Assembly: GCA_963662465.1 (NCBI GenBank)
Contig: OY759599.1
Span: 160,001 to 224,000, forward strand
DNA: 64,000 bases
Source of the DNA: Desulfatiglandales bacterium
GTDB taxonomy: Bacteria; Desulfobacterota; DSM-4660; Desulfatiglandales; Desulfatiglandaceae
Direction: 5' to 3'
Part shown: one piece after another, positions 1 to 64,000 of the stretch
Position numbering within the stretch: the stretch's first letter is position 1
Layout: each line of letters starts with the position of its first letter
Position numbers and translations under genes: made by a program
The notes under the pieces: generated by a model
The model's input: only the letters and a program-made list of their open reading frames with translations
What the model was told of the DNA's origin: nothing
Databases searched by the model: none

Positions 1-1
1 G

Positions 2-451
2 GATGAGCGAACACTCAAGGACAAATCTTGGCCGAAAAGCCCGAATAGTTTAAGCGGGCGTCTGAATAGAGCTTCGGTCTTTTTGGAACATGTGGGTATC
101 AAAATCACGGGGGGGAAAGCAGATAGCAAGCGGTTCATTTCCATCCAGAGAATCAGGGACGATATCAGGGACGATATTGACGATACATCACAAGTATCGT
201 CCACAGGATCGTCCCTGAATAACGTTTGTGGTTCCAATGGGTTGGACAATAGGGACGGTTTGGACGATAAAATACCCCTTCCTTCTGTTGAACAAGAGAA
301 AAAAAGAGAAGAAGGAGAGAGACAAATAGGGGAAAAAGAGAAAAAAGGGGCGAAGGTAAAGGGTAGGGAAAATATCGTCCAAACCGTCCAAACCGTCCAC
401 GGGCATTTCGATGAGGTTGATGTCCTCGAATATGAGGAGGTAATTATCTGA
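2..451 (+). CDS. 3' end of an island primase/helicase-type replication protein (partial, starts before the window)
   Basis: Frame is open from base 2 (DERTLKDKSWPKSPNSLSGRLNRASVFLEHVGIKI...). A WPKSP..LSGRL motif followed by a low-complexity tail (VQTVQT) resembles the C-termini of replication proteins of satellite-like islands. Confidence 0.6.
   Translation, partial: DERTLKDKSWPKSPNSLSGRLNRASVFLEHVGIKITGGKADSKRFISIQRIRDDIRDDIDDTSQVSSTGSSLNNVCGSNGLDNRDGLDDKIPLPSVEQEKKREEGERQIGEKEKKGAKVKGRENIVQTVQTVHGHFDEVDVLEYEEVII
152..398. repeat. Direct and inverted GGACGATA-type iterons inside the rep gene (putative origin)
   Basis: ATCAGGGACGAT x2 (152-175) with inverted copies at 195-218. Perfect 17-bp inverted pair GGACGGTTTGGACGATA (253-269) / TATCGTCCAAACCGTCC (373-389) flanks a purine-rich tract. 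Confidence 0.75.
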
Positions 452-810
452 TGTTGGCAATCAAAATATTGGAAGATTGCAAGGCTCAAGGCATTACCCT
501 TCAGGTGCTTGAAGAAGGTCAGTTAAAGATCAGGGCACCAAAAGGGAAAGCCGACGAAATCCTTTTGAGGTCTATCAAAGACCAGAAAAAGAACCTTATC
601 AGGATTTTGAAGGGCAGGGCTTTTTTTGAGCATCATTTGGACACGGCACTTGCTGAACTCAACCATCTTGGTATCTCCCCCATGGATTATCCAGCGAGTA
701 CAAGACAGAGGGCTTATTCGTTGGAAGGTAAAATTGATGCAGCTGCGAATATGGGTGAAAGGAATCTGTTCTTGGTTTTACTGAAACAATGGCGGGAGTG
801 CTTCAACTGA
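451..810 (+). CDS. Small island protein with a TubC-N-terminal-docking-like domain
   Basis: ILEDCKAQGITLQVLEEGQLKIRAPKG pattern; start overlaps the upstream stop; GAGGAGG RBS. Confidence 0.65.
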   Translation: MLAIKILEDCKAQGITLQVLEEGQLKIRAPKGKADEILLRSIKDQKKNLIRILKGRAFFEHHLDTALAELNHLGISPMDYPASTRQRAYSLEGKIDAAANMGERNLFLVLLKQWRECFN

Positions 811-1082
811 TGAGAAAAACCCTCAAAATAATGGAGGGAATGACACCGGTGGAAGTTAGCATGGACTCCTGCATACTGGCCGCCACGGTTGACGTTGCCT
901 TTGGCAGGATCAGGCTGAGGTGGGCGGGGTTAAATATTCCCTGAGCGAGTTGACGGACCTTCTTAGCCGGGGGGGGGCCGGCGCCGGATCTTCAGTCAGT
1001 CCATCGAGTGAAAAGTGAATTCGAGGGGCAAGTTGTCCTTGCAAAAGAAGCAATAGATTTTGAACCCATATCAAGGTGGTGA
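810..1082 (+). pseudogene. Small hypothetical gene broken by two homopolymer frameshifts
   Basis: ATG at 810 overlaps the previous stop. A protein-like reading (…VKYSLSELTDLLSRG…DLQSVHRVKSEFEGQVV) needs shifts at the T-run ~900 and G-run ~969-977. Confidence 0.45.
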
Positions 1083-1486
1083 AACGTCCAAAAGGAAGAA
1101 ATCATGAAACCACTGATAACGCACACCAGGATGAACCGCATGAAAAAGAAGATGGTGTAACCGCAAAAACTGTCCCCAAACGGAAAAGGCCAGGTAGATA
1201 ATTGAGGGGGAAAGAAGTGATTATAGGCATATCAATGAAGTTGGGAGTGATTAATGAAAAATTCAAATCATTCAGCCCTATTGCCAAGAAACCCGCTCCA
1301 GCAAAAGCCTGTTCCTCCGATGAGCTACCTAAAGACCATTCTCCGAACAGGCTTTTACTTCCGCTCATTTGGGTGGTAAGATTGGCATTGAAATATGCCA
1401 CAGGATTCTGAATATTCCCATTGGTGGGTGCCCTAATGACGTTCGGATTTTCCTTTAAACTTGTTTTCATCCTCTCTATTCGCTTT

Positions 1487-2176
1487 TTAACTGGGGGAAA
1501 TCTGTTGAGCCCTTGCGCTATTTTCCCACTCTTCCGGGTCCGGAGCAGTTCCCGGCGATAACATGACTCCGAAGTTTCCGCTGTGTTCTATTTGCTGTCT
1601 TTCGACATACCCACGGTCTTTGAGCTGGGTCTTGCAAGCGAAAATGATGCTTTGCGTGTCACCGTTTGCGATGTTTTCCATCAGCTTATTTTCGATAAAA
1701 TCCTTTTTGGCTTCTTTTGCGTCTTTATATGCCTGCGCGAATTCCTTATCCTTCTTTTCCCAGTCCCTAAACCGGCTCCTGCTTATGCCGCAGGCCCTGC
1801 AAACCTCGCTGATATTGAATGATAGTTTATCGTATGCGTGCAGCCAGGCAGCTTGGAGCTTCCTTTTCTTTTCTTTATTTTTCTGCACCCTGCGGGCGAT
1901 GATATCGTTCTTTCGTTGTTTTTTTTCTTCTTCAGTTCCGGTTTGTCCGAACTTTTGTCCGGTGCTGCAGGGCCAGGTTTTGTGATTATGCCGCCTTACC
2001 GTTTCACACGTTTCTAGGAAGTCTATGTCCTCTTTTTTCCATCGTGCAACTTTCCTTAATGAAATTCCCAGATCTTGGCATGTGTCGGCTATGGTGATAC
2101 CGCCTGCACAGTATAGTTCAAGCCATTCCTGTTTCTGCTTGTCGTTTAGGATTTTTTGGTTATTTGTCATAGGCAT
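1487..2176 (-). CDS. Terminase small subunit-like protein with tandem HTH domains
   Basis: NISEVCRACGISRSRFRDWEKKDKEF and DFIENKLMENIANGDTQSIIFACKTQLKDRGYVERQQIEHSG resemble TerS-like HTH proteins; second HTH ITIADTCQDLGISLRKVARW; AGGAG RBS. Confidence 0.7.
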   Translation of the reverse strand: MPMTNNQKILNDKQKQEWLELYCAGGITIADTCQDLGISLRKVARWKKEDIDFLETCETVRRHNHKTWPCSTGQKFGQTGTEEEKKQRKNDIIARRVQKNKEKKRKLQAAWLHAYDKLSFNISEVCRACGISRSRFRDWEKKDKEFAQAYKDAKEAKKDFIENKLMENIANGDTQSIIFACKTQLKDRGYVERQQIEHSGNFGVMLSPGTAPDPEEWENSARAQQISPS

Positions 2177-2228
2177 TGGCTTTCTCCTGTTTGTTTGGTC
2201 AGTTATGCCCTTTTTTTAACCATAAATT

Positions 2229-2258
2229 AAATTTATGCAATTTTGCAAGCATAAATTT
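2229..2258. promoter_or_regulatory. Operator-like palindrome upstream of the TerS-like gene
   Basis: AAATTTATGC-N10-GCATAAATTT perfect 10-bp inverted repeat in an AT-rich promoter region. Confidence 0.5.
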
Positions 2259-2415
2259 TTCTTATGGGTCTGTTGCATCATTATAAATTATTTGCAAAAG
2301 CTGTTTTATGTTTATCCTGCGCCAGGAAATGCGTTGATCAATAGTGGAGCTGTGCCGCTTTGCCTCTTTTTTTGGGGGGATACTTTTCGTCGGTGTCTCG
2401 GACCCTACCTCTCCA

Positions 2416-2665
2416 GCGGCCTCCTGGGGTAACTCAGGCCGCGCGTTCGCTCTCCAGTTTGCAGTTTCGTTTTATATTGGCCGGCGCACGGCTCAACGTC
2501 CGCAGGGACTCAAAACTCAACCAGCCGAGCGCCTACATTGCGCTTGCTTGAAGCTGTGGGGCTATGGGTGTTCCATGGGGCCTACGGGTGGGCGTGTACG
2601 AGCGTGAATACCACTATCCTTCCATTTCAGAACCTATCCGCGCGCTTCGTACACGCTCACCCTTG
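2416..2665 (+). ncRNA. Structured RNA/ssDNA motif, copy A (unknown family)
   Basis: Shares ordered conserved blocks and hairpins with 3612-3934; G-T pairs form on the + strand. Confidence 0.5.
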
Positions 2666-2763
2666 TGTCGGAAAGGCATCTTAAGCGCGTTATTCGCAAA
2701 AAAGCCGCGAAAAACGCCATTAAAATGCTAAACCAATTTAATTAAGGGCCAAAACAGTGGAAG

Positions 2764-2842
2764 GCCCTCCACGGAGATCAACCTGGCATGCTCACTGCAA
2801 AAAAAGGGCAACGACCACGCCAGGTTGAACTCCATGAAGGGC
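2764..2842 (-). other. 35-bp imperfect hairpin favoured on the minus strand
   Basis: GCCCTCCACGGAGATCAACCTGGCATGCTCACTGC / GCAACGACCACGCCAGGTTGAACTCCATGAAGGGC; 5 of 7 mismatches are G-T pairs on the minus strand. Confidence 0.7.
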
Positions 2843-2983
2843 GATCAATCTAAATAAAACCCCTGGACGCCAGCTTTTTCCGCAAAATTTGCACTGAGAA
2901 TGGGAACAGTGGCACTGAAGGGATGGCGAACATGCGCGATAGAGCGGCAAGGGCGAATAGGCCCGGGGAAACGAGGGCAGCAA

Positions 2984-3140
2984 GGGCGGACAGGGGCGGT
3001 GACCAGCACCCCGTCGAGACGATGTTCAGGCGGATCAGTGGATAAACGAGTGATCAGCGGGCAAATACCGGGTGGCGCCGGGGCGGTGGTGGGCGAACCC
3101 GAGAGAACGGGCGGACAAGGGCAGTGACCAACACCTCGTC
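2984..3140 (+). repeat. 32-bp direct repeat pair
   Basis: GGGCGGACAGGGGCGGTGACCAGCACCCCGTC (2984-3015) vs GGGCGGACAAGGGCAGTGACCAACACCTCGTC (3109-3140), 28/32 identical. Confidence 0.85.
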
Positions 3141-3154
3141 AGGATGGTACTCAG

Positions 3155-3328
3155 GGGCAACCTGTGAGAATTTGGAGCAACCTATGAGAAACCAAGGGGC
3201 AACCTATGGGGATCGAGAGGGCAACCTCTTATTTTACTCATGGGCAACCTTTCATAATCCGTATTTTTACTCTGGGGCAACCTGTCATTTTATCCAGGGG
3301 CAACCTGTGAAAAACCCAAGAGCAACCC
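3155..3328 (+). repeat. Helically phased iteron array G(G/A)GCAACC(T/C) x8
   Basis: Units start at 3155, 3175, 3197, 3219, 3242, 3275, 3298, 3320 (spacing 20, 22, 22, 23, 33, 23, 22); one more copy near 3562. Confidence 0.9.
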
Positions 3329-3611
3329 ATTCCTTCCCGTCCCAAAACACCGAGGGGCCATAGACCTGGTGAGCAGAGCGCAAGGTTGGCCGCCTGTCCC
3401 AGGAATTGCAGAAGCTATCAGCTCGGGGCGAAGTGGCAATTCCTGGGTCAGCCATAATCTAATGCCCTTCGGGTTTCCCCGCCGGAGGCGTATAAGGAGG
3501 GGCCAAAGACGCGGCGCCGTTCCGGCTTGCAGGCCCATCTTTTTTTTAAGTGGGGAAAAAGGGGCAACCCGCCAGTCTCCAGCAACTCAATCTAAGCCCT
3601 TACGGGAAATT

Positions 3612-3934
3612 CCGTCCGGAGGCCGGTAACCCGCCGGAAGCGTATCAGGCCGCCCGAAGGCGGTCACAATTTGATTACATACCTTTGCAGCGATCTCTTT
3701 CCTTTTATGCACCAGCGCACGGCGGAACATCCTATATTTATTTCAACCTCAACCAGCCGAGCGCTTCCTCTTACAGGGTCTTAATCGGTGGGGCTATGGT
3801 CATTCCATGGAAACGCGGGTGGGCGCAAGGAGCCGCGCTCACCCTTGAGCCAATTTCGAAGTTCAGTATTTCATGGGCAGTCCTCATCCTTAACAACCAG
3901 TCGTCTACCCTGCTTCTGTTACGGCCTCCGGCGG
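3612..3934 (+). ncRNA. Structured RNA/ssDNA motif, copy B (unknown family)
   Basis: Same blocks as copy A; closed by long-range pairing CCGTCCGGAGGCCGGTAAC (3612-3630) with GTTACGGCCTCCGGCGG (3918-3934). Confidence 0.5.
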
Positions 3935-4290
3935 CCCGGTTCCGCGTTGTGCGCGGGTATGAGGAACTTTTCACCATTTTTCCCTATTGGCATGGTTTTT
4001 TGCAGTAAATGCCCGGCTGAAAAGAATGCCCGCATCGCAAAAACCATCGCCAATAGAAAAAAAGGAGAAAAGCTATTCAATAACACCCCTTTGCAGCAAC
4101 CTCTTTTTTCTCTTTATTATCCCTCACCCACATTCCAAGTGACCATCGAACCCTGGTTATCCGGATGTGTCTGCGGACAACAAACATACCAGGACCTTGC
4201 AATTATCCGTATTCTTTTGTCCCTCTGGTACTGGTTATGCGAGGACGTTTCAACTCAACTTTGAAGTTCGATACCAACACGACCGATCAT

Positions 4291-6088
4291 CAGCAATTCC
4301 CGGTCAAGAATTTACTCACAGAGTTTGAAAAACATATTTCAAAAACAAACCCTGAGATCAGATCCTTTTCAGAAAAATTGTATTAAATCCACTATTACCT
4401 CCCTCGATTTCTTGCAGGTTGAGCTTCTTTGACAAGAGTAAGAGCATAAAAGCACGAGTTAGGGCAGAGATATCCATTTCCGGAATCTCCAGTTTTTTAT
4501 TAATGAGAGCATTTTTGTATGCGAACTTGGGCATGACAAATTTAACCACTGTTATATAGAATAACTGGCGCTTGAAACTTTACGCCATAATAGAGGGCTT
4601 CATAGAGCATCCTCATCGATTTGAATTCAAAATCTCTAAACAAAGCTCTCATCCGTTCCCACAATTCCCTTTTTGAGCCGAGTTTATGCCATGCGGCTAT
4701 AAATAGAGGGCAACAAAGCTGTTGAGTTTGATCCACCAAGAATGCCAGCATCATGAGCATCGCAAAAACAACACTCAGATTCTTCTTGCCGAGCCCGTAG
4801 TTGTGTTCAAAATGATATCCTTGGTTCTTAAGAGTATTGAAGGTTTCATTTTCGATCTTCCATCTCGCACGGCCGCCTCGCATTAGCTGGTATGCATTGT
4901 CCTTTCCTATTAAAAAATCTGTCACCCAACTAAAATGTTTTGTTTTTTTCGGTGTAATTTCCCAATATTCCAGAAAGTTAACCAGCATATTCTTGTTAGA
5001 GGCATTGAGAGGTACCTGGTTAATAAATCGGAAACGATGTATTTTTTCCGGATCCTCTTTATCGACCAATTCGAATTCAGTGACGTCACCATTTATCCGC
5101 GCTTGTTCGACGTGATTAAACAAGAAATGGTGATCTCCTTTTTTAACTCCCAGAATATAATGAAAATTTTGCTTTTGTATTTCTTCAATGTGGGGTGCAT
5201 TCGAACTTAACGCGTCCTCTGTTATAATGATAGGCAGATGGGGATGCTCCTCTTTTAGCTTTTGCAAGAAACGTTTCGCGGCATTACGCTCACAGTCGTT
5301 CTTGCTTTGGCCATCCTGCTTGACTATGAATTCCGGAGCAAGCGGAATGACCTCTTTGAAATCCGGATGGACAATTGCTGCCCCCAACATCTGCTGATAA
5401 TAGGTTTTTTCGCCGGTTTTTTTCGATACTTTTACCAAACAACTATCAGAGGAAAGTTTCTTCGATGAGAAGAAACCCGTTCCATCCAAAGATAGAAGAT
5501 AACAACCTTCGAAAAATACCATACGTTCAAGCACCTTTCCCCTTTGCAGTTCCCAGAAGATATTCCTATACGGTTTCCGAAGTTCTTCTGCGAGCACTTC
5601 ATCAAGAATGGTGCGCATCGTACTGTCACATGGGATCTTTCCAATATGGTATATGTTCCCAAGATTACTATCGGTTTTTCTTCTTTCATCAAAGGCAAGC
5701 AACGATGGCTCCTTGAGCGAAAACATTGCAAACCCGGACATCAAGGCATCCGCAATAGTAATATCGGGATCCTCACGGCAGTCAGAGACTTCAGAAAAAT
5801 CTTTATGCAGACGCTTGAAAATTGCATCTGCATTAAGATGCTTGCGAACTCCAATCTTGCCTCTCTCTTTTCTTCCTTTTTGGCTTCTGATTCCCATAGG
5901 CAGTAATCATCGGCCAAGTTGATCTGAAAGTCCAGCTTTTTCTGAGAATTGCCAAAAAAATTCCTGTTTTATTTTAAAAATTGGAGAAAAAAGCCTTTTC
6001 AGGCTATTCATTCAACGTAAAGCTTTACGAAAAGGAAATGCCAAAAGGTACTGTCCTAGCGCCTTTAGAATCTAAGCGGGAATTGCTG
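4291..6088 (-). mobile_element. Complete insertion sequence (ISNCY/IS4-superfamily DDE type)
   Basis: Terminal inverted repeats CAGCAATTCCCG / CGGGAATTGCTG; 9-bp target duplication ACCGATCAT (4282-4290, 6089-6097). Confidence 0.92.
4542..5897 (-). CDS. DDE transposase
   Basis: LSLDGTG, IITEDAL and RARWKIENETFNTLKNQGYHFEHNYG motifs. Confidence 0.92.
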   Translation of the reverse strand: MGIRSQKGRKERGKIGVRKHLNADAIFKRLHKDFSEVSDCREDPDITIADALMSGFAMFSLKEPSLLAFDERRKTDSNLGNIYHIGKIPCDSTMRTILDEVLAEELRKPYRNIFWELQRGKVLERMVFFEGCYLLSLDGTGFFSSKKLSSDSCLVKVSKKTGEKTYYQQMLGAAIVHPDFKEVIPLAPEFIVKQDGQSKNDCERNAAKRFLQKLKEEHPHLPIIITEDALSSNAPHIEEIQKQNFHYILGVKKGDHHFLFNHVEQARINGDVTEFELVDKEDPEKIHRFRFINQVPLNASNKNMLVNFLEYWEITPKKTKHFSWVTDFLIGKDNAYQLMRGGRARWKIENETFNTLKNQGYHFEHNYGLGKKNLSVVFAMLMMLAFLVDQTQQLCCPLFIAAWHKLGSKRELWERMRALFRDFEFKSMRMLYEALYYGVKFQAPVILYNSG

Positions 6089-6096
6089 ACCGATCA

Positions 6097-6414
6097 TTAA
6101 CCCAAAACTGCCGACAGTACCTTGAATGCCAGCTTCAGTTGTTCGGTATCCGCTTGATCCAGGAGAGACGTTATTATGAACTTCCTTTCCACGGGATCTT
6201 CGATTTGAATAAAGCCGAAGATTTCACCCAGATCCACTCCCAATGATTCCGAGAGCTTTATCAAGGTATTAAGGGTCGGATTTTCATTTCCCCTCTCAAT
6301 GCTGCTAAGATATTTCGGGTTGATTTCCATTTTTTCAGACAATTGTTCCTGTGTAAGTCCTTTCTTGTTCCTGACCTCCTTTATTCGTGCCCCGATCATC
6401 TGTTTTTTATCCAC
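6097..6414 (-). CDS. XRE-family HTH transcriptional regulator
   Basis: IGARIKEVRNKKGLTQEQLSEKMEINPKYLSSIERGNENPTLNTLIKLS; likely GTG start at 6414 after GGGGAG (start uncertain). Confidence 0.9.
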   Translation of the reverse strand: MDKKQMIGARIKEVRNKKGLTQEQLSEKMEINPKYLSSIERGNENPTLNTLIKLSESLGVDLGEIFGFIQIEDPVERKFIITSLLDQADTEQLKLAFKVLSAVLG

Positions 6415-6491
6415 GGCCTTTAACTCCCCGTCATTTTTGATTTTTCTAATTGTGACAGAGAGCAAGCCAGTTAAAAACAGCCCCACACACG

Positions 6492-6529
6492 GAATATGTT
6501 TGACATATTCTTGGTGTGAGACTTAGGAT
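6492..6529 (+). promoter_or_regulatory. Sigma70-like promoter with overlapping operator
   Basis: TTGACA (6500-6505)-N18-TAGGAT (6524-6529); palindrome GAATATGT-TTG-ACATATTC (6492-6510) covers the -35. Confidence 0.6.
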
Positions 6530-6605
6530 TCAACTTGTCAGATGGAATTTTGGGTGTATTTGATGTCCTGTGGATGGAACATCTATCTTTCCATTATGGA
6601 AGTGA

Positions 6606-7076
6606 ATGAAAATAGATCAGATAAGGGGATATTTGGTGAAATACTTAATATACCTATTCGGTGCGCTGATTTTAGTTCTGCTTACGCCCACAGTAAACGT
6701 GGAAAAGTTACACTATGAAAAGTGGTATCAAGTTACGCTCAGAGCAAACGGAAAAAAGTTGCACTATGAAAAATGGTATCAGGAGAGATGGTGTAAGGCG
6801 AATGGTGGACAGATGGAAGTGGTATTTCCGGACAAAACCCGATGTGATTGTTTGACGAACACTCACGCCATTGAATTTGATTTTGGAAAAAAATGGGCTG
6901 AATCTATCGGCCAGGCGCTTTACTATTCGATCCAGACGGGAAAAAGGGCAGGGGTAGTACTCATACTGGAAAAACCGGGTGATTATAAATATTGGATTCG
7001 ATTAAATACCATTATTGAGCATTTCAGTTTGCCCATTGACACATGGAAAACAGCGCCACCGGGCGGTCTTGATTGA
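6606..7076 (+). CDS. Protein with N-terminal hydrophobic segment and a PD-(D/E)XK-like domain
   Basis: TM/signal YLIYLFGALILVLL; PDKTRCDCL..HAIEFDF..WAESIGQALYY pattern; internal duplication KLHYEKWYQ x2. Confidence 0.55.
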   Translation: MKIDQIRGYLVKYLIYLFGALILVLLTPTVNVEKLHYEKWYQVTLRANGKKLHYEKWYQERWCKANGGQMEVVFPDKTRCDCLTNTHAIEFDFGKKWAESIGQALYYSIQTGKRAGVVLILEKPGDYKYWIRLNTIIEHFSLPIDTWKTAPPGGLD

Positions 7077-7190
7077 GTAACAAGGCCGCCAAACGAATTC
7101 ACCATGAACCCCCCAAAGATCGAACCCGGTGCAATTGTCTCACCAGGGGACATGCCATAGAGTTTTGTTTCGGTAACAAGTGGCTTAATC
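7073..7190 (+). pseudogene. Degenerate fragment paralogous to 6606-7076
   Basis: KDRTRCNCLTRGHAIEFCFGNKW vs PDKTRCDCLTNTHAIEFDFGKKW. Confidence 0.6.
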
Positions 7191-7212
7191 CACGGGTCGC
7201 TATTACACAATC

Positions 7213-7479
7213 CTACTTTTTCAAGTTTTCAGCTTTTGCTTTCGGCTTTGTGGGAAAGTGATCACACTGTTGGCAAAGTATGTCAATCATTCGCTTCAAG
7301 TTTTCCATGGGGATCATCATGCGAGCCTCTTCCTTTAATCCCTCGGGCAGTGCTGTGCTGAAACGGAGATAATTGAGCCCGTCGCTTCGGGTAGAAATCA
7401 TCAGATTGTCAACGAAAACAGTGGGCAAGTCTTCCTTAATGGGGGGTTGCGGAGTGTCGCCTATTTTCTTATCAGACAT
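7213..7479 (-). CDS. Small protein, third gene of the TA operon (DUF3467-like pattern)
   Basis: PTVFVDNLMIS..LNYLRFS...ARMMIPMENLKRMIDIL; start overlaps the antitoxin stop; GGAGG RBS. Confidence 0.6.
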   Translation of the reverse strand: MSDKKIGDTPQPPIKEDLPTVFVDNLMISTRSDGLNYLRFSTALPEGLKEEARMMIPMENLKRMIDILCQQCDHFPTKPKAKAENLKK

Positions 7480-8029
7480 ATTGATTCCTCCCTATACTCG
7501 TAGTTTGCCTCGGACCACTAGGAAATACCTTTTGAGTACGGCCGTTCCCGGAATTGTCAACATATACCACAATCACCGAAGTTGTTAATTGTGTGGGTCT
7601 GTACACAATTTCATTTTCAGGCTCCACAAGCGGAAAACGGCCATCTTCGGTTTTTTTGAAAAGTTCAACGGACTTCATCAAATAGACCGTCTTATCCGCA
7701 AACTGGGTTTTGAAAATAAATCCTCGACGTATCCTCCGATGTTTGTGAAGGGCCTGACGGGATATTCCTAATATGGTCGCGGCCTGGGTTGCTGTCACAA
7801 AATCTCTGAGGGGAAAAGACTGGAGCATTTCTCCCAGCGCCACTTTTCTGGCTTTTTCAATCTCCAATATTGTGTCAGGGGAATAGGCCAAATCCCCACA
7901 CTCTTCACATTCCACATATTCGACTGCCGGAATGGTGAACGGTCCGACGTACGCATCCTTCAAGTCGAGGTTTCCATGTTTGGTTATGTATTGACCACCG
8001 CATTGATTACATCTCATGATATCCCTCAT
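7472..8029 (-). CDS. MqsA/YgiT-type Zn-finger antitoxin with HTH and C-terminal extension
   Basis: CNQCGG...CEECGD Zn finger; TATQAATILGISRQALHK HTH; ATGA overlap with the toxin. Confidence 0.8.
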   Translation of the reverse strand: MRDIMRCNQCGGQYITKHGNLDLKDAYVGPFTIPAVEYVECEECGDLAYSPDTILEIEKARKVALGEMLQSFPLRDFVTATQAATILGISRQALHKHRRIRRGFIFKTQFADKTVYLMKSVELFKKTEDGRFPLVEPENEIVYRPTQLTTSVIVVYVDNSGNGRTQKVFPSGPRQTTSIGRNQYV

Positions 8030-8367
8030 ATTTTCTTAAAGCTGTCCACCAGCAGAACATTCGTTTTTTTGTCGATGTAGAAGTGGGTATATACATCTTC
8101 ACCCTTCAGGCCATATGCCTTGTAGTAGTCAATAGGTAAATCTTTGTTAAAATAAGAGTTTTCGGTCTTATAAAAATGCTTTTGCTGCAACTTCTTAAAC
8201 GCATCCAGTATGTCAGTCAACTCCCATCCAAAATCCTTGAGCGCACTCTCCAGTGCCTGGGCACGAATCACAACATTTCTCGCTTTGGCAAGCGCCTTGA
8301 CCACCCGAAGACTGTAATACGCCCCTGTTCGCCGGCGAATGGGGTTCTCCTTTTTTCTTTTTACCAT
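8026..8367 (-). CDS. mqsR: MqsR-family mRNA interferase toxin
   Basis: YYSLRVVKAL…ALESALKDFGW…KHFYKT…DYYK…VYTHF…VDSFK resembles MqsR; start at 8367 (ATG) or 8340 (ATT after AAGGAG). Confidence 0.75.
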   Translation of the reverse strand: MVKRKKENPIRRRTGAYYSLRVVKALAKARNVVIRAQALESALKDFGWELTDILDAFKKLQQKHFYKTENSYFNKDLPIDYYKAYGLKGEDVYTHFYIDKKTNVLLVDSFKKI

Positions 8368-8382
8368 AATCTGGCACAGAGG

Positions 8383-8398
8383 GTTGACAGATGTCAAC
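8383..8398 (-). promoter_or_regulatory. Palindromic operator overlapping the -35 of the TA operon
   Basis: GTTGACA-GA-TGTCAAC perfect palindrome that contains TTGACA. Confidence 0.65.
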
Positions 8399-8424
8399 TT
8401 TATTGTTGCGGGTTTAAAAAAAAA

Positions 8425-11140
8425 TTACCATTTTTCAAGCAGGACGCCTTTTTTCTCCATTTCGTTCAAGACAACGGAACAGCTATCCCAGTCAAAATCC
8501 GCCACCCGGTTGTATTTTTCATCAAAGGGGTGTTTGGGGTGAACGGATTTTATCAGCTTTTTGGCTTCATCGATTTCTCCGTTGGCCACATCGATCCAGA
8601 CATCCTCCAGGATATCCGGAATCTGGCCGAATAGCCCGAAGATGTCTTCCAGACGGCTTGACAAAAGATCGTGGACGCGGTCTTCCACAGATCCCTTGTA
8701 GCGCATGTTGTAAACATAGATTTCATCGCGCACCTGGCCGATACGTTGGATACGGCCTTTTCTCTGTTCCAGCCGCGTGGGATTCCATGGAAGGTCAAGG
8801 TTGATGAGAGTCCCTAACCGTTGCAGGTTCAATCCTTCACTTGCTGCGTCCGTGCCAAGGAGCAGGCGGAGTTCGCTTCTTCCCACCTTCTGCTTTATTT
8901 CATCCCGTGACGTCCGCTTGAATTCTCCATTTCGTATGATCCCTGAATTTCCACCCCCGGCATAAACCCCGATGGCCTCTTCCGGAAGGTCTGCGGAAAG
9001 CTGCTGCGCCAGCCACCAGATGGAATCGAAATACTGCGAAAAGACGATGCAGCCCAATTCAAGCCAGCCTTTGGAGACCAGATAGTCGAATACCTTTTGA
9101 TATTTCGGATCACGATCCTGATTGGCTTCGAGGGCCTTGAGGCAGCGATTCAGTTCATCCCTTTCTACTGCGGTAAGGTCCTTCATGCTGCCACCAGGAG
9201 TCTCATGATGAAACGCGGCGTCATCATCTTCTTCAAAAAGGTCGGCATTGATGATCCTGCTTTCATCGCCCCACTCGGTCAGCATCTTCTCGGTTGTCTG
9301 CCTTCCTGCGTATATGGTACTCCCGATCCTTCTCAGAAGCAGGGTTTTCAGAAATCCGGCTCCTTTGGCCCTCCGGCTCAACAGGGTGCAAAACGTCTCG
9401 GCTGCCTGGTAGGCGTCATTCCGATACGGCGGCAAAGGGACGGCATCGTCCGGATCTTCACCAAAGAGTCTCACTCTTACGGGCTTGAGATAAGGTTCTC
9501 CGGTGGCCGGATCGATGGTCTCCTCAAGAAACTGCCGGGTTCTTCTGACAATGTGGCGAATAAACGGATTGTGCTCTCTCCCAAATCCAGGAATCACACT
9601 CCTGAGACGCGTAATTTCGGGCGGACGCAGACGTTCCAGGCTGTCGCCATCGGCAACCGGGTCGTCATCTGCAAGCCCTAATTTTTTTCCTAAGATTCTT
9701 GAAAGCAATCCCTTCAGACGCGGGGGGCATTGGGTTTCGAATCCATCGCCAGGCATCCCCCAGTTCCCCGGGGATGTCCGTTTCGCCCATCACTACGGGG
9801 ATAGCCTTGTCCGGTTTGCTCCATTCGCTCCATTCCGTTCCTAACACCCTGTCATTACCTTTTGCCAGGATACGGAGGAGGTCCCAGGCCTCGATGGGAT
9901 GAAGCTGAACCGGGGTTGCGGTTGCCAGAAGGAGGCTCTTAGTGCGGTGGCTGATCTCCCACAAAAATCGCATCAGGTTGTTGGGGTCGGCCTTTTCATA
10001 AACGCTCTGAGGGTTGACCTTGCGTCGCCGCGCCCGGTGGGCCTCATCCACAATCACGCATTCAAACCGCATGCTCTTGAGGTACTCCACAATTTCAGAA
10101 CCCGACGTGATGAGCCCCTGAGAAATGATCCCCACCTTCCTGGGACATTTTCGGATGGATTCCGGGCCGTGTGCGGGATGAACGATTCCCTGTTCATCGA
10201 TCCATTCTTTCCCTGTCCAGACTGCTGAAGGCATGCCCAACAGATCAATCAATTCGTCCTGCCACTGCAAGGTAAGGGATTTCGGAACAATGATCAGGCA
10301 GGGCCTTTCTCCATGAAGGGCCATCAGCATGGCGCTCAAGGCCAGTTGAATGGTTTTACCCAGCCCCACCTGGTCAGCCAGTACAAAGCGTGCACCCCCC
10401 TGCAAATGAGCATCGTAGGCCAGTTTGATGAAATACTTCTGATGTGCCCACAGACCGTATTCTTTTCGATAGACCGGCGTTTCCACGGCCCCCGAGGCCG
10501 GATCGCTTTCGGGATCATCCTTCCAGTCAACAACCGAAATTTCCCGTCGATTGGCCAGACGCTGAATGTCGGATACCACAAAATCACTCAGTGGGATCGC
10601 CGCAGGATGAAACCAGAGCGCGTTAAATTCCTCCTCTACCCATTTTATGGCTTCTTCGGAATCATCCTCCCACACCAGTTCATAGTTGAGCTTCCATGCG
10701 GAGAGGCTTTCGTTGGTGCTCCCCATAAAGCTGGTCTTCCGGCCATTTGCATATCCAATAATTCCTGCCTTCCCATGAATGAGCCCAAAGGCTTGATCCG
10801 GCAGAACCTTGACCGCCATCTTTCCGGAAATCAGCAGATCATAGAGACGCTGAAACCGTTCTTTGGTGTTTGCAGGGAGTTTTTCCGGTTCACCCCCGCA
10901 CCATGATTTGCGCAAGGCTTGCTGGGCGGCCTTGGCAGTCAGTACATCCCGTTCGTCAATATCGGAATTGCAGACCACCCGGATCTTTCCATTCAGATTC
11001 TCCAGGTGTTCACCGGCGATTTCAAGGAGGGATGAGCGAAAATATCCGGCAATCCGGTCGTAGGATACCGCGCCTTTTAGACGCTCATGGATAAAGGAGG
11101 CATCGAGGTTCTGCCGTCTGGAGGAAAATCGTTGAATCAT
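8425..11140 (-). pseudogene. PLD-nuclease + SNF2 helicase anti-phage protein, frameshifted at ~9685
   Basis: IHGKAG/GSTNES PLD motif, LADQVGLGKT, VDEAH, TATP, SEGLNLQ, LEQRKGRIQRIGQ. The two ORFs join across an A7 run (LRKK|LGLADDD). Confidence 0.88.
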
Positions 11141-11154
11141 TCCGCGTCATCCTT

Positions 11155-12762
11155 CTACAGTATCCCGGCATGATCGTTTGCCACGGCTCCGGCCAACCTT
11201 TGAGCAGCATCTGCATCCTTTTCCCAGTGGGGCATGTGGGTAATGTGGGACAAAGCGGCCAGGTAATTGAGTACGGCTACGATCTGTTTGCGCTGCTGCC
11301 AGTAGGTGGGCACTTCCTCCCGCAGCCAGTTCAACCCCTGCCGGGCGTCGTCGGTACGAACCGTCTCGTGGATGGCAAAGAGGATGTTGCGCAAAGGGGT
11401 GCCGCCGAATTCCCCATTTCCCAAAACGGTTTTCTTGAACTCGGACCTGGTTTTGAAACGGACCGCATTGGCTTTGGCCTGGGGTAGAGTCCAGTATAAT
11501 CCTTCACCCCAAATCCCTTGGCCAGCTCCTGATAGGCCCCGGCCCGCGCCTCCATGTTTTTCTCTAATTCCAGTCCTTTCAGATACAGCCGTTCCGGGGC
11601 CGCCAGGGTTTTCCAGTATCGGGTCTCCAGCCCTTTTGGAACAAGATGATCCGAAGCGATCTCCACGGCCCGGTTGATGACCTGCTCAAATGCAGATGGC
11701 TCTCCGGCCTGCTTGTGCCGGAACAGCTCATGGCGGATGTCATGCCCTTCAATATCACTGTAGCTGGTGAGCACTCGAAGGGCCGCCGCATAGGCTGCCA
11801 ACTGATAATCGGTATCTGCAAAATTGGGATCTTCTTTGTCATCCAGGGCCAACATCTGGTCCAGTTGACGGCGGACTTCATCTTCGATTTCAGGGTAGAG
11901 TTCATCGAGGAAGGCGGTATCGCTTGCAGTGCGTTTACGGAGGATGAGGAGGACTGTGCCCTGAACGTAGTTGCCCTGTTTCAGACCTGATGTGGTTTCT
12001 GTTCCGATGGTCCACGCGGCTGTCACCCTGAGACCTGCAGCCCAGAGGATCATTGCCAGATCGGCCCAGACAGAGGCATCCTGGTGGGTGAACATAACGA
12101 GCTGGAGACCATTATCTGGCATATGGTTGGTGAGGTTGGTATAGGATTCAACCATAGCGCGTTTGAAATCACCACCGGAACCTCGAATAGCTAATGCTTT
12201 TTTGGTGTCCGTGTACCAGTTTGGGAAGGCTCTGGGAAGATGTTTTTCGTACCACGCGAGAAAGAAATCCGTCAATTCATGATAATTGATAGCATCCGCG
12301 TAAGGGGGGTCTGTAATCCAAAGATGACTATTCCCTCCCACAATCCTGGCGTCATCTAACTCAATTGTAATCTTTGTGTGGATCGGATAATCAGGAATAT
12401 TTTTACACCAAAGATTGTTCGTCTGTGAAAGTCCACGTGTTCCGAAATTATAGAGAGTGTTAAAGGCTTGATTTGAGAATACTTGTTGTACCATATCTCG
12501 ACTTGAATCCAGCCGAGATAACCTGCAATCCCAATCGTTGACCCTTGAGCCAGCCAACAAACCATAAACGAATTGCGCCATATTATTGGATTGAGCTCTC
12601 GTCAATAATAGCCCATGCATCAGCAACTGCCTCGGATTAAACAAATGATGCCAATGGGTCCAGCCCCTTGTTCTGATGGGCTCCTCTGTTTTATCTCCAC
12701 CACGTTCAATCACTCGACTCGGAATAAACCCCTTCTCCTGCCACTCTGAAAACCGTTCCCTC
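11155..12762 (-). pseudogene. DUF1156 adenine methyltransferase of the restriction-like system, 5'-truncated and frameshifted at ~11484
   Basis: ITDPPYADAINYHEL motif; RGWTHWHHLFNPRQLL; C-terminus continues in another frame (QAKANAVRFKT…); the N-terminal half is missing. Confidence 0.85.
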
Positions 12763-14046
12763 TCACGGTCAAGTCTGCGTGGCCATGGTAACCGGCATTA
12801 TGTTCCAGGTTCTTCAACTTTACAGGGTTTGTAAATTTGCTAAGGAAACCTCAGTCCTGGATATTATTTTTCCGAATATTGCCCCTAATGAATACTTTGA
12901 TGATCGGCTGGCCGACACCTTGGATGCGATATTCAAGTATGGCATCGGCAACCTGGAAATTCTTTTGACTCAGAGAATGATCAATGTATTCCAAATCATC
13001 AATGATATCTGTCACAATGATACCACTTCGGCATCCGTTTATGGCCAATACAACAAAAACAAAATTGCAGACAGTATCAAAATCACTTTTGGTTACAGCA
13101 AAAAGCATCGCCAGAATCTCAAACAATTGGTTTGGTCCTTGTCTGTAAGCTCCGATAGTGCGTTCCCGTTGTTTCAAAAAGCTTACAGTGGCAACACGTC
13201 TGATGTGGATACCTATGTTGAACAATGGCAGAATCTCATTGATCTTTTAGGGTATCGAGATTTCCTTTATGTTGCTGATTCAAAGATCATCACCAAAAAA
13301 AACATGGCTCATATCCACAACAACGAAGGATTCTTCATCGCGCCGGCTCCGATGTATGCGTCGTATAAAACGGCTTTTTATAACGCCCTTGATCAGCATG
13401 ACCATGAAGTCCTTATTCCTTACAAAAACCAGATCAACTTACCACTTACAAAAATGCCAAAAGAGGTCGTCCGGCAAAAGGCAAAAAGCATGAAAAAATA
13501 CCGGTTGTCAAGGATCATTTCAGCGTGAAACTTGTTTTCAACGAAACAGCTTTTGAAACGGCTCTGTATCGATGCGGCTATTATCCGCTGATAACGAATA
13601 AATCCGAAGACGATCTATCCATTCAAGATGCAATGATGGCTCACAAGAATCAGTACAAAAGTGAGCATACCAACCGCAGAGCAAAAAGCGGTTACAACCT
13701 TGAACCAATTTATCTGCATACCCCTGAGCGAATTGAAGCGTTGCTGTTTCTTTTCAAAATTGCTTTGCAAGTCATTGTACTCATCGAAAGAACAGCCAGA
13801 AAAAATATCGACGAAAGAAACAGAGGGCTCGACAACTTCATGCCCAACAAAAGGGACGTTCGCAATCCAAGAACAGAATATCTCCTGCGCGAATTTCAGT
13901 ACGTAGTAAAGGGCGATATGATCCTTCCCGACGGAAAACCATACGGCTTTATTTCAAAACTTACTGAGTTACAGCAAGACATACTCTCAATATTGGAAGT
14001 CCCGGAAAAATGTTATTCATATGAACATATCTTCAATTCTTCCTAA
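12761..14046 (+). pseudogene. IS1634-family transposase remnant (N-terminus lost, internal deletion, frameshift)
   Basis: FDDRLADTLDAI, HNDTTSASVYG, ITFGYSKKHR, SGNTSDVDT, YVADSK, LEPIYLHTPERIEAL; probable right end GCGAAATGCAAG at 18886-18897 beyond the IS21 insertion. Confidence 0.85.
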
Positions 14047-14363
14047 AGTAACTGACATCAAAAAACCCTTTATACACCGCCGGCGCAATTTTTTGATATT
14101 GACTTGGGCGCTAACCAAAATGGAACCAGTTTTGCTACTCCAAACGGAACCAGATATTGCGCACTGGTCTTTTCCTTTTAGAAGGGTTTTCTTGTAAATT
14201 TGTTAGAGGTTGCATGAAAGAGTATATCAGATGGTATTTTAAAAATGCTGGTGAGACACGTAGCGTTCTGGTTGAAGAATCAGTGATGAGGATACCATCA
14301 ATATGGTGATGGCAGAGAAGAGGGGATTAGATTTTTCGGTTAAGGGCAATGCTTATTGAGGAA

Positions 14364-14561
14364 CTATTTGTCTATGTCATAGTCGTCCGGTAAATTCAGG
14401 AGGCCTCCCTTCGCCAATTGATCCTCAATCAAATATCCAATTTCCCCGTTTTTTTTCAGCTGTAGAATCATCCATTTGGGGAGACGAATGGTGAGCAGTT
14501 CACGTCTCAAATGTTCCGGTTTCTTTCTTCGGCCGGCGCCTACCCGTTTTCCACCTCTCAT
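14364..14561 (-). CDS. Small DNA-binding protein (RGGKRxGAGR + ribbon-helix-helix-like)
   Basis: MRGGKRVGAGRRKKPEHLRRELLTIRLPKW. Confidence 0.6.
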   Translation of the reverse strand: MRGGKRVGAGRRKKPEHLRRELLTIRLPKWMILQLKKNGEIGYLIEDQLAKGGLLNLPDDYDIDK

Positions 14562-14602
14562 TTCAAGCTCCGAGACAAGGTAATTTCTGATATTCGTGTA
14601 AC

Positions 14603-14652
14603 GAGATTCAAACAGACCGGTGAGATTCAAACAGACCGGTGATATTCAGACC
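14603..14652. repeat. 19-bp tandem repeat
   Basis: GAGATTCAAACAGACCGGT x2 plus a partial third copy, between istB and the small gene. Confidence 0.85.
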
Positions 14653-14678
14653 TCAAAACCGGCCCTTTGGCGAACATC

Positions 14679-15398
14679 TCATTTTCTGAGGGAAGGACCA
14701 TCAATATGAATGTTGATGCAGCGATGGTTGAGACGATCCAGCAAGGCATCGACCATGTCCTTTGGTTCAAGCAGCGAATACCATTGTTCAGGTTGAAGAT
14801 TGGTCGTAATAATTGTGGACCGACCGGCTTCATAGCGATCTTTCATGAGTTTAAAAAAGGCGTTCATCTGCTCTTTTTTGAGGGTCAGGTATCCCAGTTC
14901 ATCGAGCAGAAGCAGGTCATATCTGCAAAGGGCATTGAGGAGTTTCGGGGTGGACCGATCTGCCAAAGACGCATAGAGCTGATCCAGCAAATCCTGAACA
15001 TTATAAAAACGCCCCCGGTACCCGGCAATAATGGCTTGACGAAGGATCCCCACGGCCAATCCCGTTTTGCCGACGCCGGTTTTTCCATGGAACACGATGT
15101 TTTCTCTTCGGCTGATAAAGTCAAGGCCGGACAACGTCATGATCCGGCTCTTCTGTATTCCCGGCTGAAGATCAAACGGAAAGGAGTTGAGGGTCCATTC
15201 CCATGGAAGCTTTGCAATCTGGACCCGATAGATCATGCTGCGCTCCTGCCGGAAACGTAATTCCTCAGCCAGGAGATTGTAGATGACCTCGTGAATGGAA
15301 AAACCGTTCTTTTCAGCCGAAGCCAACTGTTCTTCGAGAGCCTTCAGCATGCCTTTAAACTTCAAATCAATGAGTAACTGTTCAATTTTCTTTTTCAT
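14679..15398 (-). CDS. istB: IS21 helper ATPase
   Basis: GKTGVGKT Walker A, LLLLDELGY Walker B, STIITTN, ALLDRL. Confidence 0.95.
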   Translation of the reverse strand: MKKKIEQLLIDLKFKGMLKALEEQLASAEKNGFSIHEVIYNLLAEELRFRQERSMIYRVQIAKLPWEWTLNSFPFDLQPGIQKSRIMTLSGLDFISRRENIVFHGKTGVGKTGLAVGILRQAIIAGYRGRFYNVQDLLDQLYASLADRSTPKLLNALCRYDLLLLDELGYLTLKKEQMNAFFKLMKDRYEAGRSTIITTNLQPEQWYSLLEPKDMVDALLDRLNHRCINIHIDGPSLRK

Positions 15399-16777
15399 AG
15401 ATCAAAAAAGTCTCCCGCGATATAATCGAGAATAATGTTTTCCAGACGCGACAAATCAAAAAGTCCATATTTAAGCGCCTGTGTTATGGCTTTCAAAAAA
15501 GGTTCCCCGGGATAAGTGCGTTTCAGATGAAGCAACCGACGTAACTTGACCACACCGCGACCGTGACTTCTTTTCTTCAGTTCAGCCACATACTCATCCA
15601 GGATGGCATCCTCTCCCGTCAACAGCTGTTCTTCTTTTGAAGGGATTCGGGGATCTTTTTTTCTTCGAATGGGAACATGGTGACCGGGCAGGGTTGTTCG
15701 GGTGTTGCGTTTATCCAGTATGCGGTCATGTTCCGCCACTTTTGTGTTTTTGTCGTAAACGATGACCTTGAGCCAATGTTTCTGTACTTCCAGGGAGTTC
15801 CCAATCAGCGCTTCAGGGACTGAATAGCGGTTGGTGTCCAAGTGCACATATCCCTGAACATCGGCTACCCTGTGTTCTGCCACATAGACTGGCGGCTGGT
15901 ATGCCGGTAAATCAATGAGATATGGCTTTTCAATGACATAGGCCTCATCCGGCGTCATCCCTAAAGCCCGTTTAAACTTTTTATCGCTTGTATTCCGGCA
16001 CCAGTCGATTGCCTGCCGGTTCAAATCCTGCCAGCTAACAAATGTTCTACCGGGAAGAAAATTGTTTTCCACAAAATGAAAAGGCCTTTCCACACGGGCA
16101 CTTCGATTGGCGTCTCCTACAGCATGGGCCTCAAACCGGGTTCCATACATATCGCCGAAGTATTTCATTTCAGGCGCAATCAATGCATCAGGCCCGGTGC
16201 CGCCGGCCACAATAACATTGGTGTTGTCAACCATGCACCGGGAACACACCCCGTCCATAAACTCGAATGCTTTTTTTAGGAAAACCTTGCACTCAAACCG
16301 GGTAAAACAGGGGTAATACTGAATAAAAATCCTTCGGCAAAAGGCCAGGGTCAGGGACGCGCACTGGGTCGACATTTTTTTCCCATTAATGACAACCAGA
16401 TGGGGTGACGTATCATGCTGCATCTCCTGACCGGGTTTAAAATGGTATTGGCCCGCCCGTCTTTTTTTACGTTCCCGGATCTCGTACTTTCTCATAATCC
16501 AGGTCAGACTCTGATAAGGGATTTTGATCTGTTGGCGGCTTTCCAGTTCCTCGGCTACTCGCACGGCATTTCCTTTACATTCCTTGAAAAGCTCGCGGAT
16601 CAACGGGACATGTTCTTCATACCGGGAGTTCCTTTGGGGTACCGCCTCTTCGTCATGATCATCTAAAACCTTCGTGACGGTATTGCGACCGGCCTTCAGG
16701 GTTTTGGCGATGTCGCGCAAACTCATGCCGGTTTTTTTCAATTCCACAATGGCATCTTTTTTGGATTGTCGGATCAT
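15395..16777 (-). CDS. istA: IS21 transposase
   Basis: N-terminal HTH, PGQEMQHD, MVDN, ARVERPF, YVHLDTNRYSVP; overlaps istB. Confidence 0.93.
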   Translation of the reverse strand: MIRQSKKDAIVELKKTGMSLRDIAKTLKAGRNTVTKVLDDHDEEAVPQRNSRYEEHVPLIRELFKECKGNAVRVAEELESRQQIKIPYQSLTWIMRKYEIRERKKRRAGQYHFKPGQEMQHDTSPHLVVINGKKMSTQCASLTLAFCRRIFIQYYPCFTRFECKVFLKKAFEFMDGVCSRCMVDNTNVIVAGGTGPDALIAPEMKYFGDMYGTRFEAHAVGDANRSARVERPFHFVENNFLPGRTFVSWQDLNRQAIDWCRNTSDKKFKRALGMTPDEAYVIEKPYLIDLPAYQPPVYVAEHRVADVQGYVHLDTNRYSVPEALIGNSLEVQKHWLKVIVYDKNTKVAEHDRILDKRNTRTTLPGHHVPIRRKKDPRIPSKEEQLLTGEDAILDEYVAELKKRSHGRGVVKLRRLLHLKRTYPGEPFLKAITQALKYGLFDLSRLENIILDYIAGDFFDL

Positions 16778-17658
16778 AATTGGGTCGCTTTCTTGAGTTC
16801 CAGTGCTTGTTTTTCTATCTTTTTCACCCAGGTTTTGAGCGTTTGTTTCTTCAACTGATCGCTTTTTGGGTAATGGACATGCGAAACGGTTTTCACCAGA
16901 CGTTTGAGAACCGCATATACCATTTCAATATCCTTGAACCATTTGCCTTCCGGTCCATCATGAACTTCTTTGGCTTGTTTAGACTGGGTTCTTTGTTCGA
17001 GAACTTTTATGAAAAGGGATGGATTTTCCAGCATGTGGTCTCGAACAGACCGGTTGCTTTTCTGGTAATGTGCGTAGAAACGGGCCAGTTCCCTTGTGGA
17101 TAGAGGTTCTTTTTCCAGGTGGGCCAACAGTTTTTGTGCGTCTTCACCGTTGGCGCGCGCCAACGGCGCCATGACACGGCCGGCAGCCCAGGTTGAAAGT
17201 GAGCCTGCAATCACGGTTCTCAAAATATTTTCCGGCAGGGCTTCAACCAGGTCCAGCCGCCGTTTTACAAAACTCTTGTCGCGCCCTATTCGGGTTGCAA
17301 TATGGGAGAGGCTGCACCCAAAACGCCGATGTAATTCCTGAAGTAAAACAGACTGCTCAATGACTTCCCATTGCCGTTCATTGGCCTTGGTTAAAAGCGA
17401 AAACATGGCATTTTGTTCGTTTTCTTTTGAGAATTGGACACATATCCGGTCCTTTCCACAAGCACAAAGCGCTCGAACACGCAGGTAGCCATCAATCAGA
17501 ATCAGTTTGTCTTTTTCTTCAATAGCCAGGGCCGGAACGATCTGCCCGTAAGTTTCGATGGAATCCCTCAATCGCTTTAAAGCCTGGTGATTCATTATCC
17601 GGCAATGAGCGTAACGCAACTCCAGCAAATGAATATCAACGGTTCGGATGGATTCCAT
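16774..17658 (-). CDS. ParB/Srx-like N-terminal domain + HTH protein
   Basis: LRDSIETYGQIVP…LIDGYLRVRAL ParB-N motif; HTH SLSHIATRIGRDKSFVKRRL; ATGA overlap with istA. Confidence 0.85.
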   Translation of the reverse strand: MESIRTVDIHLLELRYAHCRIMNHQALKRLRDSIETYGQIVPALAIEEKDKLILIDGYLRVRALCACGKDRICVQFSKENEQNAMFSLLTKANERQWEVIEQSVLLQELHRRFGCSLSHIATRIGRDKSFVKRRLDLVEALPENILRTVIAGSLSTWAAGRVMAPLARANGEDAQKLLAHLEKEPLSTRELARFYAHYQKSNRSVRDHMLENPSLFIKVLEQRTQSKQAKEVHDGPEGKWFKDIEMVYAVLKRLVKTVSHVHYPKSDQLKKQTLKTWVKKIEKQALELKKATQL

Positions 17659-18055
17659 ACCCAGTCTCCCGAAAGATTTCCTCTATGGTTTCTCCAAGAC
17701 TGACCCAATTTCCTTGCCGGATCTCCTTTACCTGTTTCACAATCACAGGACGTCTGGGAAGCGAAAGAACCTGAAACAGACGGCCATCAAACCCAATCAG
17801 ATCCTTGTCCAACAAGCCATCGCGGGCATCGATATATTGATCCAAATGCACCTTTAAAATCCGGCAGATTCTGTCGTAACCATAATAAGAGAGCCCGTTT
17901 TTGTCAGATACCAACACCAGAAAAATGTAGAGCAGCAGCTCATGATGATTCAGGCTCTCCCAAAAGCCGTTTCTCAAAAAACGATGCTCCAGAAAGCCGA
18001 AGCTTCCATTGATGACACGCACTCTTTCGGGAAAAAGGACTCTTTTTTTGATCAT
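17636..18055 (-). CDS. Winged-HTH-like hypothetical protein
   Basis: HELLLYIFLVLVSDKNGLSYYGYDRICRIL…ARDGLLDKDLI; AGGAG RBS. Confidence 0.7.
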   Translation of the reverse strand: MIKKRVLFPERVRVINGSFGFLEHRFLRNGFWESLNHHELLLYIFLVLVSDKNGLSYYGYDRICRILKVHLDQYIDARDGLLDKDLIGFDGRLFQVLSLPRRPVIVKQVKEIRQGNWVSLGETIEEIFRETGYGIHPNR

Positions 18056-18067
18056 TTTTTTCTCCTG

Positions 18068-18511
18068 TCATGGATATGGGGTTTTCTCAAAGCCTGTTAC
18101 ATCTGAAAAAACCCTCCCTGCATAAGCACGGCGAGGAAAATGGTCCACAACAACCCCGATCGACCCGCAAAAAAGACAGCTGGGTCGGTTCCCCGACCGC
18201 TTTTTGGGTTCAATATCACAGTCTTTTTGAGGTGTTGAACTATCATCACCAGGGTTCAGTCCATTTTTTTTGGATTTTTTTGTTTTTTCGTACAAACGAC
18301 GGCGCTCTTTCCCTTTTTTCGAATTGCGGTATTTCCCCTGAGCTTTCCGGTGCAGCTGTCTTTGGCGTATCCTGCGACATCGTTCCCCACAATAGGCCTG
18401 GCCACGCCAACACGACCGACAGACGTGAAAAAAGCAACCACAACATCGGCATTGAACCACTCTTAAAAGGACATCTCCCATCATTCCGGCCTTGCAATTG
18501 GCCGGAAACAC
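18068..18511 (-). CDS. Cys-rich (Zn-binding) basic hypothetical protein
   Basis: CRCCG..CRSCWRGQAYCGERC and C-terminal CLFCG; start may be 18487. Confidence 0.7.
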   Translation of the reverse strand: MFPANCKAGMMGDVLLRVVQCRCCGCFFHVCRSCWRGQAYCGERCRRIRQRQLHRKAQGKYRNSKKGKERRRLYEKTKKSKKNGLNPGDDSSTPQKDCDIEPKKRSGNRPSCLFCGSIGVVVDHFPRRAYAGRVFSDVTGFEKTPYP

Positions 18512-18560
18512 ACTTATATAAAATTGGCGTGTGTGTGGCTTCCGGCTCTATCCGGTGGTC

Positions 18561-18596
18561 AAAAAAGAAGGCCCGAAGCGGCTACTTCGGGCCTTC
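18561..18596 (-). terminator. Intrinsic-terminator-like hairpin in the leader of the IS21 operon
   Basis: GAAGGCCCGAAG-N6-CTTCGGGCCTTC followed by a T-run on the minus strand. Confidence 0.55.
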
Positions 18597-18936
18597 ACCA
18601 TCCATTCTACAAAGTAAATCGCATTTCCACTTAACCAAGCCTCTGTCTTGGAAGAAGAAAACCAAATCCAAAGAAAATAGATTTTATAAAAATTTATTGA
18701 AAAGTAAATCTACATCAACGACTCCTTTGCCGCCACTTATGGATCCCTCATCGTCCGCTATACCTGAGGGCCGTACTCACTGGCGGTGACAGTCAATGGT
18801 TCAATTTCCATTAGCAAACTTGGTTCAGTTTTGATTAGCGTTGAAGTATTGAGGATTAAAAAATTAAAACGTCGTTTTTTAAAGAGCGAAATGCAAGTTT
18901 CAACATAACAAACAAAGGGATAAATTGTACTATTCA

Positions 18937-19517
18937 TCTACGAGGTGGTGAAGAAGTCAATGCAACAGTAAGCAGTGCCCGCCTGAAGGTTGATGCACAC
19001 AGCGGCAAGAAGCGTTTTGTGATCGCCCCTAAATATGAAGGGGAAGAAGAATACCGTTATTTAGTTGCCACTGATCTGAGTTGGCGGACACTTGACATTA
19101 TCCAAGCATACTCTTTAAAATGGCTTGTGGAGGTTTTCTTTGAAGACTGGAAGCTCTATGAAGAATGGGGGCAAGAGGCCAAACAATTCGACGAAGAAGG
19201 ATCAAGCCGAGGCCTGGTCCTGAGTCTGTTGCTTAGACCATTGCCTCCTCCTTCACCCTGAGCAGGAGGCCTGTATAGAGAATAAACTACCTGTGTTTAC
19301 CGTGGGTAGCCTGCAACGAAGGAGTCAGATGGATATTTTGCTCGAATCAGTCAAATCTTTGCTGCAACAACAAGATCCCGTTGAGAAGCTTAAGGAAATG
19401 GGGCAATTTATCAAAGATGTTTTCCGTCTCATGCCATCTAAAAAACATATGAGCGGAAGAGCCATGGGTAGATTGGAGCCTACATCGTCTCTATCATTCA
19501 GATGTTGTCTTTGCTGA
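18937..19517 (+). pseudogene. 3' fragment of an IS4/IS701-like transposase
   Basis: YRYLVATDLSWRTLDIIQAYSLKWLVEVFFEDWK; frameshifted, N-terminus missing. Confidence 0.75.
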
Positions 19518-19764
19518 GTACTTTTGACAAGTTTATCACCAAAAAATTGAATTTCAAAAAAAACAAGATAAAAAACTTGATCATCGAGTAAACAGCTCGC
19601 AGAATAAGCGGAAGGTTGGTTGTGGGAAAACAACAATTCTAATTACGGCTTTTGAGATAGTCCGCAGTTTGTTTTTTTTGTTGCCATTCATGGGTAGCGA
19701 ATTCACCTTACTCCCAGATTCTGTTCAGGAATAAGGGAAAAAACATTAGGTACTGGATGTTATT

Positions 19765-19855
19765 GTAGGGGCAGGCCCCTGTGCCTGCCCTGCTGATGCT
19801 GTCCAAACACCTTAATAGAGGACAAGCAGGGCAACCACGGGGGGATTGCCCCTAC
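19765..19855. repeat. Inverted doublet of GTAG-type REP elements
   Basis: GTAGGGGCAGGCCCCTGTGCCTGCCC (19765-19790) and GGGCAACCACGGGGGGATTGCCCCTAC (19829-19855). Confidence 0.8.
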
Positions 19856-19893
19856 GTCGCGACATAAAACTGGATGTGTAACGAGATGTGTTT

Positions 19894-19954
19894 GTGGGAG
19901 CAGCTTTCAGATCTACGAGAAATTGTGGCGGAATGCCGTCTGCACAGCGTTTTG
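19894..19954 (+). repeat. Degenerate copy of the GTGG-type REP at 40409
   Basis: GTGGGAGCAGCTTTC…GGAATGCCGTC…ACAGCGTTTTG. Confidence 0.55.
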
Positions 19955-20018
19955 CGATTAAACGACATCATAATGAGAATTGCTGGTGAGAAAGTGACAA
20001 AGTAGAATTAGTCTTTTT

Positions 20019-20465
20019 ATGATTATGGCGGAGCGAAAAAATAATGTCATTAAATTTAGCAAGAGTAATTTTCATAGAAAGAAGTATTTGATTATCACCG
20101 GAATTGTACTTGTTATTCTACTTGAAAATTGTGGTGTTTTTGAAGCATTAATGGATGATGGTCACGGTCGTCATATCGCATCTGGATGGGCAATATTACC
20201 TGAACGTAAAGAATCCGCCGATGCAGTAATTCTTGCTTATGATGATATTAACGGTGAAGAAATTGCGTTTGCAATCGCCGAAGTGGGAGACAAACGAAAA
20301 AGAATTGGGAGCGCTTTGAATGATCCCGCTTATAAAAGATCGGGTTGGAAAAAAGAATTTCAAAAAGAATTACTTCCTTGTAATGCTAAAAACATCAGTG
20401 CTTGGGTTTTCGACACTTCAACATATAAGGCATTCAAGCTTCAGAACTCTCAACATGCCAAATAG
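20019..20465 (+). CDS. Low-GC hypothetical membrane-anchored protein, possibly a remnant
   Basis: One TM segment; SGWAILP…ADAVIL…SGW domain; AT-rich. Confidence 0.5.
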   Translation: MIMAERKNNVIKFSKSNFHRKKYLIITGIVLVILLENCGVFEALMDDGHGRHIASGWAILPERKESADAVILAYDDINGEEIAFAIAEVGDKRKRIGSALNDPAYKRSGWKKEFQKELLPCNAKNISAWVFDTSTYKAFKLQNSQHAK

Positions 20466-20550
20466 TTGTTTAGACTCAATTGTTGTTTGTTTGGAGTCGG
20501 ACCACGCCAAGTAACTGTTAAAGAAGGAAGAATCGAAAAGGGGGAACAGA

Positions 20551-21054
20551 ATGGCTCATTTAATTTCATTTTCGCGAAGTCGATGCACAACGGTAGAAGA
20601 ATCTTCGGACGGCATTATGACATGTACCTGTCGGGTAACGGATAATCTTCTGGATGCGCGGGTTCAGATTCAGGCCGGCCTTCCGGATCTTGAAATCATG
20701 ACCGCCAATAGTCGCGTTGACCATTGCCGAATGGAAGGTATGGCGGCCGCGGAAGAGAGACTTCAGAATCTCCTCGGGGTACGGATCGGTCCGGGCATGC
20801 TTAAAATTATTGAGGGGCTCATGGGAGATGATCCGGCCTGTGTGGAACTGGCCTTTATGGCCGAAGAGTGTTGCCATGGGGCCATTTTGAGCTTGACCAA
20901 GGAAACCCTCCAAAAAGCACCTCTCGAACCCGCTGACAGCCGGGGCTTTTATTCGGAAATGGTTCAGAATAACAAACGGCTGTACAACCGGTGCGCGGCC
21001 TTTGCCGACGGGAGTTCACTTTTGGAGGGCATTGAAATTTCTAAGCTTAAATGA
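20551..21054 (+). CDS. DUF2889-like protein
   Basis: FSRSR…DLEIM…LLGVRIGPGM…CVELAFMAEECC pattern. Confidence 0.65.
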   Translation: MAHLISFSRSRCTTVEESSDGIMTCTCRVTDNLLDARVQIQAGLPDLEIMTANSRVDHCRMEGMAAAEERLQNLLGVRIGPGMLKIIEGLMGDDPACVELAFMAEECCHGAILSLTKETLQKAPLEPADSRGFYSEMVQNNKRLYNRCAAFADGSSLLEGIEISKLK

Positions 21055-21100
21055 AAAGGACGTCAGATTACGAAAACAACAAATAAGGAGGTCAAGTTAA

Positions 21101-22228
21101 ATGCTGACGTATATGCGAAATAAGCTGGTGAATGTTGAAATCCCATCTGAAGATGTTTATGTGGCTTACGGTTTTTTAGATGACCATATTTATAGTCTGG
21201 AAACAACGTTCCAGGTGAATGGGGCCGATATGACCATAGAATGGCTTCAAGGCCACTGGAACCGATATACCACGCCCGACTGCCCGCTGGCCGTGGAGCC
21301 CTTGCAGGGCGCCGTTGGACTCTGTTTGACGGATGAAGGGTTCAGCCGGAGCATTCATCGAATCGTAGGACGAGAGGCCTGCCGGCACTTTGCCAACCTC
21401 ATCCTGGAATGCTGCGATGCCATTCTTAAAACCAAACAGATGCTTGAAACTCCGGAAGCGGAAACGCAAAAAGATGTCGAACCTTCCGTGCCGTTATCCC
21501 CAAGTTCGCGGGTGGCAACTGCCGCCCCCAGGCGAATCAGAAACAAAGAACGAATTCCTTTTGAACAACTGGAAGATGCACCACGCCACGGGTTTACCAT
21601 TGATCTTCATGTCCACACGTCTCCCGCTTCCCCCTGCGCTTCATCATCGGTGGATGACATCATTACGGAAGCCAGGCGAATCGGGCTCGACGGCATCTGC
21701 CTGACGGATCATAACTACCAATGGGATCCAAAAGACATGGCGTTATTGAGAAAAAAGCATGACTTTCTGGTGTTGAGGGGCAACGAGGTTACCACCGTAC
21801 AGGGGGACATCCTGGTTTTCGGATTGGATGAGGATATCCAGGGGATCATCGCCTTGAAGGATTTGGCCGAGAAAGTGAGGGCCGTTGATGGTTTCATGAT
21901 CGCGGCCCATCCCTTTCGAGGGTTCCTGGCGGTAAGCGGGGACAAGCTGGGTCTCGATATTGAAAAGGCTGCGGCTCGCCCCATGTTTGCCCTGGTGGAT
22001 GGGGTGGAGACCTTAAACAGCAAAGTGACGGTGGATGAAAACCGTTTCTGCGGCCGGGTGGCGAGTGCCCTGAAATTGCCGATCACCGGTGGGAGCGACG
22101 CCCATTTGGCCGAAGATGTGGGATTTTACGCCACACGGTTCAGTAAGATCATTCATAATGAAGAAGAACTTATCTCGGCTCTCAGGGCTGGAGATTCGGT
22201 TCCCGTGGATTATCGAAACCTTAAATAA
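21101..22228 (+). CDS. DUF2889-like domain fused to a PHP phosphoesterase
   Basis: RYTTPDCP, GREACRHFANL; DLHVHT, CLTDHN, AAHPFR, GGSDAH. Confidence 0.85.
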   Translation: MLTYMRNKLVNVEIPSEDVYVAYGFLDDHIYSLETTFQVNGADMTIEWLQGHWNRYTTPDCPLAVEPLQGAVGLCLTDEGFSRSIHRIVGREACRHFANLILECCDAILKTKQMLETPEAETQKDVEPSVPLSPSSRVATAAPRRIRNKERIPFEQLEDAPRHGFTIDLHVHTSPASPCASSSVDDIITEARRIGLDGICLTDHNYQWDPKDMALLRKKHDFLVLRGNEVTTVQGDILVFGLDEDIQGIIALKDLAEKVRAVDGFMIAAHPFRGFLAVSGDKLGLDIEKAAARPMFALVDGVETLNSKVTVDENRFCGRVASALKLPITGGSDAHLAEDVGFYATRFSKIIHNEEELISALRAGDSVPVDYRNLK

Positions 22229-22234
22229 GGAGAA

Positions 22235-23641
22235 ATGAACATGTGCAAAGAAAAAGGCAAATGGGAAAAACTGGTGCGCAGAATGGAAATTCTATTGAGG
22301 CTCAGGTCTTTTCCGGTGGCCATGAAGATGCTGGAAAAAAAAGAGCAGTTGCAGGAGGTCCCTTTTTTGAGGCGACCGAGTCATAAGCTCACCAATTGCC
22401 AGCTCATCAGCCTGGTGCGCAATTTTGACTGGACCGTGGGGGCTGATGTGGACGATTTTGCACTCCCCACCTGTTCCTCCATTCTAGGGCTCAACGAACT
22501 GTCTTCCTGTTATACGGACGGCAGCTTCAGGTCCATCGTGTGGGTTCAAACCAAGGAAGACGGCAAGCGCTATGAAGCGGCCATCCCCAGGATCAAAACC
22601 GGCCAATATGAAGCCGTCGCCATGGCGCCCCTGGTGTATGATCCCTTTGAACCGGATATCGTACTCATCTACGCCAATCCGGCTCAGATGATTCTGCTGA
22701 TTAATGCCCTTCAATTTGAAAACTATGAAGTCATGCAGTTCCATTGCGTCGGTGAGTCCTCCTGTTCCGATGCCATTGCCCGCTGTTACCTGGATGGCAA
22801 GCCCTCCCTCACCATCCCCTGTTACGGGGAACGGCGTTACGGCCACGCCCAGGATGACGAGCTGGTGATGGCCCTTCCGGCAGGATACATGGAAAAGGCC
22901 CTGCATGGCCTGGAGATTCTTTACCGGAAAGGCGTCCGTTATCCCATCAGTTTCGCGGGCGCCGAAGGAGATATGGCCGCGGCGCTTCCCGTGGCCTACA
23001 TGACCCTTGAGGAACGCATCGAAAAGGTACGGGGCGCCGTGCCCAAAGGTATGGTGGCCGGGCTCACCGGCGTCATTGCCAGTGGAAAAAGCACGGTGTC
23101 TACCAAACTGGTCGAACTGGGGGCCAAACTGATCGACTTTGATCTCATTGCCCGCCAGGTAGTGGAACCGGGTCGGCCCGGCTACAATGATATCCTCAAA
23201 TATTTCGGAACCCAGGTATGCCAGGCGGATGGAACCCTGGACCGGAAAAAGATATCGGACATTGTATTCAAGGATATGGAGAAGCGGAAAAAACTGGAGG
23301 AATTCACCCACCCCAGAATTTATGAGGAGTTTTTTCGGCAACTGGCGGTATTCGGTCAGGAGGACCCCGCGTCGATTGTGATTGTGGATATCCCCCTGCT
23401 GGTGGAACTGAACCTCATGTACCTGTTTGAAAAGATCATTGTGGTGTCCGTGAGTCCGGAGACCCAGAAAATGCGCCTCATGGCGCGAGACGGCATCGAC
23501 CAGGAGGAAGCCTCGCGAATCATTGCCAGCCAGTTGCCGGTAAAAGAAAAGACGGGTTTTGCGGACTGGGTCATTGAAAATGACGGGTCAAAGGAGGATA
23601 TGCTGGGGCAGGTGGAGCGTGTTTTTGAGGAATTGAAGTGA
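22235..23641 (+). CDS. coaE: DUF169 domain fused to dephospho-CoA kinase
   Basis: N-terminal PVAMK…CQLI…ESSCSDA…PCYGERR (DUF169); C-terminal GLTGVIASGKST, LDRKKI, THPRI, DIPLLVE, RIIASQLP, IENDG. Confidence 0.85.
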   Translation: MNMCKEKGKWEKLVRRMEILLRLRSFPVAMKMLEKKEQLQEVPFLRRPSHKLTNCQLISLVRNFDWTVGADVDDFALPTCSSILGLNELSSCYTDGSFRSIVWVQTKEDGKRYEAAIPRIKTGQYEAVAMAPLVYDPFEPDIVLIYANPAQMILLINALQFENYEVMQFHCVGESSCSDAIARCYLDGKPSLTIPCYGERRYGHAQDDELVMALPAGYMEKALHGLEILYRKGVRYPISFAGAEGDMAAALPVAYMTLEERIEKVRGAVPKGMVAGLTGVIASGKSTVSTKLVELGAKLIDFDLIARQVVEPGRPGYNDILKYFGTQVCQADGTLDRKKISDIVFKDMEKRKKLEEFTHPRIYEEFFRQLAVFGQEDPASIVIVDIPLLVELNLMYLFEKIIVVSVSPETQKMRLMARDGIDQEEASRIIASQLPVKEKTGFADWVIENDGSKEDMLGQVERVFEELK

Positions 23642-23764
23642 TTTTACCATTTGAACGCTATTGGCCTTGACTATAATGATCGGTTGAATTAGAAAAGTAA
23701 GTTTAATCAATTGCGATGAAGTCAGTCGCGTCAAACAATTCATCAGAATGGATTTTGTGCAACC

Positions 23765-25246
23765 ATGGGAAAACCAAGTGCGATTATAGAAGATCGAGCG
23801 AACAAAGCGGAAAAATTGAGGGCTGGCGGGGTCAACCTTTATCCTGCGGGTTACCAGGTGGATATCACCGCGGGAGAAATCCTGCTGCGGTTCGACGGGA
23901 TGGATGAAAGTGCGCTGGAGAAGGAAACAAAAAGTTACGCCGTGGCCGGTCGAATTATTTCGCGCCGGGATTTTGGCAAAGCGTCCTTCATCCACATCAA
24001 AGACAGAACAGGCCGAATTCAGGCATATGTCAGGAAAAACAAACTGGCGCCCGAACAATTCGATACATTCAAACTCATGGATATTGGCGACTTCGTGGGT
24101 GTCAAGGGGCCGCTGTTCAGAACCAAAACCGGAGAATTGACCCTTGTGGCGGAAGATCTGATGTTGCTTACTAAGTCCATGAGGCCCCTTCCCGAAAAAT
24201 GGCATGGCTTAACCGATGTTGAAACCAGGTACCGGCAGCGGTATGTGGACCTGATCATGAACGACCCCGTGCGAGAGGTCTTTGTGGCGCGAAGTCGGAT
24301 TATCCAATCCATTCGTGAGTTTTTTATCGAAAGGGACTTTCTGGAGGTGGAAACCCCCATGATGCAGCCGATTCCCGGGGGGGCTACTGCCAGACCTTTT
24401 AAGACCTATCACAATGCATTGGGGATGGACCTGTACATGCGGGTGGCGCCCGAACTCTATCTGAAACGGCTGGTGGTTGGAGGCCTGGAAAGGGTTTTTG
24501 AAATCAACCGGAATTTTAGAAATGAGGGCCTTTCCATTAAGCACAACCCCGAGTTTACCATGATGGAATTCTATATGGCCTATGCCACCTATGAGGATCT
24601 GATGGTATTGACGGAGGAAGTTTTTGCTTATGTCCTCGAACAGGTGGTGGGTCGGCAGGTGATCGAATATCAGGGGAAGACCATTGATTTTACGCCCCCA
24701 TGGAAAAGAATCTCCCTTTTTGATTCTCTCAAAGAGACTGGGAAAGTGGAAGAGAATGTTTTTAATGACAGGGAACCGGCTGCCGCTCTGGCGAATGGGC
24801 TGGGAATTCCCATTCAGGAGAGGGATGGGCACGGTCAAATTTTGACCAAACTATTTGATCACCTGGTGGAGCCCCACCTTCTCCATCCTACCTTTGTAAC
24901 CGGTTATCCCACTGAGGTATCCCCCCTTTCCAGGCGCAATGACGATAATCCCGAATTGACCGATCGGTTCGAGCTGTTTATCGGGGGCCGGGAGATTGCC
25001 AATGCGTTTACGGAGTTGAATGATCCCGTGGATCAGAAAGGCAGGTTCCTAAACCAGGTGGCCCTCAGGAACGCCGGAGACAAAGAAGCGTTGTTTATGG
25101 ATGAGGACTACGTTACCGCCCTCGAGTACGGCATGCCGCCCACGGCGGGAGAAGGCATTGGTATTGATCGGTTCGTGATGCTGCTCACCGATTCGCCATC
25201 CATTCGGGACGTGATCCTGTTTCCCCAGATGCGGCCGAAGGAATAG
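23765..25246 (+). CDS. lysS: Lysine--tRNA ligase (class II)
   Basis: RYRQRYVDL, GGATARPF, FRNEG, EYGMPPTAGEGIGIDR. Confidence 0.99.
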   Translation: MGKPSAIIEDRANKAEKLRAGGVNLYPAGYQVDITAGEILLRFDGMDESALEKETKSYAVAGRIISRRDFGKASFIHIKDRTGRIQAYVRKNKLAPEQFDTFKLMDIGDFVGVKGPLFRTKTGELTLVAEDLMLLTKSMRPLPEKWHGLTDVETRYRQRYVDLIMNDPVREVFVARSRIIQSIREFFIERDFLEVETPMMQPIPGGATARPFKTYHNALGMDLYMRVAPELYLKRLVVGGLERVFEINRNFRNEGLSIKHNPEFTMMEFYMAYATYEDLMVLTEEVFAYVLEQVVGRQVIEYQGKTIDFTPPWKRISLFDSLKETGKVEENVFNDREPAAALANGLGIPIQERDGHGQILTKLFDHLVEPHLLHPTFVTGYPTEVSPLSRRNDDNPELTDRFELFIGGREIANAFTELNDPVDQKGRFLNQVALRNAGDKEALFMDEDYVTALEYGMPPTAGEGIGIDRFVMLLTDSPSIRDVILFPQMRPKE

Positions 25247-25258
25247 GCTGTTTCGCGC

Positions 25259-26482
25259 ATGTATGAGTTATTTTTAGGGATCAGGTATCTGAAAGCCAAG
25301 CGGAAACAGCGCTTTATTTCGGTGATTACCATTATTTCGGTGTTGGGCGTGATGGTAGGCGTTATGGCGCTGGTGGTGGTGCTTTCCGTGATGAATGGCT
25401 TCAGATCGGATCTCATGAGCAAGATATTGGGTGTGAATGCCCATGTCCTGGTGTTGAACCTCAGCGGAACCTTCAGCGGATACCAGCCGGTAGCCGAGAA
25501 GGTGGAAAAAATGGATGGGGTGGTGGCTGTAACCCCTTTTGTTTATACCCAGGTGATGCTCAATAACGCGGGAAGGGTTTCAGGCGCCGTGTTGCGGGGA
25601 ATTGACCCGAAAACCGCGGCGAGAGTGGTCAGTTTTGACGCAATGATTAAGGAAGGGTCCCTGTCGTCCCTGGATGAGACTGAAAAGGGCGTTCCCGGCA
25701 TGATTATCGGAAGTGAGTTGGCCAAGCAGATCGGCGCCGCCCCGGGAAGTCTGGTGACGGTGATTTCACCCGAAGGAAAATTGACCCCCTTAGGTAGGAC
25801 GCCCAACACCCAAAGGTTCAAAGTGACTGCCATTTTTGATTCCGGCATGTATGAATACGATGCCTCCATGGTCTATATTTCTCTGAAGGAGGCACAACGG
25901 TTTCTGGCGCTGGGCGACAGCGTGACGGGACTTGAGCTTAACGTCAAAGAGGTTTACCAGTCGGACGTTATCGCAAAAAAAATTCAGAAGGAATTGGGTT
26001 ATCCCTATTGGACCAAAGACTGGAAACTCATGAATCGAAGCCTTTTTTCAGCGCTGAAGCTTGAAAAACTTACCATGTTTGTCATTCTGACCATGATTGT
26101 TTTGGTGGGCGCCCTGAATATTATCAGCACGCTGGTGATGGTGGTGATGGAAAAGACGCGGGATGTTGCCATTCTGCGCGCCATGGGCGCCACCGCCAAA
26201 AGCATCATGAGCATTTTCATGTTCCAGGGGATTTTAGTGGGTATTGTCGGGACTGCCGCCGGTCTTTTATCGGGGCTTGGCATCTGCCATCTGTTGTCCC
26301 GATACAAGTTTATCAGCCTTCCATCGGATGTTTACTATATTTCCAAATTGCCGGTTCAAGTGGTGTTTTCCGATGTTGCCGTTGTCGCGGCCGCGGCGGT
26401 GGTCATTTCGTTTCTGGCCACCCTTTATCCGGCGTGGTATGCTTCAAGGCTGAATCCTGTGGAGTCCTTTCGGTATGAATGA
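25259..26482 (+). CDS. lolE: Lipoprotein-releasing ABC permease LolC/E
   Basis: LSVMNGF, VGALNIISTL, AILRAMGA, ATLYPA. Confidence 0.93.
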   Translation: MYELFLGIRYLKAKRKQRFISVITIISVLGVMVGVMALVVVLSVMNGFRSDLMSKILGVNAHVLVLNLSGTFSGYQPVAEKVEKMDGVVAVTPFVYTQVMLNNAGRVSGAVLRGIDPKTAARVVSFDAMIKEGSLSSLDETEKGVPGMIIGSELAKQIGAAPGSLVTVISPEGKLTPLGRTPNTQRFKVTAIFDSGMYEYDASMVYISLKEAQRFLALGDSVTGLELNVKEVYQSDVIAKKIQKELGYPYWTKDWKLMNRSLFSALKLEKLTMFVILTMIVLVGALNIISTLVMVVMEKTRDVAILRAMGATAKSIMSIFMFQGILVGIVGTAAGLLSGLGICHLLSRYKFISLPSDVYYISKLPVQVVFSDVAVVAAAAVVISFLATLYPAWYASRLNPVESFRYE

Positions 26483-27194
26483 CAATTTAAATGGGGGCGT
26501 TTTATTGGTTGCGGGGTCTTCTCCTTCGCCCATGCTGGTTTTTGATGGGGTGAGCAAGTCTTTTGAACACCTGGGAAACACCATTGAGGTTCTGAAAGGG
26601 ATTGACCTTAACCTTTATCCTGCCGACAGCCTGTCCATTACCGGGGCGTCGGGAGTGGGAAAATCTACTTTTCTGAACATTATGGGAAGTCTGGATCCTC
26701 CCTCAGGCGGAACCGTTAAATTCGACGGTATCAACATTTATGAAATGGACCCGGCGGGTTTGTCCCGGTTAAGAAATAGAGACATCGGTTTTGTGTTCCA
26801 GTTTCATCATTTATTGCCTGAATTGAATGCATTGGAAAATGCGATGATGCCCGCCTTGATCGCCAGGCATTCGAAGAAACAGGCCATTGAAATGGCGACC
26901 GACGTGCTTTGCAAAGTGGGTCTTGAGATGCGGTTGACCCATCGGGCAGGCGAGCTCTCCGGCGGAGAGCAACAGCGTGTGGCCATTGCCCGGGCCCTGA
27001 TTATGAGTCCTAAGTTGATTTTGGGAGACGAGCCCACGGGAAATCTGGATTGGGCGACGGGTGAGGAGATTGCCGAGCTGTTGCTTCGTCTGAACCAGGA
27101 GGCGGGGGTGGCCATGGTGATCGCCACCCACAACCAGAGATTGGCGGAAAAGATGTCAAAAAAAATGGAGTTGGTTAATGGTCGAATTCGCTAG
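26475..27194 (+). CDS. lolD: Lipoprotein-releasing ABC ATPase
   Basis: GASGVGKST, GFVFQFHHLLPE, LSGGEQQR, DEPTGNLD. Confidence 0.95.
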   Translation: MNDNLNGGVLLVAGSSPSPMLVFDGVSKSFEHLGNTIEVLKGIDLNLYPADSLSITGASGVGKSTFLNIMGSLDPPSGGTVKFDGINIYEMDPAGLSRLRNRDIGFVFQFHHLLPELNALENAMMPALIARHSKKQAIEMATDVLCKVGLEMRLTHRAGELSGGEQQRVAIARALIMSPKLILGDEPTGNLDWATGEEIAELLLRLNQEAGVAMVIATHNQRLAEKMSKKMELVNGRIR

Positions 27195-29898
27195 GTGTGT
27201 TAGGCGTTTAAGCGTTCCCAATGTTTATGAATATGGGAGAAGGGTGAGCCTTTTCGTTCTTCAAAGCCTACTGGTTTTGATGGTCTTCTGTTTTGGGGTT
27301 TTCGATGCCTCGGCCCAGGAGAAGAAAGGAACCATTGGGATTTTGCCTTTTGAGATCAATGCACCGAAATCTTTTCAACATCTTCGGGAAGGATTGCAGA
27401 AAATGATCTCTTTTCGGATGGAACAAAACGGCTTTAACGTTGTCCCCCCCGAGACCATCAACCAAGACCCCATGGTTTTTTCAAAAGTGCTTCAAAATAC
27501 GGTGCTGGTTCGCCTGGGAAATCGGCTCAAGGCGGGGTGGATAGTGAAAGGCAGCATGACCCAGATCGGCGATAAGGGGAGTATTGACCTGAAAGTCGTT
27601 GATGTTTCGGGGAAGAAAATGCCTTTTTTTATTTTTCAGGTGGTCGAGGATATGGACGAGGTCCCCGAGTCGGTGAAGCGACTGGCATTGAGTCTTGAAG
27701 ATCGGATAACCGGTGTTCCCCAGGTGGATTCCATCCATGTGACGGGCAACCGGCGAATTGAAAAGGCAGCGGTGCTGGCCGTTGTGGGAACGCAGCCCGG
27801 GGACAGGATGGACCTTGATAAACTGGACAAGGATCTTCGCGATATTTACAAAATGGGCTTTTTCAAGGATGTCGCCATGGACGTGTCGGATGGTCCGGCG
27901 GGCAAGGTCATTACCTTCAATGTCGTTGAAAAGCCATCCGTAGGCAAGATCGTGTTCGTGGGAAATGATGAGGTGGATGACGAGGATCTGCAAAAAGAGC
28001 TGGGGATCAATCTCTATTCCATTTTGGATCTTAATACCATCAAGCAAAGCGTTAATCGCCTCAGGGACTTTTACAAGGAAAAGGGGTACTACAATGCCGA
28101 GATAACGGAAACGACGGAAACCCTTCCCAACAACGAGGTCCTTCTGAAATACGATGTCAAGGAACATGACAAGGTTTATATCCTGAAGATCGAATTCATG
28201 GGGAATAAAGCCTATGATAGCGATGATCTCAGGGACATCATGGAAACCAGTGAAAAATGGTTTCTTTCCTGGATCACCAAAGCAGGTATCCTGGATAAGA
28301 AAAAATTGGAGTTTGATGCCCATAAGATTACCAGCTTTTATCATAATCATGGTTACATCAAGGCCAGGGTAGGGGAACCGAAAGTCTATTATGACGACGA
28401 CATAAAAGGATTGGTGGTTTCTATTGAGATCAATGAAGGCGAGTGTTATGGGGTTGATAAGGTTAATGTCGCTGGGGATCTGATCGAGCCCGCCGATGTT
28501 CTTTTAAAAAAGGTCAACATCGGCAAGGAGAAGATTTTCAACCGGGAGACCGTTCGAAAAGACATGATCAGTTTGCAGGATGTATATGCCGATCAAGGCT
28601 ATGCTTACGCGGAGATCAAGCCAATCATCAATGAAGATGATGAAAAGCATATGGCCGATGTCACATATGATATCTCAAAAGGTCCCAAGGTCCGTTTTGA
28701 GCGGATCACCATTTCCGGAAACGAGCATTCGAGAGACAAGGTTATCCGGCGCGAGTTGAAGGTTATGGAGGGCGACTATTTCAGCGGAAAGGGCCTGAAG
28801 CGAAGCACTGAAAACCTCAAACGGCTCGGTTTTTTCGAGGATGTTCAGCTTCATACCAAAAAGGGCAGTCGCGACGACCTGATGGATTTGAATGTGGATG
28901 TGAAAGAGAAGGGCACGCGGACATTCAGTGTGGGCGCTGGATACAGTTCGGCCTATTCGGCATTCGTGACTTTTCAGGTTTCCGACGAAAACTTCATGGG
29001 ATATGGGCAACGGTTGAGCGCGTCGGCCAGAATCGGCGGGAAAAATACGGAATACGATATTCGCTTTCTGGAACCCTGGCTCTTTGATACGCGTCTGTCC
29101 TTTGGGGCTGATCTGTACAAGTGGACCCAGGAATACACGGACTATACCCGGGCCAGTTATGGCACTCGGATTTCCCTCGGGGCGCCGCTCTATTTCGACT
29201 ATACCCGTGGAACCCTCATGTACGGCTATGACAACGCCGATATCAGCGATGTTTCCTCCTCGGCATCTCAAACACTCTTGGATATGACCGGCAACAATGT
29301 GACCAGCAGTCTGACATTCCTGGTGAACCGGGACAGCCGGGATCGAACCTTTAATACGAGCCGGGGGTCCATCAACGAGGGATCCGTTCAGTATGCTGGG
29401 GGGATCCTCGCAGGCGATGAGCAGTTTACCAAGTATCGTTTGAGAACGGCGTGGTTTTTCCCCATGTTCTGGGACACGGTTTTTATGGTGCAGGGTCGAT
29501 GGGGTTATATTGAGGACCGGGGCAAACTTTCCGTTTATCAGAAGTTTTTTCTGGGCGGCATTAACACGGTTCGTGGCTATGATTATCAGACCATTTCCCC
29601 CGTCGATCCGGATACCGGCGATTATATCGGCGGTGAAAAGATGATGTGTTATAATGTGGAATACAGCTTTCCATTACTCACGGAACAGGGTGTGGTCGGG
29701 GTCGTGTTTTTTGATGCCGGTAATGTCTGGACATCCGCTGAAAATTATAATTTCAGTGGTCTCAAAAAATCGGTAGGGGGCGGAGTGCGATGGTATTCGC
29801 CGTTGGGTCCCCTTCGTCTGGAATATGGGTGGAAACTTGATAAGATGGAGGATGAGGGGGCGGGAAAATGGGAATTCAGTATGGGCGGTGTTATGTAA
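27178..29898 (+). CDS. bamA: Outer membrane protein assembly factor with an extra N-terminal domain (start uncertain)
   Basis: POTRA repeats, VRGY motif, WYSPLGPLRLEYG. Confidence 0.95.
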   Translation: MVEFARCVRRLSVPNVYEYGRRVSLFVLQSLLVLMVFCFGVFDASAQEKKGTIGILPFEINAPKSFQHLREGLQKMISFRMEQNGFNVVPPETINQDPMVFSKVLQNTVLVRLGNRLKAGWIVKGSMTQIGDKGSIDLKVVDVSGKKMPFFIFQVVEDMDEVPESVKRLALSLEDRITGVPQVDSIHVTGNRRIEKAAVLAVVGTQPGDRMDLDKLDKDLRDIYKMGFFKDVAMDVSDGPAGKVITFNVVEKPSVGKIVFVGNDEVDDEDLQKELGINLYSILDLNTIKQSVNRLRDFYKEKGYYNAEITETTETLPNNEVLLKYDVKEHDKVYILKIEFMGNKAYDSDDLRDIMETSEKWFLSWITKAGILDKKKLEFDAHKITSFYHNHGYIKARVGEPKVYYDDDIKGLVVSIEINEGECYGVDKVNVAGDLIEPADVLLKKVNIGKEKIFNRETVRKDMISLQDVYADQGYAYAEIKPIINEDDEKHMADVTYDISKGPKVRFERITISGNEHSRDKVIRRELKVMEGDYFSGKGLKRSTENLKRLGFFEDVQLHTKKGSRDDLMDLNVDVKEKGTRTFSVGAGYSSAYSAFVTFQVSDENFMGYGQRLSASARIGGKNTEYDIRFLEPWLFDTRLSFGADLYKWTQEYTDYTRASYGTRISLGAPLYFDYTRGTLMYGYDNADISDVSSSASQTLLDMTGNNVTSSLTFLVNRDSRDRTFNTSRGSINEGSVQYAGGILAGDEQFTKYRLRTAWFFPMFWDTVFMVQGRWGYIEDRGKLSVYQKFFLGGINTVRGYDYQTISPVDPDTGDYIGGEKMMCYNVEYSFPLLTEQGVVGVVFFDAGNVWTSAENYNFSGLKKSVGGGVRWYSPLGPLRLEYGWKLDKMEDEGAGKWEFSMGGVM

Positions 29899-30030
29899 TG
29901 CCTGAACGAAAACCTCGTTCAGGCACGGTTTTAAGTTTTAGGTTTTAAGTAAAAAAACGAAACTATATCAACTAGTTGTAAATGTCTAACGAAAATTGGA
30001 AAACTATATTTAGAGGTTTTCGTTCAGGCA
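29899..30030. mobile_element. MITE-like element
   Basis: Perfect 18-bp terminal inverted repeats TGCCTGAACGAAAACCTC / GAGGTTTTCGTTCAGGCA around an AT-rich non-coding core. Confidence 0.7.
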
Positions 30031-30069
30031 CTAAGTTAAATGCCAAAATATATTATAGGGGGGATTAAA

Positions 30070-30594
30070 ATGAAAAAGTTTTTTTGTGTTTTGTTTTGCG
30101 GAGCGTTTTTGTTTTCCATGCAGTACACGGCGGCTTTGGCCGGGGATGTTAAGATTGGCGTGCTGGATATGAAGCGGCTTCAGCAGCGATCCGCTAATTT
30201 TCAGAAGATTCGGGAAGGGTTAAAGCAAACGTATAACGGGTTCCAAAAGAAGCTGGATGCCGAGAGAGAGCAAATCCAAAAGTTGGAAAAAGAGTTGCAG
30301 AAGCAGAGTATGATGCTGAGTCTTGACGCCAAGGAAGACAAGGAAATGGAGTTAGGGAAGCTGACTCGCCATTACAAATATATGGTGGGCGAAGTCACCC
30401 AGGAAATGAAAGATGCGGAATTCGAGGCTACTCGGAAAGTCGGTAAGGAGATTGAAAAGGTTGTTGAGAAGATCGGCAAAAAGGAAGGTTACACGGTTAT
30501 CCTGGAACAAGGCACCGTCGGGCTTGTCTATTACGATAATGCCATTGATATCACCGCCCAGGTGATCAAGGCCTACGACCAGATGAAGCAATAG
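30070..30594 (+). CDS. skp: OmpH/Skp periplasmic chaperone
   Basis: KIGVLD…GYTVIL…DITAQVIKAYD; located after bamA. Confidence 0.93.
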   Translation: MKKFFCVLFCGAFLFSMQYTAALAGDVKIGVLDMKRLQQRSANFQKIREGLKQTYNGFQKKLDAEREQIQKLEKELQKQSMMLSLDAKEDKEMELGKLTRHYKYMVGEVTQEMKDAEFEATRKVGKEIEKVVEKIGKKEGYTVILEQGTVGLVYYDNAIDITAQVIKAYDQMKQ

Positions 30595-30605
30595 GGGAAG
30601 TTGTC

Positions 30606-31649
30606 GTGGAAATACCTTTAAAAAAAGTGGCCGAAATTGTGGCGGGGGAGTGTATCGGCGATGAAAATTTTACCGTTACGGGCATTAACTCTCTTGATCG
30701 GGCCAGTCCCTCTGAGATCTCTTTTTTTTCGGATCGCAGGTACGCTGAAGGTTTGAAAAAAACACGGGCCGGCGCATTGCTGGTTTCCGAGAAAAATGAG
30801 GTGTTCAAGGGGTTGCAGGTGGTGACCGCTCATGTGGAACTGGCCTATGCCCGGATTGCGGCGATTTTTGCCATGCCGCCCGCCCGATTCCCGGGGGTGA
30901 GTTCCGATGCCGTTGTCTGCAAAAACTGCTCTTTGGGAGAAGATGTGTCAATTTTCCCCATGGTGTATGTGGGCGAAGGGTCTGAAATTGACGATGGGGC
31001 CATTTTGTTTCCGGGGGTTTTTATCGGCGAAAGGGTTAAAATCGGCAAACGGAGTATTTTGTATCCCAATGTGACGGTTTTGCGGGATTGTATCATTGGA
31101 AATGATGTTATTATTCACGCCGGGACCACCATCGGAGGGGATGGGTTCGGTTTTGTAAGAGATGGCGCTGCTTCCGTCAAGATTCCACAGACCGGGATCG
31201 TCCGGATTGACGATCATGTGGAGATCGGCGCCAATAACTGTATTGATCGGGCTGCATTCGGTGAAACCTGGATTAAGCAGGGCGTCAAGACCGACAATCT
31301 GGTGCAGATCGCTCATAACGTGGTCATCGGCGAACATTCTATCATTGTGGCTCAGGCGGGGATCTCCGGGAGTTCCCGTTTGGGGCGGGGTGTGGTCATT
31401 GGGGGCCAGGTGGGGGTAATTGATCATACGGAAATTGGAGACGGGGCCATGGTGGGGTCTCAGTCGGGTGTGGCCAAGACGATTCCCCCCGGCGGCATCG
31501 TTTCCGGATCTCCTGCCATTGATCACCGTCTCTGGCTCAAGTCTGCGGCGATGATGGCCCGGCTGCCGCAATTGGGAGATCGTCTACGGCGCCTTGAGAA
31601 ACAAGTTCGGGAATTGGAAACCCGTCTTGGGGAACAGAGTGAAAAGTGA
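30606..31649 (+). CDS. lpxD: UDP-3-O-acylglucosamine N-acyltransferase
   Basis: GGDGFGF, KIPQTG, IDRAAFG, DNLVQIAHNV. Confidence 0.97.
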   Translation: MEIPLKKVAEIVAGECIGDENFTVTGINSLDRASPSEISFFSDRRYAEGLKKTRAGALLVSEKNEVFKGLQVVTAHVELAYARIAAIFAMPPARFPGVSSDAVVCKNCSLGEDVSIFPMVYVGEGSEIDDGAILFPGVFIGERVKIGKRSILYPNVTVLRDCIIGNDVIIHAGTTIGGDGFGFVRDGAASVKIPQTGIVRIDDHVEIGANNCIDRAAFGETWIKQGVKTDNLVQIAHNVVIGEHSIIVAQAGISGSSRLGRGVVIGGQVGVIDHTEIGDGAMVGSQSGVAKTIPPGGIVSGSPAIDHRLWLKSAAMMARLPQLGDRLRRLEKQVRELETRLGEQSEK

Positions 31650-31685
31650 AGAGTGAAAAGTGAAAGGTAAGGAGTAACAGACCGA

Positions 31686-32132
31686 ATGGAACTTCCTTTG
31701 ACATATACGGAAATTACGAAAATTATTCCCCACCGCTATCCGTTTTTGATGGTGGACAAAATTATTGCGCTTGAGCCTTATAAAAGCGTTGTGGGCATCA
31801 AAAATGTAACGGCCAATGAACCCTTTTTTCAGGGGCATTTTCCGGGTGAACCCATCATGCCGGGTGTCCTCGTCATTGAGGCCATGGCCCAGGTTGGGGG
31901 GATTCTGGCGCGTTTGTCCATCCCCGGCGTCATGGAAAGAGAAGATGCCAATCCCATCCGTTTTGTGGCCATGGACAAGGTGAAATTCAGAAAACCGGTG
32001 ATTCCCGGCGATCAGATTCGATTTGAAATTGAACCCTTGAGAACGGGATCAAAGGTTTGGAAGGTGGCGGGAAAAGCGCTTGTGGAGGGTCAACTGGTGG
32101 CCGAGGCGGTTTTGGTGGCAACCATTGGTTAA
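31686..32132 (+). CDS. fabZ: 3-hydroxyacyl-ACP dehydratase
   Basis: PHRYPFLMVD, NEPFFQGHFP, MPGVLVIEAMAQ. Confidence 0.98.
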   Translation: MELPLTYTEITKIIPHRYPFLMVDKIIALEPYKSVVGIKNVTANEPFFQGHFPGEPIMPGVLVIEAMAQVGGILARLSIPGVMEREDANPIRFVAMDKVKFRKPVIPGDQIRFEIEPLRTGSKVWKVAGKALVEGQLVAEAVLVATIG

Positions 32133-32180
32133 TTGCGGAATGCGGAGTGCGGAATGCGGAATATTTTGGAGGAACAATCC

Positions 32181-32981
32181 ATGAATCAATCTCAGGAAAA
32201 ACGCTCCGCATTCATCCATCCTTTAGCGGTGGTGAGTCCCGGCGCGAAGATCGCTTCCGGGGTTAAGATTGGTCCCTTCAGCAATGTGGGGGATCAGGTA
32301 ACCATTGGTCGGGATACTGAGATCGGCAGTCATGTGGCCATTGAAGGGCACACGCGCATTGGAGAAAGGAACCGGTTTTATCCTTTTTCTTCCATCGGCA
32401 CGCCGCCCCAGGATATCGGCTACGGGAATGAAGATACCCGCCTGATTATGGGGGATGACAATACCGTCAGGGAATATGTTACCATCAATCGGGCCACCAC
32501 CAAAGAGGCATGGGAAACGGTCATTGGGAATCATAATTATTTGATGGCCTATGCCCATGTGGCCCATGACTGCAACCTGTCGGATTGGGTAATCCTGGGT
32601 AATGGCGCTACCCTGGGAGGGCATGTTCATATTGGTGAGTACGCTATCCTGAATGCTTTTCTGGCGGTTCAGCAATTTGTGAGAATCGGCGCCCATGCTT
32701 TTTTAGGCGCTAAAGCGGGAATTGACCGGGATGTTCCCCCCTATATGATAACGGCGGGGCCCCGGGCCAAACTCTATGGCGTCAATCAGAAGGGGCTTTT
32801 AAGAAGGGGTTTTTCCCAGGAAACCATCGATATCCTGAAAAAAGCGTACCGTATTCTGTGGCGGGAAAATAAAAGACTGGATGTGGGTATTTTGCAGGTG
32901 AAACAAGAGTTGGAGATGATCCCCGAATTGGCGGTTCTTCTGGACTTTCTGGGTGGGTCGAAACGGGGGGTGATCAGGTGA
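32181..32981 (+). CDS. lpxA: UDP-N-acetylglucosamine acyltransferase
   Basis: IHPLAVV, PPQD, REYVTINR, HVAHDC, DVPPY; GGAGG RBS before ATG 32181. Confidence 0.97.
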   Translation: MNQSQEKRSAFIHPLAVVSPGAKIASGVKIGPFSNVGDQVTIGRDTEIGSHVAIEGHTRIGERNRFYPFSSIGTPPQDIGYGNEDTRLIMGDDNTVREYVTINRATTKEAWETVIGNHNYLMAYAHVAHDCNLSDWVILGNGATLGGHVHIGEYAILNAFLAVQQFVRIGAHAFLGAKAGIDRDVPPYMITAGPRAKLYGVNQKGLLRRGFSQETIDILKKAYRILWRENKRLDVGILQVKQELEMIPELAVLLDFLGGSKRGVIR

Positions 32982-33793
32982 TGTCGGACCCGGATAAAAC
33001 CATCGGATTGATTGCGGGGGGTGGCCAGTTCCCGCTTCTGGTGGCGGATGCGGCAAGGAAACAGGGAACCCGGGTGATAGCCGTGGCCCATCATGGTGAA
33101 ACGGATGCGGCTTTGGCGGATAGGGTGGATGAGATTGTATGGATCAAACTGGGTCAGTTGGGTCAACTCATCAAGACGTTTAAGAAATTCGGGGTCAGAA
33201 AGGCGCTGATGGCGGGGTCTATCGCCAAGAGAAGGATGTTTGAAATGCGTCCCGATCTTAAAGGACTTGCCATCATGAGCAAACTGGCGATTTTCCATGA
33301 TGATGACATCCTGCGGTCGGTTACGGAGGAATTTGCCAAGGAAGGGGTGGAGATTGTCAGTTCCACCCTTTATCTGCCGGAACTTCTGGCGCCTGAAGGG
33401 TGTTTAACCCAAAGGCGGCCCACCAAGAGTGAATGGACGGATATTCATTTCGGGTGGAAGATTGCCAAAGAATTGGGTCGGCTGGATATTGGGCAGAGTG
33501 TCGTGGTGAGGAAAAAAACGGTTTTGGCGTTGGAGGCCATTGACGGTACGGATGCCACGATTCTTCGTGGGGGAAGCCTGGCAAAAGAAAAGGCCGTTGT
33601 GGTCAAAGTCAGTAAGCCTAAACAGGATCTTCGTTTTGATGTGCCTTGCGTGGGCATGGAAACCATTCGCGTCATGTCGCGGATCAAGGGGGCTGTTCTG
33701 GCGGTTGAGGCCGGCAGGACGCTGATGTTTGACAAGTTGGATATGATAAAGGCCGCGGACAGGGAAAAAATTGCGATTGTTGCCATTGAGTGA
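32978..33793 (+). CDS. lpxI: UDP-2,3-diacylglucosamine diphosphatase
   Basis: IAGGGQFP, LDIGQSVV, EAIDGTD, KPKQDLRFDVP. Confidence 0.93.
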   Translation: MMSDPDKTIGLIAGGGQFPLLVADAARKQGTRVIAVAHHGETDAALADRVDEIVWIKLGQLGQLIKTFKKFGVRKALMAGSIAKRRMFEMRPDLKGLAIMSKLAIFHDDDILRSVTEEFAKEGVEIVSSTLYLPELLAPEGCLTQRRPTKSEWTDIHFGWKIAKELGRLDIGQSVVVRKKTVLALEAIDGTDATILRGGSLAKEKAVVVKVSKPKQDLRFDVPCVGMETIRVMSRIKGAVLAVEAGRTLMFDKLDMIKAADREKIAIVAIE

Positions 33794-33861
33794 AAAGTGA
33801 AAAGTGAAAAGTGAAAGGTGAAAAGTGGACCACTCTTAACTCTTCACTTTTCACTCTTCAC
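33790..33861. repeat. Heptamer tandem repeats in inverted arrangement
   Basis: (GTGAAAR)x5 at 33790-33824, then TCTTAAC/TCTTCAC/TTTTCAC/TCTTCAC at 33834-33861. Confidence 0.9.
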
Positions 33862-33865
33862 TAAC

Positions 33866-34852
33866 ATGGAGACAAGGGTGAAAAAGGATAAGCTTAGAGT
33901 TGCGGTGATCGGTGTGGGGCATCTGGGTGAGTTTCATGTGCAGAAATACAAGGCCTTGCCTGAGGTAGAACTCGTGGGTGTTGTGGACGTGGACCGGGAA
34001 CGCGTCAAAGAGATTGCGGGCCGGTATGGTATTGTGGGCCACGCGACCCATTCAGAGATCCTGACGCAGGTGGATGCCGTGAGTCTGGCGGTGACCACCG
34101 AGATGCATTTTAATGTGGCCAAAGACGTTTTGGCAAACAATGTCCACATGCTCATTGAAAAGCCCATTACCTATGACTTGAAAGAAGCGGATGTGCTGAT
34201 CCATATGGCCCGTGAACGAAATCTGGTGTTGCAGGTGGGGCTCATCGAGCGGTTTAATCCGGCCATCAAAAAGTTGGAACCCCTGCTCAAAAATCCTGTT
34301 TTTTTAGAATCCCACCGCATGAATCTGTTTACGACCCGGGGTCTGGATGTAGATGTGGTGCTTGATTTAATGATTCATGATCTGGATATTATTCTTCACC
34401 TGGTGCGTAGCAAGGTGAAGTCGGTACACGCGGTTGGGATGCCGGTCATCACGGAAAAGACGGATATTGCCAATGTGCGCCTTATTTTTGAGGACGGGAC
34501 CGTGGCCAATCTGACCGCCAGCCGTGTTTCAGGGAAAATGTTGCGAAAAATTCGGGTGTTTCAGCCTGATGCCTACTTTTCCGCCGACTGTGGAAAACGG
34601 CAGCTCACCGCCATTAACCTGGATTCAACGGTGAAAGACGTCAATGATTTTCCTCAAGTCGCCACCACCAAAGTGAAATTTGAGGCGAGCGATCCTCTGG
34701 CCGATGAGATTTCTTCCTTTGTGAACGCCGTCAAAAGTGGTTCCGAGCCGGTGGTGACGGGTGAGGATGGGCGGAATGCCCTGAGCGTTGCCTTGAGTAT
34801 CATTCATCAGATTGAGCGAGGCTGTCAGAATTTCGAGCCCATCTTCACATAA
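33866..34852 (+). CDS. Gfo/Idh/MocA oxidoreductase (GnnA-like, lipid A cluster)
   Basis: VIGVGHLG, EKPI, ERFNPA, DVVLDLMIHDLD, TASRVS. Confidence 0.9.
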   Translation: METRVKKDKLRVAVIGVGHLGEFHVQKYKALPEVELVGVVDVDRERVKEIAGRYGIVGHATHSEILTQVDAVSLAVTTEMHFNVAKDVLANNVHMLIEKPITYDLKEADVLIHMARERNLVLQVGLIERFNPAIKKLEPLLKNPVFLESHRMNLFTTRGLDVDVVLDLMIHDLDIILHLVRSKVKSVHAVGMPVITEKTDIANVRLIFEDGTVANLTASRVSGKMLRKIRVFQPDAYFSADCGKRQLTAINLDSTVKDVNDFPQVATTKVKFEASDPLADEISSFVNAVKSGSEPVVTGEDGRNALSVALSIIHQIERGCQNFEPIFT

Positions 34853-36014
34853 CAGGAATCACAAACTGGTCCTGATGGTGGCGGGAGAGGCTTCCGCTGA
34901 TTTGCACGGCGCAAATCTGGTCCATGCCATGAAACGGTTATGCCCCGGGGCCGTTTTTTGCGGCATTGGGGGAGATCACATGGCGCAGGCGGGGGTCAAC
35001 TGTTTTGTTTCTGCCTCCGATTTGGCCGTGGTGGGCTTAATGGAGGCTTTTGGAAAGTTCCACACCCATGTAAAAGCTGCCAATATTCTGAAATACGTCT
35101 TGAAAATCCACCGTCCCGACCTCCTTATTCTCATCGATTATCCCGGTTTTAACCTCTATATGGCGCGAATCGCCAAGGAACTGAAGGTCCCGGTTCTCTA
35201 TTATATCAGCCCCCAGGTATGGGCATGGCGGCGGGGCAGGGTCAGGAAAATCGCCAAACGGGTGGATCGAATGGCGGTCATCCTGCCCTTTGAGAAACCG
35301 TTTTTCCAGAAAACCGGTTTACAAGTGGACTATGTGGGTCATCCCCTGATGGACGCCTTTGAAAAAAGGATGGAACAGGTGAAACCGGACGCCGCAATCC
35401 GCAATCCGCAATCCGCAATCCGCAATCCCATTGTGGGATTGGTTCCCGGCAGTCGACGGGAAGAAGTTAAAAATCTCCTGCCCGTCATGCTTGATGCCTG
35501 CGAAATACTTAAAACCGAATTCCCCCGTATTCGTTTCATTCTGCCTCTTGCGAAAACCATTTCTCCGGAATGGCTGTTCCCGTTTCTGGAAAACACTGCC
35601 CTCGATATAGAGATTTGCCGTGAAGGCATCTATAGTGCATTAAGCGGGTGTCATCTGGCCCTGGTGACGTCGGGCACCGCCACGTTGGATGCGGCCATCA
35701 TGACCGTTCCCATGGTGGTTCTCTATAAGGCGAAGGCCCTGACGTACCAGGTTGCGAAACGGGTGATCAAGGTGCCCTATCTGGGCTTGGTCAATCTTGT
35801 GGCGGGAGAAAGAGTGGCGCCGGAGTTGCTTCAGGATGAGGCGACCCCCGAAAGGCTGGCCATTACCGGTAAGCGGTTTCTGATGGATGAAGACTTCAGA
35901 CAACAGACCATTCGCAAGCTTCAAGTAGTAAAAGCGAAGCTTGGCAGGGGAGGAGCGTCGGAAAGAACCGCCCGAATCGCCCTTGAGATGATGGGGTGTT
36001 CCGAATTAAGTTGA
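34812..36014 (+). CDS. lpxB: Lipid-A-disaccharide synthase (start uncertain)
   Basis: AGEASADLHG, IDYPGFN, SPQVWAWR, VGHPL, PGSR, SGTATL. Confidence 0.96.
   Translation: MSEAVRISSPSSHNRNHKLVLMVAGEASADLHGANLVHAMKRLCPGAVFCGIGGDHMAQAGVNCFVSASDLAVVGLMEAFGKFHTHVKAANILKYVLKIHRPDLLILIDYPGFNLYMARIAKELKVPVLYYISPQVWAWRRGRVRKIAKRVDRMAVILPFEKPFFQKTGLQVDYVGHPLMDAFEKRMEQVKPDAAIRNPQSAIRNPIVGLVPGSRREEVKNLLPVMLDACEILKTEFPRIRFILPLAKTISPEWLFPFLENTALDIEICREGIYSALSGCHLALVTSGTATLDAAIMTVPMVVLYKAKALTYQVAKRVIKVPYLGLVNLVAGERVAPELLQDEATPERLAITGKRFLMDEDFRQQTIRKLQVVKAKLGRGGASERTARIALEMMGCSELS
35392..35426 (+). repeat. (CCGCAAT)x5 inside lpxB
   Basis: Encodes AAIRNPQSAIRNP. Confidence 0.95.
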
Positions 36015-36026
36015 GAGGCAGACGCA

Positions 36027-37406
36027 ATGGCCAAAACAATCCTTGTGGTCGATGATGAAACCAGTATTTTGCAATCTTTGGAGGGAATCCTTTCCGATGA
36101 GGGCTTTGAGGTTGCCGGCGCTGAGAGTGGCCTTGGGGCATTGGGAAAAATTGAAGAAATGATGCCCGATCTGGTGCTGCTGGATATATGGATGCCGGGG
36201 ATGGACGGGATTGAAACCCTTGAAAAAATAAAGTCCCTCTATCCGAGTCTTCAAGTGATCATGATGTCGGGGCATGGAAACATTGAAACGGCTGTTAAGG
36301 CGACCAAAGTGGGGGCCTACGATTTTATTGAGAAACCCCTGTCATTGGAAAAGCTGCTGTTGTCCATCAGCAACGCATTGGAGCATTCCCGGCTTGAGGA
36401 AGAGGTTTATTTCCTGAAGGACAAGGCCGAAAACAAATATAATATTGTGGGAACCAGCGAGGCCATTACAGCGTTGAAGGAACAGATTCGAATCGTTGCC
36501 CCGACCAATGCCTGGGTCCTCGTTTCAGGGGAGAATGGTACCGGAAAAGAACTGGTCGCCCATACCATTCATCGATTGAGCCGTAGAGCCCGAAAACCCA
36601 TGATTGAGGTAAATTGCGCGGCGATCCCTGAAGATCTCATTGAAAGCGAACTTTTCGGGCATGAAAAGGGGGCCTTTACCGGCGCCTCCACCATGAGAAA
36701 AGGGAAATTTGACTCAGCTCACGAGGGGACGATATTTTTGGACGAAATCGGGGATATGAGCCTCAAGGCCCAGTCCAAGACGCTCCGAATCCTGCAGGAG
36801 CAGAAGTTTGAACGGGTGGGGGGTACAAAGACCATTGAGGTGGATGTCAGGGTAATTGCTGCTACCAACAAAGACCTGGAAACAGAGATTGGAAAAGGGA
36901 CTTTCAGGGAAGATCTCTATTTCCGATTGAATGTGATTCCCATGCGTGTTCCTTCACTGAAGGAGCGTGTGGAAGACATTCCCAGTCTTGTGGATGAATT
37001 TGTGTCGGAATTTACTCTCAGTGCCAAGGTTGATCCCAAGGAGTTCCCCCCCGAGACCCTGGCGTTGCTGCAAAAATATGACTGGCCTGGCAATGTGAGG
37101 GAATTGAAAAATCTCATTGAAAGATTGATGATCATGACGCCGGGGGGCGTCATTCGCAAGGAAGATATCCCGGCGCCCTATAATCGAAGCGCCCAAACGG
37201 TGAGGGCGGGGCTTGAGCCGGGGTTCGGAGTCTTCGCTTACCCTGCCCTGGATTCTCTCAAGGAGGCAAAGGGCGAGTTTGAAAGGGCCTTTATTGAGGA
37301 AAAACTCAATGAGTACAACGGAAATATCTCTCAAACCGCCGAAGCCATCGGCATTGAGCGGAGCAACCTCCACAAAAAAATCAAACAATATAACCTGGGC
37401 CGGTAA
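36027..37406 (+). CDS. Sigma54-type response regulator (NtrX-like)
   Basis: REC (DLVLLDIWMP), GENGTGKE, GAFTGA, WPGNVREL, Fis-type HTH. Confidence 0.92.
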   Translation: MAKTILVVDDETSILQSLEGILSDEGFEVAGAESGLGALGKIEEMMPDLVLLDIWMPGMDGIETLEKIKSLYPSLQVIMMSGHGNIETAVKATKVGAYDFIEKPLSLEKLLLSISNALEHSRLEEEVYFLKDKAENKYNIVGTSEAITALKEQIRIVAPTNAWVLVSGENGTGKELVAHTIHRLSRRARKPMIEVNCAAIPEDLIESELFGHEKGAFTGASTMRKGKFDSAHEGTIFLDEIGDMSLKAQSKTLRILQEQKFERVGGTKTIEVDVRVIAATNKDLETEIGKGTFREDLYFRLNVIPMRVPSLKERVEDIPSLVDEFVSEFTLSAKVDPKEFPPETLALLQKYDWPGNVRELKNLIERLMIMTPGGVIRKEDIPAPYNRSAQTVRAGLEPGFGVFAYPALDSLKEAKGEFERAFIEEKLNEYNGNISQTAEAIGIERSNLHKKIKQYNLGR

Positions 37407-37419
37407 GGGGATATAAGAA

Positions 37420-37806
37420 ATGATCAAATTCCGGTTAAAGATTGCAAGTGCGTATCTGGATGATGCGATGATGCTGTTCAGAGAAAAACGATTTAACAGT
37501 GCTGCCTCAAGAGCCTATTATGCATCCTATCAGGCCATGTGGGCGGCGCTTGGAGAACCGAAAGAGGGAAAAGTCTGGCGGCACCTCGGCATTATAAAGC
37601 ATTTTGTAACAGGATACTGGTTTGAATCGGGTCAAAAAGGGATTGGCCCCGGTTTGCTGGAGGAAAAACGGCTGCCGTTGAGGAGGCTATATTCCTACCG
37701 TATCAGAAGCGATTATGAAGCAACGTTTGTAGATGAAGATCAGTTGGCGGGTCTTCTGGAAATTGTAAGGCAGGTTATTCAATTCATTGAAGAAAAAGTG
37801 AGGTGA
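37420..37806 (+). CDS. HEPN domain protein
   Basis: SAASRAYYASYQA, HLGII, RIRSDY. Confidence 0.85.
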   Translation: MIKFRLKIASAYLDDAMMLFREKRFNSAASRAYYASYQAMWAALGEPKEGKVWRHLGIIKHFVTGYWFESGQKGIGPGLLEEKRLPLRRLYSYRIRSDYEATFVDEDQLAGLLEIVRQVIQFIEEKVR

Positions 37807-37810
37807 GCAA

Positions 37811-38086
37811 ATGCTGGAAGCGAAAACCCTGGATAAGCGTCTGGCCGAAGCAGTTGCCAGGTTTGTCGATGCACTTCACCATATGTATCCGGGAATCAAT
37901 ATAAAGCCTATTGCCGGTTTTGAAGAAGAAGACTTCACGTTTGAGGTCGCAATTCCGAGAAGCCTTTCCCTCGAAGATGTTCTTGAGGATTGTCACAAGG
38001 AATGTATTAAGGTAGAGGATGAATACGATCTCTTTATTCTTCCCCATGTCATCTATGAGGGTGATCGAAAAATGCATGTTGTTTGA
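37811..38086 (+). CDS. Small acidic protein, possible HEPN partner
   Basis: GAGG RBS, 4 nt after the HEPN stop; EEEDFTFEV; lacks the canonical GS..DxD nucleotidyltransferase motif. Confidence 0.6.
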   Translation: MLEAKTLDKRLAEAVARFVDALHHMYPGINIKPIAGFEEEDFTFEVAIPRSLSLEDVLEDCHKECIKVEDEYDLFILPHVIYEGDRKMHVV

Positions 38087-38433
38087 GAAGGACAGCATAA
38101 GGCTTGCTTTTACCACAAACTCCAAGTGGTAAAAGAGGCACTCTGGAAGGGAAGGACTTCGGCAAGAACCGACCAAACGTAAGCTCAAACAGGTCGAAAG
38201 TTTCAGAGATCGTCATTGGGCAGCAATATGCTTCAGAGGCATGGCAAATGCCAGAAATTTTGTGCCATTTATGTCTGGGGCAAAAAATGCGCACAAAAGT
38301 CCATTTATGTTGGCAAACGGAGAAACATATGACTTGCCATGGATTCAAGTTATGAACATGCATAATGCTTTCCTGTTTAATGATGCTTGAGAGCAATATT
38401 GCTCTCGCATATACTTATAGACCTGTGCCGTCA

Positions 38434-38765
38434 TTGTAAATACGAGGGATGCCATTGAAGCTGTGCGCCTGTGCGAAGATGCCGGCGGCGTTATTGAAGT
38501 GCTAACTCGCGTCGGTAAAACCGTCCCCACTGATGTCAAAATTCTCATCAAGGATACCGGATGCGGGATTAAGGCCGATGTGGATAAAATTTTCGACCCG
38601 TTTTTCACCACTAAAGAAGTCGGAAAGGGAACCGGGCTCGGGTTATCAATTAGCTATGGGATCATCAACGCGCACAAAGGCAAAATTGAAGTGACCGAAA
38701 CCGGCCCGGCTGGGACGATATTCCGCATTGCGTTACCGGCCATAATTCCCCTGAACGAAAAATGA
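38434..38765 (+). pseudogene. Histidine kinase HATPase_c remnant
   Basis: NTRDAI, DTGCGI, IFDPFFTTKEVGKGTGLGLS; no N-terminal part. Confidence 0.8.
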
Positions 38766-38816
38766 AAGGGGATTTCGGAGCCCTCGCTCACTAACCTGGG
38801 CCGGTAAGGGCGAGAC

Positions 38817-40391
38817 TTACTGAATCACCAGGTTCCAGCCGGAAATGACCCCTTTCAAAATACTTAAGGATTTAACGTTTGAAAATGAAGTTCTTGTCGT
38901 GAATGCGGCATCCCATCCTCCATCCAGGTCGATGTGCTTGTCGCTGTTCAGGACCAGGTCCTCATCATAGGCTCCCTGTTCCACTTTCAGGGTATAAGAG
39001 ATTCCCCCCGCCCAATCAAGGCCTTCCTGGATGCTGGAATAGCAGGGGGTGTGCTTTCCACATAGCCCGCCGGGTGAAATGTAGATAATTGCCGCGGATT
39101 CGTATTCATAGGCGCCCATGTCCGGTGCTGTGCCGGAGGGTCTTATGTTTCCTGCGATATCCGGCGTGCAGGAATGGGCAGGTGTGCCGGCGTCAATGGC
39201 CGGACTTCCCGCTTTCAATTGATAATCATTGCCGGCAGGGTTTTGAAAGGTTTCCCAGAGGGCGCCGGTGACCGAATGGTTATCGTAACCCAGGGATTGC
39301 CATTCACTGAAGAGGAACCGGCCGTTGCTTGTTTCGGCTACTTGCCCCTGATTGGGCAGAAGGTTGTAGTTTGAGGTGATTTTCAGTTCGCTGGTGCTGC
39401 TGGTGGAAGAGAAGCTGGGCACGGATCCTTCCGTCAGAATAATATTGTTGTAAAAACTGTTCCGGTTGGCGCCGTAGTTGAGACCGATTCCGTAGTAGGC
39501 GCCGTCGGGCGTGATGATGGTATTCTGGTAGGCTTCATTGTCGTTTGAGGGGACGGCGCCGTCCTGTTGGAAAAAGGCGATACCCCTGAATTTGTTGTCG
39601 TAAACCAGGTTGTTTCGGAAGGTGGACCAGGTGACGCCGTCCAGGTTTATTCCCGTGGCATTGTTGTTGTGTATCCAGTTGCCGTCCACCATGGCGTAAG
39701 AGATGGTGCCGTCTCCCCCCGAGCTGATATCTCCGTTCATGTGAAGTCCGATGGCTGTGTTGTCATGGAGCCGGTTGTTTTTAATGGTGGGATAATCAGA
39801 GCTGTCGGCCACGTAGATGCCGATGGCCCCGTTAAAGGCCTCGTTGTTTTCAAAGGTTACGCAGTCGCTCAGGGAGCAGAATAGATTGGCATGATTTGCG
39901 CCTGATACGGTGTTGTTGCGAATGATGCAGCCTTTGGCATGGGTCAACCGAATTCCCCGGCTGTTGGGATCCAAGGAAGCATAGACCGTCAGGTTGTCAA
40001 TGATGATGTAATCAGCAAAAAATATTTCCAGACCGTTTCGGCCGGCATATGCTGTTAGATCAACCACTACACCTGTGCCATTCCCCTTGAATGTAATGGG
40101 ATTTCCAGCGGTTCCGGAGGTGGTGATGCTGATTTGTTGAGACGCTGAATAGATTCCGGGATTGATTAGCACCGTGTCTCCCGCTACGACCGTTTCCACG
40201 GCGTGGTGGATGGTTTTCCATGGTCTGTCCGATGCCCCGTCGTTTGCATCGTTCCCGTTGTTGTCGACATAGTAGGTGGCGCCGCCTGCTGATTCCAAAG
40301 CAAGGGTATATGACTTTTGAGCCGCTCCCGCTGTGAGCAGAACTAAAAACAGGCAAGTCAATACGCGCATTAGGTTTGCGGTAATTCTCAT
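38817..40391 (-). CDS. Secreted right-handed parallel beta-helix repeat protein
   Basis: Signal peptide, TYYVDNNGND…PWKTI, Asn-rich repeats, SPAIDAG…PDMGAYE; start uncertain. Confidence 0.85.
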   Translation of the reverse strand: MRITANLMRVLTCLFLVLLTAGAAQKSYTLALESAGGATYYVDNNGNDANDGASDRPWKTIHHAVETVVAGDTVLINPGIYSASQQISITTSGTAGNPITFKGNGTGVVVDLTAYAGRNGLEIFFADYIIIDNLTVYASLDPNSRGIRLTHAKGCIIRNNTVSGANHANLFCSLSDCVTFENNEAFNGAIGIYVADSSDYPTIKNNRLHDNTAIGLHMNGDISSGGDGTISYAMVDGNWIHNNNATGINLDGVTWSTFRNNLVYDNKFRGIAFFQQDGAVPSNDNEAYQNTIITPDGAYYGIGLNYGANRNSFYNNIILTEGSVPSFSSTSSTSELKITSNYNLLPNQGQVAETSNGRFLFSEWQSLGYDNHSVTGALWETFQNPAGNDYQLKAGSPAIDAGTPAHSCTPDIAGNIRPSGTAPDMGAYEYESAAIIYISPGGLCGKHTPCYSSIQEGLDWAGGISYTLKVEQGAYDEDLVLNSDKHIDLDGGWDAAFTTRTSFSNVKSLSILKGVISGWNLVIQ

Positions 40392-40408
40392 CTTGGAATG
40401 ATAACCTC

Positions 40409-40468
40409 GTGGGAGCGGCTTTCCTGCCGCGAAAAGTCGCGGCAGGATGCCGTTCGTACAGCGTTTTG
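40409..40468 (+). repeat. GTGG-type REP hairpin
   Basis: GTGGGAGCGGCTTTCCTGCCGCGA-AAAG-TCGCGGCAGGATGCCG. Confidence 0.7.
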
Positions 40469-40541
40469 AAACAAACACAGCGTCTATCGAGAATCGCGGT
40501 AATTTGCGGGATGTCTTGGCGGCATTCCCGCGGTTACCAAC

Positions 40542-41207
40542 TTAAATGCCGACTTCGGTTTTGAACCGGTCAATACCCATGTCTTCGATCACTTTGGTAA
40601 GCCGCTGTTTTTTGGGAAAGTCCTTATACCAGTTCATGATTTTATCAATGGCGGCCAATGCTTCATCATCTGATAATTCCTCCGCCACGGGTTGCGCAAG
40701 GGCCGGCTTGGATGCGGCGTTGCCGCCCACCACCAGTTTCCATCCTTTTTTGGCGCCAATGAGGCCCAAATCCTTTATGTAGGACTCGGCACAACAATTC
40801 TGGCAGCCGGAAACGCCCATTTTAAATTTGCTCGGCAACTGCATCCCGCAATAGAGTTCGTCCAGTTTGATGCCCATGGTTACGGCGTCCTGAAGCCCCA
40901 GTTTGCAGAAAGTCGTTCCCGGGCAGAGTTTTACGCTGCGAACACATAACCCCACCGGGTTTGCGGATTGCATGCCCAATTCTTCCCAAATGGCGTCAAT
41001 GTCTTCTTCTTTGATGCCCACAAGAGCAATTCTGGCGGCGCTGGTGAGTTTGACGGCTGCCAGTGCATATTTTTCAGAGATGTCCGCGATTTTTCGCAGA
41101 ACTTCCGGCGTACAAAGGCCGCCCTTGATGTCCGGTACGATGGCGTAGGTTTCGCCATCTCTTTGAATCAGTGCGCCTTTTTCAAGAATGCTTTTTTTGT
41201 TTCCCAA
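40542..41207 (-). CDS. Nitrite/sulfite reductase ferredoxin + 4Fe-4S domain protein
   Basis: LIQRDGETYAIVP, VRSVKLCPGTTFC, KFKMGVSGCQNCC. Confidence 0.88.
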   Translation of the reverse strand: MGNKKSILEKGALIQRDGETYAIVPDIKGGLCTPEVLRKIADISEKYALAAVKLTSAARIALVGIKEEDIDAIWEELGMQSANPVGLCVRSVKLCPGTTFCKLGLQDAVTMGIKLDELYCGMQLPSKFKMGVSGCQNCCAESYIKDLGLIGAKKGWKLVVGGNAASKPALAQPVAEELSDDEALAAIDKIMNWYKDFPKKQRLTKVIEDMGIDRFKTEVGI

Positions 41208-41232
41208 TTTTTTTCTCCTTTCTTATTTGTTT

Positions 41233-42693
41233 TTACAGGAGTGGCCCCACAAGTTGAGCCGCGTTTTCCATAAATCGCTGAACCATCGAACGTTTTCGCC
41301 ATTGTTCCAGATCAAGCCGGGTGGAATTAGAGATATACTTCATCTGCATGTCCCGCACCTGTTCCGTAAACGCCAGGTCATATATAAAAAGAGAGACTTC
41401 AAAGTTAAGCCAGAGGCTGCGCATGTCAAGATTGACCGTGCCGAACACGCAGATCTCATCGTCCACCGTAATGGATTTGGTATGCAGCAATCCTCCGTTA
41501 AATGCCGCGATGGTGACCCCCGCACGCATGAGGTCGTCAAAAAGAGAGCGACTGGCGTAATGGACCAACCTTGAGTCCACTTCCGCGGGTACCACGATGG
41601 TGACGTCCACGTGGCGATGGGCTGCGGAAATAATGGCGGTCAGGAGTGCATCATCGGGTACGAAATAGGGTGTTGTCAGCACCAGTTTTTTTCGGGCGCC
41701 GTAGATGGTGGTCAGTAGGAGCTGATGAATGATTTCCGGTCTGATGGCAGGTCCCGAAGGGACCACCTGAACCGGCGTGGCGCCTTTTTTGGCGAGGGAG
41801 CGAATGTCGCTTGTTTCTTCAAGGGCTTTCAGGCCTTCACCCGTATCCAGTTCCCAATCCTCGATAAAGGTTCCGGCAAGGGCCTCCACGCTGGGGCCTT
41901 CCATGCGAACCATGGCGTCGATCCATTGACCCACGCCCTCGTTCTGCTTGAAAAATCGTGGGTCCACCAGATTCTGACTTCCCGTATAGGCAATTTCTCC
42001 ATCGATCACAACGATTTTTCGATGATTGCGTAGATCCGCCCTGGTCATCAGCAGACGCAGGGGACCGACCGGAAGGGATGCCACAACCTGAATGTCTGCA
42101 TCCCGAAGCTGTTGGGCCAGTTCGCTCCTGAGAAAGTCTTTGCTGCCGACGGCATCCACCAGCACCCGACAGATTACGCCTCGCCCTGCAGCCCGAATCA
42201 ACGATTTTGCCACGTCGTCGGCTTTTCCGCCCACGGTCCAGATATAAAATTCCAGGTGACAGGTGCTTTTTGCCTGGTCCACATCTTTAATGATGGCGGC
42301 GAAAACCGACTCAAAATGGTCCATGAGATGCATTTTGTTGCCGCTCATGGTCGGAAACCCCGCCACGGTTTCGGCGTGAAGCTGGATGGCTTTCATTTCG
42401 TTGTGCCCCGCGGGCGGCTTCTCCCGAGAAGCCCGCTTTTGAAGCGTTATCTGCCAGACTCGGTATAAATCATGGATTTTTGCCGCACGGGCGAGATATT
42501 TCTCGCCGATGCGGTTTTCGCCAATAAAAAAATAGAAAAGAGCGCCCGCAAAAGGGATGCTGAAAATGACCGTGAGCCATGCCAGGGATACCCCCACGGG
42601 TCGCCGTCGCATGATGACGCGGATGGAAAGCCCGATGACAATCAGCCAGTGGGCTGTAAAAAACAAGGTGGTGGTTAGGGTGAAATCATTCAT
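41233..42693 (-). CDS. cls: Cardiolipin synthase
   Basis: Two N-terminal TMs; RNHRKIVVID and LLHTKSITVD HKD motifs. Confidence 0.95.
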   Translation of the reverse strand: MNDFTLTTTLFFTAHWLIVIGLSIRVIMRRRPVGVSLAWLTVIFSIPFAGALFYFFIGENRIGEKYLARAAKIHDLYRVWQITLQKRASREKPPAGHNEMKAIQLHAETVAGFPTMSGNKMHLMDHFESVFAAIIKDVDQAKSTCHLEFYIWTVGGKADDVAKSLIRAAGRGVICRVLVDAVGSKDFLRSELAQQLRDADIQVVASLPVGPLRLLMTRADLRNHRKIVVIDGEIAYTGSQNLVDPRFFKQNEGVGQWIDAMVRMEGPSVEALAGTFIEDWELDTGEGLKALEETSDIRSLAKKGATPVQVVPSGPAIRPEIIHQLLLTTIYGARKKLVLTTPYFVPDDALLTAIISAAHRHVDVTIVVPAEVDSRLVHYASRSLFDDLMRAGVTIAAFNGGLLHTKSITVDDEICVFGTVNLDMRSLWLNFEVSLFIYDLAFTEQVRDMQMKYISNSTRLDLEQWRKRSMVQRFMENAAQLVGPLL

Positions 42694-44756
42694 GATATGG
42701 GTTTATCCAGTTCTGTTCTGACTGCAAAGCCTATCTTTTCCATGGCGTAGGGCTTTTTCACGTATTCCCCCGCGCCCAGGCGCTGGGCCTCTTTTACCCT
42801 CCATGTTTCTGAAAATCCGCTCGCAATAATGGCTTTTTGCTCCGGTTTCCATTTGATGATTTCCCGGAAGGTCTCCAGCCCATCCATGCCTCCCATAATC
42901 ATATCGAGTACCAGCAGATCAACGGAATTTTTCTTGATGTATTCAATCGCATCCTCTCCGCACGAAACGGTCTCAACCCGGTACCCGAGGTTTGACAAAA
43001 TAGCAGCGGCAATCATCCGCTGCTCTTCCAGATCATCCACAACGAGAACGGATTCACCATGCCCCCTGTAGTCGTCAATGGCAACCGTTGACTTTCCATG
43101 GGGTAAATCTCCCCTGTTTGCGGGAAAATACAAGGTGAAAACACTCCCTTTTCCTTCGAGGCTCTGAACATCGATATATCCGCCATGGTCTTTGACGGTT
43201 CCCCAGACCACCGCCATCCCCAGGCCGGTTCCGCTTCTCCCCATGACTTTCTTGGTATAAAAGGGCTCAAATATTTGTTTTATATCCTGGGGAGAAATGC
43301 CGACGCCTGAATCGGCTACGGTGAGGACCACATAGTCGCCTTCTTTCACTTTATCGAAGCCTTTCACGGGTCGGTCAACATGTCGGTTTTCCGTTGAAAT
43401 ACGGACCTTCCCACCGTCGGGCATGGCCTCCACCGCATTGGAAATCAAGTTCATGACCGTCTTGGAAAGATGAACCGGCGAACCCATGAGATAAAGGAGA
43501 TCGTTCGCGAGGAGAACCTCAATTTCAACGCTGGGATGAAATGAAAGAAGCCGTTGGTATTCCGGACTTCGCAAATGCTCGGTAACGATAGGGTTCAAAT
43601 CAACCACTTCTCTCGGCGCGGCGCCTCTTCTGGCCAGGGTGAGAAGATCCTGCACAATGGCGGCGGCTCTTTCTCCGGATTTTCGGATGGTGGAGATCGG
43701 TTTTCGCAAAGGGCTGTCCTCCGGTAAATCCAGTAACAGGATTTCCGGATAGGTCACGATTCCCGAAAGGATATTGTTCAAGTCATGGGCGACGCCCCCG
43801 GCAAGTGTGCCGATGGCTTCCATTTTTTCAGACCGCTGAAGTCTGGCTTCAAGTTCACGTTTCTCCATATCGGCCAGTTTCCTTTCGGTGATATCCTTCA
43901 CCGTTCCGATGCTCGCAATCTTATCTTTATAAGTGATGGTATCGATGTTGATATTCAGATAAACACGGGTTTTGCCATCCTTGTGAAGCATTCGGAATTC
44001 GTATTCCTTTTCCACTTTTTCTCCGGCCTGTCGCCGGCTGTTACGCTCTGCCAGGATGTTCCGGTCTTCCGGCGCCACAAGCTTTTGAAATTCCATCCCG
44101 ATGATTTCCGCCAATGGGTGCCCGGACATCTTGGCCAGGGCATCATTTGCAAACAAAAATTTGTTGTCTTGAATAATAAAGACACCATCCTGGATATTTT
44201 CAATGAGGGTGCGGTATTTTTCCTCGGACTGTTTTATGGCCTCCTGTGTTTTGGCGCGTTCTTTGATTTCCTCATGAACACTTTTGATCATCTGATTGGT
44301 CACATGCTTGAGAGATTCCAGGAGTTCCACAGTGGAGTCTCCTCGAACCCGTGCCGTCAGGTCACCCCTTGTGAGACGGTGCATTACATCGAAATGCTCG
44401 GCCAGTCCCATGGCAAACTCGTGGGACAGGTCCACCATCTCTCCCAGATTCTCGGCGGTTTTGTTGACAAGTTGCTTCAACTTGGAAATCAGTTCAAGAC
44501 TGGAATTTTCAGAGATCCTGACCATGGGATCTCCGGAAGAAATCTTCTTCAAAGCTTCGAAAACTTCTGAAAGCCCCAACGCCATTTCCATGCTGATGGT
44601 TTCCAGTTCTCGATCCCTTTTTTCAAGTGTCTTCTTTGCTTCTAAAAACTGCTCGGAAACGGTTTTGTAAGATGGTTCCATGGCTGCGAAATCCATATTT
44701 TCAGGGTTGCTTGTGACAATGCACTGCCGGCTTTCCAAGCAAAATTCCCAGTTCAT
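42690..44756 (-). CDS. Soluble hybrid histidine kinase (HAMP-like repeats, PAS, HisKA, HATPase, REC)
   Basis: AHDLNNIL, FEPFYTKKVMGRSGTGLG, LVVDD, LDMIM; no TM segment. Confidence 0.93.
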   Translation of the reverse strand: MNWEFCLESRQCIVTSNPENMDFAAMEPSYKTVSEQFLEAKKTLEKRDRELETISMEMALGLSEVFEALKKISSGDPMVRISENSSLELISKLKQLVNKTAENLGEMVDLSHEFAMGLAEHFDVMHRLTRGDLTARVRGDSTVELLESLKHVTNQMIKSVHEEIKERAKTQEAIKQSEEKYRTLIENIQDGVFIIQDNKFLFANDALAKMSGHPLAEIIGMEFQKLVAPEDRNILAERNSRRQAGEKVEKEYEFRMLHKDGKTRVYLNINIDTITYKDKIASIGTVKDITERKLADMEKRELEARLQRSEKMEAIGTLAGGVAHDLNNILSGIVTYPEILLLDLPEDSPLRKPISTIRKSGERAAAIVQDLLTLARRGAAPREVVDLNPIVTEHLRSPEYQRLLSFHPSVEIEVLLANDLLYLMGSPVHLSKTVMNLISNAVEAMPDGGKVRISTENRHVDRPVKGFDKVKEGDYVVLTVADSGVGISPQDIKQIFEPFYTKKVMGRSGTGLGMAVVWGTVKDHGGYIDVQSLEGKGSVFTLYFPANRGDLPHGKSTVAIDDYRGHGESVLVVDDLEEQRMIAAAILSNLGYRVETVSCGEDAIEYIKKNSVDLLVLDMIMGGMDGLETFREIIKWKPEQKAIIASGFSETWRVKEAQRLGAGEYVKKPYAMEKIGFAVRTELDKPIS

Positions 44757-44980
44757 TCGAACCGGATCTGTATCCTTTTCTTGCCGCCCCCCTCATCCCT
44801 GATGGAAAGGAACGTTTTCCCCAACCGTTCACACCATACACGCACATCCCTTTCAAAGGTCGGGCAGTCTCCCAATACCTCGAGGATATCGCCGGGGTTC
44901 ATGTCCGGGGCCTTTACCGCAATCTTAAGAACGGGCTGCGGGCATTTCATCCCCAGCATATCCAAAATTTCAATGGCCAT
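44753..44980 (-). CDS. tusA: TusA-family sulfur carrier
   Basis: LDMLGMKCPQP motif. Confidence 0.9.
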   Translation of the reverse strand: MAIEILDMLGMKCPQPVLKIAVKAPDMNPGDILEVLGDCPTFERDVRVWCERLGKTFLSIRDEGGGKKRIQIRFE

Positions 44981-45002
44981 GTTATAATCTCCTTATAAAC
45001 AA

Positions 45003-46388
45003 TCAGTGGGTCGCACATGCCAGACACGGATCATAGGCCCGATAAGCCATCTCAATCCGGTTCAGAATCGCATCTGAAACGTTTCCTTCTTTGATGAATG
45101 CTCGGGCCGCTTTTAGAACGGACAGGTTTATGGCGCCTGCATTGTTCTGGGTGGCGACAATCAGATTCAGTCTCTTCAGGATGGCCGCTTCATCCGTTTC
45201 ATAGTGATGAATCAGGGTGCCTCTCGGGGCTTCGCAGATCCCCACCCCTTCATGAGGAAGCTGCTCCGGAATATTTCTGACGTTCGGATCGGTCAGTCGA
45301 TCATCTGAAGCAATTTCAGTCATCCGCTCCGCCGCAAATAAAACTTCAATCAGCCGCGCCCAGTGATACAGAAGGGTATTGTGAGCGGGTTTTCCCCCAC
45401 ATGCCGCAAACATCCGGTCATAGGCCTGTTGTGCCAAAGGCGTTGCCATGCCGTCTGATGCGTTCAACCTGGCAAGGGGACCCACTCTGTACAATCCGCT
45501 TTCCTCACCATCAGACAGGCCATGCCATCCGACGCTTTTCAGATAGAGGGTTTTCATATAACTCCAGGCATCCACTCGTTCTTCCAGATGCTTCACATAA
45601 TCTCCCGCACCAAATTTTTCAAACTCACCGCCTTGGGGATCGACAACCCGTATGTCGCCATCATAGAAACTCACGTGATTTTTCCGGTCAACCATGCCCA
45701 TGTAATAGGTTTGAAGGGAAAATATTTCCGAATGCATCAGCTCAACATATTCCCGGTCTGTCAGAACCTCTTCTTCAAAAATATTCAGGCACAATTGCGC
45801 AAACACCAGCGCATCCCTGGCAATTTCTTTTATCCCGGCTCGTTCTTCTTCGGATACCGGTTTTGACACGCCGCCTGGGAGCCCGCAAACCGGATAGAGC
45901 GGACTGCCACTGATCAGGGTGTTGAGCCCGCGAACACGCTTTCGAATCTCAATCACCTGTTTTCCGATTTTTTTCCCCAGTTTCCCAATCACCCCGAAAA
46001 TATTTTTCCCTAACCCCTCGTCATGAGACCCAATCAAAAGATCCGGTCCCCCGAGATAGAAAAAATGCAGGAGATGGTCTTCATAGATGAAGGCCGTGTG
46101 CATCAATTCCCTGATTTTTTTTGCCGCCGCCGTGGGTTCCACGTCAAAGAGAGCGTCCAGTGTCTTTACGGATGCGATATGATGTGCCGTGGGGCATACC
46201 CCGCAAATCTTCTGGGTCAGGGTGGGCATTTCCTCCGCGGCTCTGCCTTCGCAGAATTTCTCAAACCCCCTGAACTCCGGAACCTGGAAAAAAGCATGAT
46301 CAACCCGGCCCAGAGCGTCAAGGCGTATCTCGATATTTCCATGCCCTTCAATCCGGGTCACCGGATCTATGATGATTCTGCGGCTCAT
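45003..46388 (-). CDS. mvhA: [NiFe]-hydrogenase large subunit, MvhA-like (group 3c)
   Basis: DPVTRIEGH, KICGVC, EAPRGTLIHHY, DPCLACATH then stop. Confidence 0.92.
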   Translation of the reverse strand: MSRRIIIDPVTRIEGHGNIEIRLDALGRVDHAFFQVPEFRGFEKFCEGRAAEEMPTLTQKICGVCPTAHHIASVKTLDALFDVEPTAAAKKIRELMHTAFIYEDHLLHFFYLGGPDLLIGSHDEGLGKNIFGVIGKLGKKIGKQVIEIRKRVRGLNTLISGSPLYPVCGLPGGVSKPVSEEERAGIKEIARDALVFAQLCLNIFEEEVLTDREYVELMHSEIFSLQTYYMGMVDRKNHVSFYDGDIRVVDPQGGEFEKFGAGDYVKHLEERVDAWSYMKTLYLKSVGWHGLSDGEESGLYRVGPLARLNASDGMATPLAQQAYDRMFAACGGKPAHNTLLYHWARLIEVLFAAERMTEIASDDRLTDPNVRNIPEQLPHEGVGICEAPRGTLIHHYETDEAAILKRLNLIVATQNNAGAINLSVLKAARAFIKEGNVSDAILNRIEMAYRAYDPCLACATH

Positions 46389-47359
46389 ATGTCAGTCCCT
46401 TTTATACTCCCCAGAATGGAGCGGGGCGCACTGTAGCGATAAAAAAGTCCCCCCGGATCAGGAATCGAAGCCGTAATCTCCCTGATTTCATTTTCCTGGT
46501 GGGCATCGATTATGGAAGCCAGAAAAGACACCATGGCGGCCCCATGATCTTCTGTGTTGTCAAGGGGGCCAAAACAGCCCCGACAGGGCATATTGGCCCG
46601 GATACAGCGGCTGCCGCATCCCCCCCTTGTTGCGGGTCCCAGACAGATCAACCCCTGGGGGAGAAAACATTTTTTGGGGTCCCATTCGGTTTCATGCACC
46701 CTTCTGAATCTTTTGACCCGTATGCGCTCAGGGTAGCTGTCCCGGCGGGGACAGGTATGACAAAGCGTCTTCCTGTCGCCGAATACGAAACCTTTTTCCG
46801 GAAGCTTTCCCTCAAGTACCGCTCCTATGGCTTCGCCCACGAGTTCAGGGGGCGGCGGACATCCTGGAATATAACCGTCTACGGCAATAACCTGGTCCAG
46901 GGTCATGACCTTGTCCAAAAGACCGGAAAGTTTCGGCGTTTTCCCTGAATCCGCCACCTGTTTCCCCGGTAGAATGGCCCCCGGGTTTTTGATGGTGGAA
47001 ACTTCCACAAAGGACCGCGTCAGAAGTTCTTGAACACTGTGAAAATTGCCTAGTCCCACAATGCCGCCCAGGTGAGCGCAGGTCCCATGGGCAAAAACGC
47101 GTTTGGATTTTCGACGGAGCAGTTTGGCCATATGAGCCTGCTCATGCGTTCTTATGGCGCCGTTAATCAAGGCTAGATCAATTTCACCATCCCCCAATGC
47201 TTCCACGTCCTTTCGTCTGCCGTCCATGGCCACGGGCCAGAAAACGACGTCTACGCGCATTGAGAGTTCCAGAAGATCTTCGGAAAGATCGATCACCGAT
47301 TCCTCGCATCCGCCGCAACCAGAACACCAGTAAAGGGCAATTTTCGGCTTATTAGACAT
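46385..47359 (-). CDS. mvhG: Hydrogenase small subunit
   Basis: CSGCGGC, PGCPP, CHTC, CLGPATRGGC, CRGCFGP. Confidence 0.92.
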   Translation of the reverse strand: MSNKPKIALYWCSGCGGCEESVIDLSEDLLELSMRVDVVFWPVAMDGRRKDVEALGDGEIDLALINGAIRTHEQAHMAKLLRRKSKRVFAHGTCAHLGGIVGLGNFHSVQELLTRSFVEVSTIKNPGAILPGKQVADSGKTPKLSGLLDKVMTLDQVIAVDGYIPGCPPPPELVGEAIGAVLEGKLPEKGFVFGDRKTLCHTCPRRDSYPERIRVKRFRRVHETEWDPKKCFLPQGLICLGPATRGGCGSRCIRANMPCRGCFGPLDNTEDHGAAMVSFLASIIDAHQENEIREITASIPDPGGLFYRYSAPRSILGSIKGTDI

Positions 47360-47792
47360 GGTTTAAGTGCCCCAGTTCTTTCAATATATTGACCATTTGC
47401 ACAACGATGCGGGCATATTTTTCTCCGTCGTTCGCTGAAACGGAATTGAAGGATATCCTTTCTTTTTCAATGCCGTAGTGTTGGAGGACCTGCTCTAACA
47501 ACGGGATGCGTTTCAATGCCTCAATATTGCCGCTCTTGTAATGGCAATCGCCCGGGGCGCAACCAAGAATCAGAACCCCGTCGGCGCCGAGCCTGAATGC
47601 TTCCAGAACGAATCGGGGATCAACCCGACCACTGCACATGACGCGGATTTCCCGCAGATTGCCGGAGGGAAATTCTTTCCGACTTCTTCCCGCGGCATCG
47701 GCGCCTTCGTAGGAACACCAGTTGCACAGAAAAACGACGACCTTCGGCTCAAAGCTTTGCATGGCGGATCCATTTTCGTCTTCATATTTCAC
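47352..47792 (-). CDS. mvhD: [2Fe-2S] hydrogenase delta subunit
   Basis: FLCNWCSY, MCSGRVD, GADGV, GCAPGDCHY. Confidence 0.95.
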   Translation of the reverse strand: MKYEDENGSAMQSFEPKVVVFLCNWCSYEGADAAGRSRKEFPSGNLREIRVMCSGRVDPRFVLEAFRLGADGVLILGCAPGDCHYKSGNIEALKRIPLLEQVLQHYGIEKERISFNSVSANDGEKYARIVVQMVNILKELGHLNHV

Positions 47793-47793
47793 G

Positions 47794-49749
47794 TTACGCC
47801 AGCAGACCCCTTAACTCCGAAAGGATGACGCCCGTGGAAAAATGTCTCCCATTTATGGCGCCGCTGGGACAGGCAGCGACACAAACGCCGCATCCCCTGC
47901 ACATGGCCTGGTTGATGGAAACCGTTGCCCCACCATCCTCCATGGCAATGGCTTTGAATGCACAGAGGCTGATGCAGAGCAGGCATCCTGAGCAGATTGC
48001 CGGATCAATTTCACAGGCCATGGGCTCCAGCGCCAGTGGTTTTCCCGGCTGCAGTTTTCCCATGATTTTGCCGGCGGCGGCATGCCCCTGGGCCACCGAA
48101 GAGGGAATATCTTTAGGTCCCTGTGCGCATCCTGCCATAAAGATACCTTCCCTGACGGTGGAAACAGGATCTAGTTCAGTATCGGCCTCCTCAAAAAATC
48201 CGTCTTCCCCAAGTTTTACATCCAGAATCCCGGCTATTTTCTCTGTTCCCTCATCACGCTCCATGGCCGTCGCCAGAACCACCATATCGAATTCCCGTTG
48301 TTTCAGTTTCCCCGAGACATCGGTATGGGTAACGTTGATCCGTTCGGCGCCTTTTCGGATTTCAATGGCGTCCGGTTGCAACATGCGAAAAAAATCAATG
48401 CCATCCTTTTCCAGAACCTTCCGGTAGAAACGCTGAGCATCTTTTCCGGGAAGACACAAATCGGCATGAAACTCGCTAATCCCGGCTTCCGGCAACTGCA
48501 TCCTGGCCTGGTGTGCATGCTTGAGGGTCACCAGACAGCAAACGCCGGAACAGTAGTCATTGAATTTTTCCGTCCTCGACCCCACACAATGGATAAAGGC
48601 GATGTTTCGGGGAGGTTGACCGTTTTCCAGCAGAATTTTCCCCTCCGTGGGACCGGCTGAATTAACCAGTTGCTCAAATTCAAGACCGGTTAAAATGTCT
48701 TCGGACTTTCCATACCCATACCGGTCGTCTTTTTTCGGGTCAAAGGGGACGAAACCCGTGGCAATCACAAGAGCCCCCACCTTTAATTCCCGGATGCCGG
48801 CGGCTTCCTCATAGTGAATCGCGCCAAAGGGACAGGATGCCAGGCATGCGATGCATGGCTCATCCTGAAACCGCAAACAGTTCTTCTCGTCTATCAGCGC
48901 TACGTTGGGAAGGGCGCCCGGATAGGGGATATAGATGGCTTTGGGAACGGCCATTCCCCTCGTGAATGGACCGGGCACGGAAACGGGACAGGCTTCGAAA
49001 CAGGCGCCGCAGCCGATACAGGCATCAAGGTCCACATGACGCGCCTTTTGCCGGATCGTCGCGACAAAATTTCCTAAATATCCCTTTACCTCAAGGAGTT
49101 CGGTCAATGTCAGTACTTCAATGTCATCATGATGCAATACGGCATCCAATTGGGATTCCATCAAACAGGATGCACACACCATGTTCGGATAGAGATCTTC
49201 ATGCCGAGCAACCCTGCCTCCGATACAGGGCTCTTTCTCCAGGAGATATACCTTCCGGTTCTTTTGTGCAATGGTCAGCGCCGCGCTGATCCCCGCAACA
49301 CCCGCGCCCACCACCAGGACATCCGCACAGCATGCGATGGTTTTCATCTCGATAGGCGCATGCAGGCTCACCCGTTTGATGGCCCCACGAATCAGTGCCG
49401 CGGCTTTTTGGGTAGCGTTACGCTTATCTGTTATTACCCAGGCGCACTGTTCCCGAATGTTGGCTATCTGCAGGAGAAAAGGATTGAGCCCTGCCGCTTT
49501 CAAGACCTCCCGAAAGGTGGCTTCATGTTCCTTAGGCGAACAGCCTGCGATGACAACCCGCGACAACTTGTGGGCTTGAATGTCTTCCTTCAGGAACTTT
49601 TTCCCATCCGGCGAACACAGAAAATCGAAAGATTTCGCCATCACCACATCTTCTTGCGCCCTTGCGGTTTCCAGCAACGCCGCAATGTCCACGGTATCTT
49701 TGATATTGGGACCGCATTCGCAAATATATATGCCGATTCTTTGAAACAT
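47794..49749 (-). CDS. hdrA: Heterodisulfide reductase subunit A-like flavoprotein
   Basis: ICECGPNI, AGCSP, NIREQCAW, GAGVAG, CVGSR, GCAQGPKDI, ferredoxin motifs. Confidence 0.95.
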   Translation of the reverse strand: MFQRIGIYICECGPNIKDTVDIAALLETARAQEDVVMAKSFDFLCSPDGKKFLKEDIQAHKLSRVVIAGCSPKEHEATFREVLKAAGLNPFLLQIANIREQCAWVITDKRNATQKAAALIRGAIKRVSLHAPIEMKTIACCADVLVVGAGVAGISAALTIAQKNRKVYLLEKEPCIGGRVARHEDLYPNMVCASCLMESQLDAVLHHDDIEVLTLTELLEVKGYLGNFVATIRQKARHVDLDACIGCGACFEACPVSVPGPFTRGMAVPKAIYIPYPGALPNVALIDEKNCLRFQDEPCIACLASCPFGAIHYEEAAGIRELKVGALVIATGFVPFDPKKDDRYGYGKSEDILTGLEFEQLVNSAGPTEGKILLENGQPPRNIAFIHCVGSRTEKFNDYCSGVCCLVTLKHAHQARMQLPEAGISEFHADLCLPGKDAQRFYRKVLEKDGIDFFRMLQPDAIEIRKGAERINVTHTDVSGKLKQREFDMVVLATAMERDEGTEKIAGILDVKLGEDGFFEEADTELDPVSTVREGIFMAGCAQGPKDIPSSVAQGHAAAGKIMGKLQPGKPLALEPMACEIDPAICSGCLLCISLCAFKAIAMEDGGATVSINQAMCRGCGVCVAACPSGAINGRHFSTGVILSELRGLLA

Positions 49750-49809
49750 ATTGTAATTCCGATGCCCGAAGCCTGGTGGCATGCCAACGGTACACAAGCT
49801 GTTTCGGGG

Positions 49810-49911
49810 TTATTTGTTCTTCTTCTTTTCCTGTTTGGCCAGCTTCTTTTCCTTCGCGGTTTTTTGTGGTTTTTTCTTCTCGGCTTTTTTGGCGTTTTCT
49901 GACTTGGACAT
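49810..49911 (-). CDS. 33-aa lysine-rich small protein (not in the ORF track)
   Basis: MSKSENAKKAEKKKPQKTAKEKKLAKQEKKKNK; GGAGG RBS. Confidence 0.6.
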   Translation of the reverse strand: MSKSENAKKAEKKKPQKTAKEKKLAKQEKKKNK

Positions 49912-50218
49912 GCGGCACCCTCCCTTTTATATGCTTATGAATTCATAACAATACCATCTATCTCCGATAAATACAAACAACAAGCTTGATAATCCTGTCA
50001 ATAAGAGCGCGGAACCTTGCGAGGGGAATATGGCATTCATATGGGACTCGATGTGGATGGTGGTTGTTTCGGCCCCGAGGATCCGGGCCTGGAACAGCGG
50101 GGACCCGATCGGAATTGTGAAAGACCGAGTACGGTTTTCCTTGACATGCCGTCACTTTTATTATTCCATCAGTTCCAGTTTTGAACCCATATGCCGCTAA
50201 ACCAACCGAAAGATACTC

Positions 50219-52510
50219 ATGTCGCTGAAATTAAAGGCCGGACTCATTTTCCTCGGGATTTTCATTTTATACTGTGCCACTGACTATGCGCTTCAGAAAT
50301 TCGTCATTTTCCCAAGCTTCATTGAATTGGAACACGCCGAAGCCGGTAAAGACCTGGAACGGGCAATAGCGGCGATAAAGGGGGAAGTTCAACATCTCAA
50401 CACCTTCTGCTGGGATTGGTCCGCATGGGATGACACCTATGAATTCGTTGCAGACCCATCACGCAAATATATCGAAAGCAATCTGACCACGACCACCTTC
50501 ACCGATAACCGCATCAATCTCATCTATTTCGTTAATAGTGTCGGAACCGTTGTCTGGGGTGAAATCCGTGATCTGAAAAGTGAAAAACGGATAAGCCTGA
50601 AGGGTTTTGAAGTGGGTACGCTTAAAGACCGGCATGCCCTTTTTCCTCCGGAAAAGGGCGGCGGGAAACTTTCGGAGAATTCCGTCTCCGGGTTGCTGGC
50701 CACCGAAAAAGGACCCATGCTGGTTGCCTCTCGGCCCATACTCACCAGTGAAAATGAGGGACCTGCTCGGGGAACCCTGATTATGGGTCGGTTTCTGGAT
50801 GACCGTTTGATTGAAAATCTCGTGAACCAGTCCAAGGTCTTTTTTCGAATTCAGCCGGTTCTTGCGGGCTCACTTCCTGGGTTTGAGAAGAAAACGGCCG
50901 CCGGAAAGGACTCGAAATATTCCATCGAACAGCAAGGAAAAGAGCATCTGTGCATTCAGACGCCGTTGCCCGATGTGATCGGCAAAGATAACTTTTTGAT
51001 ATCCGCGGTGGTCCACAGAACGATTTCCCTGAAAGGTTATGAAACAACGCGGTATGCCTTCGTTACGGGTTTTGTTTCCGTGCTGGTGATGCTGATCATG
51101 ATGTTGTTCGTTTTGCAGCGGACCATTCTCAGGCCCATGGTAAGGTTAAAGAATCATGCGCTTGCTGTTGGAAAGACCGGCGATCTTTCGTCCCGCCTCA
51201 AAATGCGACGCCGGGATGAAATCGGCGAACTGGCCGGAGGATTTGACGCCATGTTGGAGAAGCTGGAAGAGCGGACGGAAAAAGTTGCGCGATTGAACCA
51301 GGACATGAAAAAAGACATGGCGAGGCGTATCGAGGCGGAGGCGGCTTTGCGGGAAAGTGAAAAGAAACGCTTCAGGTCAAAAAAAATGGAATCCCTGGGC
51401 CTCATGGCCGGGGGCATTGCCCACGATTTGAACAACATTCTCTCGGGAATCGTCAGTTATCCGGAATTGCTGCTCATGGATTTGCCGAAAGACAGTTCTC
51501 TAAGGAAGCCCATCAACACGATCCGTGAATCCGGTTTGAGAGCAGCGGGTGTGGTGGCGGATTTGTTAACTGTGGCTAGGGGCGTTGCCGCGGATAAGCA
51601 GGTTATGAATTTAAACCGGATAGTTGAAGAATACCTGCATTCGCCTGAACACAAAAAAAATGCCGCGGTGCATTTTTCGGTCCGGTTGAAAGTTGATCTT
51701 GATTCTTCTCCGTTTAATATATGGTGCTCGCCGGTTCATATCAAAAAAATCCTGATGAACCTGGTTTTGAACGCTTTGGAGGCCATTGAAGACCGGGGTA
51801 CCGTGACGATTTCAACGGTAAACCGGTATTTGGATGAGCCGTTAAAGGGATATGCGGAGGTCCGTATTGGCGAGTATGCAGTACTGAGGGTGTCGGATGA
51901 TGGGTCGGGGATCTCTTGTGCGGATCTGGATCGTATTTTCGAACCGTTCTATACCCGAAAAGTAATGGGCCGAAGCGGCACGGGCCTGGGGTTGGCGGTG
52001 GTCTGGAATACGGTTCAGGAACATGATGGATATATTAATGTCCTGAGCAACGAAAAAGGCACCCTGTTTGAGCTTTATTTCCCGATTACCCGAAATCAAC
52101 CGACGATGGCGCAAGAGGAGATTCCACTTAAAGAATATCTGGGTCATGGGGAGAAAATCCTGGTGGTTGACGACGAGGCTCAGCAAAGAGAAATCGCCCG
52201 CGGAATGCTGGTTCGTCTGGGCTACCATGTTGAATCTGTGGCCAGTGGGGAAGAGGCCGTTGAATATGTAAAACACCATGCCGTGGATCTTATGGTTCTG
52301 GATATGTTGATGCCCGAAGGGATCAATGGCCGTGAAACATACGAGCGGATTTTGGCTATTCGTCCCTCCCAGAAGGCGATTATCGCCAGCGGATTTTCTA
52401 AAACAGAGGATGCGAAAGTTACGCAACGGTTGGGCGCGGGAAAGTACCTCCAAAAGCCCTATACCCTTGAAACCATGGGGCTTGCTGTTAAGGGAGAACT
52501 GGATAAATAA
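50219..52510 (+). CDS. Membrane hybrid histidine kinase (CHASE4, HAMP, HisKA, REC)
   Basis: WDWSAWDDTYEF CHASE4 signature, two TMs, RRDEIGELA, AHDLNNIL, REC. Confidence 0.93.
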   Translation: MSLKLKAGLIFLGIFILYCATDYALQKFVIFPSFIELEHAEAGKDLERAIAAIKGEVQHLNTFCWDWSAWDDTYEFVADPSRKYIESNLTTTTFTDNRINLIYFVNSVGTVVWGEIRDLKSEKRISLKGFEVGTLKDRHALFPPEKGGGKLSENSVSGLLATEKGPMLVASRPILTSENEGPARGTLIMGRFLDDRLIENLVNQSKVFFRIQPVLAGSLPGFEKKTAAGKDSKYSIEQQGKEHLCIQTPLPDVIGKDNFLISAVVHRTISLKGYETTRYAFVTGFVSVLVMLIMMLFVLQRTILRPMVRLKNHALAVGKTGDLSSRLKMRRRDEIGELAGGFDAMLEKLEERTEKVARLNQDMKKDMARRIEAEAALRESEKKRFRSKKMESLGLMAGGIAHDLNNILSGIVSYPELLLMDLPKDSSLRKPINTIRESGLRAAGVVADLLTVARGVAADKQVMNLNRIVEEYLHSPEHKKNAAVHFSVRLKVDLDSSPFNIWCSPVHIKKILMNLVLNALEAIEDRGTVTISTVNRYLDEPLKGYAEVRIGEYAVLRVSDDGSGISCADLDRIFEPFYTRKVMGRSGTGLGLAVVWNTVQEHDGYINVLSNEKGTLFELYFPITRNQPTMAQEEIPLKEYLGHGEKILVVDDEAQQREIARGMLVRLGYHVESVASGEEAVEYVKHHAVDLMVLDMLMPEGINGRETYERILAIRPSQKAIIASGFSKTEDAKVTQRLGAGKYLQKPYTLETMGLAVKGELDK

Positions 52511-52541
52511 GCGGTCTTCCAGGTCCTCACCTGCTACTTAT

Positions 52542-53033
52542 CTATGATTCGCCGCAAAGTCCCGTGAAGATGCGTCTGAGGATCTTCTCATCAATTCGTT
52601 CCATGAGAATATCATCGTAATCCGGTTCATATGTCTCAACTTCCGAATCGCCTGGATGGGTTGATGCCGGGTTTTCCAACGTAAATAGGGGACCGTTGTG
52701 GGAGGGAAGTTCGCATTCGAAGCCCCGGTTGTTTTCAATCCATCGGTCGCAATCGTCATGGCTTCCCACATAGGCGGCAATCAGATGGCCTCCCTGTTTG
52801 ATGCAAACCAGCCGGTATCCGCCTCCCAGATTGTATTTTCGGCAGCCGTTGATCCTGAGTTCACCATGTTTGGTTCGCCGGTTGACGATTTCAACTGTCT
52901 GGTAATCGCCGGAAGCGAATCTTTCAATGATGTCTTCCGCTCGAAGAGCCGCCTGTGAGGCGGTTTTGTCACCCCTGGAGAGGGCATCCAGGGATTTTTT
53001 AAAGCTTGCCTCGCGATGAATGTAAAGGTCCAT
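52542..53033 (-). CDS. Hypothetical protein with a RelE-like fold
   Basis: SFKKSL…RKYNLGGGYRLVC…YVGSHDDCDRW, acidic tail; GGAGG RBS before ATG 53033. Confidence 0.6.
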   Translation of the reverse strand: MDLYIHREASFKKSLDALSRGDKTASQAALRAEDIIERFASGDYQTVEIVNRRTKHGELRINGCRKYNLGGGYRLVCIKQGGHLIAAYVGSHDDCDRWIENNRGFECELPSHNGPLFTLENPASTHPGDSEVETYEPDYDDILMERIDEKILRRIFTGLCGES

Positions 53034-53067
53034 TTTTGATTGCCTGGCCTCCGGTTTGTTTTCAGTT

Positions 53068-53820
53068 TCAGGATGCCGTTCGGCCGGACAACAGGGCAGC
53101 ACCCAAGGCGCCCATCATCTGCGGATTTTCCGGTATGAGAACTTCCTGGTTTAATGTCTCTTCCAGCAATTGACGCATGCAGGGGTTATTGGCGACCCCG
53201 CCGGCGAATACGATGGGACCGTGTGAGGAGACCCGTTTGATCATTCCCACGGCCCGGCGGACCACGCTGCGATGAAGCCCCAGGGCAATGGCGCGTCTGT
53301 CCTGTCCCCTGGCCACGAGGGAGGTAACTTCCGATTCCGCAAATACGGTGCACATGCTGTTGATGTGCAGGTCTTTATCGGCTTTCAGGGCTTCGGGGCC
53401 GAATTCCGCCAGTTGAAACCCCAGGGTGCGGGCCATGATCTCCAGGAATTTGCCTGTTCCCGCCGCACAGCGGTCATTCATTTCGAATTTTTTGACGGTT
53501 CCATTTCCGTTCATGGCAATGGCCTTGCTGTCCTGTCCCCCGATGTCCAGAATGGTCCCGACTTCCGGGATAAGGGCGCTTACCCCCACCCCGTAAGCTT
53601 TGATTTCAGTTACCGTCGGGGCGTCAAAGGCAATTTCAAAGAGGTTCCGACCGTAGCCTGTGGCCATGATCCTGTCGAACGTAATGTCCTTAAGCACTTC
53701 CCCGACCTGGGCCATGGGGTCGAAACCGGTATCCGTTTGTCTGCGGATCAAAACCTCCCCGTTTTCCACAACCACGACTTCAATGGATCTGGAGCCGATG
53801 TCGATGCCAGCATGCCTCAT
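53068..53820 (-). CDS. ASKHA ATPase / acyl-CoA dehydratase activase (DCCP reductase-like)
   Basis: GIDIGS, ATGYGR, LDIGGQDSK, MNDRCAAGTG, SMCTVFAESEV. Confidence 0.92.
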   Translation of the reverse strand: MRHAGIDIGSRSIEVVVVENGEVLIRRQTDTGFDPMAQVGEVLKDITFDRIMATGYGRNLFEIAFDAPTVTEIKAYGVGVSALIPEVGTILDIGGQDSKAIAMNGNGTVKKFEMNDRCAAGTGKFLEIMARTLGFQLAEFGPEALKADKDLHINSMCTVFAESEVTSLVARGQDRRAIALGLHRSVVRRAVGMIKRVSSHGPIVFAGGVANNPCMRQLLEETLNQEVLIPENPQMMGALGAALLSGRTAS

Positions 53821-53833
53821 GTAAATCCCCCGG

Positions 53834-55114
53834 TTACGGTTTCACCATTTCAATAAAGGCTTCCACCCGCGTTTTTAGCTGACCCACATCCTCCATGCCG
53901 TAGTCCGTGTCGATGCGCAGGGTAGGGATCCCTTTTGCTTCAAGGGCCTTTTCAACGGGCATGGATTCAGCAATATAGGGCTGGCAGAACTGAAGCCCGT
54001 AATGGATGATGCCGTCCGCTTTATATTCTCGGAACATCTCTTCCACATGGGCTAGCCGATCCGGGTTGGGGGTGAAAATGGCGCAATCGACCTTGAAATG
54101 ACGGTCAACAATGGCTTCCATGAGTTCTTCCATGGTGTTGCCGCCGGCATCCGTCAGATTTCGCGTTCCCCGTTCCCCCACGCAGGACTCCTCCCCCACG
54201 ATTACCGCTCCCGATGTTTCGATGATCCAGGGCAGCTTCCAGTTGGGGACCGCCATGGGGCATCCGGACATAAGGATTCTGGGAGCGCCTTTGGGAAAGG
54301 GGCCTTCCATTTTTTCAATGCGGCGTTCCAGTTCATCACAGATTTTGTTGACGGAATCCGTAAATCGGACCGGATCATCATAGAAAAACACCTGGTTGGC
54401 CAGAAGCGCATCCAGGCCGGAGATAGGGGCCGGATCCGCTTTCCTGAGCAACGCGAGCCTGTGAATGGCTTTCCGTTTGTTGTTGACGATTTCGATGCCT
54501 TTTTTAAGCCTTTTCGCATCGATGGTCACTCCGGTCAGTTTTTCCACCGCCTCCTTGAAGCGGAAATACTCGGCTCGAAGAAGCGCGAGCCCCTCGGAGG
54601 ATTTCGTTTGGGGCAGGTCCATTACATAGAGATTGGGCACCAGATCTTTTAGAATTTCATAGGATTTTTTCTTGCCGTCACAGGTGTTTTCTCCCACAAT
54701 CATGTCCGCTGACTCAAGATAGGGACACACCTTTCCCAACTTGAACCCGAAGGCGGATTTGATCAGGGAACAGGTGTTTCGGGGAAGGATCTTTTCCACG
54801 TCCTCCGTGGCAAAATCAGCACCGGTACACAACCCCACCAGTGTGGCGTCGGCGGCTCGTACGATTTCCTCGGGCACAAAGACGCAGAAAGAACCGATGA
54901 CCTTGCGGTCGGCCGCTTTTTCATCCATCAGTTCCTTGATGCGCAGGCCATGGACTTCGCTGATGACAAAATCGAAATATCCCATGCCTTCCGGACGGTC
55001 TTTCTGGGCCAGATAAATATCCTGGTATCCCTTTCCCAGAACTTCCAGGAGCATATCATGAGCCGCTAGATCAAGGTCCAGGTCCTTCCACATACTTCGG
55101 TATGGTTCACTCAT
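53834..55114 (-). CDS. Double-cubane-cluster protein (2-hydroxyacyl-CoA dehydratase family)
   Basis: DLAAHD, RPEGMGYFD..SEVHG, FCVFVPEE, GENTCDGKKK, EESCVGER, CAIFTPN, QFCQPY, TRVEAF. Confidence 0.85.
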   Translation of the reverse strand: MSEPYRSMWKDLDLDLAAHDMLLEVLGKGYQDIYLAQKDRPEGMGYFDFVISEVHGLRIKELMDEKAADRKVIGSFCVFVPEEIVRAADATLVGLCTGADFATEDVEKILPRNTCSLIKSAFGFKLGKVCPYLESADMIVGENTCDGKKKSYEILKDLVPNLYVMDLPQTKSSEGLALLRAEYFRFKEAVEKLTGVTIDAKRLKKGIEIVNNKRKAIHRLALLRKADPAPISGLDALLANQVFFYDDPVRFTDSVNKICDELERRIEKMEGPFPKGAPRILMSGCPMAVPNWKLPWIIETSGAVIVGEESCVGERGTRNLTDAGGNTMEELMEAIVDRHFKVDCAIFTPNPDRLAHVEEMFREYKADGIIHYGLQFCQPYIAESMPVEKALEAKGIPTLRIDTDYGMEDVGQLKTRVEAFIEMVKP

Positions 55115-55277
55115 TTGTTATTTTCCCCTTTTCGAAAATTATGATATGTATATTTTTAGAAATCAGGTAGAAATTATTCCAGGCAGTCCTATATGTCAAA
55201 CTGGAAAGTCCGATGTTTTATCGGATAAGCGCGGGTGATTCCGATGCTTGATGATCATCAAAGGAGGATTGAAAAAA

Positions 55278-55829
55278 ATGAATGCGCATGTTTGCCCCTG
55301 GTGGCTGGCTTACACCTTTGACCACCGATTGAGGCTTTGGGCTCACAATCCGGAAAAACTGTTCGGAAGATATGTCAAGCCCAACATGACGGCGGTGGAC
55401 CTGGGATGCGGCATGGGGTTCAACACCATGGGCCTGGCTGGGCTGGTGGGGCCTGGTGGTCGTGTGGTGGCGGTGGATATTCAGCGGAAAATGCTGGATG
55501 TGGTCATGAAAAGGGCGAAAAAACAGGGGATGGAAGACCGCATTGACACCCATCTAGCGCATCCTGACGATCTGATGCTGCATGTGAAAGCGGATTTTAT
55601 CCTAGCCTTTTACATGGTACACGAAGTCTGCGATCCGGCGCGATTGATGGCGCAGGTAGCGGAAAATCTGAATGTTGAGGGTCGATTTATAATGATTGAG
55701 CCGCCCTTTCATGTTTCCAGGCGTGGGTTTGACAAAAGTATCGCCGCAGCCCGGGATTCTGGCCTGGTTCTGGAAGATCGGTACAAAATTCGTTTTGGTC
55801 GCACTGCGGTAATGACCAGAAAAACGTAA
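55278..55829 (+). CDS. Class I SAM-dependent methyltransferase
   Basis: HVCPWW, VDLGCGMG, VDIQ. Confidence 0.9.
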   Translation: MNAHVCPWWLAYTFDHRLRLWAHNPEKLFGRYVKPNMTAVDLGCGMGFNTMGLAGLVGPGGRVVAVDIQRKMLDVVMKRAKKQGMEDRIDTHLAHPDDLMLHVKADFILAFYMVHEVCDPARLMAQVAENLNVEGRFIMIEPPFHVSRRGFDKSIAAARDSGLVLEDRYKIRFGRTAVMTRKT

Positions 55830-55843
55830 GGGGTGTTGACCGT

Positions 55844-55883
55844 AACACCAGCTCCAAAAGAAACCGTTGTTGGAGCTGGTGTT
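55844..55883. terminator. Hairpin between convergent genes
   Basis: AACACCAGCTCCAA-N12-TTGGAGCTGGTGTT. Confidence 0.65.
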
Positions 55884-55899
55884 GTTTATCACATCCGAC

Positions 55900-57222
55900 C
55901 TACCACTCCTGATCAAGGTCCACGCCCAGGGCTTCCCACTGGGCTTTTCCCTCAGCATCTCCCTTAGCAATTTCCTCCTCCGTCCACGGCTCCAGGATGA
56001 GAGAATCGGCAATCAGCTCCCAGATGTATTTCACTTCGTAGGGATAATCCGGGTAATATTTGGGAACGCGCTTCATCAGTTGATCATGGCAGTTGGAACA
56101 GGCGGTGAGCATTACGTTGGCGCCGCTGTTTTTGATGCCTTCATATTTTTTCCGGCCCTGAAAGGCCGCTTCATCCTCATAGGGTCCGGGCCACATGCCG
56201 CCCCCCGCGCCACAGCAGAATGCATTGGCTCGATTCGGTTCCATGTCCACAAAATTATCCACGCACTGCTCGATGATCCATCGGGGTTCCTCATAATAGC
56301 CCTTGCCGAAGTGACGCTCCAGTTCCCTGCCGTGCTTACAGGAATCATGCCATGTGAAAATTTTCCCCTCATTTACGCTTTTATCAATTTTAATCCTTCC
56401 CGATTTAATGAGTTCTATCAGGTAGTCATAGAGATAGATATATTCAATCTTATTTTCGGGATTTTCCTCAAGGCACGTTTTCATTCCCACGCGACAACCA
56501 TAGGAGCCGCCACCGCAGTCGGGCATGATCATCCGCTTGATCCGGTGTTCTTTCATAAAGTCGATTTTGCGTTGGGCAAAGGTCTTCATGTATTCGTAAT
56601 TGCCGGTAAAAAGACCCCAATCCACCGATTCCCAGTCTTTGGAAGGAACGGTCCAGTTTTCCCTTGCCGCATAAAATATTTTCCACCACCACTTCATATC
56701 ATCATTGTCGGCAAAGACCTCTTTGGAATTGGGGAAAAAAAGGATGTCCGCGTCATCCTTATCAACGGGCACATAAAATCCGGGGTATTCCTCTTCCGCC
56801 ATTTCCACGCCCATGTCTGACAGCAGGAAAAAATAGTCCTCCTGGGGAATGGCCATATTGTTTCCGGTATTAAAGTTGTTCTCCGCCCCTTTGTGAAGAA
56901 TGCCCGGCACCTCGTCCCTGGGCCGCAAATGCTTCATATGGAGCATGACATAAGGGATATCAATGCCCATTGGGCAGGCAAAGGCGCAACGACCGCAACC
57001 GGTGCATACCCACGGGAATTTGGATTCCACCACTTCATCTACCAGACCTAAGGCCAGCATTCGGATGACTTTTCTCGGATCCCAGCCTTCCATGCCGGGG
57101 GTTCCCGTGACGGGGCAGCCATTGGTGCAGGTGCCGCAGGTAAAACAGGCGTTTAGATCGAATTTTGACAAGTGTGAGGCAATATCTTCCGGTAATCTTC
57201 TGGGTGTGACAATTTCCTGCAT
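55900..57222 (-). CDS. HdrC/HdrD-like Fe-S oxidoreductase (4Fe-4S + CCG domain)
   Basis: CFTCGTCTNGCP, CTGCGRCAFACP, WHDSC, CCGAGGG, TACSNC. Confidence 0.9.
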   Translation of the reverse strand: MQEIVTPRRLPEDIASHLSKFDLNACFTCGTCTNGCPVTGTPGMEGWDPRKVIRMLALGLVDEVVESKFPWVCTGCGRCAFACPMGIDIPYVMLHMKHLRPRDEVPGILHKGAENNFNTGNNMAIPQEDYFFLLSDMGVEMAEEEYPGFYVPVDKDDADILFFPNSKEVFADNDDMKWWWKIFYAARENWTVPSKDWESVDWGLFTGNYEYMKTFAQRKIDFMKEHRIKRMIMPDCGGGSYGCRVGMKTCLEENPENKIEYIYLYDYLIELIKSGRIKIDKSVNEGKIFTWHDSCKHGRELERHFGKGYYEEPRWIIEQCVDNFVDMEPNRANAFCCGAGGGMWPGPYEDEAAFQGRKKYEGIKNSGANVMLTACSNCHDQLMKRVPKYYPDYPYEVKYIWELIADSLILEPWTEEEIAKGDAEGKAQWEALGVDLDQEW

Positions 57223-57417
57223 GGGGGGGTCCTCCATAAATAAATAATTAAAGACATCTCATTTTAATGAAACCGTAAGATGAAAACATGCGAACCGCTT
57301 TTTTAACTGCATTTCATAAAGCTTTGCAGAAATTATTTCAAGTATCTCCGTTTGTCAAGTGGTAAAGCCCGATAGATCATTTGGGGCCTGCCGATTTCGC
57401 CTACCTTAGAGCGTTAT

Positions 57418-59727
57418 TTACCAGCTTCCCGCAGCTCCCAATCCCACCAGGCGAACCGCTACGATAACGGTGGTGTCGCCACTCTCTTTTCCCGCGCCCA
57501 GTCTAACGCCCCAGCATTGTCCCTGGTAGCCCAGCCATCCGGCGCTGGAAATATTTTTTTCCACATCCAGATCCCTTTGAAGGGATCCGCCCAGCGAAAA
57601 CCCATAGCCCAGGTTTATGTTGGTGCGAAAATTGATGTTGGTTTGCCCGTCTTCCTCATATGGGTAGTGTTGATAATTAATTTCGTAGTAGTCGCTTCTG
57701 CCGCCGTATCTTGGAACGGAGAGTTCTCCGGAAAGTGTTGTTCGGGAAAATGTTTTCGCATAGTAATCCCACCCTGTGCTCCCTCTGAGGTCCAGTGATG
57801 GAAAAGGCGTTACGATCAACTCCGCCATCAGGGGGGTGAAGGGTTCGTTTTCACCGGCATCGGTTTCTTCATGAAGATCGTAGCCCTGGTATAGCCGAAA
57901 AGTGGTCCATTGACTGTAGGCGACATTCCCTTTTTTGTCCTCCATTCGTGCATCCAGGAAATTCTCAAGGGAAAATGTCACCCGGTTCCTGCTTTGGTTT
58001 TCCCCATCCTCATCAAAGGTGAGGTACCAGGGTGTTCCATAGTCGTCCTGATCGATGGGACTGAACCAGGGTGTTTCTTCACCGTTGTTGCTATAACCCT
58101 GATAGGTGTAATAAAGGGTTGGGGAAACCTTGTGTCGTAATCTTTTGGCATTGCCCCAGGACACGTCGTAGAATTTTTCGGCGTTGGTTCCCAGCCGGGC
58201 GCCGGCTTCATAAAGTGATTGATGTTGCCGGTTGCCTTCGCCCTGGTTGTTATCCACCCACTGGGATTTGTAGGTATATCGAAAAGAGGGCTCAAATTCC
58301 ACATAGGGGCCGAGCCAGAACGGAAAGTTCACCTGGGGAGAAAGCGCGATTTCATGTCCCCTGTTGGCTTCATCGCTCCAGACATAGTTATAATCCGTTT
58401 CCAGATTAAAAAATGCCGGCCACCCCATGAACTGCTCCGGGAGCAGGTTAAAGTTCAGACCTCCAACGGGTTGCTCCATCAAATCTTTGGTTTCAGGGTC
58501 TTCAACTTGCTGATAATAGGCGGCAATGCCTTGAAGTGCATAGGATTCTCCATCACGGCTGAACCTTAAGGCGGATCTTCGGGTGGGGGAGCGTTTTTCC
58601 TGAAAGGGTCGATTGGATTCATCCTGAAGGCTCGATCGCATGCCAAAACCGTAGAGCTTTTCTTCGAACTCCCTGAGATAGTCCTGATCACTGACAAAAT
58701 CGCCATCAAGGCGGGCGACAACGTCTAAGGGGAGATCCTGATCCGATCGTCCCCTCAGCCAGTATCGGGTTTGATTGGTGCGCGCATAGGGACTGATATT
58801 CAGCGCATCCTGATCATTCATATTCTTCTGTTTTTCCTTGTCTGAAAGGATGTCGAATTCCAGAACGCCTTTTGAATTTTGGCCTTCAACGTATCGAAAT
58901 TCCAGGCCCTGCATGTAGCCCCGTTTGCTCATGTAACGCTGGTAAAAAGTGGCATCGGTCTGGTCGGAAATGGCCCAGTAAAAAGGAACCAGCGCTTCCG
59001 CCCCATTGAGGGTGGAGTAGCCCAGTTTGGGAGGGAGCAGGCCGGTCTGGCGTTTGGTTTTGGCCGGAAAAATCATATAGGGAATGTAGATGATGGGGAG
59101 ATCCTTAACCCGAAAGGCGGAATGCTTTACGGCGCCGTAGCCTTCAATGGTGACTTTGACTTCCGATCCCGTGATAGTCCAGTCGGGATTTTTACCATCG
59201 CAGGTTGTGAGGGTGCAGTCGTTGATCACATAGGTGCTTTCCCCTGTTTTTTGCATTTGGCTGCCGCTGATATAGTAATGGTTCGCCTTTATGAACAGGC
59301 TTCCATCAATTATTTCTCCGGTCTGGCTGTTGAGGTTGAAAGTGCCTTTCTTTCCGGTAATGATGTCGCCGTCCGTTTCAATTCTCAGCCCTCCGGAAAC
59401 GTTGGCAACGCCTGTTTTTGTGTTGAAAACAGCATATTCCGTGTAAAGGGCCTGACGTGCTTTTTTGATAACGACATTTTTTTGTGCCAGGTAGGTTCCT
59501 TCTTTCTCATTATAGCTGAGGCTGTCGGCTGATATTTCCCAAGGCGTATCATCATTTTCAAGGGCCTTTTTTTTGGATGACAGGTCGATTGCCGGACTGT
59601 CCTGAACAAAAAAGGGCGCCATGAAAAAGAGGTTCAGGCATAACGCCAACCCAACTGTAAGGGCCAATGGCGAAATCCCCGCGGGAACAACGTTGCCTTT
59701 TTTTATGATTTTTGAATAAATTTTCAT
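57418..59727 (-). CDS. lptD: LPS assembly protein
   Basis: ISADSL, LTTCD..PDW, RQTGLLP, PFYWAI, SDQDYLR, QCWG; start uncertain. Confidence 0.92.
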   Translation of the reverse strand: MKIYSKIIKKGNVVPAGISPLALTVGLALCLNLFFMAPFFVQDSPAIDLSSKKKALENDDTPWEISADSLSYNEKEGTYLAQKNVVIKKARQALYTEYAVFNTKTGVANVSGGLRIETDGDIITGKKGTFNLNSQTGEIIDGSLFIKANHYYISGSQMQKTGESTYVINDCTLTTCDGKNPDWTITGSEVKVTIEGYGAVKHSAFRVKDLPIIYIPYMIFPAKTKRQTGLLPPKLGYSTLNGAEALVPFYWAISDQTDATFYQRYMSKRGYMQGLEFRYVEGQNSKGVLEFDILSDKEKQKNMNDQDALNISPYARTNQTRYWLRGRSDQDLPLDVVARLDGDFVSDQDYLREFEEKLYGFGMRSSLQDESNRPFQEKRSPTRRSALRFSRDGESYALQGIAAYYQQVEDPETKDLMEQPVGGLNFNLLPEQFMGWPAFFNLETDYNYVWSDEANRGHEIALSPQVNFPFWLGPYVEFEPSFRYTYKSQWVDNNQGEGNRQHQSLYEAGARLGTNAEKFYDVSWGNAKRLRHKVSPTLYYTYQGYSNNGEETPWFSPIDQDDYGTPWYLTFDEDGENQSRNRVTFSLENFLDARMEDKKGNVAYSQWTTFRLYQGYDLHEETDAGENEPFTPLMAELIVTPFPSLDLRGSTGWDYYAKTFSRTTLSGELSVPRYGGRSDYYEINYQHYPYEEDGQTNINFRTNINLGYGFSLGGSLQRDLDVEKNISSAGWLGYQGQCWGVRLGAGKESGDTTVIVAVRLVGLGAAGSW

Positions 59728-59756
59728 TTCCGGGTTTTGGGTAGATGATCCATCAT

Positions 59757-61082
59757 TTATTGGTAATCGGGTTTGTAGCGGACCGGATCCAAACAGGTCA
59801 AGGCTTCGCCAACGGTGAAAAGAGAGCCGCAAACGACGATTAAATCCCTGGGCGATGCGATTTCCCGGGCTCTTACAAGGGCCTCCGCAAGGGTTGGGAT
59901 TACCTCTCCGGGCGTGTCCAATGGAAGCGCTTTTTCCATCAGAACGTGGGGGTCCGCCGCCCTTGAATAAACCGGTCGGGTATAGAGGACCCGATCGCTC
60001 ATGGGCACTATGGCGCGAAGCAGACCAAAGATATCCTTGTCCGCCATGATGCCGATGACCAGAATCATTCGTTCATATGAAAAGCAAGCCTTAATGGACC
60101 GGGCCAAAACCTTTACCGCGGCGGGATTGTGAGCGCCGTCAAGGAGGATTGTGGGATTTTCCTCGATCACCTGCATTCGACCCGCCCATGTCGCTTTTTT
60201 CAGGCCTTCCCGGATCTGATCGGTTGAAAGGGGAAAACCCTTTGTTTCGATTCGTTCCATCATCCCCAGGGCCAGGGCCGCGTTACGCGGCTGATGGATT
60301 CCCCGGAGGCCCAGTTCCAGGCCTTTGATGGTGCGGTTTTCTCCGAAGTAATGAAGGCCGGCCGCAGTGCTGCGGTATGTCATGTTTTTGCCCACCTGCC
60401 ACAGGGCTGCCCCTCTTTCCTCGGCGATGGCCTTCAACTGTTGAATGATTTGGGGCTGGGTAACGGACGTCACCACATCAACCCCTTTTTTAATGACCCC
60501 CGCCTTTTCTTCGGCAATCTGGGAAAGCCGGTTTCCCAGGTATTCTTGATGTTCCATGGAAATGTTGGTAATGCCGGTAACCAAGGGGGTAATCACATTG
60601 GTGGCATCGAGTCTTCCGCCCATTCCCACTTCCATGATGGCCACATCCGTTTCCTCCCTTGCAAAATATAGGATTGCCATGGCCGTTACGGCTTCAAAAA
60701 AGGTGGGCGGTTCGTCGGGGTTGAAGGCGGCCCGCAATTCGTCAATTAATCGGGCGGTTTTTTCTCGGCTGATCTCTTCGCCATTGATCTTGAAACGTTC
60801 CGTGAATCGCACCAGGTGGGGCGAAACATACATGCCGACTTTAAAGCCCGCCTCCCGGAGCATGGACCCCAGGAAGGTTGCCACAGATCCTTTTCCGTTG
60901 GTGCCGGCGATGTGGATGTAGTTTTGGCCAAGGTGGGGATTTCCGAATGCCTTCAGCAGATTCTCAGTCTTTGAAAGCCCGAACTTTATGCCGAATTTCT
61001 GAAGACTGAAAAGATATTGAATTGCCGCTTCATAGGTTCCCAAGGTTGCATTTTCGGATTTATCAGAATTTTTCATATTCAT
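59757..61082 (-). CDS. folC: Folylpolyglutamate/dihydrofolate synthase
   Basis: HIAGTNGKGS, SPHL, EVGMGGRLDATN, LDGAHN, GSLF. Confidence 0.97.
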   Translation of the reverse strand: MNMKNSDKSENATLGTYEAAIQYLFSLQKFGIKFGLSKTENLLKAFGNPHLGQNYIHIAGTNGKGSVATFLGSMLREAGFKVGMYVSPHLVRFTERFKINGEEISREKTARLIDELRAAFNPDEPPTFFEAVTAMAILYFAREETDVAIMEVGMGGRLDATNVITPLVTGITNISMEHQEYLGNRLSQIAEEKAGVIKKGVDVVTSVTQPQIIQQLKAIAEERGAALWQVGKNMTYRSTAAGLHYFGENRTIKGLELGLRGIHQPRNAALALGMMERIETKGFPLSTDQIREGLKKATWAGRMQVIEENPTILLDGAHNPAAVKVLARSIKACFSYERMILVIGIMADKDIFGLLRAIVPMSDRVLYTRPVYSRAADPHVLMEKALPLDTPGEVIPTLAEALVRAREIASPRDLIVVCGSLFTVGEALTCLDPVRYKPDYQ

Positions 61083-61203
61083 CCATAATAAAGGTTATAT
61101 TATATCACCTTTCACTTTTCACATCGGCATACTTGCTAAATTTCAGGTGTTTTGTCAATCCAAAACACCTTCATTTCAGGTACGGCGATTTGAACAGGGA
61201 CAC

Positions 61204-63354
61204 TCAAATCTTTTCCAGGGTGGTGTAGGCCATGTGCAACAGCTTCCTTCCGGCGGTTTTGAAAAATATCTCCACCTTATCGCCCGCAACGAATTTGGAA
61301 ACGACCCCGGGGCCAAAGGCCGGGTGTCTCACCCGGTCGCCCTGGGAAAAGGGATGAGATGAGTTTTTGATGATCGGTGTGTTTTTGGGTTCGAGCCGCG
61401 CAGATGCTTCGAAGGCGCCAAACCGCGAGGCCCTTGCCGATTCGTGAGAGTAGACGTCAGGGGGGAGGGAGGTGATAAAAGAGGAGAGCCCTTCCCCACA
61501 GGTATTGTAGTTGGACCAGGCAGGCCGTTCCGAACCGGGGTACGAGATCATCAACCGGTCTTTGGCCCGGGTGGTTGCCACATACATCAGGCGGCGCTCT
61601 TCTTCCAGGTCGAGAGGATTGTTGTAGCTCCTGGCGGACGGAAATTTTCCTTCCATGACCCAGATGACAAAGACCTCCGGCCATTCAAGCCCTTTTGAGG
61701 AGTGAACCGTGGACAGGGTCAGTTTCTGTTTTTCCCTTCCCTGGATGATATCCTCTGAACTGCCGGGGGGGTCCAGAACCAGATCATCCAGGAAAGACCT
61801 GAGCTTTCCATAACGTTCAGCCATGGGGGCCAGCTGCGCCAGTTCTTTTTCACGTCTCGGGTAGTCGTCGTATCGCTCCCTGAGAACCGGGATATAATAG
61901 GCCATCACCTGGCTGACCGCTTCTTCGGGCGTCAGGTGCTGGGGCGAAAGCCGTTCAAGCAGCGCCCCCAGCGGTTTAAGACCGGTATCCCTTTTCCCCA
62001 GTTTGGGCCATTTGACCAGATCGTGGGGGGGTATCCGGTTGTCTTTCATCCATTTGATGATGGTTTGGCTCTTTCCCTGCCCGATGTTCTTAACCAGCCT
62101 GAGTATTCGAAGCCAGCTGACGGTTTCGTCAGGGTTTACCATGACCCGCATGTGGGCCAGAAAATCCTTGATATGGGCGGATTCCAGGAATTTGAAGCCG
62201 CCGTGTTTTGTGTAGGGGATGTTGTGCCGGGTCAATTCCGCTTCCAGCTCGAAAGAGTGATAAGCCGCCCGGAAAAGAACCGCGAAGTCCTGAAGGTTGC
62301 CGCCTTCCGCCATGGCCCGCCGCAGATATCCGGAAATATACGCCGCCTGTTCCTGTTCCGTATGGGTGTCGATCACTTTGGGTTTATCTCCGCCCTCCCG
62401 TTCGGTAAACAGGCATTTGGCGTATTTTTCGTTCGCATGGTCCATCAAGGCGTTGGTGAGCGCCAGGATCGGTTGAGTGGACCGGTAATTCTGTTCCAGT
62501 TTGATCACTTTGGTTTTGGGAAACGTTTTCGGAAAGTCCAGCATGTTTCTGAAATTGGCGCCGCGAAAGGAGTATATGGATTGGGAATCATCACCTACCG
62601 CCATGACATTTTGATGCTCATGGGCCAGCCATTTGATGATGTCCGCCTGAATGCAGTTGGTGTCCTGGTATTCGTCGACCATCACATATGCGTATTTTTC
62701 ACTCAGTTCCTTTCGAATCGCGCTGTTTTCCATGAGAAGATTTCGAAAACAGATAATGAGATCATCGTAGTCCATAAGTTGATGGGTTTTTTTGTAAACG
62801 GCATACAACGCGCTCAGATTTTGTATGTGGGGCGCCACTTCCATGAATTGCCCATATTCATTGAGCATGAGTTCTTCAACCGGCTGCTGTAGATTAGCGG
62901 CTTTGCTGATGATATTGGCCAGGGTGCCCCGTTTGGGAAATCTCGGCGGCTTTCCATCCATTTTGAGGTCGGGAATCAGGGTCCGGAGAACTTCCTCCAT
63001 GTCCGAGCGGTCCAGGATGGTGAAGCTGTTGGCGTAGCCTAAGGCCTTGGCATGGGTTCTGAGGACCTTGAAGGCAAGGCCGTGAAATGTGCCGCCGGAA
63101 ACAAACCGGCATCTCGTGTCGGACAATTCCGATGCCCGATCCAGCATTTCCTGAGCGCTTTTCCGGGTAAAGGTCAGCAGGAGAATGGACTCGGGCGGAA
63201 TCCCGGATTCCACCAGGCGGGCCACGCGATAAATCAAGGTTCTGGTTTTTCCGCTTCCGGCGCCCGCGATGACGAGGACGGGTCCCTTAAGGGTCGTGAC
63301 GGCTTCCAGTTGGGCAGGGTTTAAAAGGTTTTCGTAATCAATTTCGTGGGTCAA
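61204..63354 (-). CDS. UvrD/Rep/PcrA-family DNA helicase
   Basis: AGAGSGKT, VDEYQD, GDDSQSIY, NYRS, HSSKGLE, EERRLMYVATTRA. Confidence 0.96.
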   Translation of the reverse strand: MTHEIDYENLLNPAQLEAVTTLKGPVLVIAGAGSGKTRTLIYRVARLVESGIPPESILLLTFTRKSAQEMLDRASELSDTRCRFVSGGTFHGLAFKVLRTHAKALGYANSFTILDRSDMEEVLRTLIPDLKMDGKPPRFPKRGTLANIISKAANLQQPVEELMLNEYGQFMEVAPHIQNLSALYAVYKKTHQLMDYDDLIICFRNLLMENSAIRKELSEKYAYVMVDEYQDTNCIQADIIKWLAHEHQNVMAVGDDSQSIYSFRGANFRNMLDFPKTFPKTKVIKLEQNYRSTQPILALTNALMDHANEKYAKCLFTEREGGDKPKVIDTHTEQEQAAYISGYLRRAMAEGGNLQDFAVLFRAAYHSFELEAELTRHNIPYTKHGGFKFLESAHIKDFLAHMRVMVNPDETVSWLRILRLVKNIGQGKSQTIIKWMKDNRIPPHDLVKWPKLGKRDTGLKPLGALLERLSPQHLTPEEAVSQVMAYYIPVLRERYDDYPRREKELAQLAPMAERYGKLRSFLDDLVLDPPGSSEDIIQGREKQKLTLSTVHSSKGLEWPEVFVIWVMEGKFPSARSYNNPLDLEEERRLMYVATTRAKDRLMISYPGSERPAWSNYNTCGEGLSSFITSLPPDVYSHESARASRFGAFEASARLEPKNTPIIKNSSHPFSQGDRVRHPAFGPGVVSKFVAGDKVEIFFKTAGRKLLHMAYTTLEKI

Positions 63355-63372
63355 GGTGATTTTCCTTATCTT

Positions 63373-63999
63373 TTAATAGAGAAGCATGAGCAGGGGGCCC
63401 AGGGAGAGGATCAATAAACCGAAAAAAATGAAAACCGGCAATAAAAAGGCCATAATGGCCCTCAAATAGGAGATGTGATGGACTTCGTGAAGGCCTGCAA
63501 TCTGAATGGTCAGTCTCCAAAAGGTTCCGATCCAACTGCCGATAAAGGGTATGATATTCCATGCCAGGGCTGCCTGGGAATAGGCCACCACCTTGAATGT
63601 GGCGTTGAATCCTTCTTTCCCTCCCCGCACAATCAGCAGCATCAAATGTAGAATGCCGCTGTAAAAGAACATCTTCAAGACGACGGCAATCGGGATTGCC
63701 GCCATGAGAATCACTATCCAGATGCCGTCTATTTGACCCAAAAAAGTTTCACCAAACGGCATAAGCCCCCCGGAAAATAACAGCACGGACCAGAAAAAGG
63801 CCAGCATGTCCCCGAGGCCTCCGAGTAAAAGGCCGAAGGTCAGCGATGCTTTGAGCCCGTTTTCAGGGGTTTGGGTTCCGAAAAACCGGCCGGGTTGAAA
63901 AAGTACCTTTTTAGTGGTCGGCAAAATGCTGTTCAAAAATCCCGGGTCGCCCTGGTTTTCCAGTGGGGCGTCATGGGTGTCGGAATCCCTTTGAAATTG
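63373..63999 (-). CDS. Yip1-family membrane protein (5' end outside the window)
   Basis: VLFQPGRFF, ATFKVVAYS, IIPFIG, multiple TMs; frame open to the window edge. Confidence 0.85.
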   Translation of the reverse strand, partial: QFQRDSDTHDAPLENQGDPGFLNSILPTTKKVLFQPGRFFGTQTPENGLKASLTFGLLLGGLGDMLAFFWSVLLFSGGLMPFGETFLGQIDGIWIVILMAAIPIAVVLKMFFYSGILHLMLLIVRGGKEGFNATFKVVAYSQAALAWNIIPFIGSWIGTFWRLTIQIAGLHEVHHISYLRAIMAFLLPVFIFFGLLILSLGPLLMLLY

Positions 64000-64000
64000 C

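Follow-up and report, generated by a model that had tools for sequence, protein, structure and literature searches.

A hairpin-rich, gene-free array with two copies of an unclassified conserved motif in a PICI-like island of a Desulfatiglandales bacterium

The window analyzed here, a stretch of 64,000 nucleotides from contig OY759599.1 of a Desulfatiglandales bacterium, opens inside an island with the gene order arm-binding tyrosine integrase, AlpA, Zn-ribbon/Toprim primase, TubC_N protein and terminase small subunit-like (terS-like) gene. Beyond the terS-like gene lie 2.1 kb of gene-free DNA, an insertion sequence (IS), an XRE gene, a 156-aa gene, a toxin–antitoxin pair and SNF2/PLD and methylase-like genes. 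The gene-free DNA carries two copies, A and B, of a motif with stems P1, P3 and P4, along with a series of imperfect hairpins, many of a recurrent type that we call H. The features, in window coordinates, are as follows.

1..451, + strand: 3′ end of the primase gene (702 aa, Zn-ribbon/Toprim); the gene begins ahead of the window, with integrase and AlpA further upstream
451..810, + strand: gene for a 119-aa TubC_N-domain protein (PF18563)
1487..2176, − strand: terS-like gene (phrog_4044, E 2.8e-19), reading away from the array
2483..2533, + strand: stem P1 of copy A, with invariant 9-nt arms, an A·A mismatch, a closing G–C pair and a loop ending in the conserved AACCAGCC
2533..2578, + strand: second linker of copy A, variable and hairpin-forming by inspection (folded in other copies), and P3 (2562–2578)
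2586..2662, + strand: long hairpin P4 of copy A, a 16-bp stem with one G·T on the + strand and an extended inner stem
2676..2728, unstranded: H-like imperfect hairpin with shortened arms and an A-rich loop ending in AGCC
2764..2842, − strand: H-type hairpin, a 35-bp imperfect stem with five A·C on the + strand (G·T on the − strand) and GG-N10-GC spacing in both arms
2979..3155, + strand: two 52-nt direct repeats, 125 nt apart
3148..3330, + strand: iteron-like repeats with a GGGCAACC core, irregularly spaced, at this locus only
3394..3451, unstranded: H-like 16-bp hairpin closed by TTGC/GCAA
3490..3648, + strand: segment common to both sister arrays (84% and 91% identity)
3644..3700, + strand: small hairpin Z and, after it, repeat X; each recurs several times within the sister arrays
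3714..3810, + strand: copy B core, with P1 at 3714–3765 (closing A–T pair), a variable linker and P3 at 3794–3810
3817..3844, + strand: P4 of copy B, a 10-bp stem with one G·T and an 8-nt purine-rich loop of H type
3960..4079, − strand: long imperfect hairpin with TGGC...TGC arms and 11-nt spacing
4078..4105, + strand: further copy of repeat X, with no core after it
4291..6088, − strand: multi-copy DDE insertion sequence, inserted after the array and absent at the corresponding place in the sister locus
6097..7076, both strands: XRE repressor gene (−) and 156-aa gene (+), the module that forms the boundary of the array; one sister locus and G122, a genome of another genus, have the same boundary

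Two smaller segments flank the terS-like gene. Positions 1282–1388 are non-coding, contain a hairpin and match part of a related island of genome G004 at 88% identity; the 50-nt segment at 2288–2337 has 14 further copies in the genome and is probably the remnant of an IS end.

The island has an integrase, AlpA, a primase/replication gene and a packaging-related gene and lacks capsid genes, a combination that marks a PICI-like element. No att repeats were found when they were sought for the window's own island, where an IS interrupts the 5′ side of the integrase. Three further loci in the genome carry the motif. At 7.73 Mb, tRNA-Arg att repeats enclose the sister locus, a 24-kb island that carries an integrase, DUF3987 genes and comparable cargo. 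Two copies of the motif and the XRE module are found at 1.576 Mb, where the array has neither integrase nor primase beside it. The copy at 592 kb (592431) stands alone: its core is perfect, and neither an array nor a replication gene is close to it. The four loci share one replichore and one orientation, for which the chance with four loci is 1 in 8. Set against PICI-like satellites as outlined in the available part of PMC6739421, the island shares the integrase, AlpA, primase and TerS-like genes, with non-coding DNA and then accessory cargo after them, and the sister island also lies between tRNA-Arg att repeats; it differs in having no known helper phage and in its hairpin array, of which no counterpart was described in the literature found. 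The defense-type operon of SNF2/PLD helicase and methylase-like genes occurs in both islands (window 8425–12713; genome 7734779–7744428), and that of the window is split and IS-laden.

A profile search locates six copies of the A/B motif in the 8.16-Mb genome, all on the + strand, starting at genome coordinates 162484 (A), 163715 (B), 592431, 1576237, 1577515 and 7730316. These copies score 67–102 bits, and the next best place in the genome scores 12. They are 61–80% identical to one another, apart from one pair of B copies at 97%. Over five lineages, the arms of P1 (2 × 9 nt) are 100% invariant, whereas the linkers are ~50% alike; the loop word preceding the 3′ arm of P1 and the unpaired CTCAACCA are each ~90% conserved. 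Invariant runs of 12 and 9 columns were reached in none of 100,000 column shuffles. Because invariant arms sit beside linkers that are ~50% alike, the sequence must be under selection. The A/B element is a real, selected, non-coding and unclassified motif of the island, and A and B mark the two ends of a more extensive array of hairpins, which the preliminary description of this DNA had overlooked.

The preliminary description had listed eight sequence blocks shared by A and B, and all eight lie where it placed them, as do the closing pairs G2483–C2533 in A and A3714–T3765 in B. Its statement that the linkers keep their length applies to the later linkers (23/24, 23/23 and 3/3 nt) and fails for the two upstream ones (15 versus 30 and 19 versus 24 nt). 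The block at 3645, which it assigned to copy B, is part of a small hairpin of its own, found ~280 nt away from copy B in the sister loci. The partial third start that it suspected exists as an X-type restart near 4083. Between the copies it saw an iteron array, and GGGCAACC-type repeats are indeed present (eight cores at 3155–3320, plus one at 3562) but are absent from the two sister arrays. A decayed coding sequence, named there as an alternative, is excluded by alignment of two sister arrays, which share 1,179 nt at 83% identity: the counts of substitutions by frame position are 83, 78 and 77, and 11 of the 16 gaps span 1 nt. With no codon pattern and gaps mostly of 1 nt, the array region is not a decayed gene. 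By inspection, no conserved small frame of the kind expected of a type I toxin is present. BLAST gave no match to the genome's introns that would point to a group II intron remnant.

The structural argument is weaker than first proposed. Covariation between the paired blocks had been claimed, with structure selected over sequence. In the alignment of six sequences, however, eight of the nine P1 pairs never change, and the covariation score is matched by 149 of 500 shuffles; the stem arms are conserved in sequence itself. The closing pair alone changes on both sides (three G–C and three A–U), probably in a single event. Half of the copies have a broken or altered P3, and the G–T pair said to be retained in the CTATGG/CCATGG stem is kept as U–G in three of six copies, changed in one and broken in two. 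P4 is variable: its loop is 8 nt in one copy, as against a 57-nt extended stem in another, and a third copy has a 27-bp stem. The notion of a scaffold with variable guide segments fares no better, as the linkers have no convincing target in the genome, phages or plasmids and the second linker is a hairpin in itself. Ten linkers compared with the genome at up to four mismatches matched themselves, sister copies and two chance places only, and the phage and plasmid collections gave no target; other places in the genome that resemble the B linker are coding sequence. The linkers drift and are not exchanged like guides. What stands of the original proposal, a functional RNA or a folded single-stranded DNA signal, is a selected, non-coding, structured island element, and of the two options folded single-stranded DNA fits the wider context better.

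The absence of a known family also stands. The window gave no Rfam hits, and five loci gave only generic hairpin hits far below gathering scores. The A/B core was found in none of 60 relatives by BLAST and, by covariance model, in none of 150 genomes of the order and 150 of the phylum; five chosen genomes yielded one hit at E 0.77, and five loci searched without filters yielded none. Core patterns matched 10 places in GTDB genomes and one viral sequence, all GC-rich, coding-like and due to chance. A further viral pattern scan returned 81 matches, 80 of which were retrieved, and the best score over both sets was 16 bits, compared with 67–102 for true copies. Metagenome pattern scans produced 0 and 22 matches, all chance, and a shared 22-mer had no viral match. 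A sister array compared with 208 genomes of the class gave six matches, none within the core. Neighboring genes led no further: TerS relatives occur in 2 of 208 genomes (three loci, core absent), with no viral relative found; relatives of the 156-aa gene occur in 5 of 208 genomes and at 11 viral loci, all without the core; and relatives of a 104-aa gene that adjoins one motif copy, found in 13 of 400 genomes, have no core upstream. The 104-aa protein (locus L014:11841-12155) has no Pfam match and 954 close relatives, mostly of exactly 100–104 aa, and is island cargo untied to the motif. So far the A/B core has been seen in a single genome, which narrows what can be claimed for it; its link to single-stranded DNA therefore rests on its neighbors.

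Those neighbors form a gene-free array of 1.7–3 kb, with long imperfect hairpins of 16–35 bp between and around A and B. Strong hairpins number 9, 7 and 5 per 2 kb in the three arrays of this genome, where the genome-wide mean is ~0.27; by hairpin density these arrays rank 1, 3 and 4–5 in the genome, rank 2 being an unrelated tandem repeat. The H design consists of a left arm ending in TGC, a purine-rich loop that often ends in AGCC and is 4–33 nt long, and a right arm GCA-N7-CGCCA with a kept A·C mismatch. The P1 loop ends in the H loop word, and P4 loops are of H type, by a pattern defined after inspection. Counts of A·C versus G·T on the + strand are 9/1 in the window array, 14/3 in one sister, 5/5 in the other and 7/6 in G122. 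H stems prefer the − strand in the first two of these, whereas P3 and P4 prefer the +.

Spacing of the form GG-N10-GC is that of the sigma-54 consensus. Arms with this spacing number four in 630 nt of one array, compared with 0.17 per kb per strand, and the genome encodes sigma-54. On the − strand, several H arms have the spacing, whereas others have 8 or 11 nt, and five of the six A/B copies lack it. A matrix built from 17 H hairpins outside this genome places four island hairpins in the genome's top five, with that at window 2782 second; this ranking is partly circular, since the pattern used to retrieve H was derived from the islands being ranked.

Outside this genome, the closest parallel is G122, where integrase, primase, hairpin array, XRE gene and 156-aa gene follow one another in the same order and one clear H is present, in an array inverted relative to the primase. 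The H pattern matches 5 of 104 genomes of the family, two of the five matches not being hairpins, and a reversed control pattern gives two matches. In genome G012, H is the terminal stem of an attC site, and in G021 that of a decayed attC. Six viral contigs contain the pattern, four of them with H 0.4–1.2 kb upstream of terminase genes and in the same orientation as relative to terS in the window; two of these four are related (similar terL). Of the remaining two, one has H near restriction-modification genes and the other before unannotated genes. C-GNA-G mini-hairpins lie nearly all on one strand in the H arrays of four of the six viral contigs and of G122 (16/3, 5/0, 16/0, 18/1 and 8/1), and that strand is the one favored by H, with region limits set by eye. 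The counts in the three arrays of this genome are 3/4, 3/3 and 2/2. Collections of named phages and plasmids yielded no useful match to H, and 14 other primase-related island regions, some on short contigs, contain neither the A/B core nor an H array.

Hairpins also occur at several other loci. Near position 6000 of the oriented loci, L232, L233, L234, L236 and L237 are gene-poor over 1–2 kb and rich in hairpins and in mini-hairpins on one strand; at four of these loci the stretch precedes terminase genes. In G003:C23 (L115:12470-12560), two hairpins upstream of a related terS contain GCGAAGC mini-hairpin words, on the strand opposite terS. The end of a contig in a congener (G001:C327:1-400; L199) carries Z-like and H-like hairpins, possibly a related array that has been broken off. 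In a study that may have used the source sample, one low-depth DNA contig connects 2579 with 3492 and 3538 with 6864, weakly suggesting that another organism carries a related array.

We tentatively favor, as the leading reading though somewhat short of a probable one, that the array is a cis-acting region of folded single-stranded DNA signals used in replication or packaging of the island, probably for priming. The excised island would become single-stranded during replication or packaging, and the imperfect palindromes would then fold and withstand coating by single-strand-binding protein, so presenting stems with mismatches and conserved loop words to a protein. The reader would most likely be a primase, of the island or the host, or RNA polymerase starting second-strand synthesis. 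In A and B, the recognition site may be the invariant stem with its A·A/T·T mismatch and loop word, and the variable hairpins may serve as spacers. The protein, the strand and the step are all inferred.

Three links lead to this reading. The invariant arms imply sequence-specific recognition; inserts that vary yet remain self-complementary imply folding of a single strand rather than double-stranded sites at fixed spacing; and the occurrence of H in attC sites and beside mini-hairpins of DNA type favors a folded single-stranded DNA signal. In the available part of PMC5027507, attC sites are described as functioning as folded single-stranded DNA, with a skew of G·T pairs to one strand as one of their traits, and in that of PMC13037366, C-GNA-G mini-hairpins are far more stable as DNA than as RNA and occur at single-stranded DNA priming sites. 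Support also comes from the hairpin density of the three arrays, from the skew to A·C on the + strand in two of them, from the match of the P1 loop word to the loops of other array hairpins and from the G122 array, which occupies the same place between primase and XRE genes. Counting against it, the mini-hairpin skew is missing from this genome's own arrays and the A·C skew from one sister and G122; the strand preference of P3 and P4 is the reverse of that of H; G122 has its array in inverted orientation; 592431 has neither array nor replication gene nearby; one array has no adjacent integrase or primase; and the 14 other primase-related island regions lack both core and H array.

It is also possible, though rather unlikely, that A and B are + strand non-coding RNAs of ~110–240 nt whose core stem and loop are invariant and whose peripheral hairpins vary, and which serve the island in trans; if RNAs, they constitute a new family. 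The + strand folds better than the − strand as RNA in five of six cores, with folding z-scores of −2.07 (A) and −1.49 (B) on the + strand against −1.27 and +1.01 on the −; the P4 G·T is kept in all five copies that have P4, the unpaired residues CTCAACCA are conserved, and the stand-alone copy retains its core without array or replication genes. The z-scores are modest, however, covariation does not exceed that of shuffled alignments and Rfam offers no match; promoters and terminators around the copies are not above chance, and the loop words are common to neighboring hairpins that favor the opposite strand. We consider unlikely an explanation in which the palindromes are double-stranded protein sites (pac/cos-like packaging sites, TerS or repressor sites, or sigma-54-type late promoters directed toward terS) and the inverted 9-mers of A and B, 31–32 nt apart, form a dimer site. 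Such sequence-specific binding would fit the invariance of the 9-mers, the iteron-like repeats between A and B, the position and orientation of H upstream of terminase genes in four of six viral contigs, and the GG-N10-GC arms in a genome that encodes sigma-54. The range of H loop lengths fits it poorly, as do the arms with 8- or 11-nt spacing, the occurrence of H within attC sites distant from packaging genes, the absence of terS from two arrays here and from G122 and the relatedness of two of the four terminase-linked contigs.

As H forms the terminal stem in the attC-type sites of G012 and G021, the array could instead be a relic, of decayed integron attC sites or of REP-like palindromes that gathered in the island, with A and B alike through recent duplication. 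We regard this as highly improbable. The genome has five integron integrases over the cut-off, repeat X resembles, by eye, the 5′ part of the genome's attC sites, the one-strand G·T skew is an attC trait in the available part of PMC5027507, and one pair of B copies is nearly identical. But drift cannot yield invariant arms beside linkers that are half alike, no cassette genes lie between the hairpins, and the motif has six copies only, with no GTAG/GGAG-headed REP layout on inspection. Cores of the form RYYYAAC/GTTRRRY closing a stable fold were found in none of the four loci on either strand; the same scripts found two to five attC-like sites elsewhere in the genome, so the sensitivity of this test is limited. 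With attC sites as described in the same part of PMC5027507, the array shares imperfect palindromes and the H stem itself; a skew of G·T pairs to one strand is seen in two of the three arrays, and the A/B stems lean the other way. Unlike attC sites, the array lacks an R″/R′ core pair, L boxes with extrahelical bases and cassette genes, and no integron integrase lies beside it.

A folded single-stranded DNA signal invites comparison with known systems. The ssi and sso elements (ssiA/ssiB of RSF1010, the G4 origin and rolling-circle sso), which we compared by layout rather than by sequence from the available parts of PMC13037366 and PMC2440964, share with the array imperfect hairpins in a gene-free region of a primase-encoding mobile element and repeats between two conserved signals. 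They differ in that A and B lie on the same strand, the arrays of this genome have no mini-hairpin skew and no rolling-circle Rep was seen in the islands. Hairpin origins are known in integrative elements, again from part of PMC2440964. Repeat X of one sister copy (L014:12194-12200) begins with CTTGAT, which the same part of PMC2440964 gives as the pC194-type nick word; the other X copies begin with TTTGAT or differ, and no rolling-circle Rep was seen.

Frpo elements, judged from the available part of PMC11541004, also comprise several folded elements in non-coding DNA of mobile elements beside defense-type cargo. Unlike them, A and B have no sigma-70 −35/−10 pair, no relaxase or oriT was seen beside the arrays, and the array arms are sigma-54-like if anything. 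A scan of 2100–4400 for −35/−10 pairs gave two promoter-like sites, where 1.8 are expected, and none in A or B. By this −35/−10 test, A and B are not Frpo. Retron msr-msd, as defined in the available part of PMC6868368, shares the order of an AGC word, short stems and then a long variable hairpin. It differs in that no reverse transcriptase (RT) lies near any copy (none of 47 RT matches in the genome is near one) and flanking complementary repeats common to all copies are absent; on the absence of an RT we reject a retron RNA.

Cis signals for the replication and packaging of phage satellites are known in few elements. The literature covered, with most subscription papers outside its scope, contained no description of such arrays, of H or of a sigma-54-like hairpin signal. 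A broader version of the folded-DNA reading, which we think quite unlikely, would make H an undescribed and widespread signal read by a host protein and common to phage pre-terminase regions, satellites and attC sites. The stem would present a sigma-54-type −24/−12 duplex with the fork right after the −12 GC, and would serve sigma-54 polymerase as a promoter on single-stranded DNA, a source of primers or a decoy, with A and B as a specialized member. If H is common to satellites, phage packaging regions and attC sites, this would point to a shared host factor for folded single-stranded DNA and would offer a short, testable substrate.

Two other elements of the genome are recorded here as separate observations. 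At 1480060–1482580, about 12 non-coding units of 203 bp stand in tandem, each with a 20-bp imperfect palindrome. A diversity-generating retroelement occupies 403200–408000, with its RT at 404573, an adenine-rich template near 404248–404384 and Lcl_C targets. Remote target-like genes lie at 591520–592131, 300 nt before one motif copy, and at ~7189000; a tie between motif and retroelement was considered and rejected, since the other copies do not follow such a gene.
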